From contig JBMORA010000045.1 in NCBI GenBank assembly GCA_049320885.1, positions 1-64,000 of the forward strand: a DNA stretch of 64,000 nucleotides, given 5' to 3'. The notes below the pieces were generated by a model. It saw only the letters and a list, made by a program, of their open reading frames with translations. It did no database searches and had not been told where the DNA came from. Positions 1-64,000 of the stretch are shown here, piece after piece. The stretch is from Thermodesulfobacteriota bacterium (lineage in GTDB: Bacteria > Desulfobacterota > Desulfobacteria > Desulfobacterales > SURF-7). Position 1 is the first letter of the stretch, and every line of letters starts with the position of its first letter. The position numbers and the translations under genes were made by a program.

Positions 1-322
1 GGGCAGCCAGCGCCTTGATTTCAGCGCTGGCCGGACATGCCGCCAGCAGCATTTCAAATATCCATCGCCGGACATTGCTGACACGTTCCGTTTCCGTGTA
101 GATATTGATGCCATCGGCCACCGGGTAAATGCATGCAGCCACCAGTTTCGACCAGTTGCCTTCCTTCATCTCCACCATGCACAGCCGGCAAGAGCCACTG
201 GGCGCAACGGCTTCGTGAAAACACAGGGTAGGAATGTCGATCCCGTATTCCCTTGCCGTTTCCAGCACTGTCCATCCTGGGCGGGCTTTTACTTCCTTGT
301 CGTTAATGTTGAACGTAATCAT
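1..322 (-). CDS. NuoG/HoxU/BamI-like [2Fe-2S] subunit (3'-truncated by the window edge)
   Basis: Not in the ORF track. Manual translation from ATG 322 (GGAGG RBS at 331-335) gives MITFNINDKEVKARPGWTVLETAREYGIDIPTLCFHEAVAPSGSCRLCMVE...AACIYPV, the NuoG-N [2Fe-2S] motif. Follows the nuoE/F-like genes. Confidence 0.85.
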   Translation of the reverse strand, partial: MITFNINDKEVKARPGWTVLETAREYGIDIPTLCFHEAVAPSGSCRLCMVEMKEGNWSKLVAACIYPVADGINIYTETERVSNVRRWIFEMLLAACPASAEIKALAA

Positions 323-388
323 CGGGTTGACCTCCACTGAAAATTTCTTGAACGGAAAAAGGTTCCGGGAATGTTGAAACCATCCGTA

Positions 389-2290
389 TTATTTCACCAC
401 AACCGCGTTGAATTTGCAGCTTTCCCTGCAAATACCGCAACGAATGCACTGGGACGAATCGATGACGTGGACTTTCTTTTTTTCCCCGGTGATGCATTTC
501 TGCGGGCACTGCCGGGCGCAGTTCATGCAGCCGGTGCAAAGCTCCGGATCAATTGCATAGGTGATCAGGTCCTTGCAGACTCCTGCCGGACATTTCTTAT
601 TGCGTATATGAGCCAGATATTCATCCCGGAAATAGCGGATGGTGGTCAGCACCGGATTCGGAGCGCTCGATCCCAGAGCGCACAAGGCCCCGTCCTGGAT
701 TGCTTTTGCCAGGCTGATCAAATCGTCAATATCCTGTTCCGTACCCCGTCCTTTGGCGAAATTTTCCAGAATTTCCCGCATGCGGCTCAACCCCAGCCGG
801 CAGGGTATGCATTTCCCGCAGGACTCTTCTTCCAGAAAACGGAGGAAATAAAGCCCCACGTCAACGACACAATCTTCATCATCCATGACGATCATGGCGC
901 CGGAACCCATCATGGAACCGGCTCTGGTGAGAGCATCGAAATCCACCGGTACGTCTCTCAGAGAATAGGGTATGCATCCGCCGGACGGGCCACCGGTCTG
1001 AACCGCCTTGAAAGGCTTGCCGCCGGGAACGCCTCCGCCGATCTCCTCCACGATCTGCCTCATGGGCACCCCCATGGGGACTTCCACCAGCCCTACGTTG
1101 TTGACCTTGCCAACCAGGGAAAAAACCTTGGTACCGGTGCTGTTAGGCACTCCTAAAGCGGCATACCATTCGGCGCCCTTGTCGATGATCAGGGGCACGT
1201 TCGCCCAGGTTTCCACATTGTTGAGCACGGTCGGCCGGCCCCATAGGCCTTCTTCCACCGAGCGCACATATTTCGGCCTGGGATTTCCCGGCTTGCCTTC
1301 AATGGAGGTAAACAATGCCGTTGACTCGCCGCAAACGAAGGCGCCAGCGCCTCGATTGATTTGGGCATCAAAGGAAAAACCGGAATTCAAAATATTGTCT
1401 CCCAGGAGCCCCAATTCCCTGGCCTGGGCCATGGCGATTTCGAGATGGCGGATGGCCAGCGGATATTCCGCCCGCACATAGAGATACCCTTTTTCAGCTC
1501 CCAACGCATATGCGCCAATGATAAGGCCCTCTAAAACCGCGTGAGGGTCACCTTCCATAATCGTCCGATCCATGAAAGCGCCGGGGTCGCCTTCGTCGCC
1601 GTTGACCACGACGTAAACCGGACGTCCTTTCTTTTCTATGGCCTTCAAAGCGCTGTGCCATTTTCTGCCGGTGGGGAACCCCGCGCCGCCGCGCCCCCGC
1701 AAACCCGACCTTTCCACCTCCGCCACCACCTTCTCCGGCGTCATGACGGTCAAGGCCTTGGCCAGGGCCTGATATCCGCCGGCGGCAATGGTGTCGTAAA
1801 TGTCGCTGGGATCGATTTTGCCGATATTGTGCAGCACCACCCGTTGCTGCAACTTATAAAACGGAATTTCCGCTTCCGTGAGAATGCGTTTGCCGGACGT
1901 TGGATCCTTGTACAGAAGACGTTCCACGGGTTTGCCGTCGATCAAGGTGCTTTGGATGATCTCGGCGACATCCTTTGGCTTGACCTGTTGATAGAAAATC
2001 CCTTGGGGCCGGATCAGTACCAGGGGACCGCGGGAGCAAAAGCCCTGACATCCGGTGGTTTTAATTCCGGGAATCACCTTGGCGTCGATACCGGCCGCTT
2101 TCAGTTCCAGCCGGATTGCCTGGGTCACTTTCGGACTGCCGTTGGCCATACAACCGGTACCATGGCAGACGACAATCTCCGGCCTGGACGGATCCCGGTC
2201 CGCCAGGATTTGTTTGCGCAATTCCTCCAGCTCCGAATGGGAGTTCAACCGCCGAGTATCTGTTTTCAAGGCTGTGCCGGCTTTATACAT
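389..2290 (-). CDS. NuoF/HydB/BamH-like NADH- and FMN-binding subunit with N-terminal thioredoxin-like [2Fe-2S] and C-terminal 2x[4Fe-4S] domains
   Basis: Motifs GLRGRGGAGFPTG, NGDEGDPGAFMDR, GAGAFVCGE, GGPSGGC, ESCGKCIPCR and two CxxCxxCxxxC motifs at the C-terminus. Confidence 0.92.
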   Translation of the reverse strand: MYKAGTALKTDTRRLNSHSELEELRKQILADRDPSRPEIVVCHGTGCMANGSPKVTQAIRLELKAAGIDAKVIPGIKTTGCQGFCSRGPLVLIRPQGIFYQQVKPKDVAEIIQSTLIDGKPVERLLYKDPTSGKRILTEAEIPFYKLQQRVVLHNIGKIDPSDIYDTIAAGGYQALAKALTVMTPEKVVAEVERSGLRGRGGAGFPTGRKWHSALKAIEKKGRPVYVVVNGDEGDPGAFMDRTIMEGDPHAVLEGLIIGAYALGAEKGYLYVRAEYPLAIRHLEIAMAQARELGLLGDNILNSGFSFDAQINRGAGAFVCGESTALFTSIEGKPGNPRPKYVRSVEEGLWGRPTVLNNVETWANVPLIIDKGAEWYAALGVPNSTGTKVFSLVGKVNNVGLVEVPMGVPMRQIVEEIGGGVPGGKPFKAVQTGGPSGGCIPYSLRDVPVDFDALTRAGSMMGSGAMIVMDDEDCVVDVGLYFLRFLEEESCGKCIPCRLGLSRMREILENFAKGRGTEQDIDDLISLAKAIQDGALCALGSSAPNPVLTTIRYFRDEYLAHIRNKKCPAGVCKDLITYAIDPELCTGCMNCARQCPQKCITGEKKKVHVIDSSQCIRCGICRESCKFNAVVVK

Positions 2291-2780
2291 AACTGATGCC
2301 CTCCGTTTTTTCCAATCCGCCCATTTCCAGGGCCTCTAAAAATTTTTCCAATTTTTTGGCCGTCATGTTGGGTTGATACTCTTCATCCACGACCACTACG
2401 GGTGCCAGGGCGCAGGCCCCCACGCAATTGACGGTGTTCAAGGTGTACCGAAGATCCGGCGTGGTTTCCCCGGGACCGACACCAATCCGGCGTTCCAGTT
2501 CCGCCACGATCCGTTGGCCGCCTTTCAAATGACAGGCGGTTCCCAGACAAACCCGGATCTCGTGTTCGCCCCTGGGATCGAGTCGAAAAGACTGATAAAA
2601 AGTGGCGACCGCATAAGCCTGGGTCAGCGGGACTCCGATTCGATCACAGACTTCCTGCATCGACTCCCGGGAAATATAGCCATACTCGGACTGAATATCC
2701 TGAAGATAAAAAATAAGATATTCCGGTTGGCTGGGATAACGCTCCATGATGTCATCCAGTTCGGCGGCGACTTGTTTCAT
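2283..2780 (-). CDS. NuoE/HydC/BamG-like [2Fe-2S] subunit
   Basis: VATFYQSF, VCLGTACHLKG, CVGACALAP. Start moved to ATG 2780 (AGGAGG at 2787-2792). Overlaps the next gene by 8 nt. Confidence 0.9.
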   Translation of the reverse strand: MKQVAAELDDIMERYPSQPEYLIFYLQDIQSEYGYISRESMQEVCDRIGVPLTQAYAVATFYQSFRLDPRGEHEIRVCLGTACHLKGGQRIVAELERRIGVGPGETTPDLRYTLNTVNCVGACALAPVVVVDEEYQPNMTAKKLEKFLEALEMGGLEKTEGISYV

Positions 2781-2835
2781 TGCAATCCTCCTTGCATCGG
2801 GTGATAAATGTTGGCTTCCATCGCCCGCCACATAG

Positions 2836-2852
2836 AGCAAAGAAGATGCCAA
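2836..2852 (-). promoter_or_regulatory. sigma54 -24/-12 promoter of the nuoEFG-like operon
   Basis: Minus strand reads TTGGCATCTTCTTTGCT (GG-N10-GC), with an AT-rich IHF-like tract just upstream. Confidence 0.75.
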
Positions 2853-2945
2853 CTTTATAACATATTGTTTTTTTAATCCTTTTTTTGTTAATATCGACGT
2901 TTTCACCCGTGTGTGGACATTACCGGGGCTCATTCGGAAGCCATT

Positions 2946-2985
2946 TGAAACAAAAAGATGTTTCACGGAAAAGGCGGCTGAAACA
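2946..2985. promoter_or_regulatory. Putative enhancer (UAS): palindrome TGAAACA-N6-TGTTTCA plus an extra TGAAACA half-site
   Basis: Perfect 7-bp inverted repeat at 2946-2965 and half-site at 2979-2985, about 100 bp upstream of the sigma54 promoter. Confidence 0.6.
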
Positions 2986-3000
2986 AAACCGGAAAAACTG

Positions 3001-4737
3001 TCAGGTCAAACCCAGCGATTTCATTCTGCGCCACAGAGATGTGCGGCTGATGCCTAGCAATGCGGCCGCCGGTCCTTTCCGGCCGCCGCTTTCCGAAAGT
3101 GCGCGAAGGAGCGTTTCCCTGTCATGGGATTCTTTCTTTTCCGGCAGCCAGCCTTCCTTAAGAGTACTACCGGATCGGAATTCCTGGATATCCGGAAGGT
3201 GACGGGCGAAGATCACCGGCCCCTTGACAAACACGAAGGCATGTTCGATGCAGCGTTCCAGTTCCCGGATATTTCCCGGCCAGTGGTAGGCGAGAAAAAA
3301 TCGGATCGCTTTGGGGTCAACGGAACGGACATTCTTGTCGTATTTGACGTTGAACTTGGTGATGAAATGATCCACCAGCAGCGGAATATCATCGGCCCGT
3401 TCCCGCAGAGGAGGCAGTGTCAGGGGGACGGTTTTCAGGCGATAATAGAGATCCTCACGGAACCTGCCGGTTTTCAGACCCTCCTCCAAATGTCGGTTTG
3501 TGGCGCTGATCAAGCGGGCCTTGAATGGAATGCCGATCGTACCGCCGACTCGCTCGAATACCCGTTGTTCCAAGACACCTAGCAACTTGACTTGCAGCTC
3601 GGGCTTCATCTCGCCGATTTCATCCAGAAACAAGGTCCCGTTGCCGGCCAGCTCAAACCGCCCGGGGCGCGTTCGGACCGCGCCGGTGAAGGCGCCTTTC
3701 TCATGGCCGAACAATTCGGATTCCAGCAGAGACTCCGCCAGCGCCATGCAGTTGACGGATACAAACGGGCCTTTTGCATTTTTAGAACGCACATGGATGG
3801 CACGGGCCAGAAGATCCTTGCCCGTTCCGCTTTCTCCGCAAATGAGGACATTGGCTTCGCTGGCGGCGATATCCGGCAACATGGAAAATACGGCCTGCAT
3901 GGCCGAACTCTTCCCGATGATTCCGCTGCAACTGTAATCTTCCGGCTTCTGAATGGGGATCATCCCAGGCCTGTCCGAAGGACGGAACGTTTCCACCGCT
4001 CCCAGAATGGAGCCGTCACGATCGAAAAGAGCGCTGGAATTCACCCGCAGGGACTGACGGACACCCGTGTTGCTCAGGATGTCCATTTCTTGATCCATGC
4101 AGGTCCGGCCGGTTTTCAAGGAAGTGGACAGCGGGCAATTCCGGCGGCATGAATCCGAACGAAATACATCCCAGCAGTGGCGACCAATGGCGTCGGTTTT
4201 CGTATAACCGGTGATTCTTTCGGCGGTCCGGTTGAAAGAAGTGATCCGCCAGCCGGTGTTGATCGTGAAAACGCCCTCCGGAAGGGTTTCAAACAGGGTC
4301 TGATAATCAATGGCAAGCTGATGTTTGGACATCCCGGAACGTAGCGGGAAAAACGCCTCGGGTGAAAAACTGAAAATCGCACCCATGACATCCTGGTGTT
4401 CATTGTACAGCGGTTCGACAGAATATTCACACCGAATTCGGCGCCCGCCCTCACCGGTCAGACTTCCCCTGATCCCCTTCACCGCTTTGCCATCGCGCAA
4501 CACCTCCTCCAACACTTGGCATGCGTAAGGGCTATCCGCCTCATCGAATAGTTGGTTCAAGGGACAAGGAGTGTTGGGAACCAGCGCACGGTTCAGCAAT
4601 CGCTGTATCCCGGGATTGCAGTTCATGAGCTGCAATTGTCTTGAAAGCACCAGCACGCCGTTTCCGGCCGCAGTCGAACATTGAAAGGTCGGTAGCCTGT
4701 GATTTTCCTGATTCTGTTTATTCTCCAATGTCTTCAA
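3001..4737 (-). CDS. PAS-PAS sigma54-dependent transcriptional activator (AAA+, Fis HTH)
   Basis: [30 protein letters not shown] and a C-terminal HTH. The second PAS domain has C-x8-C-x3-C. The TTG start is uncertain. Confidence 0.92.
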
Positions 4738-4895
4738 TCGATGTATCCCCGCATGTCAATGGGTTCAAGCCTCATCATTTCCAGCTGATCCTCGGCTTGA
4801 TGCGAACACAATCAGCCTGCAAAACATGGGCCAGCCATGAAAGTCCGGAAAGCAAGCACCCGATACGGAAAGGCGGAATCCCGAACCATCCGGCA

Positions 4896-4933
4896 TGAAA
4901 CATCTGAAACAGATGAAACATTATTTTGAAACA
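4896..4933. repeat. Four direct copies of TGAAACA between the divergent activator genes
   Basis: TGAAACA at 4896, 4905, 4914 and 4927. Confidence 0.7.
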
Positions 4934-5017
4934 CGCTTGCAAACGGGCATCCACTCAAGGTATATCATTCGCTAATTGTCTCATTTTTGATACATAAAAA
5001 TCGAGTGCGCTCCAAAA

Positions 5018-6421
5018 ATGAAACTAACACCCGGAGAAACAGACGTGAATCCCAAAACTGACCCCCGCTATCTCCCTTTGATTTTTCAATCCATTCCCCA
5101 TGGCATCTTCACCGTTGATGGGAACGGTCTCATCAGCGCTTTCAATAAGGCCGCTGAAGACATTACCGGATATGGGGCTTCAGAGGCCATCGGAAAGAGA
5201 TGTAAGGATATTTTCCAGGCGGATATATGTGAACGGGATTGTCCTCTGCAACATTCGGTTCACACAATGGAGAAAATCGATGATCGCCAAGCGATCATTC
5301 GCACCCGAAGCGGTGAGAAGAGGATAATCTCCATCTGCACCGCCGCCATCACGAATGCAAGCGGTGCCATTATAGGCGGGGTTGAAATGTTTCGCGATAT
5401 TTCCCAGCTGGAAGAACTTCGCAAGCAATTGCAACATTCCTATGGCCTGGGAGACATCGTCACCAAGAATTCTACCATGGTCGAAATACTGGACAGACTT
5501 CCTTTGTATGCCGACAGCACCAGTACCGTCCTCATCGAAGGCCCCAGTGGAACCGGAAAGGAGCTGGTGGCCCGGGCACTCCACAATCTCAGTCCCAGGA
5601 CAAACAAACCATTCATTGCCGTCAATTGCGCCGCCCTGCCGGACAACCTGCTGGAGTCGGAGCTTTTCGGTTATGTCAAAGGAGCCTTCACCGACGCCCG
5701 CAAAGACAAGCCGGGCCGGTTTCAACTCGCCCATACCGGAAGTATTTTTTTGGATGAAATCGGCGACATCTCCCTTCCCATGCAAACCAAATTGCTCCGG
5801 GTGCTTCAGGAACGCGAATTCGAACCCCTCGGAAGTATAAAGAACGTCAAGGTGGACCTCCGGGTGATCGCCGCCACCAACTCGAACCTGGAAGAAAAAG
5901 TCAAACAGGGATTGTTTCGGGAAGACCTCTTTTATCGTCTCCATGTGATCCGAATCCGGCTCCCGCCGCTTTCCCAAAGACGCGAGGATATTCCGATCCT
6001 GGTCGCGCATTTTATTGAAAGTTTCAATCACCTGCTGAATCGCAAGATCGATCGTATCAGCAACCGGGCCTTATGCGCGTTGATGGGCGCTCCGCTCCAG
6101 GGCAACGTCCGGGAATTGAAAAACGCCATTGAATATGCCTTTGTCATGTGCCGGGATGTCACCATTGATATCCAACACCTTCCACCCCAATACAGCACCT
6201 ACGAAGCGCCCATTCTAAAAGAAATCGACGGCGGTTTATTGAATACGGCCGAAGCAAACGTCATTCAGGCGGTTTTGAATCGCAACCAAGGCAACCGCAT
6301 TAAAACCGCGCTGGAACTCGGCATCTCACGGAATACCCTCTGGCGAAAAATGAAACGCTTCGGAATTGGAGGCCCGCATCCTCCCAACTGGGCAAAAACC
6401 TTCGGCGGTGAAACATATTGA
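5018..6421 (+). CDS. PAS sigma54-dependent transcriptional activator (OrpR-like)
   Basis: GPSGTGKE, GAFTDA, FLDEIGD and an HTH. PAS domain has C-x8-C-x3-C. The true start may be GTG 5045, after a GGAG RBS. Confidence 0.92.
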   Translation: MKLTPGETDVNPKTDPRYLPLIFQSIPHGIFTVDGNGLISAFNKAAEDITGYGASEAIGKRCKDIFQADICERDCPLQHSVHTMEKIDDRQAIIRTRSGEKRIISICTAAITNASGAIIGGVEMFRDISQLEELRKQLQHSYGLGDIVTKNSTMVEILDRLPLYADSTSTVLIEGPSGTGKELVARALHNLSPRTNKPFIAVNCAALPDNLLESELFGYVKGAFTDARKDKPGRFQLAHTGSIFLDEIGDISLPMQTKLLRVLQEREFEPLGSIKNVKVDLRVIAATNSNLEEKVKQGLFREDLFYRLHVIRIRLPPLSQRREDIPILVAHFIESFNHLLNRKIDRISNRALCALMGAPLQGNVRELKNAIEYAFVMCRDVTIDIQHLPPQYSTYEAPILKEIDGGLLNTAEANVIQAVLNRNQGNRIKTALELGISRNTLWRKMKRFGIGGPHPPNWAKTFGGETY

Positions 6422-6512
6422 CTTTAAAACCGATTTTCTATATTTAGGTCCCATCTGCACTTCTTTCCCATGGCATCAGCCCCAGTGCCTTTCAACGCAG
6501 GAGAGCCGTGTC

Positions 6513-8840
6513 ATGACACACCAGATACTGGAAAATTTTCAATCCGTTTTCCTCAGCATCGCCGAGGCGCTCATCGTTACCGATGCGGAGGGAACCATAC
6601 GATGGATCAATCCGGCCGCGGAAAAGCTCATCGGCTGGAGCCAGTCTGCCGCCGCAGGAAAAAAACTGCCGGATGTCTTTCGCCTCATCCATGCGAAGAC
6701 CGGAACTGTCGTGCCACATCCGGTGATGAGCGCCTTACGGGAAAACGCCGCGGTGGATCTGGCGCCGGACACGGTTCTGATAACCGGTGACGGAAAAAAA
6801 ATCCCCATTGCCGGGACCTGTGCCCCCATCCGCAACGAGCCAGCCGAAGTGGGCGGAGCCGTCCTGGTGTTGCGGGACCGGACCGGCGAATACGGCGACG
6901 GGGAGCGCCAGAAGGAACGGGAAAGCCGGTTCCGGGCCAACGAAGCCCTGATCCGCTCCATCGGCAACAACCTTCCCAACGGCATGCTGTACCAGGTGAT
7001 CCGCTATCCCGACGGCAGCCGCCGATTTGCCTATGTAAGCGATGCCGTCAAGCGTTTTTACGGATGTTCCCCCCGGGAGGCCATGGCCGACGCCAGCCTC
7101 ATTTATGGCCGAGTGGCCGAGGAGGACCGCGCGCGGGTCTGGAAGGAGGAAGAGAACGCTTTTAAACGGTTCAGCGCCTTTTCCACGGAAGTGCGCATGA
7201 TCAACCCCTCGGGAGACATCCGCTGGTCCTATTTCGCCTCAAGCCCCCGCCGGCTGGAAGACGGCTCCACCTGCTGGGATGGATTCGAAATCGATATCAC
7301 CGACCGGAAAAAGACCGAGGAGACCTTGCGACAGGTTTCCTGCCGGCAAGAGGCCCTGCTGTCCGCCATTCCGGACATCATCATGGAAGTCAACGCTGAC
7401 AAGGTGTATACCTGGGCCAACCAGGCCGGTCTATCTTTTTTCGGCGAGGACGTCATCGGCAGGGAGGCGGCCTATTATTTCGCAGGCGAGCAGAAAACCT
7501 ACAGCACGGTGAAACCGCTTTTCAACGGCCAGGAAAACGTGATTTACGTGGAAAGCCTCCAGCGGAGAAAAGATGGCCAGAAACGGCTGCTGGCCTGGTG
7601 GTGCCGCGTGCTCAAGGACGAGAACGGCAAGGTCATCGGTGCGCTTTCCTCGGCCCGGGACATCACCGAGCAGAGGACCTTGGAGGCCCAACTTCTCCAG
7701 GCCCAGAAAATGGAGTCGGTGGGACGACTGGCCGGAGGCGTGGCCCATGATTTCAACAACATGCTTCAGTCGATAATCGGGCATACCGATCTGGCGCTGA
7801 GCGACATCGGTGTGGATGATCCCTTGCGCGACAACCTGCTGGAAATCCGGAAATCCGCCGGCCGGTCCGCGGAACTGACCCGCCAACTGCTCGCGTTTGC
7901 CCGCAAACAGACCGTAAACCCCAAAATCCTGGACCTGAACGACACCGTGGCCGGCATGCTGAAAATGCTGCGGCGGCTCATCGGTGAAGATATCGAATTG
8001 ATCTGGAAACCGGGCGCCAACCTCTGGCCGGTCAAAATGGACCCCACCCAGGTGGACCAGATTCTTGCCAATCTCAGCGTCAACGCCCGGGACGCCATCA
8101 CCGGTGTCGGCACCCTGACCATCGAAACCGGCAATGTCTGTTTGAATGAATTCCATTCCGAGGGCCTCACCGGCTATGCGCCCGGTGACTATATCCGGCT
8201 TTCGGTGACGGACGATGGCTGCGGCATGGATAAGGACGTGCTGCGGAATATTTTCGATCCGTTTTTCACCACCAAGGAGATCGGCAAGGGAACCGGTTTG
8301 GGCCTGGCAACGGTTTACGGCATCGTCAAGCAGAACAACGGCTGGATCAGCGCTGTCAGTGAGCCGGGTAAAGGCGCGAGCTTCCATATCTACCTGCCCC
8401 GTGAGCCGTATGGAGAAGCTGCCGCCATTCCCGGGAATGAAGACAAACCGGAGCGGGGTGATGAAATCATCCTGCTGGTGGAAGACGACGAATCCATTCT
8501 CCAATTGGGAGCTGCCATTTTGAAACGGTTCGGATACACCCTGCTCATTGCCCGGACTCCCGGTGAGGCGTTGAACATTGTCCGGAAACAGGAAGGGCCG
8601 ATCCACCTGCTCATCACCGATGTGGTGATGCCCGAAATGAACGGCCGGGATCTGAAGGATCGCATTTCCGCCATGCGGCCGGGAATCAAGGTTCTGTTCA
8701 TGTCGGGATACACGGCCGATATCATTGCCCATCATGGAGTTCTGGAGTCCGGCATCCATTTTCTGCAAAAGCCGTTTTCCATCAACAGCCTGGCCTCCAG
8801 TGTGCGGAAGGGCCTGGACAATCCAACTCCGGTCGGATAA
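6513..8840 (+). CDS. Cytoplasmic hybrid sensor histidine kinase (3 PAS, HisKA, HATPase, REC)
   Basis: [11 protein letters not shown]-box, [15 protein letters not shown], receiver LITDVVMP...KPF. Start placed at ATG 6513 after an AGGAG RBS. Confidence 0.92.
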
Positions 8841-8850
8841 TGGAAAGGAT

Positions 8851-10140
8851 ATGCGGAATGCAATGGAAACAACGGACGGCATCACCAGAAGGCATTTTGT
8901 CGGAATCTGCGGCAAAACCGCACTGACCCTGCCGCTCCTCGCGGGGGCAGGCTTTCCGGCCGGATGCGCGGACGGCTCATCCCGGCTCCGGAAACGCCAC
9001 CGGTATGAAAAGCTGCTTCTGAAAAACGGCGCCGTTTATCAGGACGGCGGCTATCGACCCGTTGATGTCGCGATCGAGGGCGGCGTGATCACCGGACTCG
9101 GACCGGGTATCGATCCGGACGGCAGGGCGGAATCCAAAGTGGTGGACTGTTCCGGTCTGTTTATTTCTCCAGGCTGGGTCGATGTTCATTGTCACATCGG
9201 CGGCATCGGGGTCGATCCCGGTCTGCTGGGTCCCGAAATGGGCGTCACCGCGCTGGTCGACGCCGGCACTTATGGAGCGGCGAACTTCCAGGCCTTCCGG
9301 GACCGCTATGCGGTTCCTTCGCCGATCCCTGTTTACAGTTTTCTGAATGTCCGAAACAACGGCATTCGATTCTCGCATATTCTGTTCAACAGCCTGCCGG
9401 CTCTGGAAGACCTCCCGGAAGCGATGCGCCTGGCACGGGACAATCCGGATATCATCAAAGGGTTTAAAGTCCGTCTGGATTCGTTGTCCGCTGCCGATGA
9501 TTTCCAGACCCATCTGTCTGCCATGACGGCCAGACTATCCGGCGAGAGTGAACTGCCGGTGATGTATCATCTCGGCAAGCCGTCGCCCGTCATCACCGAT
9601 TTTCTGAAACATTCCAGACCAGGGGATATCATCACCCATTTTCTGCGCAACCGAACCAATTGCATCTTCAATGACTCGGGGACCCTGAGACCCGAAGCGA
9701 CGGCGGCGAAAGCCAAAGGCGTGTTGTATGATATCGGCCACGGGGTCGGCAGTTTTGAATTCGATACGGCGAAGAAAGCCCTGGATCAGGGCTTTTCGGA
9801 TTTTACCATCAGCTCGGACCTCTGGTTCTTACCATCACTGTTCAAATGCCGGACCTTTGCCAATGTCGCCTCGAAATTTCTCGCCCTGGGGCTTTCCCTG
9901 GAGGACGTGACGGAAAAAATCTCCGTCAAACCAAGAAACCTGCTGAAAATCGAATCGGGTATCGGGGTGAATAAAGCCGTCGACCTGACGGTTTTCGCCC
10001 TGGCCGATGGCGATTTCACTTATTATGACACCGCCGGAAAAACGCTGCCCGGCCACAGGCGGATCATTCCGGAATATGCCGTGGTCAAGGGCGATCTGAT
10101 CAGGGCAGGCGACCGGGACAGACGTCTGTTTATCTCGTAG
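8851..10140 (+). CDS. Amidohydrolase/deacetylase-family metallohydrolase (dihydroorotase-like subgroup) with a Tat/lipoprotein-like signal
   Basis: PGWVDVHCH, GFKVR, MYH, ITHF, DIGHGVGSF, ISSD; N-terminal TRRHFV...AGC. Start is 8851 or 8863. Confidence 0.8.
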   Translation: MRNAMETTDGITRRHFVGICGKTALTLPLLAGAGFPAGCADGSSRLRKRHRYEKLLLKNGAVYQDGGYRPVDVAIEGGVITGLGPGIDPDGRAESKVVDCSGLFISPGWVDVHCHIGGIGVDPGLLGPEMGVTALVDAGTYGAANFQAFRDRYAVPSPIPVYSFLNVRNNGIRFSHILFNSLPALEDLPEAMRLARDNPDIIKGFKVRLDSLSAADDFQTHLSAMTARLSGESELPVMYHLGKPSPVITDFLKHSRPGDIITHFLRNRTNCIFNDSGTLRPEATAAKAKGVLYDIGHGVGSFEFDTAKKALDQGFSDFTISSDLWFLPSLFKCRTFANVASKFLALGLSLEDVTEKISVKPRNLLKIESGIGVNKAVDLTVFALADGDFTYYDTAGKTLPGHRRIIPEYAVVKGDLIRAGDRDRRLFIS

Positions 10141-10147
10141 GGATGGC

Positions 10148-10990
10148 ATGGCGGAAAAACGAATATCAAAGGAACCACTGCTCGTGGAAATGCTTAACAA
10201 CCCGCTGGAAATCTACCACTTGCTCAACCGGTCCAATTGCATGGATTGTCATGAAAAAACCTGCATGGCATTTGCCGTGGCCGTGTTTAAAAACAAGCGG
10301 CGGCTTCAGGAATGCCCCCACCTTTCACCGGAGATCCTCCACCGCTACGGCGACGAAACCCGGAGGCCCAACACCATCGACGAAGACATGGCCGCGGCGG
10401 TGGAAAACCGTAAAAACCGGATCAAAAGGCTGGATCTCAGCGAGGCGGCCCGAAGGCTGGAGGCGGATTTCGACAACACCTTGCTGACACTGCGTGTATT
10501 CGGCCGGGATGTCAGCGTCGATCCGAACGGAAACCTGATCACCGATATTCACGTCAACCCCTGGATTGCAGCTCCCCTGCTCGATTATATCCTGGAAGGC
10601 CGGGGCGGCAAACCCACCGGGAAATGGATGAATTTCCGGGAACTGAAAGGCGGTCTGGTCCGTTCCGCCCATTTTCGGCAGCGCTGTGAACAACCCCTGA
10701 AACAGATCGCCGACATGTATCCGGAATTGTTTACGGACCTGCTGGAAATCTTCGACGGGAAACGTACGGACAGCCCCATGAGAATGGATATCTGCATTGT
10801 GCTGCAACCCCTTCCGCTGGTCCCCATGCTCATCGGCTACTGGTATCCGGAGGAGGAGCTGGAATCGAGCCTGCATATCCTGTTTGACGAGGCGGTCCAG
10901 GACAATCTCGCCATCGATTCGCTGTACACCCTGTGCGAGGGGATTGTCATGATGTTCGGAAAAATCGCCCGGCGGCATGGAGAAAGGTAG
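10148..10990 (+). CDS. Fe-S domain + DUF3786-like protein
   Basis: N-terminal L-x3-NC-x2-C-x4-CMAFA...CPHL Fe-S motif. The C-terminal part resembles DUF3786 proteins of sulfate reducers. Confidence 0.7.
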   Translation: MAEKRISKEPLLVEMLNNPLEIYHLLNRSNCMDCHEKTCMAFAVAVFKNKRRLQECPHLSPEILHRYGDETRRPNTIDEDMAAAVENRKNRIKRLDLSEAARRLEADFDNTLLTLRVFGRDVSVDPNGNLITDIHVNPWIAAPLLDYILEGRGGKPTGKWMNFRELKGGLVRSAHFRQRCEQPLKQIADMYPELFTDLLEIFDGKRTDSPMRMDICIVLQPLPLVPMLIGYWYPEEELESSLHILFDEAVQDNLAIDSLYTLCEGIVMMFGKIARRHGER

Positions 10991-10993
10991 AGG

Positions 10994-12031
10994 ATGCTTT
11001 CCAGATTCAAGCAATTCTTCAGACAACCGGCCGTTGCCATCGATCTCGGCACCGCCAGGACCCGCCTGTCCGCCTGTGAACCGGGGATTATCACCGAAAA
11101 ACCATCCGTTGTCCGAAACATCCGCCGGAGCGGTCGGGCCCGGCATCCGGATCCCTACATCGCCTATTTGAACGACAAGTTCGTCCAGACTCCCCTGCGC
11201 GGAGGAGTCGTCGTCGATGTCAACGCCGCTGTCTCCCTGCTCAAACCCTTGTTCAGCCGGATCCATAAGGGTGTCCGCAAACCGGTATTTCTGGCTTGCG
11301 CCCCCACCGATTCCTCGGACAGGGAACGGCAACGGCTCATGGAGGCGATCTGTAAAGCGGGCGCCGCCAAAGGCGCCGTCATTCCGGAACCGCTGGCCGC
11401 CGCCGTCGGCGCCGGCATGGATCCGGCAAAACCCTCTGCGCAAATGCTGGTGGATATCGGGGAAGGGGTAACGGATATGGCCGTCTTCCGCGAAGGTCGG
11501 ATCATTTTTTCCGCGGCCCTGAGAACCGCCTGTTCGGATATCCACAAAGCCCTCCGCACCGCAACCGTGGCACGGCACCGGGTTCTTCCGTATCCCGCGG
11601 AAGTGGAACGGATGACCCATGCCATGGGTTCTTCGGGCAGGTCCACGCAGGCATCCACAGAAAACAGCCTCTCGGTCCGGGGCATGGATATCGTCAAAGG
11701 CGTTGAAGTCGATATCGAGGTATCCAATGACGAAATCATCCAGGCCATGGGACCCGTGATTGCCCGAATCCTCAACCTGATCACGCTCGGTCTGAAAAGA
11801 ATGCCCGAGGACATTGACCGGGAGATTTCCCTGGCAGGCATTTGTTTAACGGGTGGCGGCAGCTGCATCAACGGCCTGGACCGATTGCTGGCCCTGGAAA
11901 CCGGTCATGACATATGGGTCCCGCCGGATCCCATGCGCACGGTGATCAACGGCGCGGTCCAGATTCTGCGAAACATGAAAGAAATGGAATCCTGGTGGGA
12001 AACGATCAATTGGCCGCAGCCTTCCATCTGA
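10994..12031 (+). CDS. Divergent MreB/Mbl-like actin-family ATPase
   Basis: AIDLGT, IPEPLAAAVGAG, LVDIGEGVTD, ICLTGGGS. Confidence 0.8.
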   Translation: MLSRFKQFFRQPAVAIDLGTARTRLSACEPGIITEKPSVVRNIRRSGRARHPDPYIAYLNDKFVQTPLRGGVVVDVNAAVSLLKPLFSRIHKGVRKPVFLACAPTDSSDRERQRLMEAICKAGAAKGAVIPEPLAAAVGAGMDPAKPSAQMLVDIGEGVTDMAVFREGRIIFSAALRTACSDIHKALRTATVARHRVLPYPAEVERMTHAMGSSGRSTQASTENSLSVRGMDIVKGVEVDIEVSNDEIIQAMGPVIARILNLITLGLKRMPEDIDREISLAGICLTGGGSCINGLDRLLALETGHDIWVPPDPMRTVINGAVQILRNMKEMESWWETINWPQPSI

Positions 12032-12049
12032 CATCACCGGAAACAAAGA

Positions 12050-13939
12050 ATGACTGATCCCGTTCCCAAAGGCAGCCGAAAAACAGTGAACCTGCAGGTC
12101 AAGGTGATGCTACTTTTTTTGATCATCTCCTTGCTGCCCCTGTCCATCGTCGGTGTCTTCTCCATTACCACCACCGAAAATCTGATTGTCGAAATGGTAA
12201 TGCAGCAGCTCGAAAATGTCGCTGCCGACAAGGCCTCTATTCTGGAAAGATGGCTGAGCGAACGCAAGGCCGACATGCTGGTGATTTCCGGCACCCAGAT
12301 TCTCCGGTCCATGGACCCCGCCCGCATCGGCCCATTTCTCGAACTGATCCAGAAACAATACGGGGTGTATAAAAAACACACAGTGATTTCATCATCAGGC
12401 GATCTTGTCCTGACCTTCCGGAACGGGATGGTACAAAATGACAAAAACGAGCCGAATCGCCATGAATTGAAAAACAGACTGTTTCTATCCGATATCACCC
12501 TTTCTTCGAAAGAAAAGGAATCCACTTTTGACATCGCCGCGCCGATCATCCGGGACAACGGTGACCTTGCAGGAGCGGTTTATGGAACGGTGGGCACGCG
12601 GCAGATCATCTTTTTCATACTGAATGTGGCGCTGGGTAAAACCGGCGAATGTTACCTCGTCGACAAGCAAGGCACCTTTCTGGCGCACAAGGAACCCCGT
12701 CGTATCCTGAAAGAAACCATCTCCCGATCGGAAATTTTCCAGAACATCATCGGCAGCCGCAACCCCCGGGTGAGCTACCTGGACTATCGCGGTATTGAAG
12801 TGTTCGGGACCTCCCGGCAGGTCAGCGGGACGGACTGGCATGTGGTGGTTGAACAGGATCGCGACGAAGTCTTCGAAAGCGTGGATAAATTAAAACGCCA
12901 TTTGTATGCCACCATTCTATTGTGCATCGGCAGCGCCCTGATGCTGACCTGGGTCATTTCCTACCATATTATCCGCCCCATCCGGACCCTGAACCGCTCT
13001 GTGGATCTTCTGGCCAACGCGGAATTTGAAAAAGGCATCATTCGGCTCGAGCGGCGTGATGAAATCGGGATGTTGTATCGGGCGTTCGAAAACATGGCGC
13101 GCAAACTCCAGGAACGCCATACCCATCTGGAAAAAAAAGTGGATTTAAAGGATGCCGCTTTAAAAGAAAATGACATCATCTTGAACCGCATCAAGCGCAT
13201 CGCCGAACGCTCTGAAAAATTCGCCGCCATTGGACGCCTGAGCGCCGCCGTGGCCCACGAAATTCGGACACCCCTCACTTCCCTGAAATTGTTTTTAGAG
13301 TCGATCCAGGCCGAAATCGAGATTTCTCCCGAATATGAGGAGGACTACGATATCGCCATGCATCAGGTCAACCGTATTGAGGCCACCATCAACCGTTTCC
13401 TGGATTTCTCGAAACCCAAGGAACCGGTTTTCGCGGACATTGATCTGGGCCCGTTGATCGAGAACGTCCTGCATATCGTCAAACCGATGATCAGCAAGCA
13501 GGAATGTTCTTTGAAGGTGAGAATTGAGAATTCATTGCCGGCGATTTGGGGCGATAAGATTTTATTGGAAGAAGCCCTGATTAATCTGTTTGTGAATTCA
13601 TTGGAAGTAATGCCTCACCAGGGCAGTCTGTTCGTGGAGGCGGTGCGGGATGTACTGCCGGCAAACGGCGAGTCCCGTCCTTGTATCCGGATCGATGTCC
13701 GAGACACCGGCTCGGGTATTCCCGAAGAACGGATTGTCAATATTTTCGATCCATTTTATACGACCAAATCCTCCGGCACCGGCTTGGGGCTGCCCTTGGT
13801 CCTGAACGCCGTCCGACATCATGGCGGAGATATCCAGGTCAAAAGCCATCCGGATAAGGGAACAATTTTTTCGCTGTTTCTTCCAACAAAAATTCATCAA
13901 CCCATCCGTGAAACCAATGGAAAAAATATTTCTGATTGA
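12050..13939 (+). CDS. Membrane sensor histidine kinase (Cache, HAMP, HisKA, HATPase)
   Basis: Two TM segments flanking a periplasmic domain, RRDEIG HAMP, AHEIRTPL, FYTTKSSGTGLGL. Confidence 0.92.
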   Translation: MTDPVPKGSRKTVNLQVKVMLLFLIISLLPLSIVGVFSITTTENLIVEMVMQQLENVAADKASILERWLSERKADMLVISGTQILRSMDPARIGPFLELIQKQYGVYKKHTVISSSGDLVLTFRNGMVQNDKNEPNRHELKNRLFLSDITLSSKEKESTFDIAAPIIRDNGDLAGAVYGTVGTRQIIFFILNVALGKTGECYLVDKQGTFLAHKEPRRILKETISRSEIFQNIIGSRNPRVSYLDYRGIEVFGTSRQVSGTDWHVVVEQDRDEVFESVDKLKRHLYATILLCIGSALMLTWVISYHIIRPIRTLNRSVDLLANAEFEKGIIRLERRDEIGMLYRAFENMARKLQERHTHLEKKVDLKDAALKENDIILNRIKRIAERSEKFAAIGRLSAAVAHEIRTPLTSLKLFLESIQAEIEISPEYEEDYDIAMHQVNRIEATINRFLDFSKPKEPVFADIDLGPLIENVLHIVKPMISKQECSLKVRIENSLPAIWGDKILLEEALINLFVNSLEVMPHQGSLFVEAVRDVLPANGESRPCIRIDVRDTGSGIPEERIVNIFDPFYTTKSSGTGLGLPLVLNAVRHHGGDIQVKSHPDKGTIFSLFLPTKIHQPIRETNGKNISD

Positions 13940-15365
13940 TGACGACGAGGGGCTCATCCATTTTCTGAGCCGTTTTTTTCAACGAAAAGGCTATGAGGTC
14001 AGAACCTGTCTGCACGGCCGGGAGGTAATCGGCATCTTGCAGCAGGAATCCTTCGACCTGATTCTTTTAGATTATAAAATGCCGGAATTAAACGGAATAG
14101 ATGTTTTAACAAGCATAAAGGCCTCCCAGGTTAAGACACCGGTGATCCTGATGACGGCCTATGGCAGCACCGATATCGCCATTGAAGCCATGAAACGCGG
14201 AGCGTACGATTATCTCGTCAAGCCCTTTGAAAGGAAGGAGTTAAGCCGCATCGTCGCCGAAGCCCTCCAGGTAAACCGGCAGATGAAGGAAATCGTCTGT
14301 TTTCCGGATGCATGCAAACAAGATGATGCCCACCCCGCCGGGGAGGGGATACAGATCATCGGCAGCAGCCGGAAAATGCAGGAGGTATACAAGGTAATCG
14401 GTCAAATCGCTGAGTCGGACGTTTCCGTTCTGATCACAGGGGAAAGCGGGACCGGCAAGGAATTGGTGGCGCGGGCCATCTATCATCACAGCACGCGGAA
14501 GCAAAAACCATTTATTGCCATCAATTGCGCGGCCATACCGGAAAACCTGTTTGAAAGCGAATTATTCGGCTATGAACGCGGCGCCTTCACCGGAGCGGAG
14601 CGCACCCATATCGGTAAAATCGAAAGATGCAACGGCGGCACGTGCTTTTTGGATGAAATCGGCGACCTGCCCTTGAATACCCAGGCAAAATTGTTGCGGG
14701 TGTTGCAGGAGGGGGAATTCGAACGACTAGGAGGATCGCAGCTCATTACCATCGATGTGCGCATTATCGCCGCATCCAACAAGGACATGGAAATGGAGGT
14801 CAAGCAGGGGCGTTTCCGGGCGGATCTGTTCTGGCGGTTGAAAATCATCACCATTCATCTACCGCCCTTACGGGAAAGAGGCGCCGACATCCAATTGCTG
14901 GCGGATTATTTTCTCGCGCGCTTCACCCGCGAATATGGCAAACCCACCCTTTATCTGACAGCAGCGGCACAAAAAAACCTGAGCTTATATACATGGCCGG
15001 GAAACGTGCGAGAACTGGAGAACTGCATCCGACGGGCGATCCTCCTCTCAACGGGGGATATCATTTCGGAAGAGCATTTCACCCTGACTTCTCCGGAGGA
15101 AGGGCCGGTGCTGGCATCTCTCAGCCGGGAACAGTTGCTGAAACGCCTGCGGAACAAACTGGAAATCATCATTCCTGAAATTCTGCGGCTTTCCAGGGAC
15201 GATATCCATGCCAACATCATGGAGATGGTGGAGGAAACCCTTGTCCGGAAAGCCTTGCAGGAATGCGATAACAATCAGGTTCAAGCCGCAAGGCTTCTGG
15301 GCATCAGCCGCAACACGTTGCGACACCGCTTAAAAAAAATCCAGGACGACGAATCGTTTTCATAG
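13917..15365 (+). CDS. NtrC-family sigma54 response regulator
   Basis: REC domain (LIDDDE, LDYKMP), GESGTGKE, GAFTGA, WPGNVREL, HTH. Start ATG 13917 overlaps the kinase. Confidence 0.93.
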   Translation: MEKIFLIDDDEGLIHFLSRFFQRKGYEVRTCLHGREVIGILQQESFDLILLDYKMPELNGIDVLTSIKASQVKTPVILMTAYGSTDIAIEAMKRGAYDYLVKPFERKELSRIVAEALQVNRQMKEIVCFPDACKQDDAHPAGEGIQIIGSSRKMQEVYKVIGQIAESDVSVLITGESGTGKELVARAIYHHSTRKQKPFIAINCAAIPENLFESELFGYERGAFTGAERTHIGKIERCNGGTCFLDEIGDLPLNTQAKLLRVLQEGEFERLGGSQLITIDVRIIAASNKDMEMEVKQGRFRADLFWRLKIITIHLPPLRERGADIQLLADYFLARFTREYGKPTLYLTAAAQKNLSLYTWPGNVRELENCIRRAILLSTGDIISEEHFTLTSPEEGPVLASLSREQLLKRLRNKLEIIIPEILRLSRDDIHANIMEMVEETLVRKALQECDNNQVQAARLLGISRNTLRHRLKKIQDDESFS

Positions 15366-15399
15366 CACCGGGATCCGCACTGCTTCCATTTCACCATAC

Positions 15400-15418
15400 C
15401 TGTTCAACTTTTGAACAG
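15400..15418. promoter_or_regulatory. Putative UAS palindrome CTGTTCAA-N3-TTGAACAG
   Basis: Perfect 8-bp inverted repeat about 170 bp upstream of a sigma54 promoter. Confidence 0.55.
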
Positions 15419-15589
15419 CTTTGCCGGTTGACTTTTTTCCCGGCCGGATCACTCCCACCGCCTGTCTTCCGCCCCCGGCTGAAAACCCGCTGCCGGTTTT
15501 TCAACAGCCGGTTGCTTCCGCCCGGCCCACCCCAGCCCGCATATTAAATAATATATCGATATTTTTAGCTTTTATTATATTCGCGATCC

Positions 15590-15605
15590 CGGCATGGGCT
15601 TTGCT
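15590..15605 (+). promoter_or_regulatory. sigma54 promoter for the hypothetical-gdhA operon
   Basis: CGGCATGGGCTTTGCT (GG-N10-GC), preceded by an AT-rich tract at 15541-15580. Confidence 0.65.
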
Positions 15606-15723
15606 AAACCCAGGGTAGTGGACTGCTCCAGACGGACAGGCAAACCACGGACCGGATCGCCGTCATGGAGGGCAATGCCGGTTGCCGGAATCCGGCCTAA
15701 CCGCAAAGGAAAGGACAGCAGCT

Positions 15724-16287
15724 ATGTATCATGAAGGCTTTTTCATATCGGAACGAATGAAGGAAGTCGCCCTTATGTGCGACCGGGAAAATCCCATTTA
15801 TGAACAAATCAGCAGCTTCAGCATCGCCTTGTATGTGCTTGGATTTTTCAGCTGCCCGGATTTGATGTCGTTTGAGGATATCGACAGCCAGGAAGCCGGC
15901 GCCTATCTGCGGGACAATTTCATGGAAATTGACCGCAAAAGCTTACCGTCCGACTACCGGGTCACCGGTTCGAAGGATCAATATCTTCTCGTGATCGGCG
16001 ACCCCTCCCGCCCGGTGCACTTCGCCGTTTTTACGGATACGAGAAGCGCCAAGCCGTTCTTTTCCAAATTGCATTATTTCGGCAGCGGATTCGACAGTCT
16101 GGAGGAGCTACAACGGGAGTTCCTCGGCAGGGACGGTCTTGACGAAAACGATATTCACTTTTTTAAAAGAAAAACCGCGCAACGCAATGCCCCCCTGGAA
16201 ACCGGGAAAATCTATGTCGCCCGCAAAAGCGGCGGTTATTCGGCTTACAGGGAAATCAACGGCCATCTGGTTCGAGAAGCGAGTTAA
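15724..16287 (+). CDS. Hypothetical protein upstream of gdhA
   Basis: Open frame; AAGGA RBS before ATG 15724; 29-nt gap to gdhA. Confidence 0.7.
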   Translation: MYHEGFFISERMKEVALMCDRENPIYEQISSFSIALYVLGFFSCPDLMSFEDIDSQEAGAYLRDNFMEIDRKSLPSDYRVTGSKDQYLLVIGDPSRPVHFAVFTDTRSAKPFFSKLHYFGSGFDSLEELQREFLGRDGLDENDIHFFKRKTAQRNAPLETGKIYVARKSGGYSAYREINGHLVREAS

Positions 16288-16310
16288 ATACCATCAATCT
16301 GGAGGAGTAA

Positions 16311-17672
<1,362 letters not shown>

Positions 17673-17711
17673 CAAGCCCCAGCATAATAACGGGCTGTGT
17701 TGCCTGGCGAC

Positions 17712-20300
17712 TCATGACAGGCAACACAGCATTTTCTGGGTTGTGATGTCAGAACGGATTGTGAGGCCATCCTCCCGAATGTCACTGACTTTCACCACCG
17801 GGCTGAAACGCGTATCACCCGGGCTGATGGTCTCCAGCAGGTTCGGAAGGCATTGAAACCATTCCCGGTTGAAAATTACCCCCGGTTTTTCCGGATAAAC
17901 CGCCAGATAAAAAATCCGCGTCTCCACCAGGTCCTGAAAAAAATGCGTCCCGAATGACAAATCCGGTATCAGGCTTCCATCCTGATAACTGATCTCCGCT
18001 ATTGCGGCGATATGGTTGATTTCCGAAAAGGTCACAGGGACGCCCATGGCGGGCGAATGCGTACCCCACCTGCCCGGACCCAAGAGAAATGTGGGCGACG
18101 TAACGCGATCCGCCACTTGCTTGTTCAGCTTGCCGATCAGCCGGGCCACGCTGTATTTTTCCGAAAGGGTGAGAGGGGCGTAGGTCGCGGGGTCGACAAA
18201 AATAATGCGGGCGATCGGCTGGGACACATTTCCGCCCATGAAATCCCCCTCGGTCCGGATGATCACCTTCCGCGGATCGATCTGTTCAGGCATTTCGACC
18301 CGCGACCCTTCTCCAAAAGTTTGAAACGGACGGCACTGCAACAGATTGATCTGGATTTCATCCGCCGGGTTGAAATTAACCGTGAATTCGATGTCCACCG
18401 GATGGTGATAGCTGTTTTCCAGCGTCCCGAGCATTCCGGCCATCATCCGGATGAAAGCGGTTTCCGTCAGAAACGGATCAAAGGTCAGGATCCGGATTTC
18501 CGATTCCGTCTTTCCCATGTTCCGCAAACTCTCAATGGCTTCCGTATCACGGATCGACAGCAGCTCCAGTTTGGATTCCAGCCTTTTCCCCATCAATTCC
18601 CGCAGGGGCACCGTCTGCAGCAAATTCTCCTCCAGGTTTAAAATATCCGCGAAATGCTGTGAAAATCTCCGAATGTCCTTCATTTCCGACAAGGGACGCA
18701 CCAGTGGCTCGTCGATGGCCACAATCCTTGGATAATCCGAATCCACACGATTCACCGCGCGGGTCCCTAAACCGAAAACCAGCCGCAGCATGCCCGCCTT
18801 CGGGTTCATACCCTTTTTCCAGACGAATGGATTTCGGGACAAACCGACACCGGCGATTTCCGGAAAAAAATACTGCTCCCGGTAGGCACCGGATACTCGT
18901 TGCACCAGCAAAGCCATTTGCTCATTCATTTGATCAAGCCCCCGTTGCATCCGGTAGGCAAGGGCATCTTCATTCATGGTGCTGGCGAATATCCGTTTTA
19001 CCGCCTCCTCGAAATGTTCATAGCGTTTTTCCGGAGAACCCTGGTTGACGCAAAAGAAACTTTCGTATTTTCCCGAAAAAGCGCTGCCGAAAGCGTCCTC
19101 CAGCAGGCTGCTGGATCGGACGATGATGGGGGATTGGCCGAAATATTCCAGCATGCGCTGGAATTGTTCCTTGATTTCCTCCGGGAAACGTCCTTTCAGC
19201 ATCTTGTTTTTCAGCTCGGAAGCCTTTTGAAAATAGCCGTCCCTGGTCTTATGGGCCATCAACAGCTTCCACCAGCCGTTCTGAACGATGTAAGAATAAT
19301 AAACATCCGAACCGATATAAAACGAATCATGCGGTTCCAGGATCGTATTCCATTGAAAAGCGGCATCCTGCATCAGGATTTTGCGGGCCAGCAGCATGCC
19401 GAGGGCTTTCCCGCCGATAAAACCGGTGCCGATCAAGCGTTCTTTTATCTGGAGAAGATCCTCAAGCGAAAAATACTCCCGGATCAAGGCGAGGATACGC
19501 TTGCTGCGACTCAACAGAAGCCGTCCCAACTGCTCCACCATGTCCCGTTTCTCATCCAGGGCCGCTTCCGATTCGAGTAATTTCCTGGTTTGGAGGAAAA
19601 GGCGGTCCCAGTAATCGAGGTGTCTCTGGGCATCGGCGGTGTAATGTCGTGAAAGATGGGAAAACAATTGGGTGGCTTCCGCGCTGTTGATAACCGGAAT
19701 AAGGTCGTTCTTTTTCCGCAGGTGGGGAAAAAACATGGTGGGGGAATACCGGTGCTGCACTTTCAGCGGATGGATACAAATTTGCTTTCTATAGCTATAG
19801 ACATCGATCAGCACCTGGGTTGTTTCCCGAATGCGCGCGATCGCCTTATAGGAATGCCGGTTGCGCTGGATGGCGAAATAGGCGATGGTGTTGAGTTCAA
19901 AAAGGTACGGGCAGGTGATATAAAAAAAATCGCCGATCATCAAGTCGGTGGCCCAGACATGCAGCAGGTCGGAGAGGGAATCAAACACATAATGGACGTC
20001 CCGGCCTTCTTGGGTGATGATGTTGTGCACCTGCGAGGAAAAGGATTCAAATCCCTGGTCCACATTCAGATTGTAGAGAACCACCCGGCTGCCGGCCTTC
20101 AGGAGGGGGCCATGGCGGGCGAATCGCATGTACACAATCCGCTTATTGCTGGAAACGGAGCTGTTAACAAAAAAAGCGACAAGCCGCTGGTAGTCATCAA
20201 TACTGTCCACCTGCCAAACGACGTTATCGCCCCCGCGCAGATGATCGATGATCATGTCCAGGCTGTCCCAGCCGGTGCTTATATGGGCATGAGTCTTCAT
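17712..20300 (-). CDS. PEP/pyruvate-binding (PPDK_N ATP-grasp) domain protein with a degenerate RecA/KaiC-like N-terminus
   Basis: IGGKALG, IVRSSSLLEDAFGSAFSGKY, GLGTRAV, PVDIEF, LLQCRP. No phospho-His swivel or C-terminal barrel recognised. Confidence 0.8.
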   Translation of the reverse strand: MKTHAHISTGWDSLDMIIDHLRGGDNVVWQVDSIDDYQRLVAFFVNSSVSSNKRIVYMRFARHGPLLKAGSRVVLYNLNVDQGFESFSSQVHNIITQEGRDVHYVFDSLSDLLHVWATDLMIGDFFYITCPYLFELNTIAYFAIQRNRHSYKAIARIRETTQVLIDVYSYRKQICIHPLKVQHRYSPTMFFPHLRKKNDLIPVINSAEATQLFSHLSRHYTADAQRHLDYWDRLFLQTRKLLESEAALDEKRDMVEQLGRLLLSRSKRILALIREYFSLEDLLQIKERLIGTGFIGGKALGMLLARKILMQDAAFQWNTILEPHDSFYIGSDVYYSYIVQNGWWKLLMAHKTRDGYFQKASELKNKMLKGRFPEEIKEQFQRMLEYFGQSPIIVRSSSLLEDAFGSAFSGKYESFFCVNQGSPEKRYEHFEEAVKRIFASTMNEDALAYRMQRGLDQMNEQMALLVQRVSGAYREQYFFPEIAGVGLSRNPFVWKKGMNPKAGMLRLVFGLGTRAVNRVDSDYPRIVAIDEPLVRPLSEMKDIRRFSQHFADILNLEENLLQTVPLRELMGKRLESKLELLSIRDTEAIESLRNMGKTESEIRILTFDPFLTETAFIRMMAGMLGTLENSYHHPVDIEFTVNFNPADEIQINLLQCRPFQTFGEGSRVEMPEQIDPRKVIIRTEGDFMGGNVSQPIARIIFVDPATYAPLTLSEKYSVARLIGKLNKQVADRVTSPTFLLGPGRWGTHSPAMGVPVTFSEINHIAAIAEISYQDGSLIPDLSFGTHFFQDLVETRIFYLAVYPEKPGVIFNREWFQCLPNLLETISPGDTRFSPVVKVSDIREDGLTIRSDITTQKMLCCLS

Positions 20301-20411
20301 GAGTGCAATTCCGGATGATAAACGAATGGTATGGATTGCGGCGTCATCGATCGGCGGTCCCCCCGGGCGGTTCCCGGTTCACCCGCACTCTTCGGAGCCA
20401 TACCGGCCCGT

Positions 20412-21110
20412 TTAAAACGAGTCATTCAATCGGAAAAAGAAGGCCAGGTTCATGAAAACCTGTTTTTCGTCATTCTCGTACTTGCTTTCATAGTAATCAT
20501 AATCGGCATCGGGTCCGCCCTTGTAATCATCATCGCCGTAATATCGCATGAAGCGGTAACCGATGGTCAGGGAGGCCGTAATATGATCACCCGGATTGAA
20601 ATTCACGCCGATTACCGGGGCGACGCCGATCCCCACATAGGAATATTCATAGTCCCGGTCCTTGACGCCGCTGGAATCAATGAAATCCCCTTCCGAAACG
20701 GAAAGGCGCAGTTGCGGGCCGATCCACAGGCGGATGAGCCGGTCCTGGTAAAGGCGGAACCCGAAGGTATGATCCATGGTATAGGTATCCAGTTCAAGCT
20801 TTCCGCCGGATTCGTTTTTCCATTTCCATTCTCCGTAGCCGAGATTCAGGCGGTAATTGAACGGCACATTCCTCGCCAGGGCGGTATCCAGGACAAAACC
20901 GATGCTGCGATTGTCGTCATCGGTTTCAAAACGGTATTCGTCGCGGCCATTATAGTAATCATCCGGCTCCGCCGAGTGGTCCCCCGACCCGTCCTGAATA
21001 TTCACATCCCCATAAAAACCCAGCCCTATGGCCGATGCTTCCGGAAGATGAAAAGCATACACGGCAACCAAGAGCATCAGCTGAATCGCAGCAAACCGTC
21101 GCACCTTCAT
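20412..21110 (-). CDS. Outer-membrane beta-barrel protein
   Basis: Signal peptide ending ASA, alternating aromatic beta-strands, C-terminal Phe; AGGAG RBS before ATG 21110. Confidence 0.7.
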   Translation of the reverse strand: MKVRRFAAIQLMLLVAVYAFHLPEASAIGLGFYGDVNIQDGSGDHSAEPDDYYNGRDEYRFETDDDNRSIGFVLDTALARNVPFNYRLNLGYGEWKWKNESGGKLELDTYTMDHTFGFRLYQDRLIRLWIGPQLRLSVSEGDFIDSSGVKDRDYEYSYVGIGVAPVIGVNFNPGDHITASLTIGYRFMRYYGDDDYKGGPDADYDYYESKYENDEKQVFMNLAFFFRLNDSF

Positions 21111-21162
21111 TTGAATTTTCTCCTGTGACATGGAAATACTGTCCTCAGGGCAGGGTGCCCCC

Positions 21163-23919
21163 TTATTCACCCATACCGTTCTTCATCATTTTTCGTAATA
21201 CATACGGCAGAATGCCGCCGTTTTCAAAATAGGTGACTTCCACCATCGTATCCAGACGCGCCACCGCTTCGAAGCGAATCCGCCCGCCGTCCGGTTTTTC
21301 AGCAGTGACCACAACGGTTTTGCGTGGCTTCATTTCCTTAATCCCGCTGATGGAGAAGATTTCACCGCCGTTCAGGCCCAGCTTCCTCCAGCTGTCGCCT
21401 TCCATGAACACCAGGGGCAGCACGCCCATACCCACCAGGTTGCTCCGATGAATGCGTTCGAAGGATTCGGCGATAACGGCCCGCACTCCCAGCAGCAGGG
21501 TTCCCTTGGCGGCCCAGTCCCGGGAAGAGCCGGTGCCGTATTCCTTCCCGCCCAGCACCAAAAGGGGCGTCCCTTCCCTTGCGTAGGCCATGGAAGCATC
21601 GTAGATGAACATTTCCTCCCGCTGCGGCTGCTTGAGGGTCAGACTGCCCTGCTTGGGGACGACCAGTTGGTTCTTGATGCGGATGTTGCCGAAGGTCCCG
21701 CGCATCATGACTTCATGGTTGCCCCGGCGGGAACCGTAGGAATTGAAGTCCGCCGGCGCCACCTGTTTGTCGGCCAGATACCTGCCCGCCGGGTAGGCTT
21801 CGGGGATGGCTCCGGCAGGTGAAATGTGATCGGTGGTGACGGAGTCGCCCAGCAGCAGAAGCGCCCGCCCGCCGGAAAAGTCACCCGGAGGAACGGGTTC
21901 GGCGGACATTCGTTCAAAATAAGGCGGATGGCGGATATACGTGGAAGCTGGGTCCCATTCGAAGGTAAGGCTGCGGATATCGGGCAATTCCTTCCAGAAC
22001 CGGTCGCCTTCGAAAATCCGTCCGTATTCTTCCTCAAACAAGGCGCCGGAGACATACTTCTCCGTCAACCGGTTGATTTCCGTCGAAGAGGGCCAGATAT
22101 CCCTCAAATAAACCGGCTCACCGTTGGGATCCATGCCGAGGGGGTCGGTGTGCGGATTGATACCGATCTCGCCGGCCAGCGCAAAGGCCACCACCAGCAT
22201 GGGAGACATGAGATAATTTCCCTTGACGAACTGGTGGATGCGGGCTTCGAAATTGCGGTTGCCGGAGAGCACCGCCGCGACGCTCAAATCTTTTTCGGAA
22301 ATGGCGGTTTCGATTTCGGGTCGCAAGGGACCGCTGTTGCCGATGCAGGTGGTGCAACCGAATCCCACCGGATGAAAACCGAGGGCCATCAGATATGGCA
22401 TCAGTCCGCTTTCGGTCAGGTAGTCGATGACGACTTTCGATCCGGGGGCGAAAGAGGTCTTGACATGGGCGGGGACCCGCAACCCTTTTTCCACCGCCTT
22501 TCTGGCCATGAGCCCGGCGCCGATCAAGACAAACGGATTGGATGTATTGGTGCAGGAAGTGATGGCGGCAATGACGATGCTGCCGTCTCCGAGATGCACA
22601 ACCCGTCCATCCAGTTCAATGGCCACCTGGTGCGCCTTCCCCGGAATACAGACATCGCTTCTGCTCGTCCGACTGCCGGATTCGTCATGAAAGGTGGACA
22701 CATGCTCCATGGCCGCGTCCCGCTTGTAGTTGCAGCCCATGAAGGAATCGACGCTCGCCTTCAGATCGGCAAGCCGGATACGGTCCTGGGGACGAGCCGG
22801 ACCGGCCACCGATGCCTCGATGTCATCGAGACAAAGCTCCAGAACCTTGGTGTATTCCGGTTCCGCGCCCGGCTCATAGAACAAACCGGTTTCCCGCGCA
22901 TATGCTTCCGCGATGTCCGCCCGATCCTTGCGTCCCGTCATTCTCAGATAGTCGATAGTTTTTTCATCGATGGGGAAAAAGCCGATGGTGGCGCCGTATT
23001 CAGGGGCCATATTGGCGATGGTGGCGCGATCAGTGATGGTGAGCCGTCGCATCCCTTCGCCGAAAAATTCCACGAATTTCTCCACCACCTTCTGTTGACG
23101 CAGCATTTGGGTAACGGTCAAAACCAGATCGGTGGCGGTGACTCCTTCCCGCAACGCTCCCGTCATATGGACGCCGATGACCTCCGGAATGGCCATATAA
23201 TACGGTTGCCCCAGCATGACCGCTTCCGCCTCGATACCGCCGACACCCCAACCCACCACACCGATGCCGTTGATCATGGTCGTATGAGAATCCGTGCCCA
23301 CCAAGGTGTCCGGATAAGCAAATTCCCGGCCGGCCTTATTCTCCGAAAACACCACCTGCCCCAGATGCTCCAGGTTCACCTGATGGCAAATGCCGGAATT
23401 GGGCGGCACCACCCGAAAATTGGAAAAACTCCGCTGCGCCCATTTCAGCAACGTGTAGCGCTCGGAATTCCGCTGATATTCCAGCGCCACGTTTTTACCC
23501 AGGGAATCAGTGGTTCCGAAGCAGTCCACCTGAACGGAATGATCCACCACCAGGTCCACCGGAACCACCGGATTGATCCTGCGGGGGTCTCCGCCCATGG
23601 CCGCGACCGCGTCCCGCATGGCCGCAAGGTCCACCACCGCGGGCACTCCGGTGAAATCCTGCATCAACACCCGCGCCGGATGGTATGGTATTTCAACCGG
23701 CTGTTCATAGGACTTCCGCCAGCCGGCGATTTGTTTCAAATCCGCTTCCGTGACGATCTCGTCATCCAGATGGCGCAGCAGGTTTTCCACAAGAACGCGG
23801 ATGGAAAAAGGCAATTTTGAAATCCGGCCCGCGCCGGTTTTTTCCAGACGCGTGATATCATAGCCATGGATTTCTTTTCCGGAAACCCGGATGGCCCGTA
23901 CAAACTCCTCTTTCTTCAT
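21163..23919 (-). CDS. acnA: Aconitate hydratase A
   Basis: RVLMQDFTGVP, DHSVQVD, TSCTNTSNP, GCTTCIGNSG, GSSRDWAAKG. Confidence 0.97.
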   Translation of the reverse strand: MKKEEFVRAIRVSGKEIHGYDITRLEKTGAGRISKLPFSIRVLVENLLRHLDDEIVTEADLKQIAGWRKSYEQPVEIPYHPARVLMQDFTGVPAVVDLAAMRDAVAAMGGDPRRINPVVPVDLVVDHSVQVDCFGTTDSLGKNVALEYQRNSERYTLLKWAQRSFSNFRVVPPNSGICHQVNLEHLGQVVFSENKAGREFAYPDTLVGTDSHTTMINGIGVVGWGVGGIEAEAVMLGQPYYMAIPEVIGVHMTGALREGVTATDLVLTVTQMLRQQKVVEKFVEFFGEGMRRLTITDRATIANMAPEYGATIGFFPIDEKTIDYLRMTGRKDRADIAEAYARETGLFYEPGAEPEYTKVLELCLDDIEASVAGPARPQDRIRLADLKASVDSFMGCNYKRDAAMEHVSTFHDESGSRTSRSDVCIPGKAHQVAIELDGRVVHLGDGSIVIAAITSCTNTSNPFVLIGAGLMARKAVEKGLRVPAHVKTSFAPGSKVVIDYLTESGLMPYLMALGFHPVGFGCTTCIGNSGPLRPEIETAISEKDLSVAAVLSGNRNFEARIHQFVKGNYLMSPMLVVAFALAGEIGINPHTDPLGMDPNGEPVYLRDIWPSSTEINRLTEKYVSGALFEEEYGRIFEGDRFWKELPDIRSLTFEWDPASTYIRHPPYFERMSAEPVPPGDFSGGRALLLLGDSVTTDHISPAGAIPEAYPAGRYLADKQVAPADFNSYGSRRGNHEVMMRGTFGNIRIKNQLVVPKQGSLTLKQPQREEMFIYDASMAYAREGTPLLVLGGKEYGTGSSRDWAAKGTLLLGVRAVIAESFERIHRSNLVGMGVLPLVFMEGDSWRKLGLNGGEIFSISGIKEMKPRKTVVVTAEKPDGGRIRFEAVARLDTMVEVTYFENGGILPYVLRKMMKNGMGE

Positions 23920-23938
23920 GAGTATCTCCCTTGGATCA

Positions 23939-24733
23939 TCATTTTACCGGCGGCAGAAAAGGCATCGCCAGCAGGTGCTGGATATCCAGTTTCTTCTCCT
24001 GGATATGCCCGTCCACACCGTACCAGATACGTTCCTGATAGACACCGGTTCGCATAGTGCCGAACAACCTGTCCCAGACGGAAAAACACCTGCCGAAATT
24101 GGTGTGGCGCTCCTCCGTATCCACGGAATGATGAACGCGATGCATGCCGGGTGGCACGAACAGCAGCCACAACAACCGCTCCAATCCCCAGGGTAACCGC
24201 AGACTCGTATGGCGGATCTGGTCGCTCAGCAGATAGAACAGTTCAAAGATCAAAACCCCCACGGGATCCGCGCCCAAAAAGTAATAGCCCGCCGTTCTCG
24301 CCATGGCCGACAGAACCACCTCGAAAAGGTGCCGGCGCAGGGATGTGGATACATCCACGTTCAGATCCGTATGATGGACCCGGTGAATACGCCACAGAAG
24401 CGGCAGACGATGCAGCAGGACATGCCCCAAAAAAAGCAACAGGTCCATGGTAACTATGGTATCGAGCACTTTCAGCCACCGCGGCACATTGAAAAAATGG
24501 AGCAGACCCGATTGCTGGGTGGAGGAATGAGCCGCCACACCGACCATCATCGTCGTGAACAACAGTTGCAGGATGACCGTATTGACGACACCGAGACCGA
24601 TATTGTTCAGCCACCTTTTCAGTTTGGAAACCGAGCTTTCCCGGTAGGGCAGGATCGTTTCCAGCAAAAGGAACACCATCAGTCCGCCACATAGAATCAG
24701 CAGCCGGATCATGTCATAGCTGATCTTCTCCAT
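23939..24733 (-). CDS. Sterol desaturase/fatty-acid hydroxylase superfamily membrane protein
   Basis: His boxes HVLLH, HRVHH and HRVHH; NFG...WDRLFGT; TM helices. Confidence 0.85.
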   Translation of the reverse strand: MEKISYDMIRLLILCGGLMVFLLLETILPYRESSVSKLKRWLNNIGLGVVNTVILQLLFTTMMVGVAAHSSTQQSGLLHFFNVPRWLKVLDTIVTMDLLLFLGHVLLHRLPLLWRIHRVHHTDLNVDVSTSLRRHLFEVVLSAMARTAGYYFLGADPVGVLIFELFYLLSDQIRHTSLRLPWGLERLLWLLFVPPGMHRVHHSVDTEERHTNFGRCFSVWDRLFGTMRTGVYQERIWYGVDGHIQEKKLDIQHLLAMPFLPPVK

Positions 24734-24809
24734 GGTTCCATTTCCTTTCCAGGTTCACGGCGTTGGCCTCTTCGTTACCGCGTTACGGTTTTCGGCTGTC
24801 GGCTGCGGA

Positions 24810-25988
24810 TCATCGGTTGTCAATGGGCACAAAAGCGCATTCATCCGGACCGCAGTAATCGCCGATATACTCCGATTCCGGCCGATACAACATGGGCTTC
24901 GGGGCGGCGCCGGCAAACTGCTCCTCGAGCACGTGGGCGACCCAGCCGGCGGTTCTGGCCATGGCGAAAACCGGCGTGAACAGGTCGACCGGAATGCCCA
25001 TGTAGTAATAAAGGGATGCGCTGTAGAAATCGACGTTGACGAAAATATCGCTTCCTTTTTTTTCCTTGAAGGCTTTCTTGCCGGCAACTTCCAGTCTGGC
25101 TGAAATTTCGTACCATTTGGGTTCACCGGTTCTTTCCCCCATGATCCTGGACATGGGTGCGAGGATATGGGCCCTGGGATCATCCACTTCGTATACCGCG
25201 TGGCCCAGCCCCATGATTTTTCCGCCGGTCTCCAGCAGCTCGTAGATATAGGAATCGATCCTTTCCTCGGCGCCGATCTCCAGCAGCATCTCCATGACCC
25301 GGGTATTGGCCCCACCATGGAGTTCGCCGGACAGGGAGCCCACGGCAGCCCCAACCGCCGCATACAAGTGCGCCCGTGTCGAGGCCACCTCCCTTGCGGC
25401 GAACGTCGACGCATTGAAGGAATGCTCCGCGTGTAACACCAGGGCGGCATCGAAGAAACCGGTCAGTTCCTTGTCCGGAACGGTCCCTGTAAGCATATAG
25501 AGAAAATTGGCTGCGTGGCCCAGCTCCGGCATGGGTGTCAGTGGTTCCTGGTTGTTTCTGATCCTGTCCCAGGCGGCGACGATGGTCGGAATTTTCGCGA
25601 TCAGCCGGATTCCCATATCCATCGTCGCATCCTGGGATTTTCGTCGGATATCGGGATCATGGGCTGCCAGTACCGCCACGGCCGCCTGGAGCACATCCAT
25701 CGGTAACGCTTGCCCGGGAAGCGTTTTCAGGGCGGCGATAACCTCCGCTGAAACAGCCCGCTCGTTCGCCAGACGCGACTGGATCACCGCCAGTTCCCGA
25801 TGATTGGGGAGCTTTTCAAACAGCAGCAGATGTATGACCTCCTCAAAAGTCGTTTTCCCCGCCAGTTCCTTGGCCAGATATCCACGATACAGAAGCTTGC
25901 CGGCCTTGCCGTCCACATCACTGATGCGCGTCGTCGCGATGGTCACCCCGCGCAGACCGGTATTGAGGATGTTTTTCGATTCGTTCAT
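24810..25988 (-). CDS. gltA: Citrate (Si)-synthase, short type
   Basis: GKLLYRGY, HAEHSFNASTF, LHGGAN, GLGHAVY, DPR, NVDFYS. Start at ATG 25988. A PrpC-like activity is not excluded. Confidence 0.85.
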   Translation of the reverse strand: MNESKNILNTGLRGVTIATTRISDVDGKAGKLLYRGYLAKELAGKTTFEEVIHLLLFEKLPNHRELAVIQSRLANERAVSAEVIAALKTLPGQALPMDVLQAAVAVLAAHDPDIRRKSQDATMDMGIRLIAKIPTIVAAWDRIRNNQEPLTPMPELGHAANFLYMLTGTVPDKELTGFFDAALVLHAEHSFNASTFAAREVASTRAHLYAAVGAAVGSLSGELHGGANTRVMEMLLEIGAEERIDSYIYELLETGGKIMGLGHAVYEVDDPRAHILAPMSRIMGERTGEPKWYEISARLEVAGKKAFKEKKGSDIFVNVDFYSASLYYYMGIPVDLFTPVFAMARTAGWVAHVLEEQFAGAAPKPMLYRPESEYIGDYCGPDECAFVPIDNR

Positions 25989-26034
25989 GTATCCCTTTCT
26001 CCAGGAAGGTTTTCTTGTCAAGCGGTCGATCCTG

Positions 26035-26247
26035 TCACTCGTCCAGCCACATCTCCGCTTCGTTGCCGCAGTGTTTGCAGGTAATGGATTGTTTCTTTCG
26101 CCCTTTCGGTTTTGTTGATCCGCTTGCCGCCTTCCCGGTCTTGACCTCCTGCGCCTCCGTTTCATCCGGGAGGGTGCAGGTGATCACCATCTCCGCCTCA
26201 TTGCCGCAGTGTTTGCATTCACAGACTTGCTTTTGGGTTGTTTCCAT
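26035..26247 (-). CDS. 70-aa protein with two CKHCGNEAEM repeats (putative metal-binding mini-protein)
   Basis: AGGAGG RBS before ATG 26247; duplicated CxxC motif; lies inside an operon. Confidence 0.75.
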   Translation of the reverse strand: METTQKQVCECKHCGNEAEMVITCTLPDETEAQEVKTGKAASGSTKPKGRKKQSITCKHCGNEAEMWLDE

Positions 26248-26316
26248 CCATATTCCTCCTGCTGCCATTGATGATATTTGGTGAATTATTTTGGAACCGG
26301 CGGGGGTTGCGGCCGG

Positions 26317-26652
26317 CTAAAATACCTGTTTCTCCGGCGGCCGTCGTTCCGGCACGAACGGATGCGGGATGCTTCCTGCGTTCCAGGCCGCTGACACGTA
26401 AAGATTGCAATAACAGCTTCCGTATTCCTCCACATCCGGCGCCCGGTAGACGCAGGGGCAGAAAATATCCTTGTCCTGCTCGCGGTCGCCGCTGGCCAGC
26501 CGGCATGGACAAGCCATGTACCCGTACCTGGCCTTGTTTGTCAATAACGCTTCCAGCAGCTCGAAAACGCGTTCCTTGTCGCTGTTGAAATAATAGCCCT
26601 TGGGCTCCTGGATTTTTCTGAGCGTTTCGTAGAGTCTCTCGATTTCGGTCAT
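26317..26652 (-). CDS. Ferredoxin:thioredoxin reductase catalytic subunit-like protein
   Basis: CPCR...CPC...CYC motif set; ATG 26652 overlaps the glutaredoxin stop. Confidence 0.9.
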   Translation of the reverse strand: MTEIERLYETLRKIQEPKGYYFNSDKERVFELLEALLTNKARYGYMACPCRLASGDREQDKDIFCPCVYRAPDVEEYGSCYCNLYVSAAWNAGSIPHPFVPERRPPEKQVF

Positions 26653-26903
26653 TCCTTGAGCGCCTCCTTGATCTCCTTTTCCTTGTAACCCACGATCACC
26701 GTATCCTTGATGACAATGGTGGGGAAGGAGCATCGCTGGTTGTATCGTTTCACCTCTTCGATAACCGCCTTGCGTTCATCGCCCTGGAGCAGGTCGACAT
26801 CGACAGCATCATATTCAATAGCGAGTTCGTTCAGCAATTTTTTGCAGGCCTTGCAGTGACTGCAGGTGCTGAGGGAAAATATTTTGACTGAATTCGAAGC
26901 CAT
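26649..26903 (-). CDS. Glutaredoxin/NrdH-like redoxin
   Basis: TCSHC active site, SFPT cis-Pro motif, IVGY. Confidence 0.9.
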   Translation of the reverse strand: MASNSVKIFSLSTCSHCKACKKLLNELAIEYDAVDVDLLQGDERKAVIEEVKRYNQRCSFPTIVIKDTVIVGYKEKEIKEALKE

Positions 26904-26917
26904 TTTTGTTCCTTTCC

Positions 26918-28288
26918 TTATTGTACCGAAAACAACCGATTGATCTCATCTTTTGCCATAATTCCCTCCTCCAGTGCAACCGTTTTGACGGTTTTCCCGG
27001 TTTCAAAGGCCTTCCGGGCGATTTCCGCCGCCTTATCATAGCCGATATAGGGCACCAGATGGGTGACCAGGGCAAGGCTTTTCTCGATGTTTTGTTCGCA
27101 TCGTTCCCGATCGGCGGCAATCCCTTCAATGCATTTCGCGGCGAACACTTCGGCGGCATTCGCCAGAATCGTTATGGATTGCATCAGGTTATGGGCGATC
27201 ACCGGCAGCATGGTGTTGAGTTCGAAAGTTCCGCCACCGCCGGCCAGCGCGATGGTGGTGTCGTTTCCCGCAACCTGGGCGCAAACCTGCATGACCGCCT
27301 CCGGGATCACGGGGTTCACCTTGCCCGGCATGATGGAGGAACCGGGCTGGAGCGACGGCAGGATGATCTCACCCAGCCCGCACCGCGGGCCGGACGAGAG
27401 CCAGCGGATGTCATTGGCAATCTTCATGAGACCCATGGCCAGGGTTTTCAGCTGCCCGCTGGTCTCCACCGCCGTGTCGCAGGCGGCCTGGGCCTCGAAA
27501 TGATTGGCAGTTTCGCGGAAATCAATGCCCGTGGCCGCTGCAATCCGTGCAATGGTCCTGGCCGCGAAACCGGGATGGGCATTGAGCCCGGTTCCCACAG
27601 CCGTGCCACCGAGAGCCAGGAACCGGAGCCTGTCCGCCGGGCCTTCCAGCCGTTCGAGCCCCAACTCCATCTGCCGGGCATAGCCCGAAAATTCCTGGCC
27701 GAGGGTTATGGGCACGGCATCCTGGAGATGGGTCCGTCCGATTTTCCATATTTCATTGAATTCTTTTGATTTATCCACAAGAGAACCCCACAGGCGAAGC
27801 AGGCAGGGCATCAGCCGCTTGCGCATGGCCGACAGGGCGGCGATATGGATGGCGCTGGGAATCACGTCATTGCTGGACTGGCAAAGATTGACATGATCGT
27901 TGGGATGCACCGGCGTTTTGAACTGCTTGGTTCCGGTCAGGATTTCGTTGGCGCGCACAGCGATGACCTCATTGACGTTCATGTTGGTGGAGGTCCCGGA
28001 TCCGGTCTGGAAAACATCCACCACAAACTGATCCGCAAAACCGCCGGACAGGATCTCTGCCGCGGCCTGGATCACGGCTTCGGCCTTGTCGGGTGGGAGC
28101 AGCCCGAACTCCCTGTTCGTTTGGGCGGCGCATTGTTTGATCAGCGCCACGGCTGAAATCAATTCCCGGGGCAAGCCCATGCCGCTGATGGGAAAATTCT
28201 CCCGCGCCCTCTGGGTCTGGGGGCCATAATAACTTTGCCTGGGTATGAGCACCCTTCCGAGGGAATCGTTATATTCCGTCCAGTCCAT
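26918..28288 (-). CDS. fumC: Class II fumarate hydratase
   Basis: QTGSGTSTNMN, KIGRTHLQDA, GSSIMPGKVNP; start ATG 28288 with AAGGAGG RBS. Confidence 0.93.
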   Translation of the reverse strand: MDWTEYNDSLGRVLIPRQSYYGPQTQRARENFPISGMGLPRELISAVALIKQCAAQTNREFGLLPPDKAEAVIQAAAEILSGGFADQFVVDVFQTGSGTSTNMNVNEVIAVRANEILTGTKQFKTPVHPNDHVNLCQSSNDVIPSAIHIAALSAMRKRLMPCLLRLWGSLVDKSKEFNEIWKIGRTHLQDAVPITLGQEFSGYARQMELGLERLEGPADRLRFLALGGTAVGTGLNAHPGFAARTIARIAAATGIDFRETANHFEAQAACDTAVETSGQLKTLAMGLMKIANDIRWLSSGPRCGLGEIILPSLQPGSSIMPGKVNPVIPEAVMQVCAQVAGNDTTIALAGGGGTFELNTMLPVIAHNLMQSITILANAAEVFAAKCIEGIAADRERCEQNIEKSLALVTHLVPYIGYDKAAEIARKAFETGKTVKTVALEEGIMAKDEINRLFSVQ

Positions 28289-28342
28289 CACCACCTCCTT
28301 TCCCGGGAACATCCCCATGTCCATCCCGAAGGCAATCACCTG

Positions 28343-29068
28343 TCAAGGATCGATGTTCCGGTCTTTCCGGTTGCCCTGCATCCATGGCTGTAAAATTCGC
28401 AAAAACCGCGCTGTTGTCACGGCAGGTTCACTGGTTTTTTCCAGCCCGGCGATGAGCTGTTTCAGATCGTCCCGGGTGTCGATATCGCGCCAGCGGGGCA
28501 GCTGATGCACCGAACGTCCCTTCCGGCGAAATCGCGAAAGGGTTTCGGTCAATACCGTGTCGGTACTCCAGGGAATTCCGGCGAACAGATCCGGATCATA
28601 GGTTTCCGGCTTCAGACCGATCAGGTAATACCCACCGTCAAATGTGGGGCCGATCACCGCGTCCTGCGTTGCCAGCGCCGCGAATCCTTCCCGGATGATG
28701 TAAATGGGCAGATCCGGAATATCCGTGCCCATCAGCAGTACCCGCGTGTATCCTTCCCCGAAAGTGTCCGTGAACGCCCGGGCCATTTTCATTCCCAGGG
28801 AGCCCGGGCCCTGGGCCCTGCACTCACCGACATGTCCCAACCATTCCCGGATGAAATCCCCGCTCTCCGGCGGATGGAAAAATATCCGGATGGTTTCTTC
28901 GCAGGCAACCACGGAGGCCGCAATATCCTCCACAAAACACCGGTACAGCTCCGCCGCCAGCTCCGGGGTCATTTCCCGAGCCAGTCTGGTTTTTACTTTT
29001 CCGGCTTCCGGCGCTTTCAAAAACAGCAGGAGACAATCCCGGCTCTTTCGCTCTGTTGTTGCCGACAT
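28343..29068 (-). CDS. TIGR04282/DUF2064-family glycosyltransferase-like protein
   Basis: KAPEAGKVKTRL, LMGTDIPDL, IGPTFDGGYYLIG, DIDT. Confidence 0.85.
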   Translation of the reverse strand: MSATTERKSRDCLLLFLKAPEAGKVKTRLAREMTPELAAELYRCFVEDIAASVVACEETIRIFFHPPESGDFIREWLGHVGECRAQGPGSLGMKMARAFTDTFGEGYTRVLLMGTDIPDLPIYIIREGFAALATQDAVIGPTFDGGYYLIGLKPETYDPDLFAGIPWSTDTVLTETLSRFRRKGRSVHQLPRWRDIDTRDDLKQLIAGLEKTSEPAVTTARFLRILQPWMQGNRKDRNIDP

Positions 29069-29102
29069 TCACGTTCTCCGGTTTTCCACCGGGAGGATGG
29101 TT

Positions 29103-31031
29103 TCACTTCCGGTGAGGCCCGTTCATCCGGAACCGTTCAAAGGCCATGAGCATTCTAGGCGCGGACGCGGGATTGGACGCTATCCGGGACATCACCGCTT
29201 GAATGGTTGCCTCCGCCAGGGACCGGTATCGCTCCTCCCCGGTGTTTTCCGCCATGCGGATCAGGTTCATCGCCGCGATGGAGTTGGATGACGGCACCAC
29301 CGTGTCATGGACTTCCTTGACGCGGACGATCAGATACGGATCTTGGCCCCGCCCCGTCAGGAAAAAGCCCGCGCCGGTTTCGGCATCCCAGAAACGGCGG
29401 ATCAGTTCCTCGTTCAGCCCCAGGGCTGCTTTCAGCCATTCCGGATCCCCATCCGCTCCATGCAAATCCAGCAGGGACCGGATGAAAAACGCATAGTCGC
29501 TGGCCAAGCCCTGCCTTCCCCTGATCCCGGCGCACCAAGTCCGGTACAGGGTTCCGGTGTCCGCGTCGAAAAGCGTCCGTATAATGAAACCGGCGGCTTT
29601 CCGGGCCGCCTGGAGATACGATTCGCTTCCCGTCAAGGCCTGCGCTTTGACAAGCGCCGAGATCATCAGGCCGTTCCAGGAGGTGATGATCTTGTCATCC
29701 CGGTCGGGCCGGACCCGTTTTCCGCGTTCCAGAAACAGGCGCTGTCCGGCGGCCGCAAGACGTCCGGCGGTTTCCTCCGGATCAAGGCCGAATCTTCCGG
29801 CCGTTTCCTCCAGGCTCCGGGCGGCGAATACAATATTGCCGCCTTTGAATTCACCATGGGGGTCAGCCGTCACATTGCCCCCCGGGGCCAGCCCGTATCG
29901 GAAACCCAGCATTTCCGCCATGGAAGCACCCAGCAGGGAACGGATCTCCTCCCAAGTCCAGAGATAAAAAGCCCCTTCCCGTTTTTCACCGCCGCCCCCC
30001 GGCGGCGCCGAATGGCCATTCGGACTGTCCGCATCCTCGGCGCTGTGGAAACCTCCGCCGGGATGGGTCATATCCCGCAGCACATAACCGATCGTATCCT
30101 CGGCCGTTTTCCGAAACAAGCGCTCACCGGTGATCCGGTAGGCCTCGAGATAGGTTTCAATCAGCTGGGCGTTATCATACAGCATTTTTTCAAAATGCGG
30201 CACCCGCCAATCGGCATCGGTGGCGTACCGGTGGAATCCGCCGCCCAGATGGTCGTAAATGCCGCCGGCCGCCATGGCCCTCAGGGTTTTGACGGCCATT
30301 TCCAGGACCGGCGGCCGCCCATGATCGGCGACTCCCGCTGGCTCTCCCAGCTGGTGATAAAACATCAGAAAATCCAGGACGCCGGCCGAAGGAAATTTGG
30401 GCGCCCGACCGAAACCGCCTCTTTGGTCATCATACGCTTCGCCCAGGGCCTTGCAGGCCTGCTCCAGAATGACCTTGTCCGGCATCCCGCCGCCGGGTTT
30501 CAAGGACAGGGCCGTATCCACCAGACGGGTCAATTCGGCTGCGGAATGAAGCAGGCGCCGGCGTTTTTCCGGATGATCCCAGGCGTCGTGGACCACCTGC
30601 AGCAAATCCGGCCAGGAGATCACCCCGAACCTCGCGGTGGACGGAAAATAGGTGCCGCCATGAAAAGGCCGCAGCTCCGGTGTCAGAAACACGTTCAGGG
30701 GCCAGCCGGCCGATCCGGTGACGGCGGACACGGCCGTGATATAAATCTCATCCAGATCCGGGCGTTCTTCCCGATCCACCTTGATGTTCACAAAATACCG
30801 GTTCATGATAGCCGCGATGGCGGCATTTGAAAAGGATTCTTTTTCCATCACATGGCACCAGTGGCAGGTGGAATATCCGATGGAGAGTATAATGGGCTTA
30901 TCCTCCCGGCGGGCTTTTTCCACCGCCGCATCCCCCCAGGGATACCAATCCACCGGATTGTGGGCATGCTGCAGCAGATAGGGACTGGTCTCATGGATCA
31001 AATGATTGGGGTTCCTCGATTGCATGCTCAT
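29103..31031 (-). CDS. YyaL/DUF255 thioredoxin-domain protein (SPATA20-like)
   Basis: [32 protein letters not shown]; start at 31031 with RBS. Confidence 0.9.
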
Positions 31032-31406
31032 TGTTTCACCTCCCCTGTTGATTTCCTTCCGATTCCGCAACGGGTTTCACCGCTCCAACCGATTCAATCC
31101 AGGGGCAAACAATTTCCATGCCATCCAACGGGCAGGCGGCGGCTCAAGGCGTCTTTCTCCATCCATAACCATTTGTTTTTATGTCTATTTATAAAATAGC
31201 AGCCCGTAACGGGCCCCGCCAAGCCCTTTCATTGGAAACCAGGCGCCGGGCCGGCGACCGTGGAGCGGTCAGCCCGGATCAGGCCGATTTCATCCCCGGG
31301 AACCATTTGGCCAGGGCTGTTCCGTGTCATGTCATTACTAGAGACAGTCCTGTATCATCGTACACATTTTAGATAATTTATTAATTTATTTTAAATAGTT
31401 AAATCC

Positions 31407-31434
31407 TTGACTTCAGGGCTTCGCCCATTATCTT
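31407..31434 (+). promoter_or_regulatory. Possible sigma70 promoter of cooS
   Basis: TTGACT-N16-TATCTT with an AT-rich UP-like tract upstream. Confidence 0.4.
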
Positions 31435-31484
31435 TGCTAGTAAGGCGATCTATTCACTACATATAACCATAATGGAGGGACTGA

Positions 31485-33455
31485 ATGGAAAAAAAAGAAA
31501 AGGACTCCACGAAGGAGCCCGCCATCAAAGACCTGACCACCTGTGACGCCACGGCGCAGATGGTGGCCAAGGCCAGAAGGGACGGCGTGGAATTGCATTT
31601 CGACCGCGCCGCCAATATGAAGGCCTGTCCCATTGGAGCGGACTCGGCCTGTTGCAAGCACTGTTCCATGGGGCCTTGCCGACTGAACGCCAAGGATCCC
31701 TACTCCAAGGTCGGTGTCTGCGGCGCCACCATTGACACCATCATGGCCCGAAATTTCGGCCGCATGGTTGCAGCGGGTTCCGCGGCCCACACGGACCACG
31801 GCATGGGAATGCTGGATCTGTTCCGGGAAGTGGTCAACGGCCACATTCTGGATTACAAGATCAAGGATCCCAACAAGCTCATGGAGGTGGCCAAATCCAT
31901 CGGCATCGAAACCGAGGATCGGGAATTGGAGGCCGTCGCCAAGGATCTGTACAGCGAGCTGGAACGGACCTACACCCAGGTGGAAGGAGAAATCCCCTTC
32001 ATGAAGCGGGTTCCTCCGAAAACCCTGGAAACCTGGAGGAAACTCGGGATCGTTCCCCGGGGCGCCATGCGGGAGGTCATGGAAATGATTCACCGCACGG
32101 CCATCGGCGTGGACCAGCATTACGAGAATATCACCCGCCAGGCCAGCCGCACGGCCCTTTCGGACGGCTGGGGCGGTTCCATGGTCTCCACGGAAATTTC
32201 CGATATTCTTTACGGCACGCCTTCGCCGGTGGCGGTGGAAGTCAACATGGGCGTATTGAAGGAAGATCAGGTCAACATCATCGTGCATGGCCACGAACCC
32301 AACCTGTTCGAATCCATGCTCGAATCGGTGAACGAACCGACGCTGCTCGAGGCCGCCCGCAAGGCCGGCGCCAAAGGCATCAACCTGGTGGGCATGTGCT
32401 GTTCCGGAGCGGAAGTCATGGTCCGGCATGGAATACCCCATGCCGGGAATTTCTCGTCCACCGAGGCGGTGCTGGTGACCGGCGCAGTGGACGCCATGAC
32501 CGTGGACATCCAGTGCATCAAGCAGGGACTAGCCAAAGTGGCCGAATGCTACGGAACCCCCCTGATCACCACCAACCGGCGTTGCCGGATCGAGGGGGCC
32601 GAGCATATCGAGCTGCATGAACACGATCCCAAGGCCTGCACCGACGAGGTCGTGATCAAGGCCATCTCCCGGTTTAAAAACCGCACGCATCCGGTGGAAA
32701 TACCCAAGCAGGTCAACCCCGGAGTTCACGGATTCTCCTACGAGTACATCAATTACATGCTCGGCGGAAGCTTCCGGGGCAGCTACACCCCCTTGAACGA
32801 CAACATCATCAATGGTCGGATCCGGGGTGTGGCCGGCGTGGTGGGCTGCACCAACCCGCGGGTGAAGCAGGATTACGTTCACGTGGAACTGGTCAAGGAA
32901 TTGATCAAGAACGATGTGCTGGTGCTCCAGACCGGATGCTCCCAGATCGCTCTGGCCAAGGCCGGCCTGACGACCCCGGAAGCGGCGGTTTTCGCCGGCC
33001 CGGGTCTCAAGGAAGTGTGCGAGGCCGTGGGCATGCCCCCGGTACTGGGCCTGGGCTCTTGCGTGGACAACAGCCGCATTCTGATCGCGGCCTCGGAGAT
33101 GGTTCGGACCGGAGGGCTCGGTGATAGTCTGGCCGACCTGCCGGTGGCCGGGGCGGCCCCCGAATGGATGAGCGAGAAAGCCATCGCCATCGGCCAGTAT
33201 TTCGTGGCGTCGGGGGTGTTCACGGTGTTCGGGGTCACCTTTCCCATCACCGAGAACACCAAGTTCCATAAGCTCCTGTTCGCAGGCCTGGAGGAACAGG
33301 GCCTCGGCAAATGGGGGTTCTCGCCCGATCCCTATGAAATGGCGAGGATGATGATCGCCCATATCGACAAGAAGCGGAAACAACTGGGCATCGACAAGAC
33401 CAGGGAAAGAACCCTGGTGGACATGGCCGACCGCCGCGCCATCGAAGCGGCGTAA
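31485..33455 (+). CDS. cooS: Anaerobic [Ni-Fe] carbon monoxide dehydrogenase catalytic subunit
   Basis: D/B-cluster CPIGADSACCKHCSMGPC; C-cluster ligands HGHEP, MCCSG, DIQC, GCTN, TGCS, GSCVDNSR; SEKA. Confidence 0.96.
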   Translation: MEKKEKDSTKEPAIKDLTTCDATAQMVAKARRDGVELHFDRAANMKACPIGADSACCKHCSMGPCRLNAKDPYSKVGVCGATIDTIMARNFGRMVAAGSAAHTDHGMGMLDLFREVVNGHILDYKIKDPNKLMEVAKSIGIETEDRELEAVAKDLYSELERTYTQVEGEIPFMKRVPPKTLETWRKLGIVPRGAMREVMEMIHRTAIGVDQHYENITRQASRTALSDGWGGSMVSTEISDILYGTPSPVAVEVNMGVLKEDQVNIIVHGHEPNLFESMLESVNEPTLLEAARKAGAKGINLVGMCCSGAEVMVRHGIPHAGNFSSTEAVLVTGAVDAMTVDIQCIKQGLAKVAECYGTPLITTNRRCRIEGAEHIELHEHDPKACTDEVVIKAISRFKNRTHPVEIPKQVNPGVHGFSYEYINYMLGGSFRGSYTPLNDNIINGRIRGVAGVVGCTNPRVKQDYVHVELVKELIKNDVLVLQTGCSQIALAKAGLTTPEAAVFAGPGLKEVCEAVGMPPVLGLGSCVDNSRILIAASEMVRTGGLGDSLADLPVAGAAPEWMSEKAIAIGQYFVASGVFTVFGVTFPITENTKFHKLLFAGLEEQGLGKWGFSPDPYEMARMMIAHIDKKRKQLGIDKTRERTLVDMADRRAIEAA

Positions 33456-33464
33456 CTCTCCCCC

Positions 33465-33502
33465 GGGGCTGCGGTTCCTTTTGCACCGCAGCCCCTTTTT
33501 TT
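33465..33502 (+). terminator. Intrinsic terminator after cooS
   Basis: GGGGCTGCGGT-loop-ACCGCAGCCCC (11-bp stem) followed by T7. Confidence 0.85.
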
Positions 33503-33540
33503 ATTCGGTCTTATACGACCTATGGGCTTCGATTCTCCCC

Positions 33541-35208
33541 TTATGCCTTGCCCTGGTAGAGATCCTTGTGGATCGCCCGAATTTCCTTTTTATTGAATTT
33601 GCCGACGCTGGTTTTGGGGATGGCATCCACGAACAGCACGGCCTCGGGAAGCTGCCATTTGGCGAATTTGGCCGCCAGATGGGTGATGATGTCCTCGCGG
33701 GTGACCTTGTCCTTGAACTCGGCGCGCGGCACCACCAGGGCCACGGGCCTTTCCTCCCATTTCGGATGAACCAGACCGGTAACGGCCGCTTCCAGGACGG
33801 CCGGATGGGCCATGATTTCATTTTCCATGTCCACCGAGGAGATCCACTCCCCGCCGCTCTTGATCAAATCCTTGACCCGGTCGGTGATCTTGATGTACCC
33901 CTCCGCGTCGATGGTGCCGGCGTCGCCGCTTTTCCAGTAACCGTCCTCCGTGAATTGGGCCTCGGAACCAGGTGCATTGTAATAGGAGGCCGTGATCCAG
34001 GGCCCGCGGATCAGGATTTCCCCCGGCGACTTGCCGTCATGGGGGACCTCCTTGCCGAATGAATCGACGATCTTCACATCAAGGCCGACCACCGCATATC
34101 CCTGTTTGCGCTTGATGTCCCATTTCTGTTCATCGGTCATCTCTTTCTCCATCCAGGGCTTGAGACGGTTGATGGTCACCAGGGGTGTGGTTTCCGTGGC
34201 GCCGTATGCGTGAATGATCTCCGCTCCCGTCAGGGATTTATACCCCTTCATCAGGCTGAGGGACGGTTCCGATGCTCCGGACAGAAAGCGCGCCCCCGTA
34301 AGGTCCGGTTTTTCCGTGAGGCCCTTGATGTATTCCAGCATGGGCATGAACAAGGCCGGGGCGCCGGCGCTGACGGTCACTTTCTCGTCCACCAGCGGTT
34401 TGGCCAGCGAACCGAGATCGGCGATGTTATACATGCCAGGAAGCACATATTTGGCGCCCACCAGAACGGTCGCATGGGGCATTCCCCATCCCAGGGCGTG
34501 AAACATGGGCACCAGCTGATAAAAACAGTCCCGGTTGGAGATTTCCGTGTTGCAGGCGATGGTCATGGCGTGGAGATACACATCCCGATGGGAGTAATAC
34601 ACCCCCTTGGGTTTGCCGGTGGTGCCGGTGGTGTAACAGGCGCCGTAAGCGGAGGTTTCATCCAGCACCGGCCACCTTATTTCCGGTTTCTCGGCCGCCA
34701 GCAGTTCCTCGTAGCTGTAAAGCGGCGCCAGTTTCGTCTTGATGTCGGCCAGGGGCTTGTCCGTCATGACGATAAATCCCTTGACCGTGGTGAGCGATGG
34801 CGCCACGGCCTCCACCAGGGGCAGGAGGGTTTCGTCCACAAAGATGAATTTGGTTTCGGCGTGGTTGATGACAAAGGTCAAATCCACCGGCGACAAGCGG
34901 ATATTCAACAGCAGCATCACGGCCCCGGTCCCCGGGATTCCGAAATAAGCCTCGAAATGCCGGTGGGAATTCCAGTCCATGACGCCGATCCGGTCCCCCA
35001 CCTGGGCGCCGATGGTTTTCAGGGCGCAACCCAGTTGTTTCACCCGATCATAGGCCTCGACATAGGTATACCGGAACTCCCCTTTCAGTTTTTTGGCCAC
35101 GATCTCCTGTTTGCCAAAACTGCGCGCGGCATGACGCAGCAGATTGATGACATTGAGCTGATACTGATTCTGCGATGTGGATGGGAACCCTTTGATGATG
35201 TCAACCAT
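33541..35208 (-). CDS. Medium/long-chain fatty-acid--CoA ligase (AlkK/DmdB-like)
   Basis: YTTGTTGKPKG, YGATET, GD, DRVKDLIKSGGEWISS, PKTSVGK. Confidence 0.92.
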   Translation of the reverse strand: MVDIIKGFPSTSQNQYQLNVINLLRHAARSFGKQEIVAKKLKGEFRYTYVEAYDRVKQLGCALKTIGAQVGDRIGVMDWNSHRHFEAYFGIPGTGAVMLLLNIRLSPVDLTFVINHAETKFIFVDETLLPLVEAVAPSLTTVKGFIVMTDKPLADIKTKLAPLYSYEELLAAEKPEIRWPVLDETSAYGACYTTGTTGKPKGVYYSHRDVYLHAMTIACNTEISNRDCFYQLVPMFHALGWGMPHATVLVGAKYVLPGMYNIADLGSLAKPLVDEKVTVSAGAPALFMPMLEYIKGLTEKPDLTGARFLSGASEPSLSLMKGYKSLTGAEIIHAYGATETTPLVTINRLKPWMEKEMTDEQKWDIKRKQGYAVVGLDVKIVDSFGKEVPHDGKSPGEILIRGPWITASYYNAPGSEAQFTEDGYWKSGDAGTIDAEGYIKITDRVKDLIKSGGEWISSVDMENEIMAHPAVLEAAVTGLVHPKWEERPVALVVPRAEFKDKVTREDIITHLAAKFAKWQLPEAVLFVDAIPKTSVGKFNKKEIRAIHKDLYQGKA

Positions 35209-35568
35209 TTTTTCCTCCTCTTGCTGTTGGGATGCAGGGAAAAAACCTTAGAAGTGAATGTGGCGGCCGATGTATCTGAGAACCTCCCGTTTTCCGTCGG
35301 TGATGGGGAACGGGTAACGCCTTTTCCGGTTCGGTCGCGAAACCGTTGGAAAACCGGGGGCGCTTCCCCTTGATTTACTTGTGACAAGTTTTTCATTTTT
35401 TTTCAAGTCTCCATTTTTTCTTACGGTTTAAAGCGAAATTCCATTGACAAACTCACCATATGAATCTAATAAGAGTCCAAAGAATATAGACTTCTATTGA
35501 ATTCAGCGTATTAGTGCGTCCATATTCGCCATATTTCCCGATGAATCCGTAGCACAGGATAATCCTCC

Positions 35569-36627
35569 ATGCCCGGCTCAACGAAAATCGCCGGTGTCGG
35601 CGTATATGTGCCTTTGCGGAAGATAACCAACGAATATGTCCTGAACAGGCTCGTTGCGGAAAGCAGCGGTTATCTCAACCGGGAGGATCTCGCCAGAATC
35701 ATTGAAAAAGCCGAAGGCAAAATGGCCAAGGCCGGCTGCAGCGTGCGCTACTGGTGCGAACCGGACGAATACGGCACCGATATCGCCCTGAAGGCCGCGC
35801 GCCTTGCCCTGTCCGATGCCGGACTGGAAGCCCCGGACATCGACTACATTCTGTATACGGGGATGTCCAAAGCCTTTGTGGAGCCGGCCACGGCCCATGT
35901 ATTGCGGCACGAACTCGGGGCCGTCCGCGCCAATGTCATCGACACCCAGGACGCCTGCGCCAGCTTCGTCAAATCCGTCCAGATCGGCGACAGCCTCATC
36001 CGCAACGGGATCTGCCGGCGGATCCTGATCGTCTGCGGCGAGCGGACCTTCGACTGGGCGGATTTCTGCTGCAAAACCATCGACGAACTGAGCTGGAAAT
36101 TCGGCAGCCTGACCATCGGCGACGCCGCGGGAGCGGTGGTCCTGGAAGCCACCGACGAACCGCTGTACACCCGGGACGGATATCATTTCGACTATTCCCA
36201 TGTCATCAAAAGCGGCACCTATGCCTACTGTCACATCGGCCTCAATCACCGGCTGGGAACCCGCTATAAACTGCACTCCCACTCCGGCGCGCTTTTCAAA
36301 ACCGTGACCGAGGCGGGCTGGGAATTGGTCACGGGCCGGATGCAGGCGGATGAAAACTGGGTCCGGCAGCGCCTGGACCAGGTGTTCTTTCACGACATCG
36401 GCAATTATATCGCGGAGTTCATTTTCCCCACCTTCCGGCCCCTCTTTCCGGAAGCCCCCCACCGCTATCTGTCCTATTTCGCCGGTTACGGCAACGTCGC
36501 CTCGGCCAGTTTCCCCTTAAGCCTGCACCTGGCCCGGGAAAACGGCAGTCTCCAGCGGGGCCACCGGGTGATGTTCGTCTGTCCGGCGGCCGGCGCCCAG
36601 ATCGGCATCATGACCTTTGTATATTGA
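35569..36627 (+). CDS. KAS III/OleA-like thiolase-fold condensing enzyme
   Basis: EPATA, DACASF (catalytic Cys), GSLTIGDAAGA, FFHDIG, YGNVASAS. Confidence 0.82.
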   Translation: MPGSTKIAGVGVYVPLRKITNEYVLNRLVAESSGYLNREDLARIIEKAEGKMAKAGCSVRYWCEPDEYGTDIALKAARLALSDAGLEAPDIDYILYTGMSKAFVEPATAHVLRHELGAVRANVIDTQDACASFVKSVQIGDSLIRNGICRRILIVCGERTFDWADFCCKTIDELSWKFGSLTIGDAAGAVVLEATDEPLYTRDGYHFDYSHVIKSGTYAYCHIGLNHRLGTRYKLHSHSGALFKTVTEAGWELVTGRMQADENWVRQRLDQVFFHDIGNYIAEFIFPTFRPLFPEAPHRYLSYFAGYGNVASASFPLSLHLARENGSLQRGHRVMFVCPAAGAQIGIMTFVY

Positions 36628-37933
36628 CCATGTTCTTTTGAAACAACACTTTCATCAGAGTCCCCTCGCCGGGCTTGCTGTGCACTTCGATCCGTCCCTG
36701 ATGGGCGTCCATGATGGTCTTGCACAGACTCAGACCGAATCCGTAGCCCCCGGTGGCCCGGGACCGGGAGGGATCGCCCCGGTAAAACGGCTCGAAAATG
36801 AAGGGCAGGTCCGCTTCCGGGATGCCGCAACCGTAATCCCGGACGGCCACGGCGGCTTCCGCCGGATCCGGCTCCACCGTGACACTGACGGCCGGACCGT
36901 CCGGGGCTGAATGCTTGACGGCGTTGTTCAGGATATTGCGCAGCACGATGGCGACCAGGTCCGCGTCGATGTCGAGAACCAACCGGGCGGTCAAAGGCTC
37001 AGCCTCAACAGACGGGCGGGCGTTCCGGTATTCCCGGACCACGGCGGCCACCAAGTCACCGAGATCCGTCGGTCTGCGCCGGATCCGGCCCTGGGCATGA
37101 CGGATGCGGGCTTCCTCCAGGATCGTGGCGGTCATCAATTCCATTTCCTGGACATCTTCCCGGAGACTCTCCCTGGCGGGGTCCTCCGGCATCAGGGCGA
37201 GGGCCACCTTCATCCGGGTCAGGGGGGTCCGCAATTCATGGCTCACATCCAGGAGCAGCCGGTTTCTTGCCTGAATCATCCCCCTGATCCGGCCGACCAT
37301 GTCGTTGAAGGCATGGATCAGTTCTCCCAGCTCATCGGAGCGCCGGCCGTCGATGCGGTGGTCCAGATTGCCGGCGCTCACCTGTCCGACCCCTTCGTGC
37401 AGCCAGGTGACCGGCCGGAGAATCCAGCGGATCACGGCATAGGCCGCGGCGATCAGCGCCGACAACAGCAGAATCAGCAAACCAAGGTGGACATAGCCCA
37501 TCCAGTCGAATCCGGAATCCTTCCCCAGCATGAACGTGAATTCGGCGCCGTCGCGGCGAACGCGGATCATCCTGCGGCCATGATGCGCCCGGATGCTGAC
37601 ATCCCGGTCCCTATAAACGGTCCGCCAGCGATGAAAGGGAGCTGTTTCCATCGAATCGGAAGTGGACCAGGCGTAACCGGGACCGCTGTAGGAAATCTGC
37701 AGCAGGTAACGGCGGGACATCTCCCGGGCTTTCTCCAGGCTGGGCCGCGGGCCGAGTTCCTGAACCAGGTAGCGGACGTAATTGGCGGAATTGCGCAGGT
37801 AGGGTTCCCGGCCGGCGCGGAAGATATGGTGCAGAAAAAAACCGCCCGCCAGCAGGTTGACGCCGATGCCCGTTACCACCAGCACCACCATCAAGCGGCT
37901 GAAAACGGAGCTAAGCAGTTTTCGGTTCCCCAT
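36608..37933 (-). CDS. Sensor histidine kinase (CpxA-like; HAMP, HisKA, HATPase)
   Basis: Two TM segments, RSDELG, VSHELRTPL, SRSRATGGYGFGL; start placed at ATG 37933. Confidence 0.9.
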   Translation of the reverse strand: MGNRKLLSSVFSRLMVVLVVTGIGVNLLAGGFFLHHIFRAGREPYLRNSANYVRYLVQELGPRPSLEKAREMSRRYLLQISYSGPGYAWSTSDSMETAPFHRWRTVYRDRDVSIRAHHGRRMIRVRRDGAEFTFMLGKDSGFDWMGYVHLGLLILLLSALIAAAYAVIRWILRPVTWLHEGVGQVSAGNLDHRIDGRRSDELGELIHAFNDMVGRIRGMIQARNRLLLDVSHELRTPLTRMKVALALMPEDPARESLREDVQEMELMTATILEEARIRHAQGRIRRRPTDLGDLVAAVVREYRNARPSVEAEPLTARLVLDIDADLVAIVLRNILNNAVKHSAPDGPAVSVTVEPDPAEAAVAVRDYGCGIPEADLPFIFEPFYRGDPSRSRATGGYGFGLSLCKTIMDAHQGRIEVHSKPGEGTLMKVLFQKNMVNIQRS

Positions 37934-38630
37934 GATGGTCGGCGGCCTCCCCGGGATCGATGAACACATAGCCGGCACCCCAAACGGTTTTGATGAAGAC
38001 CGGCGCCTTGGGGTCATCCCCCAGTTTTTGCCGCAACCGGCTCATGGTGATATCCACCGAGCGGTTGAAGGCGTCGCAATCCATGCCCCGCAGGGCCTGG
38101 AGGATACTGTCCCGATCCATGACCTTGCCGGGCCGGGCCGTCAGCAGGACAAGCGCGGTGAATTCGTTGGTCGTCAGCGGGAGCAGATTCCCGTTCAGCC
38201 GTGCTTCCCGCCTTGCCGGATCCACGGACAGGGGGCCGAACCGGCGGACAGGTTCCGGCTCCTGTTTTCCGTAGCGCCGCAGGACACTGTGAATCCTGGC
38301 CGCCAGCTCGCGCGGTTCGAAAGGCTTCGGCAGATAATCATCGGCGCCGAGTTCCAGGCCCACCACGCGGTCCGTCCAATCCCCCCGGGCCGTGAGCATG
38401 ATGATGGGCACCTTGCTCCGGCCGCGAATCCGTTTGCAGACTTCAAAACCGTTCATATCCGGCAGCATGACATCCAGGATGATCAGATCCGGCGGGTCCT
38501 TCTCGATCTTCCGGAGCCCTTCCACGGGATGGATCGCCGTCATGACGCGAAATCCGAAATTCGATAGATATTCCTCCAGCAGCCGGTTCAATTTCGGGTC
38601 ATCGTCGATGATCAGCAGCTTCGGTTGCAT
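37911..38630 (-). CDS. OmpR/CpxR-family response regulator
   Basis: LDVMLP, LTARG, GADDYLPKPF; winged helix RSVD...RLRQKL...KTVWGAGY. Confidence 0.94.
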   Translation of the reverse strand: MQPKLLIIDDDPKLNRLLEEYLSNFGFRVMTAIHPVEGLRKIEKDPPDLIILDVMLPDMNGFEVCKRIRGRSKVPIIMLTARGDWTDRVVGLELGADDYLPKPFEPRELAARIHSVLRRYGKQEPEPVRRFGPLSVDPARREARLNGNLLPLTTNEFTALVLLTARPGKVMDRDSILQALRGMDCDAFNRSVDITMSRLRQKLGDDPKAPVFIKTVWGAGYVFIDPGEAADHHGEPKTA

Positions 38631-38682
38631 ATCTTGCTCCGGCCATCGGGGCGCCGGATCACACCGGCGCCCCGAATCCCGA

Positions 38683-39123
38683 TCACTCGGCGCCGCAGTG
38701 CAGCTTCCGCAGTGATTCCAGTTTCTCGACCAGTTGTTGTTTCTGTTCCACCGTCAGGGTTTTATGGAAATCCGCCAATCGGGACACCGCAAGGGATATC
38801 AGCCCGTCGATTTCCGTCCGGACGCCCGCGATGGCCTCCAGAACCCGTTCCTGATCCATGACCTCGGCGCCGATCTGGGCCATGATTTCCTCCCGGGCCC
38901 GCCGGTGGGCCGAGCGCATGCTCTTCAGATCGACCAGGATGTCGGCCTTGGAGTCGTCCAGGATTTCCTGCTGCTCCGGCGTCAGGTTCAGGTCATCGAA
39001 GAGGAACTCCATAACCCGGTCCATCTTCTGCTCCGGCGTGGCATGATGCCGGCATCCGGCCGCCGCGGCGGCCAGGATCGCCAATACCGCGATCCCCGTC
39101 ATGATCCATTTCTTGTTTGCCAT
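38683..39123 (-). CDS. Spy/CpxP-family periplasmic (lipo)protein
   Basis: Signal ending AAAGC; LNLTPEQQ and LTVEQK (LTxxQ) motifs; GGAGG RBS. Confidence 0.85.
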   Translation of the reverse strand: MANKKWIMTGIAVLAILAAAAAGCRHHATPEQKMDRVMEFLFDDLNLTPEQQEILDDSKADILVDLKSMRSAHRRAREEIMAQIGAEVMDQERVLEAIAGVRTEIDGLISLAVSRLADFHKTLTVEQKQQLVEKLESLRKLHCGAE

Positions 39124-39224
39124 AAAGCCTCCTTTCATGTTCCATCTGTTGCTGTTCAGCGCCTGTCCATCGGCGCTCTTGGTTTCCAGGATAGAACAGT
39201 CGGGAGGCGATTGCTTTTCCGGTC

Positions 39225-39250
39225 TGTAACGCTTTGTATCAATTTGTAAC
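39225..39250 (-). promoter_or_regulatory. OmpR-family tandem direct-repeat operator
   Basis: TGTAAC/TGTATC/TGTAAC at a 10-bp period (39225, 39235, 39245) upstream of the Spy-RR-HK operon. Confidence 0.65.
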
Positions 39251-39288
39251 ATCTTCAGCTATCGGTTGGAGATGGTACCCACCGGCTT

Positions 39289-40104
39289 TCAGTTTTTCGC
39301 CTTTTTATAGTACCCCACGGCCTCCGGAAGATGCTCCTTGATTTTCCGGATCCGGGTCTCGTCCGACGGATGGGTGCTCAAAAATTCCGGCGGCTTGCCG
39401 CCGCCCGAACCGCCGGACATTCTGGTCCAGAAATCCACGGCTGCCTGGGGGTCGTATCCGGCCATGGCCATGAAGATCAATCCCAGGCGGTCGGCCTCGC
39501 CTTCGTGCAGCCGGCTATAGGGCAGAATCACCCCCACCTGGGAGCCCGCGCCGTAGGCGGTCATCCATAGCTGGCGGGTTTCTTCCGGCTTGTTGGCCAT
39601 GGCCGTGGAAAGGGCCACGCCGCCCAGCTGCACCAGAACTCCCTGGCTCATGCGCTCATCGCCGTGCCGGGCCACCGCATGGGCGATTTCATGTCCCATC
39701 ACCACGGCCAGACCGGTTTCGTCCTTTGCAATGGGCAGGATTCCGGAATATACCACCACTTTCCCGCCGGGCATGCACCAGGCGTTCACTTCCTTGCTTT
39801 CCACCAGGTTGAATTCCCAGGCATATCCCTTCAACAAATGGGACAATTTTTCTTGCGCCATGTAGCGCTCCACCGCGCTCTGAATTTTTTTCCCCACATT
39901 CCGGACCATCTTCACCTGCTTTTCGTCCTTGCTGACCGCATTGGACTTCAGGAACTCGCCGTATTGCTGGTAGCTCATGGACATCATGGTCGAGGCAGGC
40001 ACCAGATCGAGCTGCGTCCTTCCGGTCAACGGAACGGTGCTGCAGGCTGCCGCGAGGAACAGCCCCGGAAACAACAAGACCGTACGGAGAAATTTGGTGC
40101 TCAT
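39289..40104 (-). CDS. M48-family metallopeptidase lipoprotein
   Basis: LAAAC lipobox, NAWCMPGGK, GHEIAH, EADRLG, LSTHP. Confidence 0.93.
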   Translation of the reverse strand: MSTKFLRTVLLFPGLFLAAACSTVPLTGRTQLDLVPASTMMSMSYQQYGEFLKSNAVSKDEKQVKMVRNVGKKIQSAVERYMAQEKLSHLLKGYAWEFNLVESKEVNAWCMPGGKVVVYSGILPIAKDETGLAVVMGHEIAHAVARHGDERMSQGVLVQLGGVALSTAMANKPEETRQLWMTAYGAGSQVGVILPYSRLHEGEADRLGLIFMAMAGYDPQAAVDFWTRMSGGSGGGKPPEFLSTHPSDETRIRKIKEHLPEAVGYYKKAKN

Positions 40105-40385
40105 GTGCTGTCAACTCCTTTACCGCTATGATTTCATTTCATGCTGGTTGTCGGCTCACCGCCAGACTCTTATGTATCCAAGACAACGGCATTTGTAAAC
40201 CCGGACGCTCCCGAAGGGGCTGAAAAACCGTACGCGCCATCCCGGCGGTTTTTTCAAAAAAAATGCCGCGCGGAGCTTTACTTTTTCGATTTGATCATTG
40301 TGGTTCCATCCGGCGGAAGGTCGCCGGCGGCGGCTTTGTTTTATAAATACCACACGGTATCGATTTAATACACCTGTTTTACACG

Positions 40386-40752
40386 GGAAGGTGCCTCCTC
40401 TATCAAAAATCCAGGCCGGAGAACGCTCCGGGACACTGCGCGATGTATGTTTTTCGACCCATCACCTGCCGTCTTTTCGGTTTTTCCGTGACCCGGGATC
40501 GAATGGGCCGGGACAACCTTGCCGCCTGCCGAATCATCCGCCGGACCAGCTCCGCTCTTTTCGAAGCCGCCCGTTCATTTCAATCCGAAGCCCCTTGCTT
40601 GTCGGACATGGGGCTCCGCCTGTACTCCCTGGATCCGAATTCCGGTGACCGGTTGCTGCCCATCAACGAAGCCCTGGAGGCCGCCATCCGCCGCATGGGG
40701 CTGTACCTGCAGATATCCCATGGACGATTGCTGAGCGACCATACCGCAGCGT
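40386..40752 (+). pseudogene. 5'-truncated remnant of a YkgJ-family (CxxCxxCC) gene
   Basis: Frame reads GRCLLY...GHCAMYVFRPITCRLFGF. In-frame TAA at 40344, N-terminal Cys cluster absent, no stop of its own (runs into parA). Boundaries approximate. Confidence 0.6.
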
Positions 40753-40818
40753 ACGGAGGCAAAAACGGAATTCAAGATAAGAAACGAGGTCGATACAACA
40801 TATGGTATATCTTTACTA

Positions 40819-40847
40819 TTGACACACAATGGAGACCATATTACGGT
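40819..40847 (+). promoter_or_regulatory. Possible sigma70 promoter of the parA-CBM48 cassette
   Basis: TTGACA-N17-TACGGT in a locally AT-rich stretch. Confidence 0.4.
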
Positions 40848-40952
40848 ATCCCATCGGGTGATGTATTCAACAGCCGCGGCATCATCATCGGCCATTCCCC
40901 GGGCCGATGCAGACCGGTTTCAGCCGGAAGGACTCCACCAACCGGAGGCGCC

Positions 40953-42014
40953 ATGCGAATCATAGCGATATCGAATCAAAAAGGCGGATGCGGGAAAACC
41001 ACCACGGCGGTGAATCTGTCGGCCTGTCTGGCCCGGAAGGGGAAAAGCGTGCTGTTGATCGATATGGATCCCCAGGCCCATTCCTCCATCGCCCTGAACC
41101 TGGATGTAAAGCAACTTGAAACATCCGTCCGCGATGCCCTGGGGGGACCCGAAACCGGCCGGACCCGGATGGACGAAATCGTCGTTGCCGTCAGCGAGCA
41201 TCTCCATATCGCTCCGGCCGATATCACCCTGAGCGCCCTGGAACAACAGCTGGCCATGGTGCCGGGACGGGAAAACCGGCTCAAGGAAGCCATCGCCGGC
41301 ATGGATCGGGAATATGAATATGTCATCGTGGATTGCCCGCCCAGCCTGGGCCTGTTGACCTTCAACGCCCTGATCGCCGCCACGGAAATCATCGTGCCCC
41401 TGGAAATGAGCTTGTTTTCCCTGCATGGCGTCAGCCGGTTGCTGGAAATCATCGGACTGGTCCGGGAAAAGACCGGTCATGAGCCGCGGATCCGGATCCT
41501 GGCCACCATGGTTGACGATAGAACCAGAATATCGCGGGAAGTCCTGGCGGATATCGGAAGCCATTTTAAGGAGGCCCTCTTCGCCACCCGCATTCATTTT
41601 ACCGTCAAATTGAAGGAAGCCGCCAGTTTCGGCAAATCCATCGTCGATTACGGCAGGGACAGCCGGGGCCGGAGAGACTACCTGGCCCTGACGGAAGAAG
41701 TGATCGCACAAGATAGCCGGCCGGCATCCTCCCGGTTACGGGAAAAAAGCACCATCATTACCAGACAGTTCACGTTGGATGCCCCCCGGGCGGCCTCGGT
41801 GAAAATCGTCGGCACGTTCAACGACTGGACTCCTTCCGAGAAGTCCGCCATGGAACAACGGTCTGACGGCGTCTGGACAAAAGAACTCTCATTGACGCCG
41901 GGCGATTATCAATACCGGTTTCTGGTGGACGATGTCTGGACGGAAGACCACGCCAATCCCCATGCCGTGGACAACGCCTTCGGGGGAAAAAATTCCTGTA
42001 TCACCATCCGCTGA
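40953..42014 (+). CDS. ParA/Soj-family ATPase fused to a C-terminal CBM48/AMPK-beta-like glycogen-binding domain
   Basis: GGAGG RBS before ATG 40953; NQKGGCGKTTT, LIDMDPQ, VDCPPSLG; C-terminal VKIVGTFNDW...GVW...PGDYQYRFLVDDVW...GGKNS. Confidence 0.9.
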   Translation: MRIIAISNQKGGCGKTTTAVNLSACLARKGKSVLLIDMDPQAHSSIALNLDVKQLETSVRDALGGPETGRTRMDEIVVAVSEHLHIAPADITLSALEQQLAMVPGRENRLKEAIAGMDREYEYVIVDCPPSLGLLTFNALIAATEIIVPLEMSLFSLHGVSRLLEIIGLVREKTGHEPRIRILATMVDDRTRISREVLADIGSHFKEALFATRIHFTVKLKEAASFGKSIVDYGRDSRGRRDYLALTEEVIAQDSRPASSRLREKSTIITRQFTLDAPRAASVKIVGTFNDWTPSEKSAMEQRSDGVWTKELSLTPGDYQYRFLVDDVWTEDHANPHAVDNAFGGKNSCITIR

Positions 42015-42025
42015 AAAGGAAGGCC

Positions 42026-42454
42026 ATGGAAAACAAACGCCTCGGCAGAGGGCTGGAACAGATTTCCGACCTGTTTTTATCCACCGGGAAAGAACGGCCA
42101 TCCGCTCTTGATGGTGCCATGTTCGCGGATCCCGTCGATGAATCCGGGTCCGCCCCTCCGCCGGACGGGGAGAAGGAATCCGCGCCCCCTGATCCCCATG
42201 GTGACGGACTGGCGGCCGATCTGTGCGAGGTGGAGGAACAGGTGAGTGTCCGGAAGAACATCACCTTCCCGCTCCTGCCCGACGCCCGGGAAAAGATGTG
42301 GCGGTTGGTTTGCCGGTATCTGGAATCCGGTTACGGTATCAAGCGGATCGAGTTGATCAAAAGCAGCAGAAACGGCAAGCCCGGCCATCAAAAGACCACG
42401 GAAGAGATCGTCTGTATCGGCACCGAAGACCCGCCGCCCGTCATGAATTTTTAG
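42026..42454 (+). CDS. Small protein with an N-terminal ParB-type KRLGRGL peptide (putative ParA partner)
   Basis: AAGGAAGG RBS; 11 nt after the parA stop; MENKRLGRGLEQISDLFLS, an acidic/Pro linker and an unknown C-terminal domain. Confidence 0.8.
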   Translation: MENKRLGRGLEQISDLFLSTGKERPSALDGAMFADPVDESGSAPPPDGEKESAPPDPHGDGLAADLCEVEEQVSVRKNITFPLLPDAREKMWRLVCRYLESGYGIKRIELIKSSRNGKPGHQKTTEEIVCIGTEDPPPVMNF

Positions 42455-43706
42455 AACCGGCCGCAAGGGTCAGCCGCGTCATTTCATCCCCCCAGGCCAG
42501 CGCATCCCGGAAAGCCTTTCTGACCTTCCCACCGTCGAGTCCCAGATTTTGAATGGCTTTTTCCGCCGCGTCCCACTGGCCTTCCTCGATGATTTCCGAC
42601 AGTCGCAGGAGCGGAGCGTATTCATTGTTCGCATCCCGGCACAGGGCGGATTTCAGTTTGTCCTCCAGGGGCAGGTATTGGACGATTTCCGGCATGGGAC
42701 GGTTGATCATGGCGTCCAGCAGGGAGAACATTCCCAGCAGAAACAGGCTTTCCGGATTGAAGCCCCAGAAATCGTGGTCTCTTGCGATCTGTTCCAGGAA
42801 TTTGCCCCGCTGGGCTGACAGCACCACCAATTCCGAGCCTTTCTGGCTCTGGGCCATGTCGTTCAGCACCACGACCCGGACCCAGTTCCGCATTTTTTTC
42901 CAGCCCAGCATGTTGATGGCGTCCCGGATGGACTGGATCTTCTGACGAAAGCCATAGGCAGCGGAATTGATATAGGACAGCAACCGGAAACTGATGGAAA
43001 CATCCGTGCGGATGGCCTCGCTCAGTCGTTCCAGATCAGGGTCTTCCTGTTCGATCAGACGCATCAACTGCAGGCGGCTCACCTGATTGGACGATAGTTT
43101 TTTCACGCTGATCTGTTCCGGCTGCTTGAAATATCCGCCCTGAAACAACTGAAAACCCACATCCTTGCAGACCGTCATCAGGGGCTGGCTCTGGACCTGT
43201 CCGGCCAGGGACAGACAACCGAAGGGCTCGATCTTTTTCTGGAATCCGTTCAATTCATCCCGGTTTTGTCCGGCGACTTCCACATGGACGATGTCCGCGA
43301 TTTTCAACAGGGATTCAGGCGTGGCTCCACCCGCCGCCTCCACCACCAGCATATATCCGTCGGCTTTCAATTGGGCGAGGGTGTCCTCGAATCCCGGTTC
43401 GCCGGCGGGGCGGCCGAGAATTTTCACCGCCGTCCGCTTCGGTGGCAGCGCATACGGCAGTTTGTCCAATACATTTTTGGCCGAGAACCGGACCATGATT
43501 TTCCGTCCGTGGTCCAGCATCTGCTGCAGGCCCATGTAAGTGCCGGAAGCCAGGGTGCCGGCCACCGTGTCCGTATCGAACTCGACGGCCGCGAGCTGTC
43601 CGGCTCCGGAAACCGCGAAGAGTTCATATCCCCACAGATGCTGTTCGGCGTCGAAAATCGGCTGTCGCGCCAGGGATAATGCTGCGACCTCTTTCCCAGT
43701 TGTCAT
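42441..43706 (-). CDS. EAL-like + HDOD domain protein
   Basis: ARQPIFD...GYELF, LFQGGYF, D...RLLSYINSAAYG, FLLGMFSLLDA. Confidence 0.88.
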   Translation of the reverse strand: MTTGKEVAALSLARQPIFDAEQHLWGYELFAVSGAGQLAAVEFDTDTVAGTLASGTYMGLQQMLDHGRKIMVRFSAKNVLDKLPYALPPKRTAVKILGRPAGEPGFEDTLAQLKADGYMLVVEAAGGATPESLLKIADIVHVEVAGQNRDELNGFQKKIEPFGCLSLAGQVQSQPLMTVCKDVGFQLFQGGYFKQPEQISVKKLSSNQVSRLQLMRLIEQEDPDLERLSEAIRTDVSISFRLLSYINSAAYGFRQKIQSIRDAINMLGWKKMRNWVRVVVLNDMAQSQKGSELVVLSAQRGKFLEQIARDHDFWGFNPESLFLLGMFSLLDAMINRPMPEIVQYLPLEDKLKSALCRDANNEYAPLLRLSEIIEEGQWDAAEKAIQNLGLDGGKVRKAFRDALAWGDEMTRLTLAAGSKNS

Positions 43707-43756
43707 GGCGTCTCCTTTGTCATCAAGTGTTGATCCGCCGCCCGGACCGTCCCGTT

Positions 43757-46255
43757 TTACAGCGGCAGGGGTTTCATCCCCCAGATATTTCTGGCGTACT
43801 CCATCACCGCCCGGTCACTGGAGAATTTCCCCATGTTGGCGGTGTTCAGGATGGACCGTCGCGCCCAGTCCTCCTGGTTCTGATAGGCCAGGCTGACCTG
43901 TTCCTGGGCCTCGATGTAGGAACGGTAATCCGCCAGCACCATGTAATAGTCCCCGTGATCCATCAACGACTGGATGATCGGTGAAAACAGCCAGGGTTCG
44001 GCGGGGGAGAAATACCCGTTGTTGATCATTTCCAGCACCTTTCTCAGTTCCGCATCCTGGCGATAGATATCCCGCGGGTTGTATCCGCCGCCGCGCATCT
44101 GGTCCACTTCATGGGATTTCATCCCGAAAATGAAGATATTGTCCGGCCCCACCTCCTCGAGAATTTCGACATTGGCCCCATCCATGGTGCCGATGGTCAA
44201 GGCGCCGTTGAGGGCGAATTTCATGTTGCCCGTGCCCGACGCTTCCATGCCGGCGGTGGAAATCTGCTCTGACAGCTCCGCGGCCGGAATAATCTTTTCC
44301 GCCTGGGAAATGCAATAGTTCGGCAGGAAAATAACCTTCAGTTTGCCACGCACTTCCGGATCACCGTTGATTTTTTCGGCAATGGAATTGATCAGTTTGA
44401 TGATCAGCTTGGCGCGATAATAAGCGGGCGCCGCCTTGCCTGCGAAAATCACCGTGCGGGGGGCAATGGGGGCCGTCGAACCCTCGATGATCCGGCAGTA
44501 GAGAGTGATCACATGCAGGGCGTTCAGGAGCTGCCGCTTGTATTCGTGGATCCGTTTGACATGCACATCGAACAGGGTATCCGGATTGACCCCCATCCCG
44601 GTTTTACGCAAAATATAGCGCGCCAGGCGTTTCTTGTTGTTGCGCTTCACCGCCAGCCAGGCGGAGCGGAACGCGGCGTCCCCGGCATACGGGATCAGCC
44701 GCTTCAACTGATCCAGCTCCGTGACCCATCCCGGGCCGATGGTCCCGGTGATCAGTTCCGACAGTTCCGGATTGGCCTGACGGAGCCAGCGCCGGGGGGT
44801 GATGCCGTTGGTGACGTTTTTCAGCTTGCCGGGAAACACCCGGTCGAATCCGCTGAACATGCCCTCTTTCAAGATGCGGCTGTGCAGCTCCGCCACCCCG
44901 TTCACCGAGTGGCTGCCGATGATGGCCAGATAGGCCATGCGCACTTTCTTGACATCGCCCTCCTGAATGATGGACAGCCGGGACAGCAACTCGGGCTGAT
45001 CCGGGTACCGCTGTTTGATGTCCTCCAGGAACCGGTGGTTGATCTCGTAGATGATTTCCAGATGCCGGGGCAACAGACGGCCGATCAGGGACACCGGCCA
45101 GGTCTCCAGGGCCTCGGGCATGACCGTATGATTCGTGTAGGCAAAGGTTCTGGTGCAGATCCCCCAGGCATCCTCCCATTCCAGCCCCTCCTCGTCGATG
45201 AGCAGGCGCATGCATTCCGGAATCGCGATGGCCGGGTGGGTGTCGTTCAGCTGGATGGCCACGTAATCCGGAAAATACACGAAGGACTGTTGCTGTTTCC
45301 GGTATCTCCGAAAAATGTCCTGCATGGTGGCGGAAACGAAAAAATATTGCTGCCGCAGCCTCAGGGTCCGGCCCTGCTCCTGCTCGTCACTGGGATACAG
45401 CACCTTGGAAATGGTCTCGCTCAGCACCTTGTTTTCCACGGCGCCGATATAGTTGCCCTGGTTGAAATAATCCAGGTTGAATTCCCGGCTCGATTTGGCG
45501 GTCCAGAGCCGCATGTTGGTGACAAAATCGTCGCCGTACCCGGGAATCAGGATGTCACAGGGCATGGCCATGACCCCTTCCGTATCCACCCAGCGGCAGC
45601 GCCTCCTGCCTTCCACATCGGTGTATATCTCCGAACGGCCGTAAAAACGCACGGTATACAGCTGTTCGCGCCGCTTGATTTCCCAGGGATTGCCGCGCCT
45701 CATCCAGTTGTCGCTCTGTTCCTGCTGGTAGCCGTTCACCAGTACCTGATGGAAGATGCCGTAATCGTAACGGATGCCGTAGCCGTAGCCCGGCAGACGC
45801 AAGCGCGCCATGGAATCCATATAGCAGGAGGCCAGCCGTCCCAATCCGCCGTTGCCCAACCCGGAATCCCACTCTTCCTCCTCGATGTCGTCCAGGTCGA
45901 ATCCGATGTCGCGGGTCGTATCCGCGGCCGCCTTTTCCATGCCGAGACTGATCAGGTAGTTCTTGAGAAAACGCCCGGGAAGAAATTCCAGGGAGAGATA
46001 ATAGACCCGTTTGGCGAGGCTGTCATAACAGGCCCGCTGGGTCTTGATCCATTTCTGAATCAGGCGTTCCCGCAGGCTGAAAGCCAGGCCGGTGAAACAG
46101 CTGTATCGGTTGGGCATATCCGGATCGCCGCCGAGGGTGGACAAAATATGACGCCGGATGTCCTCATTCAGATGCCGGATGTCTTCTTTCGGTCCGCCTG
46201 GCTCCGTCTTCCCGCCCGGCTCCATGGGGTTATCGGATGGTGAACGCTTGGGCAT
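43757..46255 (-). CDS. glgP: Glycogen/starch phosphorylase
   Basis: GLGNGGLGRLASC, QLNDTHP, KRIHEYKRQ, EASGTGNMKF (PLP Lys); start ATG 46255 with GGAGG RBS. Confidence 0.97.
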   Translation of the reverse strand: MPKRSPSDNPMEPGGKTEPGGPKEDIRHLNEDIRRHILSTLGGDPDMPNRYSCFTGLAFSLRERLIQKWIKTQRACYDSLAKRVYYLSLEFLPGRFLKNYLISLGMEKAAADTTRDIGFDLDDIEEEEWDSGLGNGGLGRLASCYMDSMARLRLPGYGYGIRYDYGIFHQVLVNGYQQEQSDNWMRRGNPWEIKRREQLYTVRFYGRSEIYTDVEGRRRCRWVDTEGVMAMPCDILIPGYGDDFVTNMRLWTAKSSREFNLDYFNQGNYIGAVENKVLSETISKVLYPSDEQEQGRTLRLRQQYFFVSATMQDIFRRYRKQQQSFVYFPDYVAIQLNDTHPAIAIPECMRLLIDEEGLEWEDAWGICTRTFAYTNHTVMPEALETWPVSLIGRLLPRHLEIIYEINHRFLEDIKQRYPDQPELLSRLSIIQEGDVKKVRMAYLAIIGSHSVNGVAELHSRILKEGMFSGFDRVFPGKLKNVTNGITPRRWLRQANPELSELITGTIGPGWVTELDQLKRLIPYAGDAAFRSAWLAVKRNNKKRLARYILRKTGMGVNPDTLFDVHVKRIHEYKRQLLNALHVITLYCRIIEGSTAPIAPRTVIFAGKAAPAYYRAKLIIKLINSIAEKINGDPEVRGKLKVIFLPNYCISQAEKIIPAAELSEQISTAGMEASGTGNMKFALNGALTIGTMDGANVEILEEVGPDNIFIFGMKSHEVDQMRGGGYNPRDIYRQDAELRKVLEMINNGYFSPAEPWLFSPIIQSLMDHGDYYMVLADYRSYIEAQEQVSLAYQNQEDWARRSILNTANMGKFSSDRAVMEYARNIWGMKPLPL

Positions 46256-46495
46256 GAATTGTCCTCCGGTGAAACGCAAGGGTCGGTTAGGGGTTTTCCG
46301 ATACGGGGGAGTCAAAACCGTCGGGCCATCAGGGGCTTTCCGGCAGTACGGCGCATCGGATATGGCGGCTTGAAGCCACCGGCGCCCGATCCGCGCCGCC
46401 GGCTTCAATTGTTGGTGTTGTATAATACTATATAGGGTATACGAATTCCACCGTTTGATCAAGAGGAAGATCAACAGAGGAAGAACAGCCGGCCT

Positions 46496-47800
46496 TCATT
46501 CCCTCAAGGTGAGTTTTTTCCCGGAAAGCGCCAGATTCATGTTTCTCACCGCGCACATTTTCCCGCACATGGTGCAGGTTTCCGGCTCCTCGGGTTGCGA
46601 CGATTCCCGGTACCGGACGGCCTTTTCCGTATCCATGGCCAGGGTGAACATCCGCTGCCAGTCAAGATCGCGCCGGGCCTTGCTCATGGCGTCGTCCCAT
46701 TTCCGGGCTCCGGGCAGCCCCTTGGCGATATCGGCGGCATGGGCGGCGATCCGGGCGGCGATGATCCCCTCCTTCATGTCCTCCAGGGTCGGCAGGCGCA
46801 GGTGCTCGGCGGGCGTCACATAACACAGGAAATCGGCCCCGCTGGCCGCCGCGACGGCGCCGCCGATGGCGCTGGTGATGTGGTCGTAACCCGGAGCGAC
46901 ATCCGTCACCAGCGGCCCCAGAACGTAAAAGGGCGCCCCATGGCAGAGGCGCTTCTCCAGCATCATGTTGCCGGCGATTTCATTGAGGGCCATGTGCCCC
47001 GGGCCTTCGATCATGACCTGGACGTTGCGCTCCCAGGAACGCAGGGTCAATTCCCCCAGAACGATCATTTCCTGCACCTGGCAGGCGTCGGTGGAATCAT
47101 GGATGCTCCCGGGCCGGCAACCGTCGCCCAGACTCAGGGTGACGTCATGGGCCGCGCAGATATCGAGGAGCCGGTCATAGTGTTCATAGAACGGGTTTTC
47201 ACGTCCCGTCATGGCCATCCAGGAAAACAGCAGGGCCCCGCCCCTGGATACGATATTGGTCAACCGTCTGGATTGCTCCAGTCTCCGGGCGGTTTCCCGG
47301 TTCAACCCGGCATGAATGGTCATGAAATCGACCCCGTCCTCGGCATGCTGCAAAACCACCTGGAAAAATTCATCCACCGTGATATCCTGCAGTTCCTTGT
47401 CGTAGTATCCCACGGCGTCATAGATGGGAACGGTACCCACCGGGACCGTGGACATGTCCACCAGTTTTTTCCTGAATTCGGCTGTTTTCCCATAGCAGCT
47501 GAGGTCCATGATCGCCTCGGCTTTCCATTTCAGGGCGTGTTCGACCTTCCGCAGTTCCGCATCCAGATCACAGCAATCCTTGGAAATTCCCAGATTGACA
47601 TTGATTTTGGTCCTCAGACCCTCGCCGATGCCTTCCGGTTCCAATCGTGCGTGCCGCTTGTTGGCCGGTATGACCACCCGGCCGGCGGCGATTCGTTTGA
47701 TCAACTCTCCGGCCTCCATGTTTTCCTTGCCGGCGACAATGGTCATTTCCCGGGTGATGATGCCGTTGCGGGCCGCGTCCATCTGGGTTGTATATTTCAT
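46496..47800 (-). CDS. thiC: Phosphomethylpyrimidine synthase
   Basis: [36 protein letters not shown]; in the thiamine operon. Confidence 0.95.
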
Positions 47801-48477
47801 GATTCGATCCTCGCAGGTGATGGGGTTGTTTGTCTCATGATCGCTCTCAATTCCCGGATCCGGGCGCCGATGTCGCCGGCCGAGACGATTTCCGTTACCA
47901 GGGAAATACAGCCGGCGCCGTGCCGGACCACCTCGGCAAGATTATGGGTCTTGATCCCGCCGATGGCGACAAAGGGAATGTCGAAACCGGAAACGACATG
48001 GTCCAGATACCCCAGCCCCACCGGCTCGCAGACATCTTTTTTGGTGAAGGTCCGGTAGATCGGCCCCACGCCGATATAATCCGCGCCTCTTTCCACCGCA
48101 TCCCGGGCCTGGTCCGGGGAATGGGTGGAAACGCCGATGATCATTCTGTCCCCGACGACTTGCCGCACCGCCTCGATGGGCAGATCTTCCTGCCCGATAT
48201 GCACGCCATCGGCCGCCACGGCAAGGGCCAGATCCGCGTGATCGTTGACGATCAGAAAAGCGCCGACCCGGCGGGTCAATTCCCGGATGCGCTGGCACTG
48301 CCGGTATTTTTCCCCCATGGTTTTTTCTTTTTCCCGGTATTGGATCAGCCGGATTCCGGCCGACAGCAGACTTTCCGTCACCTGGATATTGTCCCGGCCG
48401 GAGGAGTGCTCTTCCGAGGTAATGCAATACAGGTCGGTGTTCAGAATCTCCCTTGCGGTTTTACGGGATGGTGTCAA
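47797..48477 (-). CDS. thiE: Thiamine-phosphate synthase
   Basis: [30 protein letters not shown]. Confidence 0.95.
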
Positions 48478-48481
48478 GGCG

Positions 48482-49111
48482 CTACTCCTTTACCGGCTTG
48501 AATCGTTTCCCCAACACATGGGTCAGGATGATATCGGCCTGTTTGGCCGCCGCCAGGGTCACCCGGGGGGCTACCGGCGGAAAGTCATCACCGGCTTCGC
48601 TCACAAGATCGCCCACCACATGGACATTGGTCCCGATCCGATGAACGGTCAGGGCGTCGCTGTTCCCCCAGCCGGAGATGCCGGAGGCGCAGACCAACAA
48701 TTTTTCCGTGTTCACGAAGGCTTCCAGCATCATTTTTTTATCCCCGGCCGTATCCAGGGCCTCCACGATCACCTGACAATCGGCCAACAGCCTTCGGACA
48801 TTGCCCGGATGCAGCCGCTCCCGATACAGGGTCAGGGTCAGATCCGGGTTGACGGCCAGCAGGTTGTCCCGCAGCATGTCGACTTTCCATCCCCCCACCT
48901 GGTCCAGAAAAAAAAACTGCCGGTTGAGGTTGGAAGGCTCCACCCGGTCCATATCCGCCAGGGTCAGGCGGTTGAAACCGCAACGCACCAGCATCAGGGC
49001 GCAATTGGAACCGAGGCCGCCCGCGCCGGCAATGCCGATGCATACCTGCCGCAGCTTCACCAGCTCCTCCGCGCCGAGATACCGGCGGATTCCCACCTCG
49101 AACCGGTTCAT
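48482..49111 (-). CDS. thiF: ThiS adenylyltransferase
   Basis: GAGGLGS, SNLNRQ; operon context. Confidence 0.92.
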
Positions 49112-50211
49112 ATGGGCTGCCAGTCCTTGAACACCGGCTGATAACCGAGGCGTTGAATCTGATCACGCATATCCGCCACCGAGCGATGATCGGCGATCTC
49201 GAACTGACCCACGGAATCCCGCTCCTGGGTCCGCCCCCCCACTTTGGTGGAGGAGCCGGCGGACATTCTGGTAACCCCCAGCCGGATGAGGCGATCCCGC
49301 AGATACGCGCTCTCCCGGGTGGAAAGGGCCATACCCGCCCGGGGCAGAAAAATCCGCCAGGCCAGCATGATCTGAACGAGATTTTCATCACTCACCGGAT
49401 GCCGGGGCTGATATTCGCCGGCATGGGACCGAATGCGCGGCAGGGACAGGCCGATCTCCACCTCCGGGAAACGGCGCTGCAGATAATCGGCATGCAGTCC
49501 GGTAAGATAGGCGTCCCTCCGCCAGTCGTCCAACCCCAGCAGGGCGGCGATGTTCACCGAACGGATACCGGCCCGGCAGGCCCTTTCCGGAGCCTCCAGG
49601 CGAAAACGATAATCCCTTTTGGGGCCTTTCGGATGAAGGTCTTCGTAAAGGTTCCGGTTGTAGGTTTCCTGATAAATGGTCAGCGAATCCACGCCGGCGT
49701 CGATCAGCTCGCGGTACTCCTCTGTTTCAAGGGCGTATATTTCGATGCCGATGGAGGTGAAATAGCGCCGCAGGATCTCCAGGCAGTTCTTCAGATACGA
49801 CAGGCCGGCCATATGGCGGGCGTCCCCGGTGAGAATCAGGATATGCTTCAACCCCGTGGCGGCGATGGCCGCGGCCTCCCGCTCCACTTCATCGAGGGTC
49901 AACTGCATGCGGGGAATGGCGTTGCCGGCGTTGAAACCGCAATACCGGCACTGGTTGATGCAGTGATTCGACAAATACAGGGGGGTGTAGAGCAGAATCG
50001 TCCGGCCGAAATACTGGACCGTCAGCCGGTGGGCCGCCCGGGCCATGTCTTCCAGGAACGGAACCGCGGCCGGAGACAGCAGGAACCGGAAATCCGCCGG
50101 CGGAACCCGGCCCTGTCCCAGAATCCGGCGCAGCCGGTCCACTCCGTTCTCCAGGGACGGCTCCTCTGCGGGGCAGCTCTCAACCGTCTCTACCAACGGG
50201 TAAAAACTCAT
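49108..50211 (-). CDS. thiH: 2-iminoacetate synthase (radical SAM)
   Basis: [27 protein letters not shown]-terminal KDW. Confidence 0.94.
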
Positions 50212-50238
50212 GGCTGTATTCTTTCCTCCAACGTCCGG

Positions 50239-51030
50239 TTATTCCATTTTCCCATCGGTGTCTTCCCGTAAAAAACCCGTCAGGGGGGAAGATGCCGCCG
50301 CCACCTCGCCTTCCGCGCCCGGACCGGCCAGATACGCTTCCCGGCCGGCCCTGACAGCCTTGCCGAACGCATCCGCCATGGCCAGGGGATCGCGGGCGCT
50401 GGCGATGGCGGTGTTGACCAAACAGGCACCGGCACCCATTTCCATGGCCTCGCAGGCATGACTCGGTTTTCCCAGCCCGGCGTCCACAATGATGGGCAGG
50501 TCGATTTCATCGATGAGAATCCGGATCAGCTCTTTGGTTTTCAGGCCGCGGTTGCTGCCGATGGGCGCCCCCAGGGGCATGACGGCGGCCGCACCGGCGG
50601 CTGCCAAGCGTTTGGCCACCATCAGATCCGGGCTGATATACGGCAGGACGACAAATCCCTCGCCGGCAAGAATTTCCGTCGCGCGCACGGTCTCGTACCC
50701 GTCCGGCAACAGATATTTGTTATCCGTGATAACCTCGATTTTGACCCAGTTGCCGCAGCCGGCGGCCCTGGCGATGCGGGCAATGCGGACGGCCTCCTCC
50801 GCGTTGCGCGCCCCGGATGTATTCGGCATCAATTGAACATGGGCGGGAACATGCCGGAGGATATTCTCGCTTTCGGAATCGAAATCCATCCGCCTCAAGG
50901 CCACGGTGATGATTTCCGCGCCGGAGCGGGCCACGATTTCGGGAATCAAGACGTCCGCAGACATTTTCCCCGTTCCCAGCAACAGCCGGCTGTGAAACCG
51001 ACGCCCCCCGATGATCCACTCGTCGTTCAT
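50239..51030 (-). CDS. thiG: Thiazole synthase
   Basis: [37 protein letters not shown]; start ATG 51030. Confidence 0.96.
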
Positions 51031-51034
51031 CCGC

Positions 51035-51241
51035 TCACCCTCCCCCGACAAACCGCAAAATTTCCAACTTATCGTTTTCATTTATTATTTTGTTTGACAA
51101 TTCTTCCGTGGGAATGATCGCGAGGTTGTGTTCCACCACCACGGAATTCGGATCGATCCCCCGCTCGGCCAGAAAATCGGACAGACAGACCTTATCCTCC
51201 AACCAGGTCGGCTTTCCGTTGACGACGATCGCAATGGGCAT
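51035..51241 (-). CDS. thiS: Sulfur carrier protein
   Basis: 68-aa ubiquitin-like protein ending FVGGG. Confidence 0.95.
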
Positions 51242-51290
51242 CCTCTCCCTCCTTGACCCCGGACCGGTTGCCGGGGAATGACGTCACCCC

Positions 51291-51318
51291 AAAAAAAAAA
51301 GCTCGCCCGAAGGCAAGC
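51291..51318 (-). terminator. Riboswitch-controlled attenuator terminator
   Basis: Minus strand GCTTGCC-TTCG-GGCGAGC followed by T10, between the aptamer and thiS. Confidence 0.85.
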
Positions 51319-51341
51319 CGAATGATTTGACCAATCCGTAT

Positions 51342-51428
51342 GTTGCTTCCCTCCGGCAGTATCAGCTGCATCAGGTTCGAGGGGTCGAAACCGAGTTTCC
51401 TCTCAGCCTTGCGGCTCCCCCAGCATGT
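51342..51428 (-). ncRNA. TPP riboswitch
   Basis: Minus strand GGGGGAGCC...GGCTGAGAG...GACCCCTCGAACCTGATGCAGCTGATACTGCCGGAGGGAAG matches the THI-box core. Confidence 0.95.
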
Positions 51429-51436
51429 ATTTTATT

Positions 51437-51465
51437 TCTATAGGGGAGAAACCTTTTTTTTTCAA
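51437..51465 (-). promoter_or_regulatory. sigma70 promoter of the thi leader
   Basis: TTGAAA-N17-TATAGA immediately upstream of the aptamer. Confidence 0.65.
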
Positions 51466-51626
51466 GCAATATTTGCGATGAGGCGCCGCAAGTTTCGGGA
51501 ATCGACTGAAAATCCTGCTTGCGCTGCCCGCCGCTCCGTGTTATGAAACAAGCGTTATTTAACATATGCGCCATCTGTTGCCGTGGAATGCAATACAAGA
51601 GGTGTTTTTAAACGATTGAGTCCATC

Positions 51627-52091
51627 ATGCGCGGAAACCCACAGCGGACACTCCAACTGATCTCCATCGGCTTGCTCGGCTTGATCATCCTTACCGGATG
51701 CCGGGGCGGGTACCCGCAGACCGTCGAACCCGAGGGGTCCCCGCCATTTATCGTTTATGTCCAGACCGGCAAAATCCTGTACGGGAACTATCTGGCCACC
51801 AGTTCCTTTCGCATCGGCGACACGGCCAATTTTAAAATCACGGTCATCGATGATGACCTTGACATCCAGTCTCTTTCCATCCGGCGTTATTTCCCAAAAG
51901 ACGCCACCGAACCCATCCACCGGTTCAAGCCGTTTGAGCTGCATCAGCAGAAAGAGCGCAGGGAAAGCTTTCTGCTGAACGAACCCTTTGAGGTGACGGG
52001 ACCCACCGGTGAATGCCGCTACGATCTCCTGATCGAGGATGCCCAGGGCAATAAAAGCAATATATACAAATTATTTGTGATTGTTCACTAG
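51627..52091 (+). CDS. Hypothetical lipoprotein, beta-rich
   Basis: Hydrophobic signal ending LTGC. Confidence 0.7.
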   Translation: MRGNPQRTLQLISIGLLGLIILTGCRGGYPQTVEPEGSPPFIVYVQTGKILYGNYLATSSFRIGDTANFKITVIDDDLDIQSLSIRRYFPKDATEPIHRFKPFELHQQKERRESFLLNEPFEVTGPTGECRYDLLIEDAQGNKSNIYKLFVIVH

Positions 52092-52675
52092 ATCCGCCTG
52101 ACGGGGGCGATGGGCGTGATGGGCGCCACCACCTCGCTTCCCTCGGCCCGCCGGGCTTGCTTGCGCAGGAGGGATCTGCGGGTAATCGGGGAATCCCCCG
52201 GCGGATTCTTCGGCATGCGGTTGGAAGCATCCGGTTTAACCGGCCGTCGCCCAGACGGCCGGGGGTTTTCCGCAGGCGGCAAAGCGTCGGCAGCTCCGCG
52301 AACTGCCCTGGCGAAAAAGGCCCGGAAAGTGCCGGTTGCTTTTTGTACTTCCGGTTTCACTGCCGGCCGGGAACGAGGGGGAACGGCAAGCCCTTCCCCA
52401 TCCGCCCGTGGTTCCCGGACGGAGGGGCCGGCGGCCGGCCACCTTGTCCGGGGAGCCGGGCCGGACGAAAAACAGGTTTTGATCCGTTGATAGGCGCTGT
52501 TGATCCGCTTCAGGCGTTCCGCCATGACTTGCTGCAAATCCGGATCGGCCGCATAGCGGTCGGGATGAAATCGCTTGGCACATTTCCGGTAAGCCCGCTT
52601 GACGTCTTCCTCTGAAGCATTCTGGTTCAGTCCGAGCAGACGGAAGGCTTGATGAAGTTCCGGGTCGGAATACAT
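52088..52675 (-). CDS. J-domain protein with a basic, disordered tail
   Basis: LLGL...VKRAYRKCAKRFHPD...INSAY. Confidence 0.8.
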   Translation of the reverse strand: MYSDPELHQAFRLLGLNQNASEEDVKRAYRKCAKRFHPDRYAADPDLQQVMAERLKRINSAYQRIKTCFSSGPAPRTRWPAAGPSVREPRADGEGLAVPPRSRPAVKPEVQKATGTFRAFFARAVRGAADALPPAENPRPSGRRPVKPDASNRMPKNPPGDSPITRRSLLRKQARRAEGSEVVAPITPIAPVRRI

Positions 52676-52980
52676 GGGGCTGATGATACCTCATACCGCC
52701 GGGGGGATCAACAGGAATCAACGATCCACAGCACCCGAACCGGCACCAATGACATGGGAGGTATATTCCGACCCGGTCATGAAAGGATTGATTTTTGCCG
52801 GGTTCCGGTATATGGCAAACATCATCGGACATTGTTTCAGCGGTCCGGGGAAGGTGATCCGCCTTCCCCTGCGGACCTGCATGACGGCGTTCCCCTCTTT
52901 TTCATCGAACCTATCTAAACAAAAAAATGAAATGGCTGCATGCAGGATCATTATGATTACCGGGATACGAATTCAACTAT

Positions 52981-55900
52981 ATGGGGTACGATATGGCAAC
53001 AGGTGACATTTCGACCATGATAAATCCGAAAAAAATCAGCAGGGCGCTGGGCATCTGTCTGGGCGCCTCCACCATTTCCCTGGTTCAGCTGCAGCGGGAC
53101 GACTGTCAAAGCGAGGCAGCGACGGATCATCCGAACCGGACCATCCGCGTGGTCCATCATGAACTCCATGTCCATGGGGGAAATCCCAAAAAAGTGCTGC
53201 AAACCGTAGTCGACAGCATGGGTATGGACGATTTTGACACCATAGCGGTCACCGGCCGTAAATTTCAGAAATTCATCAATCTTTCCACCGTTTCCGAGCC
53301 CGAAGCCGTGGAGTACGCCTACCATTTCACCAAACCGCCCGGCGTGGAATGTCCGGCGGTGGTTTCAGCCGGCGGCGAAACTTTTATGGTGTACGTTCTC
53401 AATTCGGAAGGCAAGATCGCCAATGTACTGACCGGCAACAAATGCGCGTCGGGCACCGGCGAGTTTTTTCTCCAGCAATTGCGGCGGATGGACGTCGCCC
53501 TCAGCGAAATCGGCGACTGGGCGGACTGGGAGACCCCCTACCATGTTTCCGGACGCTGTTCGGTTTTCTGCAAATCGGATTGCACCCATGCCACCAACAA
53601 AGGCATCCCCAAATCCAAAGTCACGGCGGGACTTTGCGTCATGATGGCCAACAAGGTGCTCGAACTGCTGAAAAAAGTCCAGCGCCGGCAGATCATGATC
53701 ACCGGCGGCACGGCCATGAACCAGATGATGATCGAAAATCTGCGCAGGGAAATACCGGATCTCATCGTTCCGGAGGAAGCGCCCTATTTCGAAGCCCTGG
53801 GAGCGGCCCTCTGGGCCCTGGAAAATCCCACCCGCCCCTTTCCGGGCATTGCATCCCTGTTCCGGACGGAAATGCAGCCGTTTGCCGCCCTGCCGGCCCT
53901 CCAGGACTGTCAAAATCTCGTGACCTTCAAGACCCTGACCCGCGGTACGGTTTTTCCCAAGGACCGTTGTCTTCTGGGACTCGATGTGGGCTCCACCACC
54001 ACCAAGGCAGTCCTGCTGCGCGAATCGGACCATGCCCTGCTGGCCTCCGTATATCTGCGCACCAACGGGGATCCGGTGGGCGCCGCCCGGCTCTGCTACC
54101 GTTCCATTCGCGATCAGATCGCCGAGCGGTTCGATCCCGGCCTGGTGGATATCATCGGATTGGGCGTCTGCGGCTCCGGAAGGCAGATCGCCGGCCTGCA
54201 CGCCCTCACCGACGGCGTGATCAATGAAATCATCGCCCACGCCACCGCGGCGGTTTATTTCGACCCCAAGGTCGATACGATTTTCGAAATCGGCGGCCAG
54301 GACGCCAAATACACGTACATCGTCAACAGCGTACCTGCGGATTACGCCATGAATGAAGCCTGTTCGGCGGGTACCGGTTCGTTTCTGGAGGAATCCGCCC
54401 TGGAATCGCTGAACGTGGCCATGGAAGATATCGCCGGAATCGCCATGCAGGCCACCCGGCCGCCCAATTTCAACGACCAGTGCGCGGCCTTCATCGCCTC
54501 GGACATCAAGAACGCCATTCATGAGGGGATCGCCCACGAGGATATCATCGCCGGACTGGTCTATTCCATCTGCATGAATTACAGCAATCGGGTGAAGGGA
54601 AATCGGCCCGTGGGGGAAAAAGTGTTCATGCAGGGCGGGGTTTGTTACAACCAGGCGGTTCCCATGGCCATGGCCGCGCTGGTGGGTAAACCCATCGTGG
54701 TTCCCCCGGAGCCCGGACTCATGGGCGCTTTCGGTGTGGCCCTGGAGGTGGAAAAGCGTATCCGGAGCGGCCTCATGGCCGAGCAGCGCTTCGATCTCCA
54801 TACCCTGATCAACCGGGAAGTGGAATACGGCAAGTCCTTCACCTGTCGCGGCGGCGGCGACAACTGCGATCGCGGCTGCAAAATCGCCATGATTCACCTG
54901 GAAGGCAAGCGCTATCCGTTCGGCGGCGCCTGCAACCGGTATTACAATCTGAGGCTCCACATTCAACATGACGTGCAGCAATTCGATCTGGTGAAGCTCC
55001 GAAACCACCTGGTCTTTTCCAAATACGCTGGAAAACCGGAACCGACGCTTCGCGGAGGACCTCGCCCCAGGGTCGGCATCAACCGGAGTTTCCTGGTAAG
55101 CACGTTTTTCCCGCTGTATTCCACTTTTTTCGCCGAAATCGGCTTCGAGCCGGTGATGCCGGAAACCCCTTCCCAGGCCGGAATCGACATGCGCGAGTCG
55201 GCTTTCTGTTATCCCGCGGAATTGTCCCATGGTTTTTTTCACTCCCTGATCTCCGGGGATGATCCGCCCGACTATATCTTTCTGCCGCATCTGAAAGCCA
55301 TCCCCAGCCAGAACGGGAAGGAGGTGTCGCTGACCTGCCCCTTTGTACAGGGCGAAACGTTTTTCCTGCAATCCACCTTCCGGAAGTTCCTCGCGGAATT
55401 AGCGGCCCGGGGGAAGAAAGTCCTTTCGCCCCTCCTCGATCTGAGCGCCGGGTTGGAGGCGGCGGGGCCGGCGCTGATCGACATGGCCGGCAACCTGGGC
55501 GTGCGGAAAAAAGACGCGGAAAAAGCCTTTGCCAAAGCCCTCCAGGCCCAGCGGGCATGCGAGGCGGAGATGCGGGCCATGGGTCGCAAGGCCCTGGAGG
55601 AGATTGAAAAACAGCCGGACCGGATGGCAGCGGTGATCTTCAGCCGCTCCTACAACGGCCTGGTGGATGAGGCCAACATGGGCATCCCGCATAAAATCGC
55701 TTCCCGGGGTGTAACGGTGATCCCCGCGGACTTTCTTTCCTTCGAAGACACGGAAACCCGCCGACACATGTACTGGGGCACGGGGCAACGCCTCCTGAAA
55801 GCGGCGGCCGTGGTCAAGCAGCATCCCCAACTGTTCGGCGTCTATATCACCAATTTTTCCTGCGGACCGGACTCCTTCATCATCACGTATTTCCGGGATC

Positions 55901-57399
55901 TGATGGAAAGAAAGCCCTCGTTGACCCTGGAGTTGGACAGCCACACCGCCGACGCCGGCCTGGAAACCAGAATCGAGGCCTTCCTGGACATCGTTTCCGC
56001 CTACCGGAAACTGGTTGCCCGACGGGAAATCCAGACCTTGCAACAACCGTTTTCACCGGCCCGCACCTTGATGGAAGACGGCTCCTTCCAGGTGCAAACA
56101 TCATCGGGCAGACGGCTTTCCCTGAATGATCCGAAGGTGACGGTCCTGTTCCCCTCCATGGGACGCCTGGCTTCCGAGGCCATCGCGGCCGTGTTCCGCT
56201 CCAGGGGGTTCAACGCCGTGGTTCACCCGCCGGCTGACGAAGCCGTGCTGAAACTCGGCCGGGCCAATACGTCCTGCAAGGAATGCTTGCCGCTCATCCT
56301 GACCACCGGCACCTTGTTGAACTATGCGGAAAAATGGAAGCAACAAGATGAAGTGCTGGTCTATTTCATGCCCACCGGATCAGGACCCTGCCGATTCGGC
56401 CAATATTACGTTTACATGGAAGACCTGATCCGCCGGCTGGGATTGCCGGACGTGACCCTTTTCTCCCTCACCTCGGAAAACGGCTATGCCGGCATGGGCA
56501 ACCAGGTCCAGCTCCGGGCCTGGTGGGGTGTCATCGTTTCGGATGTGATGGAAGACATCCGTTCCATGCTCCTGGCCGACGCCGTCAACCCGCGGGAAGC
56601 GGAGATATGCTTCGAAACCGAATGGCGGTCCGTCCTGGACTGCCTGGAAAAAGGCGATTTCCGGTTCCTGGAAGACCGCCTGAAATTAACCGCCGCCCGT
56701 TTCCGGGAGATCCCCATGAAACAACCACCGGAAACCGTCCCCACCATCTTCATGGCCGGGGAAATCTTTGTGCGCCGGGATGCCATCTCGCGGCAATATC
56801 TCACGGAGAAACTGGCGGAAAAAGGCTTTGCCACCGTCTGCGCACCCATCGGGGAATGGCTGCTCTATTCCGATTATCTGGTGGACCGGAACCTGACCGT
56901 CAAGTCCATGAATTTCAAGGAACGGATGGCCTTCGCCATCCGCAAACGGTTGATGGGGCATTATGAAAAACGCATCAAGAAAATCCTGGGCGGCTCCGGA
57001 CTCGTCCAGATGCATGCCATCGATATCCGGCGGGTTATCCGGAACGCCGCCCCCTTTATTTCGGAAAACCTCACCGGCGAGGCGGTGCTGACAGTGGGCA
57101 CCTCCCTGGCCGAAATTGCCACCCAGGCCTGCGGGGTGATCGCCATCGGGCCCTTTGGCTGCATGCCGAACCGGATTTCCGAATCCATCCTGAATGATGC
57201 CATGAACAGCGACACCAAACTGGCCATCGAACCCCGCAACAGCGCCCTCCGTCGAATCCTGGACAGCGTGGAAGAACTGCCGTTTCTGGCCATCGAAAGC
57301 GACGGATCACCTTTTCCGCAGCTGATCAATGCCAAGCTGGAAGCCTTCTGTCTGAGGGCCGAACGCTTGCATCACCTGATGAAAACCCATCAAAACTGA
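52981..57399 (+). CDS. Four-domain acyl-CoA dehydratase activase-type protein (2x BcrAD/BadFG + 2 dehydratase/reductase-like domains); PlsA/Ger-like
   Basis: KCASGTG/RCSVF and ACSAGTG/QCAAF activase Fe-S motifs, GLDVGSTTTK, FCYPA, FSCGPD, ECLP, GPCRFGQY, PFGCMP. Start may be 52993 or 53017. Confidence 0.85.
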   Translation: MGYDMATGDISTMINPKKISRALGICLGASTISLVQLQRDDCQSEAATDHPNRTIRVVHHELHVHGGNPKKVLQTVVDSMGMDDFDTIAVTGRKFQKFINLSTVSEPEAVEYAYHFTKPPGVECPAVVSAGGETFMVYVLNSEGKIANVLTGNKCASGTGEFFLQQLRRMDVALSEIGDWADWETPYHVSGRCSVFCKSDCTHATNKGIPKSKVTAGLCVMMANKVLELLKKVQRRQIMITGGTAMNQMMIENLRREIPDLIVPEEAPYFEALGAALWALENPTRPFPGIASLFRTEMQPFAALPALQDCQNLVTFKTLTRGTVFPKDRCLLGLDVGSTTTKAVLLRESDHALLASVYLRTNGDPVGAARLCYRSIRDQIAERFDPGLVDIIGLGVCGSGRQIAGLHALTDGVINEIIAHATAAVYFDPKVDTIFEIGGQDAKYTYIVNSVPADYAMNEACSAGTGSFLEESALESLNVAMEDIAGIAMQATRPPNFNDQCAAFIASDIKNAIHEGIAHEDIIAGLVYSICMNYSNRVKGNRPVGEKVFMQGGVCYNQAVPMAMAALVGKPIVVPPEPGLMGAFGVALEVEKRIRSGLMAEQRFDLHTLINREVEYGKSFTCRGGGDNCDRGCKIAMIHLEGKRYPFGGACNRYYNLRLHIQHDVQQFDLVKLRNHLVFSKYAGKPEPTLRGGPRPRVGINRSFLVSTFFPLYSTFFAEIGFEPVMPETPSQAGIDMRESAFCYPAELSHGFFHSLISGDDPPDYIFLPHLKAIPSQNGKEVSLTCPFVQGETFFLQSTFRKFLAELAARGKKVLSPLLDLSAGLEAAGPALIDMAGNLGVRKKDAEKAFAKALQAQRACEAEMRAMGRKALEEIEKQPDRMAAVIFSRSYNGLVDEANMGIPHKIASRGVTVIPADFLSFEDTETRRHMYWGTGQRLLKAAAVVKQHPQLFGVYITNFSCGPDSFIITYFRDLMERKPSLTLELDSHTADAGLETRIEAFLDIVSAYRKLVARREIQTLQQPFSPARTLMEDGSFQVQTSSGRRLSLNDPKVTVLFPSMGRLASEAIAAVFRSRGFNAVVHPPADEAVLKLGRANTSCKECLPLILTTGTLLNYAEKWKQQDEVLVYFMPTGSGPCRFGQYYVYMEDLIRRLGLPDVTLFSLTSENGYAGMGNQVQLRAWWGVIVSDVMEDIRSMLLADAVNPREAEICFETEWRSVLDCLEKGDFRFLEDRLKLTAARFREIPMKQPPETVPTIFMAGEIFVRRDAISRQYLTEKLAEKGFATVCAPIGEWLLYSDYLVDRNLTVKSMNFKERMAFAIRKRLMGHYEKRIKKILGGSGLVQMHAIDIRRVIRNAAPFISENLTGEAVLTVGTSLAEIATQACGVIAIGPFGCMPNRISESILNDAMNSDTKLAIEPRNSALRRILDSVEELPFLAIESDGSPFPQLINAKLEAFCLRAERLHHLMKTHQN

Positions 57400-57433
57400 G
57401 TGGCGGCATGCTGCGGGAAAGGAATCGATTTCA

Positions 57434-58768
57434 TTGAACGATACAAACAAACGGGCGGTATGGGGCTGGGCCCTCTACGACTGGGCTAATTCCGCCTTCG
57501 CCACCACGGTGATGGCCGGATTCTTCCCCATTTTCTTCAAGCAGTACTGGAGTATCGGCGTTGATGTGAACATGAGTACGGCCCAACTCGGTTTCGGCAA
57601 CTCCATGGCCGGCCTGCTGGTGGCCCTGCTGGCTCCGGTCCTGGGGGCCATTGCCGATCAAAGCTCCAGCCGCAAGAAGTTCATGATCTTTTTCGCCTAC
57701 CTGGGCGTCCTCATGACTGCGGCGCTGTTTTTCGTCGGCAAGGGGCAATGGGGCTGGGCCATTCTCATTTACGCCGGCGGTTTCATCGGCTTTGCTGGCG
57801 CCAATGTCTTTTACGACTCGCTGCTGCCGATGGTCGCCGACGAAAACCGGGTGGACCATGTTTCCAGTCTCGGATATTCCCTGGGATATCTGGGAGGCGG
57901 CCTGCTGTTCCTGATCAATGTCCTGATGACCCTGATGCCGGCCGTTTTCGGTCTTCCGGACGCCGCCGCGGCGGTCCGTTTTTCCTTTCTTACCGTGGCG
58001 GTCTGGTGGGGCGGCTTCACCCTGTTCGCCATCTTCTGGGTGCCCGAGGGAACCGACGCCTCCCGCCGCCTGCCCGGCAATCCCGTCACCGCCGGTTTCC
58101 GGCAATTCACGGACACCTTCACCAAAATACGGAACCTGAAAACCGTGGGAATATTTCTGCTGGCCTACTGGTTTTATATCGACGGCGTGGATACGATCAT
58201 CCTGATGGCGGTGGATTACGGAATTTCCCTGGGTTTCGCAAGCAACGATCTGATCGTCGCCCTGCTGATCGTCCAGTTTGTCGGTTTCCCCGCCGCGCTG
58301 GTTTTCGGACGGCTGGGAGAGCGCTGGGGAGTCAAAAAATCCATCTATCTGGGGATTTTCATATACATGCTCATCACCTTCTGGGGGGCCATGATGTCCC
58401 GCAAGGAGGAATTCTATATACTGGCGGGGGCCATCGGGCTGGTCCAGGGAGGAATCCAGGCCCTGAGCCGCTCGTATTACTCCCGACTGATCCCCCCGGA
58501 CCAGTCGGCCGAATATTACGGTTTTTACAACATGCTGGGGAAATTCGCCGCCATCATCGGACCGAGCCTGGTGGGTCTTTCCGGGCTCCTGGCCAGACAC
58601 CTGTTGATGCCGGCCGCCGCCACCCCTGAGCAGATAGCGGCGGCTGGACTCCTGGCAACCCGTTGGAGCATCGCCTCGGTGCTGCTGCTTTTTGTGATCG
58701 GCGCCGTCCTGTTCTATTTCGTGGATGAGAAAACCGGCAGAAGTCAGGCCCACCGGCTGGACCGATGA
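57434..58768 (+). CDS. MFS transporter, UMF1/Atg22 family
   Basis: WALYDWANSAF, LGAIAD, QALSRSYY; about 12 TM segments; TTG start with AAAGGA RBS. Confidence 0.9.
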   Translation: MNDTNKRAVWGWALYDWANSAFATTVMAGFFPIFFKQYWSIGVDVNMSTAQLGFGNSMAGLLVALLAPVLGAIADQSSSRKKFMIFFAYLGVLMTAALFFVGKGQWGWAILIYAGGFIGFAGANVFYDSLLPMVADENRVDHVSSLGYSLGYLGGGLLFLINVLMTLMPAVFGLPDAAAAVRFSFLTVAVWWGGFTLFAIFWVPEGTDASRRLPGNPVTAGFRQFTDTFTKIRNLKTVGIFLLAYWFYIDGVDTIILMAVDYGISLGFASNDLIVALLIVQFVGFPAALVFGRLGERWGVKKSIYLGIFIYMLITFWGAMMSRKEEFYILAGAIGLVQGGIQALSRSYYSRLIPPDQSAEYYGFYNMLGKFAAIIGPSLVGLSGLLARHLLMPAAATPEQIAAAGLLATRWSIASVLLLFVIGAVLFYFVDEKTGRSQAHRLDR

Positions 58769-58967
58769 TACCCCCCGTCATCCGGCGTTTCCGGAGATTC
58801 ATCCGGCCCGCGGACCGGACAACGGGGTCTGCGGGTTCGGTCCTGGAAATTTTCCATTGTTTTTTCTTTAGGGTTCTGTTTTACTTATGCAAATATAGAA
58901 TTGACCTTCACCGGCGGCCGGTCTCCGGCCCAACCGGTTCATTGCGCACAGCTCAAAGGGGGCTCTT

Positions 58968-59822
58968 ATGAAATCCGCCATGACAACCGCTTGTTGCCTG
59001 ATCATCTGCCTTTTCGCGTTCATCCCTTCCACGCTGCCGGCCGCCGAGGAATATCGGTTCGAGGAGGAACTCACCGCCGTCAAGGCCGATCTGGACCGGG
59101 AATACCAGGAGCTTTATCAGCTAAAGTCCGAATTGGAAACCCACCGCCAGAGAGTCAAAACCGACAAGGATCTGGCGGACTATAAAAAAAAACTGGCGGT
59201 CTATGACAATCGGGTGGCCGCCTATGACGAAAAACGCCGCAGCTATGATGAGCGGGTCAGGGCCATCATGGAGGCCGAAGCCGAGAAGCAGGCGATCATC
59301 GACGGCGCCTTGAGCGATCACGAAGGGTACCCGGTGGGGTTGGGCGAGCTTCAAACCACGGAAGAGGCGCCTGCGGAGGAGACAACCGCGGAAACACCGC
59401 CCGGAGAAGAAAACCCGGAAGCCGCCGAAGCCGACCGGCAGGCCGGCGATGAGGAAACCGCGGCGGCAGCAACCAGGCCGGAGGAAATCCAGGCGGTAAG
59501 CGCAGGCGGTGGAACGAAAATCACTCCGGCCCAGTCAGCCAAGGCCCTCCAGGCGGAACAGAAGATCCTGGAAAAACGCAAAGCAGCCATTGATGAGGAC
59601 TTTACCAAACTGTCCAAGGAAAAGGAAGCGGTGGAAACCCGGCGCAAACCCCGGATGACCGTCCGGGAAATAGAGGAATTGAACAAGGAAGTGGCTGAAC
59701 TGAATCAAAAAATCCAGCAGTTCGAGGAAGGCCGCAAGCAGTTTGATTCGGAAGTCGCCGATTACAACAAACGGGTGACCGACGCGGGTCTGGCGGACAA
59801 TCCGCCCCCGGAAAAAAAGTAA
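58968..59822 (+). CDS. Exported coiled-coil protein
   Basis: Signal peptide; two similar helical blocks around an acidic linker. Confidence 0.75.
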   Translation: MKSAMTTACCLIICLFAFIPSTLPAAEEYRFEEELTAVKADLDREYQELYQLKSELETHRQRVKTDKDLADYKKKLAVYDNRVAAYDEKRRSYDERVRAIMEAEAEKQAIIDGALSDHEGYPVGLGELQTTEEAPAEETTAETPPGEENPEAAEADRQAGDEETAAAATRPEEIQAVSAGGGTKITPAQSAKALQAEQKILEKRKAAIDEDFTKLSKEKEAVETRRKPRMTVREIEELNKEVAELNQKIQQFEEGRKQFDSEVADYNKRVTDAGLADNPPPEKK

Positions 59823-59836
59823 AGCGCGTGCTATCC

Positions 59837-60637
59837 TTAGAGTAACTCCCTATGGATCGCGGCCTGAAGCCGGGCCGCATGGTTGGAATAAATAAAATCC
59901 ACGCCGCGTGCGATTTCCCGGTACAGGCAGTTGCGGGAGGAGATGAAACCCGTGCCCACCTGCTGCCCCCTTGCGTGATGCATCCGGATGCGTCCATCCG
60001 ACATGAACAAATAATGGCCGTTGACCCCGCCGTAACCCTCCTCCAGCGCCAGCCGGCTCAAACCGCGGATATTGATCTGGGCGATGGGCATGAAATGGCG
60101 CCGCGGGATGAAATCAATCTTCCGGAACATGTCCGGTGATAGCGTGATCAGGTGGTAATCCCGGCCGGGGGAAAGCCCGGCGAAAATCTCCCCCAGCGCG
60201 CGGTTCTGACGGATGGGATCTGGATAAGGTTCCTGCTTGATTTCCAGCATGAGGTGCGTTTTCCCGCCATACCGTTCGACGACCTCCCGGAGGGAAGGGA
60301 CCAGCGGACAGGCGGCCCGCAGTTCCGCCCAGGTCATACGGGCGATGACCTCCGGCTTGCCGTGCAGGCGCAACAGATCCGGATCATGGCTGATCACCGG
60401 AACCAGATCCCGGGTCCAGCGCAGATCGCATTCCAGGCCCCATACATCGGCGCAAGCAACGGCGTCAAAGGCCCCGAGGGTGTTCTCCAAGACGGTGCGG
60501 TTATCATATTCCCCTCGGTGGGATATCAGGCGGCAGGCCTTCAAGGCCCCGCGGTCGGGCCTGGGAGCGGGGACACGCGCAAAAACCGCATCCGCCGCCT
60601 TCACAAAACAGTTTTCAATCCAATCTGGAATCGCCAT
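59837..60637 (-). CDS. Glycerophosphodiester phosphodiesterase family protein
   Basis: SHRG, ENTL, LECD, SHD, LEIK. Confidence 0.88.
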   Translation of the reverse strand: MAIPDWIENCFVKAADAVFARVPAPRPDRGALKACRLISHRGEYDNRTVLENTLGAFDAVACADVWGLECDLRWTRDLVPVISHDPDLLRLHGKPEVIARMTWAELRAACPLVPSLREVVERYGGKTHLMLEIKQEPYPDPIRQNRALGEIFAGLSPGRDYHLITLSPDMFRKIDFIPRRHFMPIAQINIRGLSRLALEEGYGGVNGHYLFMSDGRIRMHHARGQQVGTGFISSRNCLYREIARGVDFIYSNHAARLQAAIHRELL

Positions 60638-60653
60638 GGAGATTCTTTTCTTG

Positions 60654-61646
60654 TTATTGATCTCCGCCCAGCAAACCTCCCAGGGGGCCTAAAATGGAAC
60701 CTTCTCCCTGGCTGCCGCCCCGCTGGGGAGCGGCCTGGAGCATTCGGCCGGCCAGCCTGGAAAAAGGCAGGGACTGGAGCCAGACTTTTCCGGGGCCCCG
60801 GAGGGTGGCGAAAAACAGGCCTTCCCCCCCGAACAGAGCGGTTTTAATGCCGCCGGCCTGTTGAATGTCGAATTGGACCCCGGGCTCGAAGGCCACGATG
60901 CAACCGGTGTCCACATGCAGGGTTTCGGCGCCGTCCAGGCTCCGCTCCACCACCGTCCCTCCGGCGTGGAGGAACACCATGCCGTCGCCTTCCAGTTTCT
61001 GCATGATGAAGCCTTCCCCGCCGAACAAACCGGTGAGGATCTTGCGTTGAAAATAAATCCCCACCGAAACCCCCTTGGCCGCGCACAGGAAGCTGTCCTT
61101 CTGGCAAATCATGACGCCGCCCACTTTGCGCAAATGCACGGGGATGATATTGCCGGGGAAAGGTGCGCCGAACGCCACATGGGCCTTCCCCTGGCCCCGG
61201 TGGGTGAAAACCGTCATGAAAAGACTTTCGCCGGTTAGCAGGCGCTTGCCCGCGCCCAGCAGTTTATCCATGAAAGTGCCTCCCCCGCTTCCGGAACCAT
61301 CGCCGAACACGGTTTCCATGACTACGGCGCTGTCCTTGTACATCATGGCGCCTGCTTCGGCCACGGCGCTTTCCCCCGGATCCAGTTCGATCTCCACGAA
61401 CTGCATCTCGGAACCGACGATCTTGAAATCGATCTCATCGGCCGTGCGGCCGGTCCCCACCGGAGGCGGCGCCGGCATGAACGGCGCAGGCCTGGTCAAT
61501 TCAGCCACCCGGGAAATGGGCAGCCACTCGGCATATCCCTCCCGCCAGGCGTGTCCGTTGGGATTCCGGGCCACCTGGGCGGCCGCCTGGGCGGGATCGA
61601 GCGGCCCCATCTGATTTCCGTCATAACTCAGGTACCATTGTGTCAT
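60654..61646 (-). CDS. TIGR00266/AIM24-family protein with an N-terminal GYF_2 domain
   Basis: WY...QMGP...[38 protein letters not shown]. Confidence 0.88.
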
Positions 61647-61667
61647 GAATCCCTCCTTTTCGGCTTG

Positions 61668-62324
61668 TCACAAGGGCCCGAGGCCCAACTGGCGGTGGAT
61701 TTCGTTGACGGCCGCCGGATCCAGCGAAAGAAGTCCGGCAAGGGTTCGCAGGTAATTCCGCTCGGCGTCCGTGTCCACCTCCACGGCCACCAGCGAAACC
61801 GTGTACACCATGCGGGCGGTTTCCAGCGAGGTCACCCCTGCGGCGATCCGCTTCGGGTCCATGGGAACGGCCATTTCCTGCCGGATGAACGCTTGTTCTT
61901 CATCCGACAGGTCCGCGGTTTTCAAACGCGCGAAAATAGCTGCCTGTTCCCGGTCATCGATGAGGCCATCGGCGTTGGCCGCGGCGATCATGGCGCGAAT
62001 CAGGAGGACGGCCTCGTTTTTCGGCTCCGGCGCCCCGCCGGAAAACATGGAAACACCGGGCGGCGGCGGGGGCTGCCGGGAAGGACCGGGCGGCGGAGGC
62101 GGCGCCACCGGAGTCTGCCCCGGCCGCCGGAAATCACCGGTGGGGATGCCATAAGTCGGCGGAGGCGCCGACGGCTGGTTTTGGGCACGGTCCATGTAAT
62201 GCGACACTGCTTCCATGGCCACGCCTAGAAGGCCCAGGGCTGCGCCGCCAGGAACCAGCGAATCACCGCGGCGGCCGATTCCGGATGAAATCAACCCTTT
62301 CAGCAGTTTTTCCGGATTAAACAT
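61668..62324 (-). CDS. DUF533/TerB-like protein
   Basis: LLIRAMIAAANADGLIDDRE...AERNYL; AAGGAG RBS before ATG 62324. Confidence 0.82.
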   Translation of the reverse strand: MFNPEKLLKGLISSGIGRRGDSLVPGGAALGLLGVAMEAVSHYMDRAQNQPSAPPPTYGIPTGDFRRPGQTPVAPPPPPGPSRQPPPPPGVSMFSGGAPEPKNEAVLLIRAMIAAANADGLIDDREQAAIFARLKTADLSDEEQAFIRQEMAVPMDPKRIAAGVTSLETARMVYTVSLVAVEVDTDAERNYLRTLAGLLSLDPAAVNEIHRQLGLGPL

Positions 62325-62629
62325 AGGCATTCTCCTTATGGTTGCGGTCGGATTCATCGGAAGCGGACACCGGGACGGCCTCCGCTACGTGGGCATGCAG
62401 CGCCGGACCAGTTCTGTCGGGGCGGACATCCGTTACAAGCCCCGACCTAACCGAAGCCCATGGGCTTGTCAAGGGATTTGTACTCCGGTATTGACAGCCC
62501 CCAGGAAATCTGATTGGAACGAATGGTTGCCTGCGGCCCCGGCATGGGAAATCCCCCGCGGACCATGTTTTGCAAGTTCCACTGGAGAAGATTGTAGATT
62601 GATTCCATTTTGGTGCAGGTCGCAAATCC

Positions 62630-63382
62630 ATGGATGACGGCGGTATTGAATGGCCGGAGCTGGTGCCCGGGGTCCTGATCCGGCGCTACAAGCGTTTTCT
62701 GGCCGACATCCTCCTTGAAGACGGCGCAACCGCCACCGCCCACTGCCCCAACTCGGGGGCCATGGCCTCCTGCTGCGAACCGGGACGACCGGTGTATCTT
62801 TCCGTCCACAACCAGCCCCATCGCAGACTGAAATACACCTGGGAATTGATTCACATGCCCGGCGCCATGGTGGGGGTCAACGCCCTGGTTCCCAACCGCC
62901 TGGTCCAGCGCTCCATCGCCGCCCGCCGCATCCGGGAACTAGACGGCTACAGGGACATGGTCCGGGAAGTCGTTGTGAGCCCCCATACCCGTCTCGACCT
63001 GCGATTGACCGACCCGGACAGGCCGCCCTGTTATGTGGAGATCAAGAACTGCACCCTGGTGACCGGCGGGAGGGCCATGTTTCCGGACGCCGTTACCAAA
63101 AGAGGCTTGAAGCATCTGGAGGAAATGACCCGGCTGGCGGCCGGCGGATCCCGCTGCGTCATGTTCTACCTGATCCAGCGCACCGATGCCCGCCGCTTCG
63201 AACCCGCCGATCATATCGACCCGGCCTACGGCAAGGCCCTGCGCCGGGCCGTGGACGGCGGCGTGGAAATCCTGGCCTGGGATGTCGCCGTCGATCTGCA
63301 CCGCATCGCCCTGCGCAGACCCATCCCCGTGAGGTTATCGCACGGATCATCGAACATCATTCATGCCAAGCAAGCGTATTGA
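62630..63382 (+). CDS. sfsA: DNA/RNA nuclease SfsA
   Basis: RRYKRFLAD, HCPNSG, VEIKNCTL, FPDAVTKRGLKHL. Confidence 0.95.
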   Translation: MDDGGIEWPELVPGVLIRRYKRFLADILLEDGATATAHCPNSGAMASCCEPGRPVYLSVHNQPHRRLKYTWELIHMPGAMVGVNALVPNRLVQRSIAARRIRELDGYRDMVREVVVSPHTRLDLRLTDPDRPPCYVEIKNCTLVTGGRAMFPDAVTKRGLKHLEEMTRLAAGGSRCVMFYLIQRTDARRFEPADHIDPAYGKALRRAVDGGVEILAWDVAVDLHRIALRRPIPVRLSHGSSNIIHAKQAY

Positions 63383-63403
63383 CACTGTTCGGTTTTTCAC
63401 GAT

Positions 63404-63784
63404 ATGACATCCTCAGAGAAAGGCGGCGAAACTTATATTGGGAGGTCGGGGTTGACGGAACAATCATCCGGATTTGATGCCATCATCATCAATGAAGTCC
63501 AGCTCGTTCTGGCGGAGAAGCGGACATCCCTGGCGGTGATGCGCACCGGTATCGCCGTGCTGGCTCTGCCCCTGTCCGTGCTGAGCGTCCTGATCGCCAC
63601 CTCGAAATATTACGATTTCGTTCGCGTTATACATCTGATGGTGCCCCTGATGGTGATCAATCTGTTTCTGGTTATTTTCGGCATCTATCTGATTTTACGC
63701 GCCATAGCGCGTATGCGGCGGCACGACGCTCTGATTCAAAAAATCAAGAAGGAGCACAGCGCCATCTCCGAATTTATCGATTGA
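63404..63784 (+). CDS. Small membrane protein (DUF202-like)
   Basis: LAEKRTSLAVMRTGIA followed by TM helices; alternative TTG start at 63452 after GGAGG. Confidence 0.7.
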   Translation: MTSSEKGGETYIGRSGLTEQSSGFDAIIINEVQLVLAEKRTSLAVMRTGIAVLALPLSVLSVLIATSKYYDFVRVIHLMVPLMVINLFLVIFGIYLILRAIARMRRHDALIQKIKKEHSAISEFID

Positions 63785-63785
63785 T

Positions 63786-63810
63786 TCAAACTGGTGAGTC
63801 AAACTGGTGA
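63786..63810. repeat. 12-bp tandem direct repeat TCAAACTGGTGA
   Basis: Copies at 63786-63797 and 63799-63810. Confidence 0.7.
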
Positions 63811-63885
63811 TCCAGACCCGTGACCCCAATCCGGGTATCGACGCTGCCGGGTCTTCACAACCATCTTCGCGGAAGGAGGCAGACC

Positions 63886-64000
63886 ATGAAACCGTTTTTC
63901 CCGCCCGATAGACAGGTAACCGCCGTCACCCACGGTCAGGCGACGTTTGAACTGCCGGTATTGTACTTCCGTGACGACGCTTTCGTCGTTTTCTATACCG
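63886..64000 (+). CDS. 5' end of a CDS, possibly acetoacetate decarboxylase family (runs off the window)
   Basis: AAGGAGG RBS; MKPFFPPDRQVTAVTHGQATFELPVLYFRDDAF. Family call is from recollected resemblance only. Confidence 0.5.
   Translation, partial: MKPFFPPDRQVTAVTHGQATFELPVLYFRDDAFVVFYT

Follow-up and report, generated by a model that had tools for sequence, protein, structure and literature searches.

The ParA-type systems known to date serve DNA, carboxysomes, chemoreceptor arrays and division sites; in one of them, McdAB, the cargo is bound by the partner protein. The placement and inheritance of glycogen granules in bacteria is an open question, and our literature search for ParA in combination with glycogen or a CBM found no ParA-type system for a polysaccharide store. 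Of the two halves of the protein described here, each has a well-studied counterpart. For M. xanthus ParA, the accessible text of PMC12462528 gives D58, D60 and N64 as the catalytic residues of Motif 2, reports that the R238E variant is devoid of DNA binding, and places the arginine of ParB in a pocket made up of Y81, E82, D110 and E117. For the AMPK beta-1 CBM, mutagenesis has identified W100, K126 and W133 as glycogen-binding residues, according to the accessible part of a review (PMC6274970). Fusions of the two kinds of domain have been listed as clade ConB5 by Li, Burroughs and Aravind (bioRxiv 10.64898/2026.10.19.760177), who predicted a function in immunity without experiments. In the accessible text of this preprint, the prediction is based on ‘rapid divergence of the CBM’, and the elaborations given for ConB5 are either a CBM-bearing membrane protein encoded upstream or the combination of an inactive second ParA and an inactive REase.

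The locus examined here lies in a window (the whole stretch of DNA analysed) of 64,000 nucleotides and is organised as follows:

40944-40948, forward strand: Shine-Dalgarno GGAGG of the ParA-CBM gene, seen in the sequence, 4 bases 5′ of the ATG at 40953
40953-42014, forward strand: ParA-CBM gene (353 aa), a Soj-type ParA ATPase fused to an AMPK-beta/CBM48 domain
40953-41717, forward strand: ParA/Soj-type ATPase domain (aa 1-255), with deviant Walker A KGGCGKT, Motif 2 D37-x-D39 and Walker B D127
41718-41777, forward strand: flexible linker of ParA-CBM (aa 256-275), of low pLDDT and low identity, with dN/dS 0.57
41778-42014, forward strand: CBM48/AMPK-beta-type domain (aa 276-353) and stop codon, placed by Pfam and by alignment to PDB 1Z0N
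42016-42023, forward strand: purine-rich, Shine-Dalgarno-like AAGGAAGG of the partner gene, seen in the sequence within the 11-nt gap
42026-42454, forward strand: partner gene (142 aa), its first base 11 nt past the ParA-CBM stop
42026-42085, forward strand: N-terminal peptide of the partner (aa 1-20), with the ParB-type ParA-binding motif L6-G-R8-G-L10-x-x-I13-x-x-x-F17-L-S
42086-42271, forward strand: disordered, acidic and proline-rich linker of the partner (aa 21-82), of low pLDDT and unalignable
42272-42454, forward strand: C-terminal alpha+beta domain of the partner and stop codon, with a helix at 85-100 and a hairpin at 104-115 and 124-134
42441-43706, reverse strand: HDOD-domain gene (Pfam HDOD, E 3.1e-17), convergent, its 3′ end overlapping the partner gene by 14 nt
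43757-46474, reverse strand: glgP, glycogen phosphorylase (Pfam Phosphorylase, 1093 bits)

The locus shares with ConB5, as presented in the accessible preprint text, a ParA with a C-terminal AMPK1_CBM and a sporadic occurrence across phyla. It differs in that the window has neither elaboration and carries instead the 142-aa partner with its ParB-type peptide. This small-partner variant is not mentioned in the accessible text of bioRxiv 10.64898/2026.10.19.760177; the supplements may list it. An earlier note on this DNA had stated that no characterised system like this was known to it: this holds as far as experiments are concerned, but the fusion itself figures in the 2026 immunity preprint, at least in the text accessible.

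The ATG at 40953 is the start common to relatives, which begin with MRII. Upstream the frame stays open as far as 40443, for a total of 523 aa, and it is in this longer form that the protein is deposited in the database (P0003). We rejected it as a genuine N-terminal extension because the additional 170 aa derive from a ykgJ-like gene, of which an in-frame remnant is left that corresponds to just residues 78-199 of the homologue in G111, a genome of the same genus; an M48 peptidase gene also lies upstream in the window. Apart from this one correction, the open reading frames and motifs given for both genes in the earlier note were borne out. ParA-CBM and its partner form a two-gene operon that is probably translationally coupled. 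A promoter scan of 40050-42700 was uninformative: it gave no promoter-like site, and its 3 terminator-like sites compare with an expectation of 3.2.

The ATPase domain is of the Soj type, as had been proposed from the KGGCGKT motif. Pfam AAA_31 matches aa 1-174 with an E-value of 4.6e-53, M. xanthus ParA (PDB 8RAY) matches aa 2-254 with 5.8e-50 and T. thermophilus Soj (1WCV) with 4.6e-43, and most of the domain has a pLDDT of 85-97 in the predicted model. The score against the NCBIfam equivalog ParA_partition (NF041546) is 113.3 bits in two stretches, below the 180-bit cut-off. The deviant Walker A with its signature lysine occupies aa 10-16, and the catalytic K10, K15, D37 and D39 are invariant (158/158 relatives). 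The basic residues that had been noticed at Soj DNA-binding positions, in TMVDDRT (aa 185-191) and TVKLKEA (aa 217-223), also stood up to comparison: K219 falls, by alignment, on R238, which M. xanthus ParA needs to bind DNA. Of the 158 relatives, 131 have K/R at this position and 157 at that of K221, and all 158 retain R190.

The likeness to ParABS therefore comprises the fold and motifs of the ATPase, the signature lysine, a basic residue at the DNA position and, in large part, the hydrophobic ParB pocket (L132, L134, F137 and L169 are kept), as compared with 8RAY and the accessible text of PMC12462528. Two positions set ParA-CBM apart from M. xanthus ParA. The Asn of Motif 2 (N64) is His43, and His in 45/45 sequences of alignment A2. 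The arginine pocket is changed from Y81/E82/D110/E117 to R60/D61/T92/Q99. Both changes count against the tethering model set out below. We also considered His43 and Cys13 as signatures of the clade and dropped them: the check was circular because DPQAH, found in all non-fused ParA loci of the scan, was itself one of the scan patterns.

The ATPase domain is followed by a linker with pLDDT below 50 at aa 256-265 (predicted model) and a mean pairwise identity of 0.19-0.47; the ATPase domain reaches 0.50-0.76. The predicted model shows the C-terminal CBM as beta-rich. The profile scan placed it above both Pfam cut-offs, AMPK1_CBM at aa 280-352 (E 3e-12, 47 bits against 26.8) and CBM_48 (E 1.9e-5, 25.4 bits against 22.4), and PDB 1Z0N, the AMPK beta-1 CBM, matches with an E-value of 7e-6, so that the CBM48/AMPK-beta-like fusion with a sugar-binding pattern described in the earlier note is upheld. 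The elements of this pattern, GTFNDW, YQYRF, DDVW and KNS, all lie within aa 287-348. ParA-CBM and AMPK-beta have in common the sequence family and the mutagenesis-defined glycogen-binding residues (PMC6274970, accessible part): in the 1Z0N alignment W100, K126 and W133 correspond to W292, R322 and W329. The differences are the exchange of K126 for Arg and the attachment of the domain to a P-loop ATPase, not to a kinase scaffold or a GH13 enzyme. Conservation among relatives is high for W292 (158/158), R/K322 (155/158), W329 (157/158), G344 (157/158) and N347 (148/158). Judged from these residues, the alpha-glucan-binding site of the CBM48 is intact.

This bears on the immune function predicted for ConB5, in which, following the accessible preprint text, the CBM would sense a carbohydrate signal of infection or the depletion of a polysaccharide, and ParA would multimerise to limit infection by phage or plasmid. 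The rapid CBM divergence on which the prediction is based was not seen. Mean pairwise identity for the ATPase domain and the CBM is 0.76 vs 0.70 among close relatives and 0.50 vs 0.455 among distant ones, with dN/dS of 0.17 vs 0.27, in line with purifying selection; the CBM therefore evolves just slightly faster than the ATPase domain, and its ligand-contact residues are nearly invariant. We regard such an immune sensor as distinctly unlikely, and take up further evidence on both sides with the distribution of the fusion below.

The partner begins with a ParB-type ParA-binding motif, LGRGLEQISDLFLS. The LGRGL peptide, which had been read as that of an activator, is thus confirmed as a motif, of the ParB type and invariant in alignment A1 at L6, G7, R8, G9, I13 and F17. 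Its core is the same as in the genome's own ParB (ALGRGLDALF), and L6-G-R8-G-L10-x-x-I13 corresponds to L11-G-R13-G-L15-x-x-L18 of M. xanthus ParB (motif aa 11-19). The peptide is under strong constraint (dN/dS 0.06), and a ParB-type motif was found in the ORF downstream of the fusion at 34 of 66 loci, compared with 62 of 3691 control ORFs. The following segment contrasts with this: pLDDT is below 50 at aa 18-82 (predicted model), the linker cannot be aligned among relatives, and dN/dS at aa 21-66 is 0.97, as for a spacer of ~60 residues without detectable constraint. The C-terminal domain is again well predicted (pLDDT about 80-88), is conserved in alignment A1 plus 134 cluster representatives, and shows a dN/dS of 0.32 for aa 67-142. 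In our reading it is a dimerisation module, by which two peptides would be offered to the two symmetric pockets of the ParA dimer.

Beyond the motif L-G-R-G-L-x-x-hydrophobic with which it opens, the partner differs from a ParB. Pfam and NCBIfam searches gave zero matches, with no ParB_N (CTPase), no HTH and no other recognisable DNA-binding domain, just as the ATPase differs from ParABS by its CBM48 tail. A fold search of the partner (VIA-align, 48,161 chains) had a top Z of 4.9 with none at or above 5, so that no fold is assigned, and the ESM Atlas search gave no usable match by features, all structural rows being below threshold. In addition, the genome has a true parAB of its own. The earlier note had suggested looking for a canonical pair separate from the fusion; it is present at C27:92104-93298 and includes the sole ParB_N of the genome (C27:92104-92373).

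We favour, at slightly less than an even chance, a model in which the pair is a switch powered by ATP and ties glycogen particles to the nucleoid or spreads them over it. ParA-CBM would dimerise with ATP, and the dimer would grip nucleoid DNA non-specifically through the conserved basic residues R190, K219 and K221, while glycogen particles would be held with avidity by the CBM48 domain of each subunit. A partner dimer docking at the ParA-CBM dimer interface would then trigger ATP hydrolysis, upon which the tether would dissolve and re-form elsewhere. Repeated cycles would spread granules across the nucleoid and not push them to the poles, and we propose that granules spread in this way would be inherited by both daughter cells. 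The same idea is found in PhaM, by which a storage granule (PHB) is tied to the nucleoid for daughter-cell inheritance; unlike the proposed switch, PhaM is not known to be an ATPase or to have an activator. In its logic McdA/McdB would resemble the pair, being a nucleoid ParA-type ATPase whose small, partly disordered partner serves in positioning a non-DNA cargo. It differs in three respects: the cargo module is here on the ATPase, the partner is without known family, and the ATPase is far closer to Soj, the McdA structures 6NON and 6NOO matching only the N-terminal 170 aa with an E-value of about 7e-12.

The lack of a cargo domain in the partner is to be mentioned separately. It counts against tethering of glycogen to the nucleoid as outlined, in which the formation of an activator gradient on the cargo is left unexplained.

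The arrangement of the two proteins is also reminiscent of MinD and MinE: a surface-binding element at the C-terminus of the ATPase, and a small putative activator that begins with a stimulating peptide and also has a helix-plus-hairpin domain. By such a logic the ATP-dimer would use glycogen, not DNA, as its surface, the pair of CBM48 domains taking the role of the membrane helix, and what is positioned or released would be the partner itself or whatever its C-terminal domain binds. MinE topological-specificity domains do occur among the weak fold matches of the partner, but their Z of 3.3 is within the noise of the fold search. ParA-CBM moreover appears to have no amphipathic membrane helix, its matches to MinD are weak (E 1e-14 to 1e-7, against 5.8e-50 for 8RAY) with an ATPase that is Soj-like, and the DNA-binding basic residues are retained. 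The MinD-like logic thus appears very improbable.

A connection to glycogen can also be sought in the neighbourhood. The HDOD gene sits between the partner and glgP, which is thus one gene off and on the opposite strand; since its Pfam match opens only at aa 189, translation of glgP probably begins further downstream than the listed TTG. The order glgP-HDOD-partner-ParA-CBM is syntenic in 3/3 genomes of the genus, including G111 and G197, in both of which glgP is 83% identical and syntenic; at locus L099 the HDOD gene is present with 84% identity over 420 aa (tblastn). A glgC-glgA pair is present elsewhere in the genome. The proximity to glgP put forward in the earlier note therefore holds in this genus but not beyond it: glycogen genes lie near the fusion at 3 of 44 loci of named genomes, two of them from this genus, compared with 1 of 45 control loci, and at 1 of 23 metagenome loci. 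Individual cases exist. In the metagenome contig L115 the start of a GT5 glycogen synthase gene lies 2 nt past the partner stop, G181 carries a gene for a GH15 glucoamylase directly upstream of the fusion, and FBA, PFK or enolase genes are near other copies.

Such neighbours would also suit a regulator of glycogen metabolism or energy state without nucleoid positioning, in which the ATP-dimer would coat glycogen bivalently and gate the access of GlgP or synthase, or report glycogen status as the AMPK-beta CBM does, the partner setting turnover only. The AMPK-beta type of the CBM, the closeness of glgP in this genus, the synthase in the same operon in L115, the GH15 gene and the glycolytic genes just named, and a partner without cargo-binding domain all agree with this. 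We nevertheless find it unlikely, since the conserved basic residues of the DNA face would not be needed by a purely metabolic regulator, glycogen-gene adjacency is rare overall and some carriers are without detected glycogen genes.

The fusion has a patchy distribution in the order, with 12/201 sampled genomes and 6/89 families, and is missing from a genome of a sister genus in the same family (G034, 97% complete). The expected co-occurrence with glg genes is seen within the order, where GT5 synthase is present in 12/12 carriers against 135/189 non-carriers, genomes that are kin and not independent. It is incomplete in the wider family: 15 of 44 carrier genomes, MAGs of unstated completeness, have no GT5 synthase at E<=1e-30. 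Among these 15, GH13 went undetected in 6, phosphorylase in 11 and both in 6. Frequent occurrence of the fusion in genomes without glycogen synthesis had been named in the earlier note as an argument against a glycogen function, and these 15 carriers come close to it. In the metagenome scan for close relatives, which used overly general patterns, the small-partner type was found at just 2 of 80 kept loci.

The pair evolves faster than housekeeping genes: identity to G197/G111 is 57/75% for ParA-CBM and 49/57% for the partner, compared with 88/88% for the canonical ParA, 78/84% for ParB and 83/83% for GlgP. The C-terminal part of the partner is swapped among lineages for a pseudo-ParA, an REase-like protein (by motif), a Lys-rich protein or small membrane proteins, the pseudo-ParA form occurring in more distant relatives. 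Both the pace of evolution and this replacement speak for the immune sensor of the ConB5 proposal, as do the sporadic distribution, the many carriers without glycogen synthase and the toxin-antitoxin genes near the G181 copy. Against it, besides the constancy of the CBM, stand the absence of an effector domain and the search with PADLOC, in which ParA-CBM matched at the P-loop level only and the partner, the HDOD protein and two type II partner genes gave no match. At the 11 loci of the order no defence islands were detected, the neighbours being housekeeping genes. Likewise, synteny is stable across the genus despite copies diverged to 57% identity.

As to the tethering model, we see it as weakened by a glgP adjacency restricted to this genus, by the patchy occurrence of the pair, by an evolution faster than that of housekeeping genes and by the 15 carriers without GT5 synthase. 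In its favour stand the domains and conserved residues described, the ParB-type peptide, the separate parAB, the glycogen genes and the lack of a defence signal. A paralogue in G191 belongs to the same type of ParA and goes with a member of the same partner family, but where the CBM would be it carries an acidic tail, which fits a C-terminal tail that specifies the target. We put forward, more tentatively, the possibility that the pair is the first polysaccharide-granule system of the ParA/MinD family, combining an inverted design, a minimal dimeric activator, an ATP-gated tether and an exchangeable tail. In the inverted design, the cargo module would be on the ATPase and the partner reduced to a ParB-type peptide, a spacer and a small dimer domain. 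Tethering may be gated by the ATP level of the cell because the ATP-dimer alone would offer two CBM48 domains together with the DNA-binding face, and the acidic tail found with this ATPase type and partner family suggests that the tail may serve as an address label that can be exchanged.

The ParA-CBM family also allows two published styles of inference, one towards cell organisation and one towards immunity, to be tested cleanly against each other on a ParA clade that is uncharacterised. An immune function, if true, would be unusual in another way, as it would make a conserved glycogen-binding site the basis of a defence sensor. If glycogen tethering were true, it would add a new class of cargo and a new design, with the cargo module on the ATPase, in a compact two-protein system that could be reconstituted from glycogen, DNA and ATP. 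For the cell, the inheritance of its carbon store and the access to it would then be tied to its energy state.

The ParA-CBM gene and its partner lie in tandem, flanked as follows:

Genes and signals around the pair
40953-42014, + strand: gene 1, ParA-CBM, 353 aa, read from the sequence
four bases 5′ of the gene 1 ATG, + strand: Shine-Dalgarno GGAGG, read from the sequence
42026-42454, + strand: gene 2, partner, 142 aa, start 11 nt past the gene 1 stop
42441-43706, − strand: HDOD-domain gene, downstream, convergent, its 3′ end overlapping gene 2 by 14 nt tail to tail
43757-46474, − strand: glgP, downstream beyond the HDOD gene, convergent with the pair
upstream of gene 1, divergent: M48 peptidase gene

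Inspection of the sequence also showed that AAGGAAGG precedes gene 2. There is no doubt about the two genes and what they are composed of: the motifs that the earlier note had claimed for the fusion are all present in gene 1, and the domains it expected were matched by Pfam, namely AAA_31 (aa 1-174, E 4.6e-53), AMPK1_CBM (aa 280-352, E 3e-12, 47 bits vs a cut-off of 26.8) and, more weakly and overlapping the latter, CBM_48. The pullulanase X25 domain was a further weaker match overlapping AMPK1_CBM. Gene 2 had zero matches in Pfam and NCBIfam. The order thiE-thiC-...-glgP-HDOD-partner-ParA-CBM-...-response regulator-histidine kinase is common to the window and G197, and the core glgP-HDOD-partner-ParA-CBM-ykgJ-M48 to the window and G111, these being two other genomes of the genus. 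The HDOD gene is syntenic in 3/3 genomes of the genus; the N-terminal half of its product, without Pfam match, resembles a degenerate EAL domain (ARQPIFD...GYELF).

Because no stop codon separates ParA-CBM from a ykgJ-like remnant and the frame is open back to 40443 (ORF 40443-42014, + strand), gene prediction gives a 523-aa protein (entry P0003 of the protein collection). The stretch 5′ of gene 1 is what remains, still in frame, of a ykgJ-like CxxCxxCC gene; at window 40386-40751 (+ strand) it aligns only with residues 78-199 of its G111 homologue, which is intact, with 55% identity.

The closest solved structure to the ATPase domain was M. xanthus ParA (8RAY, E 5.8e-50, aa 2-254), followed by mycobacterial and Thermus Soj-type proteins. 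MinD, McdA and plasmid ParAs were far weaker matches in the structure database; a MinD-like system with glycogen as its surface is, in our estimation, very doubtful. Using the 8RAY alignment, we mapped the residues described in the relevant passages of Schnabel et al. (PMC12462528). The signature and catalytic residues are present (K10, K15, D37 and D39 here), the hydrophobic ParB pocket L150/L152/L155/L187 is kept as L132/L134/F137/L169, and DNA-binding R238 is still basic (K219). Changed are L192 (T174), the arginine-receiving pocket Y81/E82/D110/E117 (R60/D61/T92/Q99) and Motif-2 N64 (H43). We compared 158 relatives, of which 119 are close proteins and 39 are distant ones obtained by translating loci: K10, K15, D37, D39 and R190 never vary, while position 221 is K or R in 157 and position 219 in 131. 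In the AlphaFold model (mean pLDDT 87.9) a low-confidence linker, aa 256-265, connects two domains. We also observed that Cys13 of Walker A, His43 at the Motif-2 Asn position and His176 (codons 40989-40991, 41079-41081 and 41478-41480, + strand) are invariant in 45/45 sequences of alignment A2; canonical ParA has Val at the position of Cys13.

The CBM aligns with the AMPK beta-1 CBM structure 1Z0N (E 7e-6). Mutagenesis cited in the relevant part of a review (PMC6274970) implicates W100, K126 and W133 of AMPK beta-1 in glycogen binding; their counterparts by this alignment are W292, R322 and W329. Across the 158 relatives, W292 is kept in all, R/K322 in 155, W329 and G344 each in 157 and N347 in 148. 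Two side observations concern this domain. A small stand-alone protein of the window's own genome (contig C64:100892-101149, − strand; 1498-1890 of the examined locus L081) comprises little beyond an AMPK-beta-type CBM48 (AMPK1_CBM E 7e-15), with a sugar-binding pattern (FNQW, YEYKF, DGQW, TNS) similar to that of the fusion; it gives this cell another glycogen-binding module in its cytoplasm. Genome G047 (L103 9024-10383) probably holds a decaying ParA-CBM copy: the match stops at query residue 332, the shortened CBM covers positions 6-61 of 85 of AMPK1_CBM, and the downstream ORF (85 aa) has a garbled N-terminal motif.

A word-indexed search with the partner returned three relatives only; a profile of ten partners gathered from loci, run on 1.84 billion proteins, recovered 134 cluster representatives at E ≤ 1e-3, of which 80 reached E ≤ 1e-10. 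The family begins with M-x-x-K-x-L-G-R-G-L-x-x-I-x-x-x-F-L-S, followed by an unalignable spacer and a C-terminal domain of ~65 aa. The own genome's ParB carries the motif ALGRGLDALF. M. xanthus ParB has L11-G-R13-G-L15-x-x-L18-I19 as its motif, R13 is needed for ATPase stimulation, and binding to ParA needs two juxtaposed peptides, according to the passages concerned of Schnabel et al. (PMC12462528). Because of this last requirement, the C-terminal domain of the partner may be a dimeriser. In the predicted structure, disorder (aa 18-82) precedes a helix (85-100) and a beta-hairpin (104-115, 124-134), the latter two with pLDDT ~80-88. For the single pair with G111, aa 1-20 had a dN/dS of 0.06, aa 21-66 one of 0.97 and aa 67-142 one of 0.32. 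In a fold search no match exceeded the noise level (the best had Z 4.9, and MinE domains reached Z 3.3), and comparison with the Atlas gave nothing usable.

AMPK1_CBM was present in all of the best 120 protein matches, which are 53-75% identical to the window's ParA-CBM and, where named, labelled Desulfobacterales or Deltaproteobacteria. When a single genome of each species was scanned, 35 of 80 loci listed matched the query end to end, with labels from Desulfobacterota, Omnitrophota, Nitrospirota, Myxococcota, Planctomycetota, Acidobacteriota, Latescibacterota, Krumholzibacteriales and bins labelled Spirochaetaceae. Within the order, the full-length fusion occurred in 12/201 genomes drawn (6/89 families), including 3/3 of the genus, and was absent from a genome of a sister genus in the same family (G034, 97% complete). 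A partner-like ORF (co-directional, start −60 to +250 nt from the fusion stop, [LI]..[IVFLY]...F.[SP] in the first 70 residues) stood at at least 34 of 66 fusion loci with enough downstream DNA vs 62/3691 control ORFs, a lower bound since the pattern misses at least three true partners (L101, L136, L137). The region behind the peptide varies by lineage: the small alpha+beta domain of the window (50-75% identity class), a Walker-A-less ParA-like protein of 250-330 aa often followed by a gene of ~205 aa (40-45% class), or a ~200-220 aa protein that is nuclease-like going by motif alone. At six loci of Planctomycetota or Omnitrophota type (L023, L034, L140, L146, L171, L183), a small membrane protein of ~105-120 aa (...EGKIFAILAYLSILCIIPL...) replaces the peptide-bearing partner, and at five others (L017-L019, L129, L148) the gene 3′ of ParA-CBM encodes a Lys-rich protein ending ...NIVGIVTHYFPRVKAA. 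Genome G191, which also carries a CBM fusion, has a paralogous pair (L110 2971-4371, contig C19): a 342-aa ParA (KGGCGKT/DPQAH) without CBM, and directly 3′ a 105-aa partner of the window's family (MEKKSLGRGIQEISNIFLS...). An acidic disordered C-terminal tail takes the CBM's place there, and a similar tailed ParA is found in G165 (L111), which suggests that the ATPase tail could be an exchangeable targeting module.

A literature search for ParA in connection with glycogen, CBMs or cargo yielded a single relevant text, the preprint of Li, Burroughs and Aravind (bioRxiv 10.64898/2026.10.19.760177). Its passages on the 'ParA-CBM system' (ConB5), for which an immune role is predicted from rapid divergence of the CBM, report no experiment and list it as sporadic across phyla. 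They give it two elaborations, one with a CBM-bearing membrane protein encoded upstream and one with both an inactive ParA and an inactive REase; a small partner carrying a ParB-type peptide, as present here, is unmentioned in those passages. We compared evolutionary rates in the genus.

Protein identity of the window's genes to their counterparts in G197 and G111
canonical ParA: 88%, 88%
ParB: 78%, 84%
GlgP: 83%, 83%
M48 peptidase: 78%, 82%
HDOD: 66%, 84%
ParA-CBM: 57%, 75%
partner: 49%, 57%

The pair is under purifying selection, yet evolves at two to three times the rate of its housekeeping neighbours and thus fits an accessory system, one point for an immune sensor, with which patchy distribution and swapping of partner domains are also compatible. 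However, CBM-specific rapid divergence and a defence-island context are not supported by the counts in this clade. The CBM diverges just slightly more than the ATPase domain, with mean pairwise identities of 0.70 and 0.76 among close relatives (linker 0.47) and 0.455 and 0.50 among distant ones (linker 0.19); against the G111 orthologue, a single pair with dS ~0.7, the ATPase domain had a dN/dS of 0.17, the CBM 0.27 and the linker 0.57. Neighbours at 11 other fusion loci of the order are mostly housekeeping genes: ATP synthase, Fur and ClpB (G191), FBA, PFK and CdaA (G198), enolase and DnaJ (G138), and UvrA-like genes (G165). The G181 locus has a GH15 glucoamylase gene immediately 5′ of the fusion, along with a sugar ABC transporter and toxin-antitoxin genes (HepT/MNT and MazE). 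PADLOC on the locus returned P-loop matches only. An immune sensor is, in our estimation, distinctly improbable.

The window's own assembly (98% complete) holds the separate canonical parA-parB pair that the earlier note anticipated (C27:92104-93298), glgC-glgA (C27:37946-40630) and, on C9, a second GT5 synthase adjoining a CBM48/GH13 enzyme. Co-occurrence of the fusion with glg genes held in the order: a GT5 synthase at E ≤ 1e-60 was found in 12/12 carriers vs 135/189 non-carriers, and 7/12 vs 17/189 pass the curated GlgA cut-off, counts that are not independent because the carriers represent just six genera. Across phyla it was not general: at E ≤ 1e-30 a GT5 synthase was found in 29/44 carriers and not in the other 15. 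For the wider family this comes near to what the earlier note would take as refuting its proposal, namely a fusion frequent in genomes that lack glycogen synthesis. These 15, mostly bins with the pseudo-ParA form labelled Myxococcota or Deltaproteobacteria, completeness not given, include nine with a GH13 enzyme, four with a phosphorylase and six with none of the three. Adjacency to glgP likewise stood in the genus and not elsewhere: by tblastn with seven glycogen-enzyme queries, glycogen genes lay near 3/44 fusion loci (glgP twice, in the window's genus, and GH15 in G181) vs 1/45 non-fused ParA control loci of similar size, and near one of 23 further metagenome fusion loci. On a metagenome contig (L115 1-2508; small-partner type, 50% identical), ParA-CBM and a 180-aa partner are followed by a GT5 starch/glycogen synthase starting 2 nt past the partner stop, with GGAGG within the partner's last codons; this synthase may be truncated or frameshifted, its ORF being just 291 aa. 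Given the 3/44 loci and the 15/44 carriers, the glycogen link holds in the window's own clade and is not general. That ParA-CBM is a regulator of glycogen metabolism or an energy-state regulator seems to us unlikely.

A ParA-type ATP switch offers the most economical mechanism; in it a ParA-CBM dimer would bridge DNA and alpha-glucan and the partner, as a dimeric ParB-peptide activator, would reset the switch. The likely role of ParA-CBM, which we put forward tentatively, would be to keep glycogen particles spread over the nucleoid or anchored to it.

Follow-up and report, generated by a model that had tools for sequence, protein, structure and literature searches.

Introduction

ParA/MinD ATPases position chromosomes, plasmids, carboxysomes, chemoreceptor arrays and division sites, and glycogen is the main carbon store of many bacteria. 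In the stretch of DNA analysed here, 64,000 nucleotides from a Thermodesulfobacteriota bacterium and referred to throughout as the window, a ParA-type ATPase with a C-terminal glycogen-binding module is followed directly by a small gene, which raises the question of what the 142-aa product of that gene does beside such an ATPase. A reasonably probable answer, developed below, is that it serves as a dedicated ATPase-activating partner of the upstream ParA-CBM48 protein, in a glycogen-associated ParA system; we refer to it as the partner.

Architecture of the partner protein

Positions 42026–42454 are a real, conserved protein-coding gene (Table 1). Its product begins with the peptide MENKRLGRGLEQISDLFLS, continues through a Pro/acidic disordered linker and ends in a C-domain of about 70 aa. 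Residues 6–13 read LGRGLEQI (L6-G-R8-G-L10-E-Q-I13), the basic residues of the peptide are K4, R5 and R8, the linker (residues 21–64) is rich in Pro and Asp/Glu, and the chain closes with ...EDPPPVMNF, W92 being its sole tryptophan. An AlphaFold2 model built on 64 family members places a short helix at residues 10–17, with low pLDDT around it, and gives the linker pLDDT 55–62; residues ~70–135, by contrast with these at pLDDT 92–97, form an extended segment, a helix (87–100) and a beta-hairpin (107–118 and 121–132).

Neither Pfam nor NCBIfam contained a family matching the partner at E<=1, and ParB_N (with its GxxRxxA motif), HTH_ParB and ParB_C were not detected in it at that threshold, while the canonical ParB of the same genome, encoded on contig C27 directly after a 264-aa ParA, scored on all three (ParB_N 1.2e-33, HTH_ParB 1.5e-38, ParB_C 7.2e-9). 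The open reading frame, the model and the family searches thus agree with a sequence-only reading of this DNA, which had described an LGRGL N-terminus, a Pro/acidic linker and an approximately 70-aa domain of no known family, and had recognised neither GxxRxxA nor a helix-turn-helix. Around the pair, Rfam gave 0 matches at E<=0.1 over 40000–42600; between 40100 and 42700 a promoter scan returned 0 promoter-like sites, and terminator-like sites were no commoner than in shuffles.

Table 1. Features of the ParA-CBM48–partner locus (positions in the window).
Feature	Position	Strand	Basis
ParA/MinD-type ATPase with C-terminal CBM48/AMPK-beta glycogen-binding domain, 353 aa	40953..42014	+	Pfam; orthologue alignment
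ATPase domain of that protein, aa 1-255			
Variable linker of that protein, aa 256-272			
CBM of that protein, aa 273-353	41769-42011		
Spacer from ParA stop to partner start, 11 nt	42015..42025	+	Purine-rich, Shine-Dalgarno-like AAAGGAAGG, read directly
Partner ORF, 142 codons; product starts MENKRLGRGLEQISDLFLSTG	42026..42454	+	Read from sequence
Partner residues 1-20, predicted ParB-type ParA-binding peptide MENKRLGRGLEQISDLFLST	42026..42085	+	Sequence, alignment, modelled helix 10-17, match to ParB motif core
Partner residues 21-64, Pro/acidic disordered linker	42086..42217	+	pLDDT 55-62; 64-member alignment
Partner residues 65-142 and stop, conserved C-domain, tail PPPVMNF	42218..42454	+	pLDDT 92-97; conservation
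HDOD-domain gene, convergent; 3' end overlaps partner 3' end by 14 nt	42441..43706	-	Pfam HDOD 3.1e-17
Glycogen phosphorylase GlgP (context)	43757..46474	-	Pfam Phosphorylase, 1093 bits

The upstream ATPase carries an AMPK-beta-like glycogen-binding module

The upstream open reading frame is listed from 40443, and its start was reset to 40953 (MRIIAISNQKGGCGKTT) by alignment of ten orthologues (the window's and nine others). In Pfam the protein matches AAA_31 (1.1e-52), AMPK1_CBM (3.4e-12) and CBM_48 (3.2e-5), and also CbiA and MipZ. The ATPase domain has an intact deviant Walker A motif (KGGCGKT), is 39% identical to the chromosomal ParA of its own genome and keeps a D-x-R-T motif, which we take to be part of the Soj DNA-binding surface; from this identity and these positions, ParA-CBM48 probably binds the nucleoid.

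The closest solved relatives of the CBM48 module are AMPK-beta glycogen-binding domains. The module aligns to the AMPK beta-1 glycogen-binding domain chains 1Z0N/1Z0M with an E value of 7.6e-6, and the two share matching FN-W, QY[KR]F, W-T-[DE]-D and N residues, presumably the sugar-contacting positions.

The partner belongs to a rare family conserved at its two ends

A first, word-indexed search retrieved three relatives; together with the partner they made up a four-sequence profile, with which 1.84 billion representatives were searched, and matches at E<=0.001 numbered 85 proteins (60 of them at E<=1e-10). These amount to 85 clusters at 50% identity with lengths of 51–204 aa, and the profile search, run against the same representatives with no length limit, returned no fused or longer form of the C-domain above 204 aa at E<=0.001. 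This is a rare family whose centre lies in the Desulfobacterales, with members in metagenome-assembled genomes of Desulfobacterales and of Desulfosudis oleivorans; in a 401-genome sample of the phylum, full partner matches occurred only in G000 and two other genomes.

Conservation was read from an alignment of 64 full-length members, 23 of 87 sequences having been left out as fragments or for a missing or altered N-terminus. It is concentrated at the two ends of the protein, the peptide and the C-domain, and the linker between them varies freely in length and sequence. In the first half of the peptide, M1 is found in 63 of the 64 members, K4 in 49, L6 in 41, G7 in 45, R8 in 52 (with K in another 4), G9 in 42 (E in 20) and L10 in 57; further on, E/D11 is kept in 51, I/V/L13 in all 64, S/A/T14 in 62, F17 in 61, L/I/M18 in 63 and S/T19 in all 64. 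The family consensus of the peptide is accordingly R-x-L-[ED]-x-[IV]-S-x-x-F-h-S, of which LGRGL is the commonest form, and the strict pattern LG[RK]G[LF] occurs in 37 of the 64. Within the C-domain, K/R77 and K/R112 are present in every aligned member, E71 and Y/F103 in 63 each, L110 in 61, E127 in 57 and Q88 in 54. A four-cysteine domain (C-x2-C...C...C) replaces the linker in 23 of the 64 members, the window's partner being among those that do without it. Taken together, the partner represents an unnamed, new family of a known kind, a ParA/MinD ATPase plus a peptide-bearing partner.

ParA and partner genes form a conserved pair

A locus search with the four-sequence alignment gave three genome loci, and the full set comprised 11: the window, a contig from GTDB, and nine regions out of the samples of the order and the phylum. 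A same-strand ParA gene lies directly upstream of the partner in 10 of these 11 loci. In eight, the window included, it is a ParA-CBM48; in two (L026 and L031) it is a ParA orthologue with an acidic tail in place of the CBM. In the remaining genome (G528) the partner stands alone, and a CBM-less ParA orthologue of 47% identity is encoded on another contig. The sequence-only reading had named beforehand the loss of the LGRGL peptide downstream of ParA-CBM48 genes as the observation that would count against it; the peptide is kept in all eight genome loci that have a ParA-CBM48 together with a member of this family.

Metagenomes scanned with the pattern KxLGRGL[EDK][DE]I yielded 72 loci, 64 of them with a full family ORF and 53 with enough upstream sequence for assessment. 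A same-strand ParA gene was found directly upstream in 52 of the 53 (49 with a CBM and 3 without; L083 has none), and the gaps between ParA and partner in these 52 loci run from -31 to 170 nt. The 52 of 53 overstates the independent support, because the metagenome loci are close relatives (at 70% identity they make up about 13 clusters, the biggest of which has 39 members) and because the pattern requires, and so biases toward, LGRGL forms. The ParA and partner genes form a conserved, tightly spaced pair.

The phyletic pattern follows the same line. Of 201 genomes sampled evenly from the order, 13 have the ParA clade at E<=1e-60; a full partner (E<=1e-5) occurs in 7 of them, and the 188 without the ParA clade have none. 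One further genome (G103) holds ParA fragments followed by a truncated 71-aa partner, which indicates that the pair is decaying together. Synteny, joint decay and phyletic co-occurrence support a tie between the partner and the upstream ParA-CBM48.

The N-terminal peptide as a candidate ParA-facing module

Six further genomes have a ParA of this clade, and in five of them ParA is adjacent to a gene for a protein of 279–329 aa without a Pfam family. In four of these loci (L041–L044) the ParA has a CBM and the gene for the 279–329 aa protein lies directly downstream; in the fifth (L045) the ParA is without a CBM and that gene is convergent. The five proteins resemble the partner family only at their N-termini (GRTLEEVSHFFLS, GRRLEKVSHFFLS, ARGIEEVSHFFLS, ERRLEEVAHFFLS and GYGLDQVAHYFLS), and the peptide of this second partner class (~280–330 aa) takes the form R-x-LEEVSHFFLS, without the two glycines. 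The same class of peptide thus occurs on two unrelated bodies beside one ParA clade, which suggests that the peptide is a ParA-facing module, and we regard this arrangement as the strongest comparative argument that it would face the ATPase. According to the passages of PMC10241942 on ParA/MinD partners, partners that are otherwise unrelated have a charged, disordered N-terminal peptide facing the ATPase as their common element.

The nearest precedent for the peptide itself is ParB. According to the passages of PMC12462528 on the Myxococcus xanthus protein, ParB's ParA-binding motif comprises L11, R13, L15 and L18; the ParB peptide is a short helix held in a hydrophobic pocket of both ParA subunits through L11, L15, L18 and one neighbouring hydrophobic residue; R13 contacts an acidic patch and is not an arginine finger; and ATPase stimulation is much stronger when two peptides are joined by the closed ParB clamp. 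Residues L6-G-R8-G-L10-E-Q-I13 of the partner reproduce the core of the ParB motif as given in those passages, L-G-R-G-L-[DE]-x-[LI]. The motif of the genome's own ParB starts ...KKVALGRGLDALFPD, with LGRGLDAL where the partner has LGRGLEQI.

We then folded two copies of ParA (residues 1–260) with ATP, Mg and residues 1–40 of the partner, each chain with its own alignment. The ipSAE values were 0.23, 0.49 and 0.43 (median 0.43), the best of three controls scored 0.00, contacts agreed to 66% or more and the pLDDT of the partner was 44 or higher. Of 157 solved complexes, 116 reach the mark applied to ipSAE, as do 2 of 215 mismatches, and the band at or below 0.60, into which this fold falls, holds 18 of the 157 together with both passing mismatches. 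As ParA–peptide complexes have already been solved, likeness or memory may also contribute to the score. We therefore count the fold as weak support, a small upward nudge, for the predicted binding of the peptide to ParA. The structure prediction of a ParA dimer with the peptide, which the sequence-only reading had proposed, thus separated from its controls while staying in the low band. Its description of the protein as a minimal ParB mimic holds for the ParB-type peptide without any ParB domain and for the synteny with ParA-CBM48, and is weakly backed by the fold as regards binding.

A confidently modelled C-domain and its possible role

The C-domain, for which structure prediction had likewise been suggested at the outset, was modelled with confidence within the whole protein, and neither Foldseek nor VIA found a matching fold for it in the PDB. 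Foldseek returned no PDB match at E<=0.001, there were no sequence relatives of the partner in the PDB, and the feature matches of the partner in the ESM Atlas all lay at 0.80 or lower, within the range of shuffled sequences. Three candidates were set aside. Ribosomal protein L26 appeared in the PDB profile search with an E value of 0.15, taken as chance; a wide VIA alignment reached a best Z of 2.1, with the p53 tetramerisation domain matched over 29 residues among its results, which is too weak; and DUF4177 (PF13783), a structural lead from the Atlas with a TM score of 0.57–0.63, below the bar for naming, had a probability of 1.9% in hhalign against three DUF4177 sequences, and its family HMM had no match in the window's own genome.

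Any role for the C-domain is a guess, given that it has no recognisable relatives. Conserved hydrophobic residues line both faces of the second hairpin strand (one face has 129, 131 and 133, the opposite face 130 and 132). We infer from this that its own helix is not the domain's sole packing surface, the other being a second copy or a partner. The C-domain is also kept where the ParA is without CBM48 (L026, L031, G528, L050, L076 and L079). Two of the 10 linked genome ParAs and 3 of the 52 metagenome ParAs are of this kind, so the C-domain is not tied to CBM48 and the pair is not intrinsically tied to glycogen.

Locus context and alternative readings

In the window and in two same-genus genomes (L023 and L024) the pair has GlgP as a neighbour; in four further loci (L017, L078, L086 and L090) a Glyco_transf_5 gene (glycogen/starch synthase) lies directly downstream of the partner, beginning in L017 3 nt past the partner stop. 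These seven loci are what recommends an account in which ParA-CBM48, bound to glycogen, is a scaffold that depends on ATP and either draws in or keeps out GlgP and GlgA, with the C-domain binding such an enzyme and the peptide resetting the switch. In most loci, however, the two genes closest to the pair on each side include no glycogen enzyme, and the commonest third gene encodes a protein of about 228 aa, unknown and not an enzyme of a known family; as a metabolic switch the pair is rather unlikely. The HDOD-domain gene is context only, and the same arrangement is seen in a same-genus genome (G197, locus L023).

A different function has been put forward for ParA-CBM proteins themselves. The sections of the preprint by Li, Burroughs and Aravind (2026; bioRxiv 10.64898/2026.10.19.760177) that deal with them place ParA-CBM (core system ConB5) among conflict systems and describe it, from rapid CBM divergence, as a putative immune sensor. 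On that account, ParA-CBM would detect a carbohydrate signal of infection and multimerise to limit it, the partner being a regulator that holds ParA off until it is triggered. One CBM-less variant (L031) does adjoin AAA_15/AAA_21 and DUF4276 genes and a DEAD/MrfA-type helicase. In this clade, by contrast, there is no linked effector gene and no defence neighbourhood: from 17.7 kb on, the window is a housekeeping region with a PPDK-like enzyme, aconitase, citrate synthase and fumarase, the thiamine synthesis genes ThiC/ThiE/ThiG, and GlgP, and genes for glycogen synthase or phosphorylase abut the pair. PADLOC returned nothing for the partner and P-loop-level matches only for ParA-CBM48. Nor is the CBM fast-evolving here, its mean pairwise identity over eight CBM-bearing orthologues being 58% against 64% for the ATPase. 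Since this clade shows glycogen enzymes but neither an effector, a defence neighbourhood nor rapid divergence of the CBM, we think the immune reading quite improbable for this pair. In the literature on ParA with glycogen, CBM48 or positioning, we found no description beyond this preprint and no experimental study of glycogen handling.

In a further reading the partner is a decoy that vies with ParB for binding to the chromosomal ParA (Soj) and thereby links carbon storage to chromosome segregation or to the control of replication. The near match of the first eight motif positions to those of ParB suggests it, but we hold it to be highly improbable, given the strict linkage to its own ParA paralogue, not to parAB, and an S-x-x-F-h-S extension (S/T19 in 64 of 64, F17 in 61 of 64) that ParB lacks and that may plausibly determine specificity. 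The family-specific S14-x-x-F17-L-S19 could indeed be what keeps the partner from cross-talk with the chromosomal pair.

A proposed mechanism for glycogen positioning

If the partner is a dedicated activator of ParA-CBM48, as we favour, ATP-bound ParA-CBM48 dimers would hold glycogen particles through their two CBM48 modules and would probably be located on the nucleoid, as the related chromosomal ParAs are. The partner would work like ParB in the sequence of its peptide and more like MinE in size and layout, and its C-domain would most likely join two or more peptides by self-association, tether the protein to the glycogen particle or to the enzymes associated with it, or do both. Through rounds of binding and release, the cell's glycogen stores could thereby be dispersed or held in place. 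The standard ratchet, in which the partner is bound to the cargo, does not carry over directly to the ParA-CBM48 system, because the cargo-binding domain is on the ATPase itself. A more elaborate, self-organising version with a new layout can be drawn, in which the ATPase holds the glycogen, a soluble MinE-like antagonist with a ParB-type peptide cycles the attachment between glycogen and nucleoid, and ancestral long forms with a HiPIP-like [4Fe-4S] domain gate glycogen distribution or access by redox, the window protein being a streamlined form that has lost the sensor; we hold this version to be unlikely.

Should the peptide act as proposed, the family would show that ParB's activating peptide can part from the whole of the DNA-binding machinery and be carried by a very small new domain. 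ParA-CBM48 and the partner would make up a minimal two-gene system (353 and 142 aa) that could be reconstituted. In E. coli, glycogen condensates displace nucleoids and skew division, as reported in PMC12706056, so a device that positions or anchors glycogen would have a clear use.

Comparison with known systems

Among known systems, ParB/Spo0J is the closest in the peptide. Both proteins have the L-G-R-G-L-[DE]-x-[LI] core (as given in the motif passages of PMC12462528) at the extreme N-terminus before a disordered stretch, both are encoded directly after the gene of a ParA-type ATPase, and in both the peptide is a short helix, a predicted one in the partner. The partner differs in having no ParB_N CTPase, no HTH and no ParB_C, and hence would form no clamp on parS or DNA, and in having the S-x-x-F-h-S extension, a novel 70-aa domain and a cognate ATPase with a glycogen-binding module.

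MinE is small, with an N-terminal helix that contacts the ATPase and a small alpha/beta C-terminal domain, and it binds no cargo DNA. The partner resembles it in layout, which we regard as a likeness of working and not as homology. Pfam gave no MinE match to the partner at E<=1, and MinE was absent from the Foldseek and VIA rows of the fold search, although the arrangement may be similar all the same; no membrane-targeting sequence was seen, and the cognate ATPase is ParA-like, not MinD-like.

McdB is marked by an invariant C-terminal tryptophan and a central coiled coil, whereas the partner shows no coiled coil in its model and no invariant tryptophan in its C-terminal tail (PPPVMNF). Like McdB and PomX (passages of PMC10241942; see also PMC7993993 and PMC11321042), the partner has no conserved family, a charged N-terminal peptide through which it would meet its ATPase, and a gene beside that of its ATPase. 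Unlike them, it has a peptide of the chromosomal ParB type, and the cargo module (CBM48) sits on the ATPase and not on the partner.

The ParA-CBM system ConB5 and the window's ParA agree in combining ParA with a C-terminal AMPK1_CBM in one ORF. The ConB5 passages of the preprint (bioRxiv 10.64898/2026.10.19.760177) describe two extensions of the core, one adding an upstream transmembrane protein that bears another CBM, the other an additional, inactive ParA together with an inactive REase; a small peptide-bearing partner does not appear in its main-text section 29 or in its passages on CBM, ConB5, glycogen and ParB. Neither extension is present in the window, where the remnant of a CxxCxxCC-type gene lies upstream of ParA-CBM48, and the 142-aa partner and then the convergent HDOD-domain gene lie downstream. 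ParA-CBM with a small partner is a third variant of the ParA-CBM system, and the pair offers a direct test between the positioning and the immune-sensor readings of ParA-CBM proteins.

Sequences upstream of the ParA gene

Window features and the related loci discussed here are collected in the table. The conserved block lies approximately 110-130 nt 5' of the ParA start in the genomes compared, and its layout consists of a T-rich run followed by TTGACACACAAT...CCATATTACGG. A simple sigma-70 scan called no promoter at the block, and Rfam returned no match for it. Further upstream, the CxxCxxCC-type remnant aligns with residues 78-199 of an intact 199-aa homologue located upstream of ParA in G111, a genome of the same genus, at 55% identity; the counterpart of that homologue's N-terminal 77 residues, which include the Cys motif, was not found. 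Because the remnant's reading frame enters ParA without a stop, the ORF list contains a 523-aa product.

Coordinates of features in the window and in compared genome or metagenome loci (L numbers)
Feature	Location	Strand	Remark
CxxCxxCC-type (PF03692) gene remnant	window 40386-40751	+	match to intact homologue in G111
Conserved block	window 40796-40850		TTGACA at 40819-40824; conserved in three genomes
HDOD-domain protein, 421 aa	window 42441-43706	-	convergent with partner
Long-form partner	L025:8689-9240	-	example of the long form
Third gene	L049:5665-6348	+	directly downstream of partner
Third gene	L025:7908-8585	-	directly downstream of partner
Decayed ParA and partner pair	L125 (G103:C240) 942-1686		split ParA, then truncated partner
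Second-class partner	L041:2576-3565		ParA neighbour with CBM48
Second-class partner	L042:1453-2361		ParA neighbour with CBM48
Second-class partner	L043:481-1449	-	ParA neighbour with CBM48
Second-class partner	L044:2629-3609		ParA neighbour with CBM48
Second-class partner	L045:2471-3310	-	ParA neighbour without CBM

Long partner forms and neighbouring genes

Of 64 aligned members of the small family, 23 have a C-x2-C-x12-C-x25-C domain that separates the peptide from the C-domain; these long forms measure approximately 180-200 aa, and the domain is absent from the 142-aa partner of the window. The four-cysteine region was modelled at moderate confidence (pLDDT 64-76), and all ten best VIA matches of the long-form model were either HiPIP or the small [4Fe-4S] subunits found in glycyl radical enzymes of the benzylsuccinate-synthase type (Z 2.7-3.5, rmsd 2.3-3.9 Å, 42-51 residues). 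These model matches provide a weak lead that long-form partners may bind iron-sulfur clusters.

A third gene follows the partner directly on the same strand in L049, in L025 and in no fewer than 26 further metagenome loci. Its product (approximately 225-245 aa) is 69-97% identical among loci and has no Pfam match; in the window's own genome, a six-frame HMM search detected no copy of the gene. The HDOD gene, which overlaps the partner gene by 14 nt in the window, also neighbours the partner in genome G197. Its HDOD domain is limited to residues 212-327, with the N-terminal half (approximately 200 aa) lacking a domain assignment. In the decayed pair of genome G103, ParA is broken into fragments 942-1304 and 1214-1390, and the 71-aa truncated partner retains the peptide and the beginning of the C-domain.

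A second partner class

At five loci from other families of the order, the gene next to the same ParA clade encodes a partner of a second class, 279-329 aa long, for which Pfam likewise returned no match. The N-terminal peptide class R-x-LEEVSHFFLS is the only part common to this class and the small family. A possible counterpart of the second-class partner is the 'second inactive ParA' described in the preprint by Li et al. (bioRxiv 10.64898/2026.10.19.760177).
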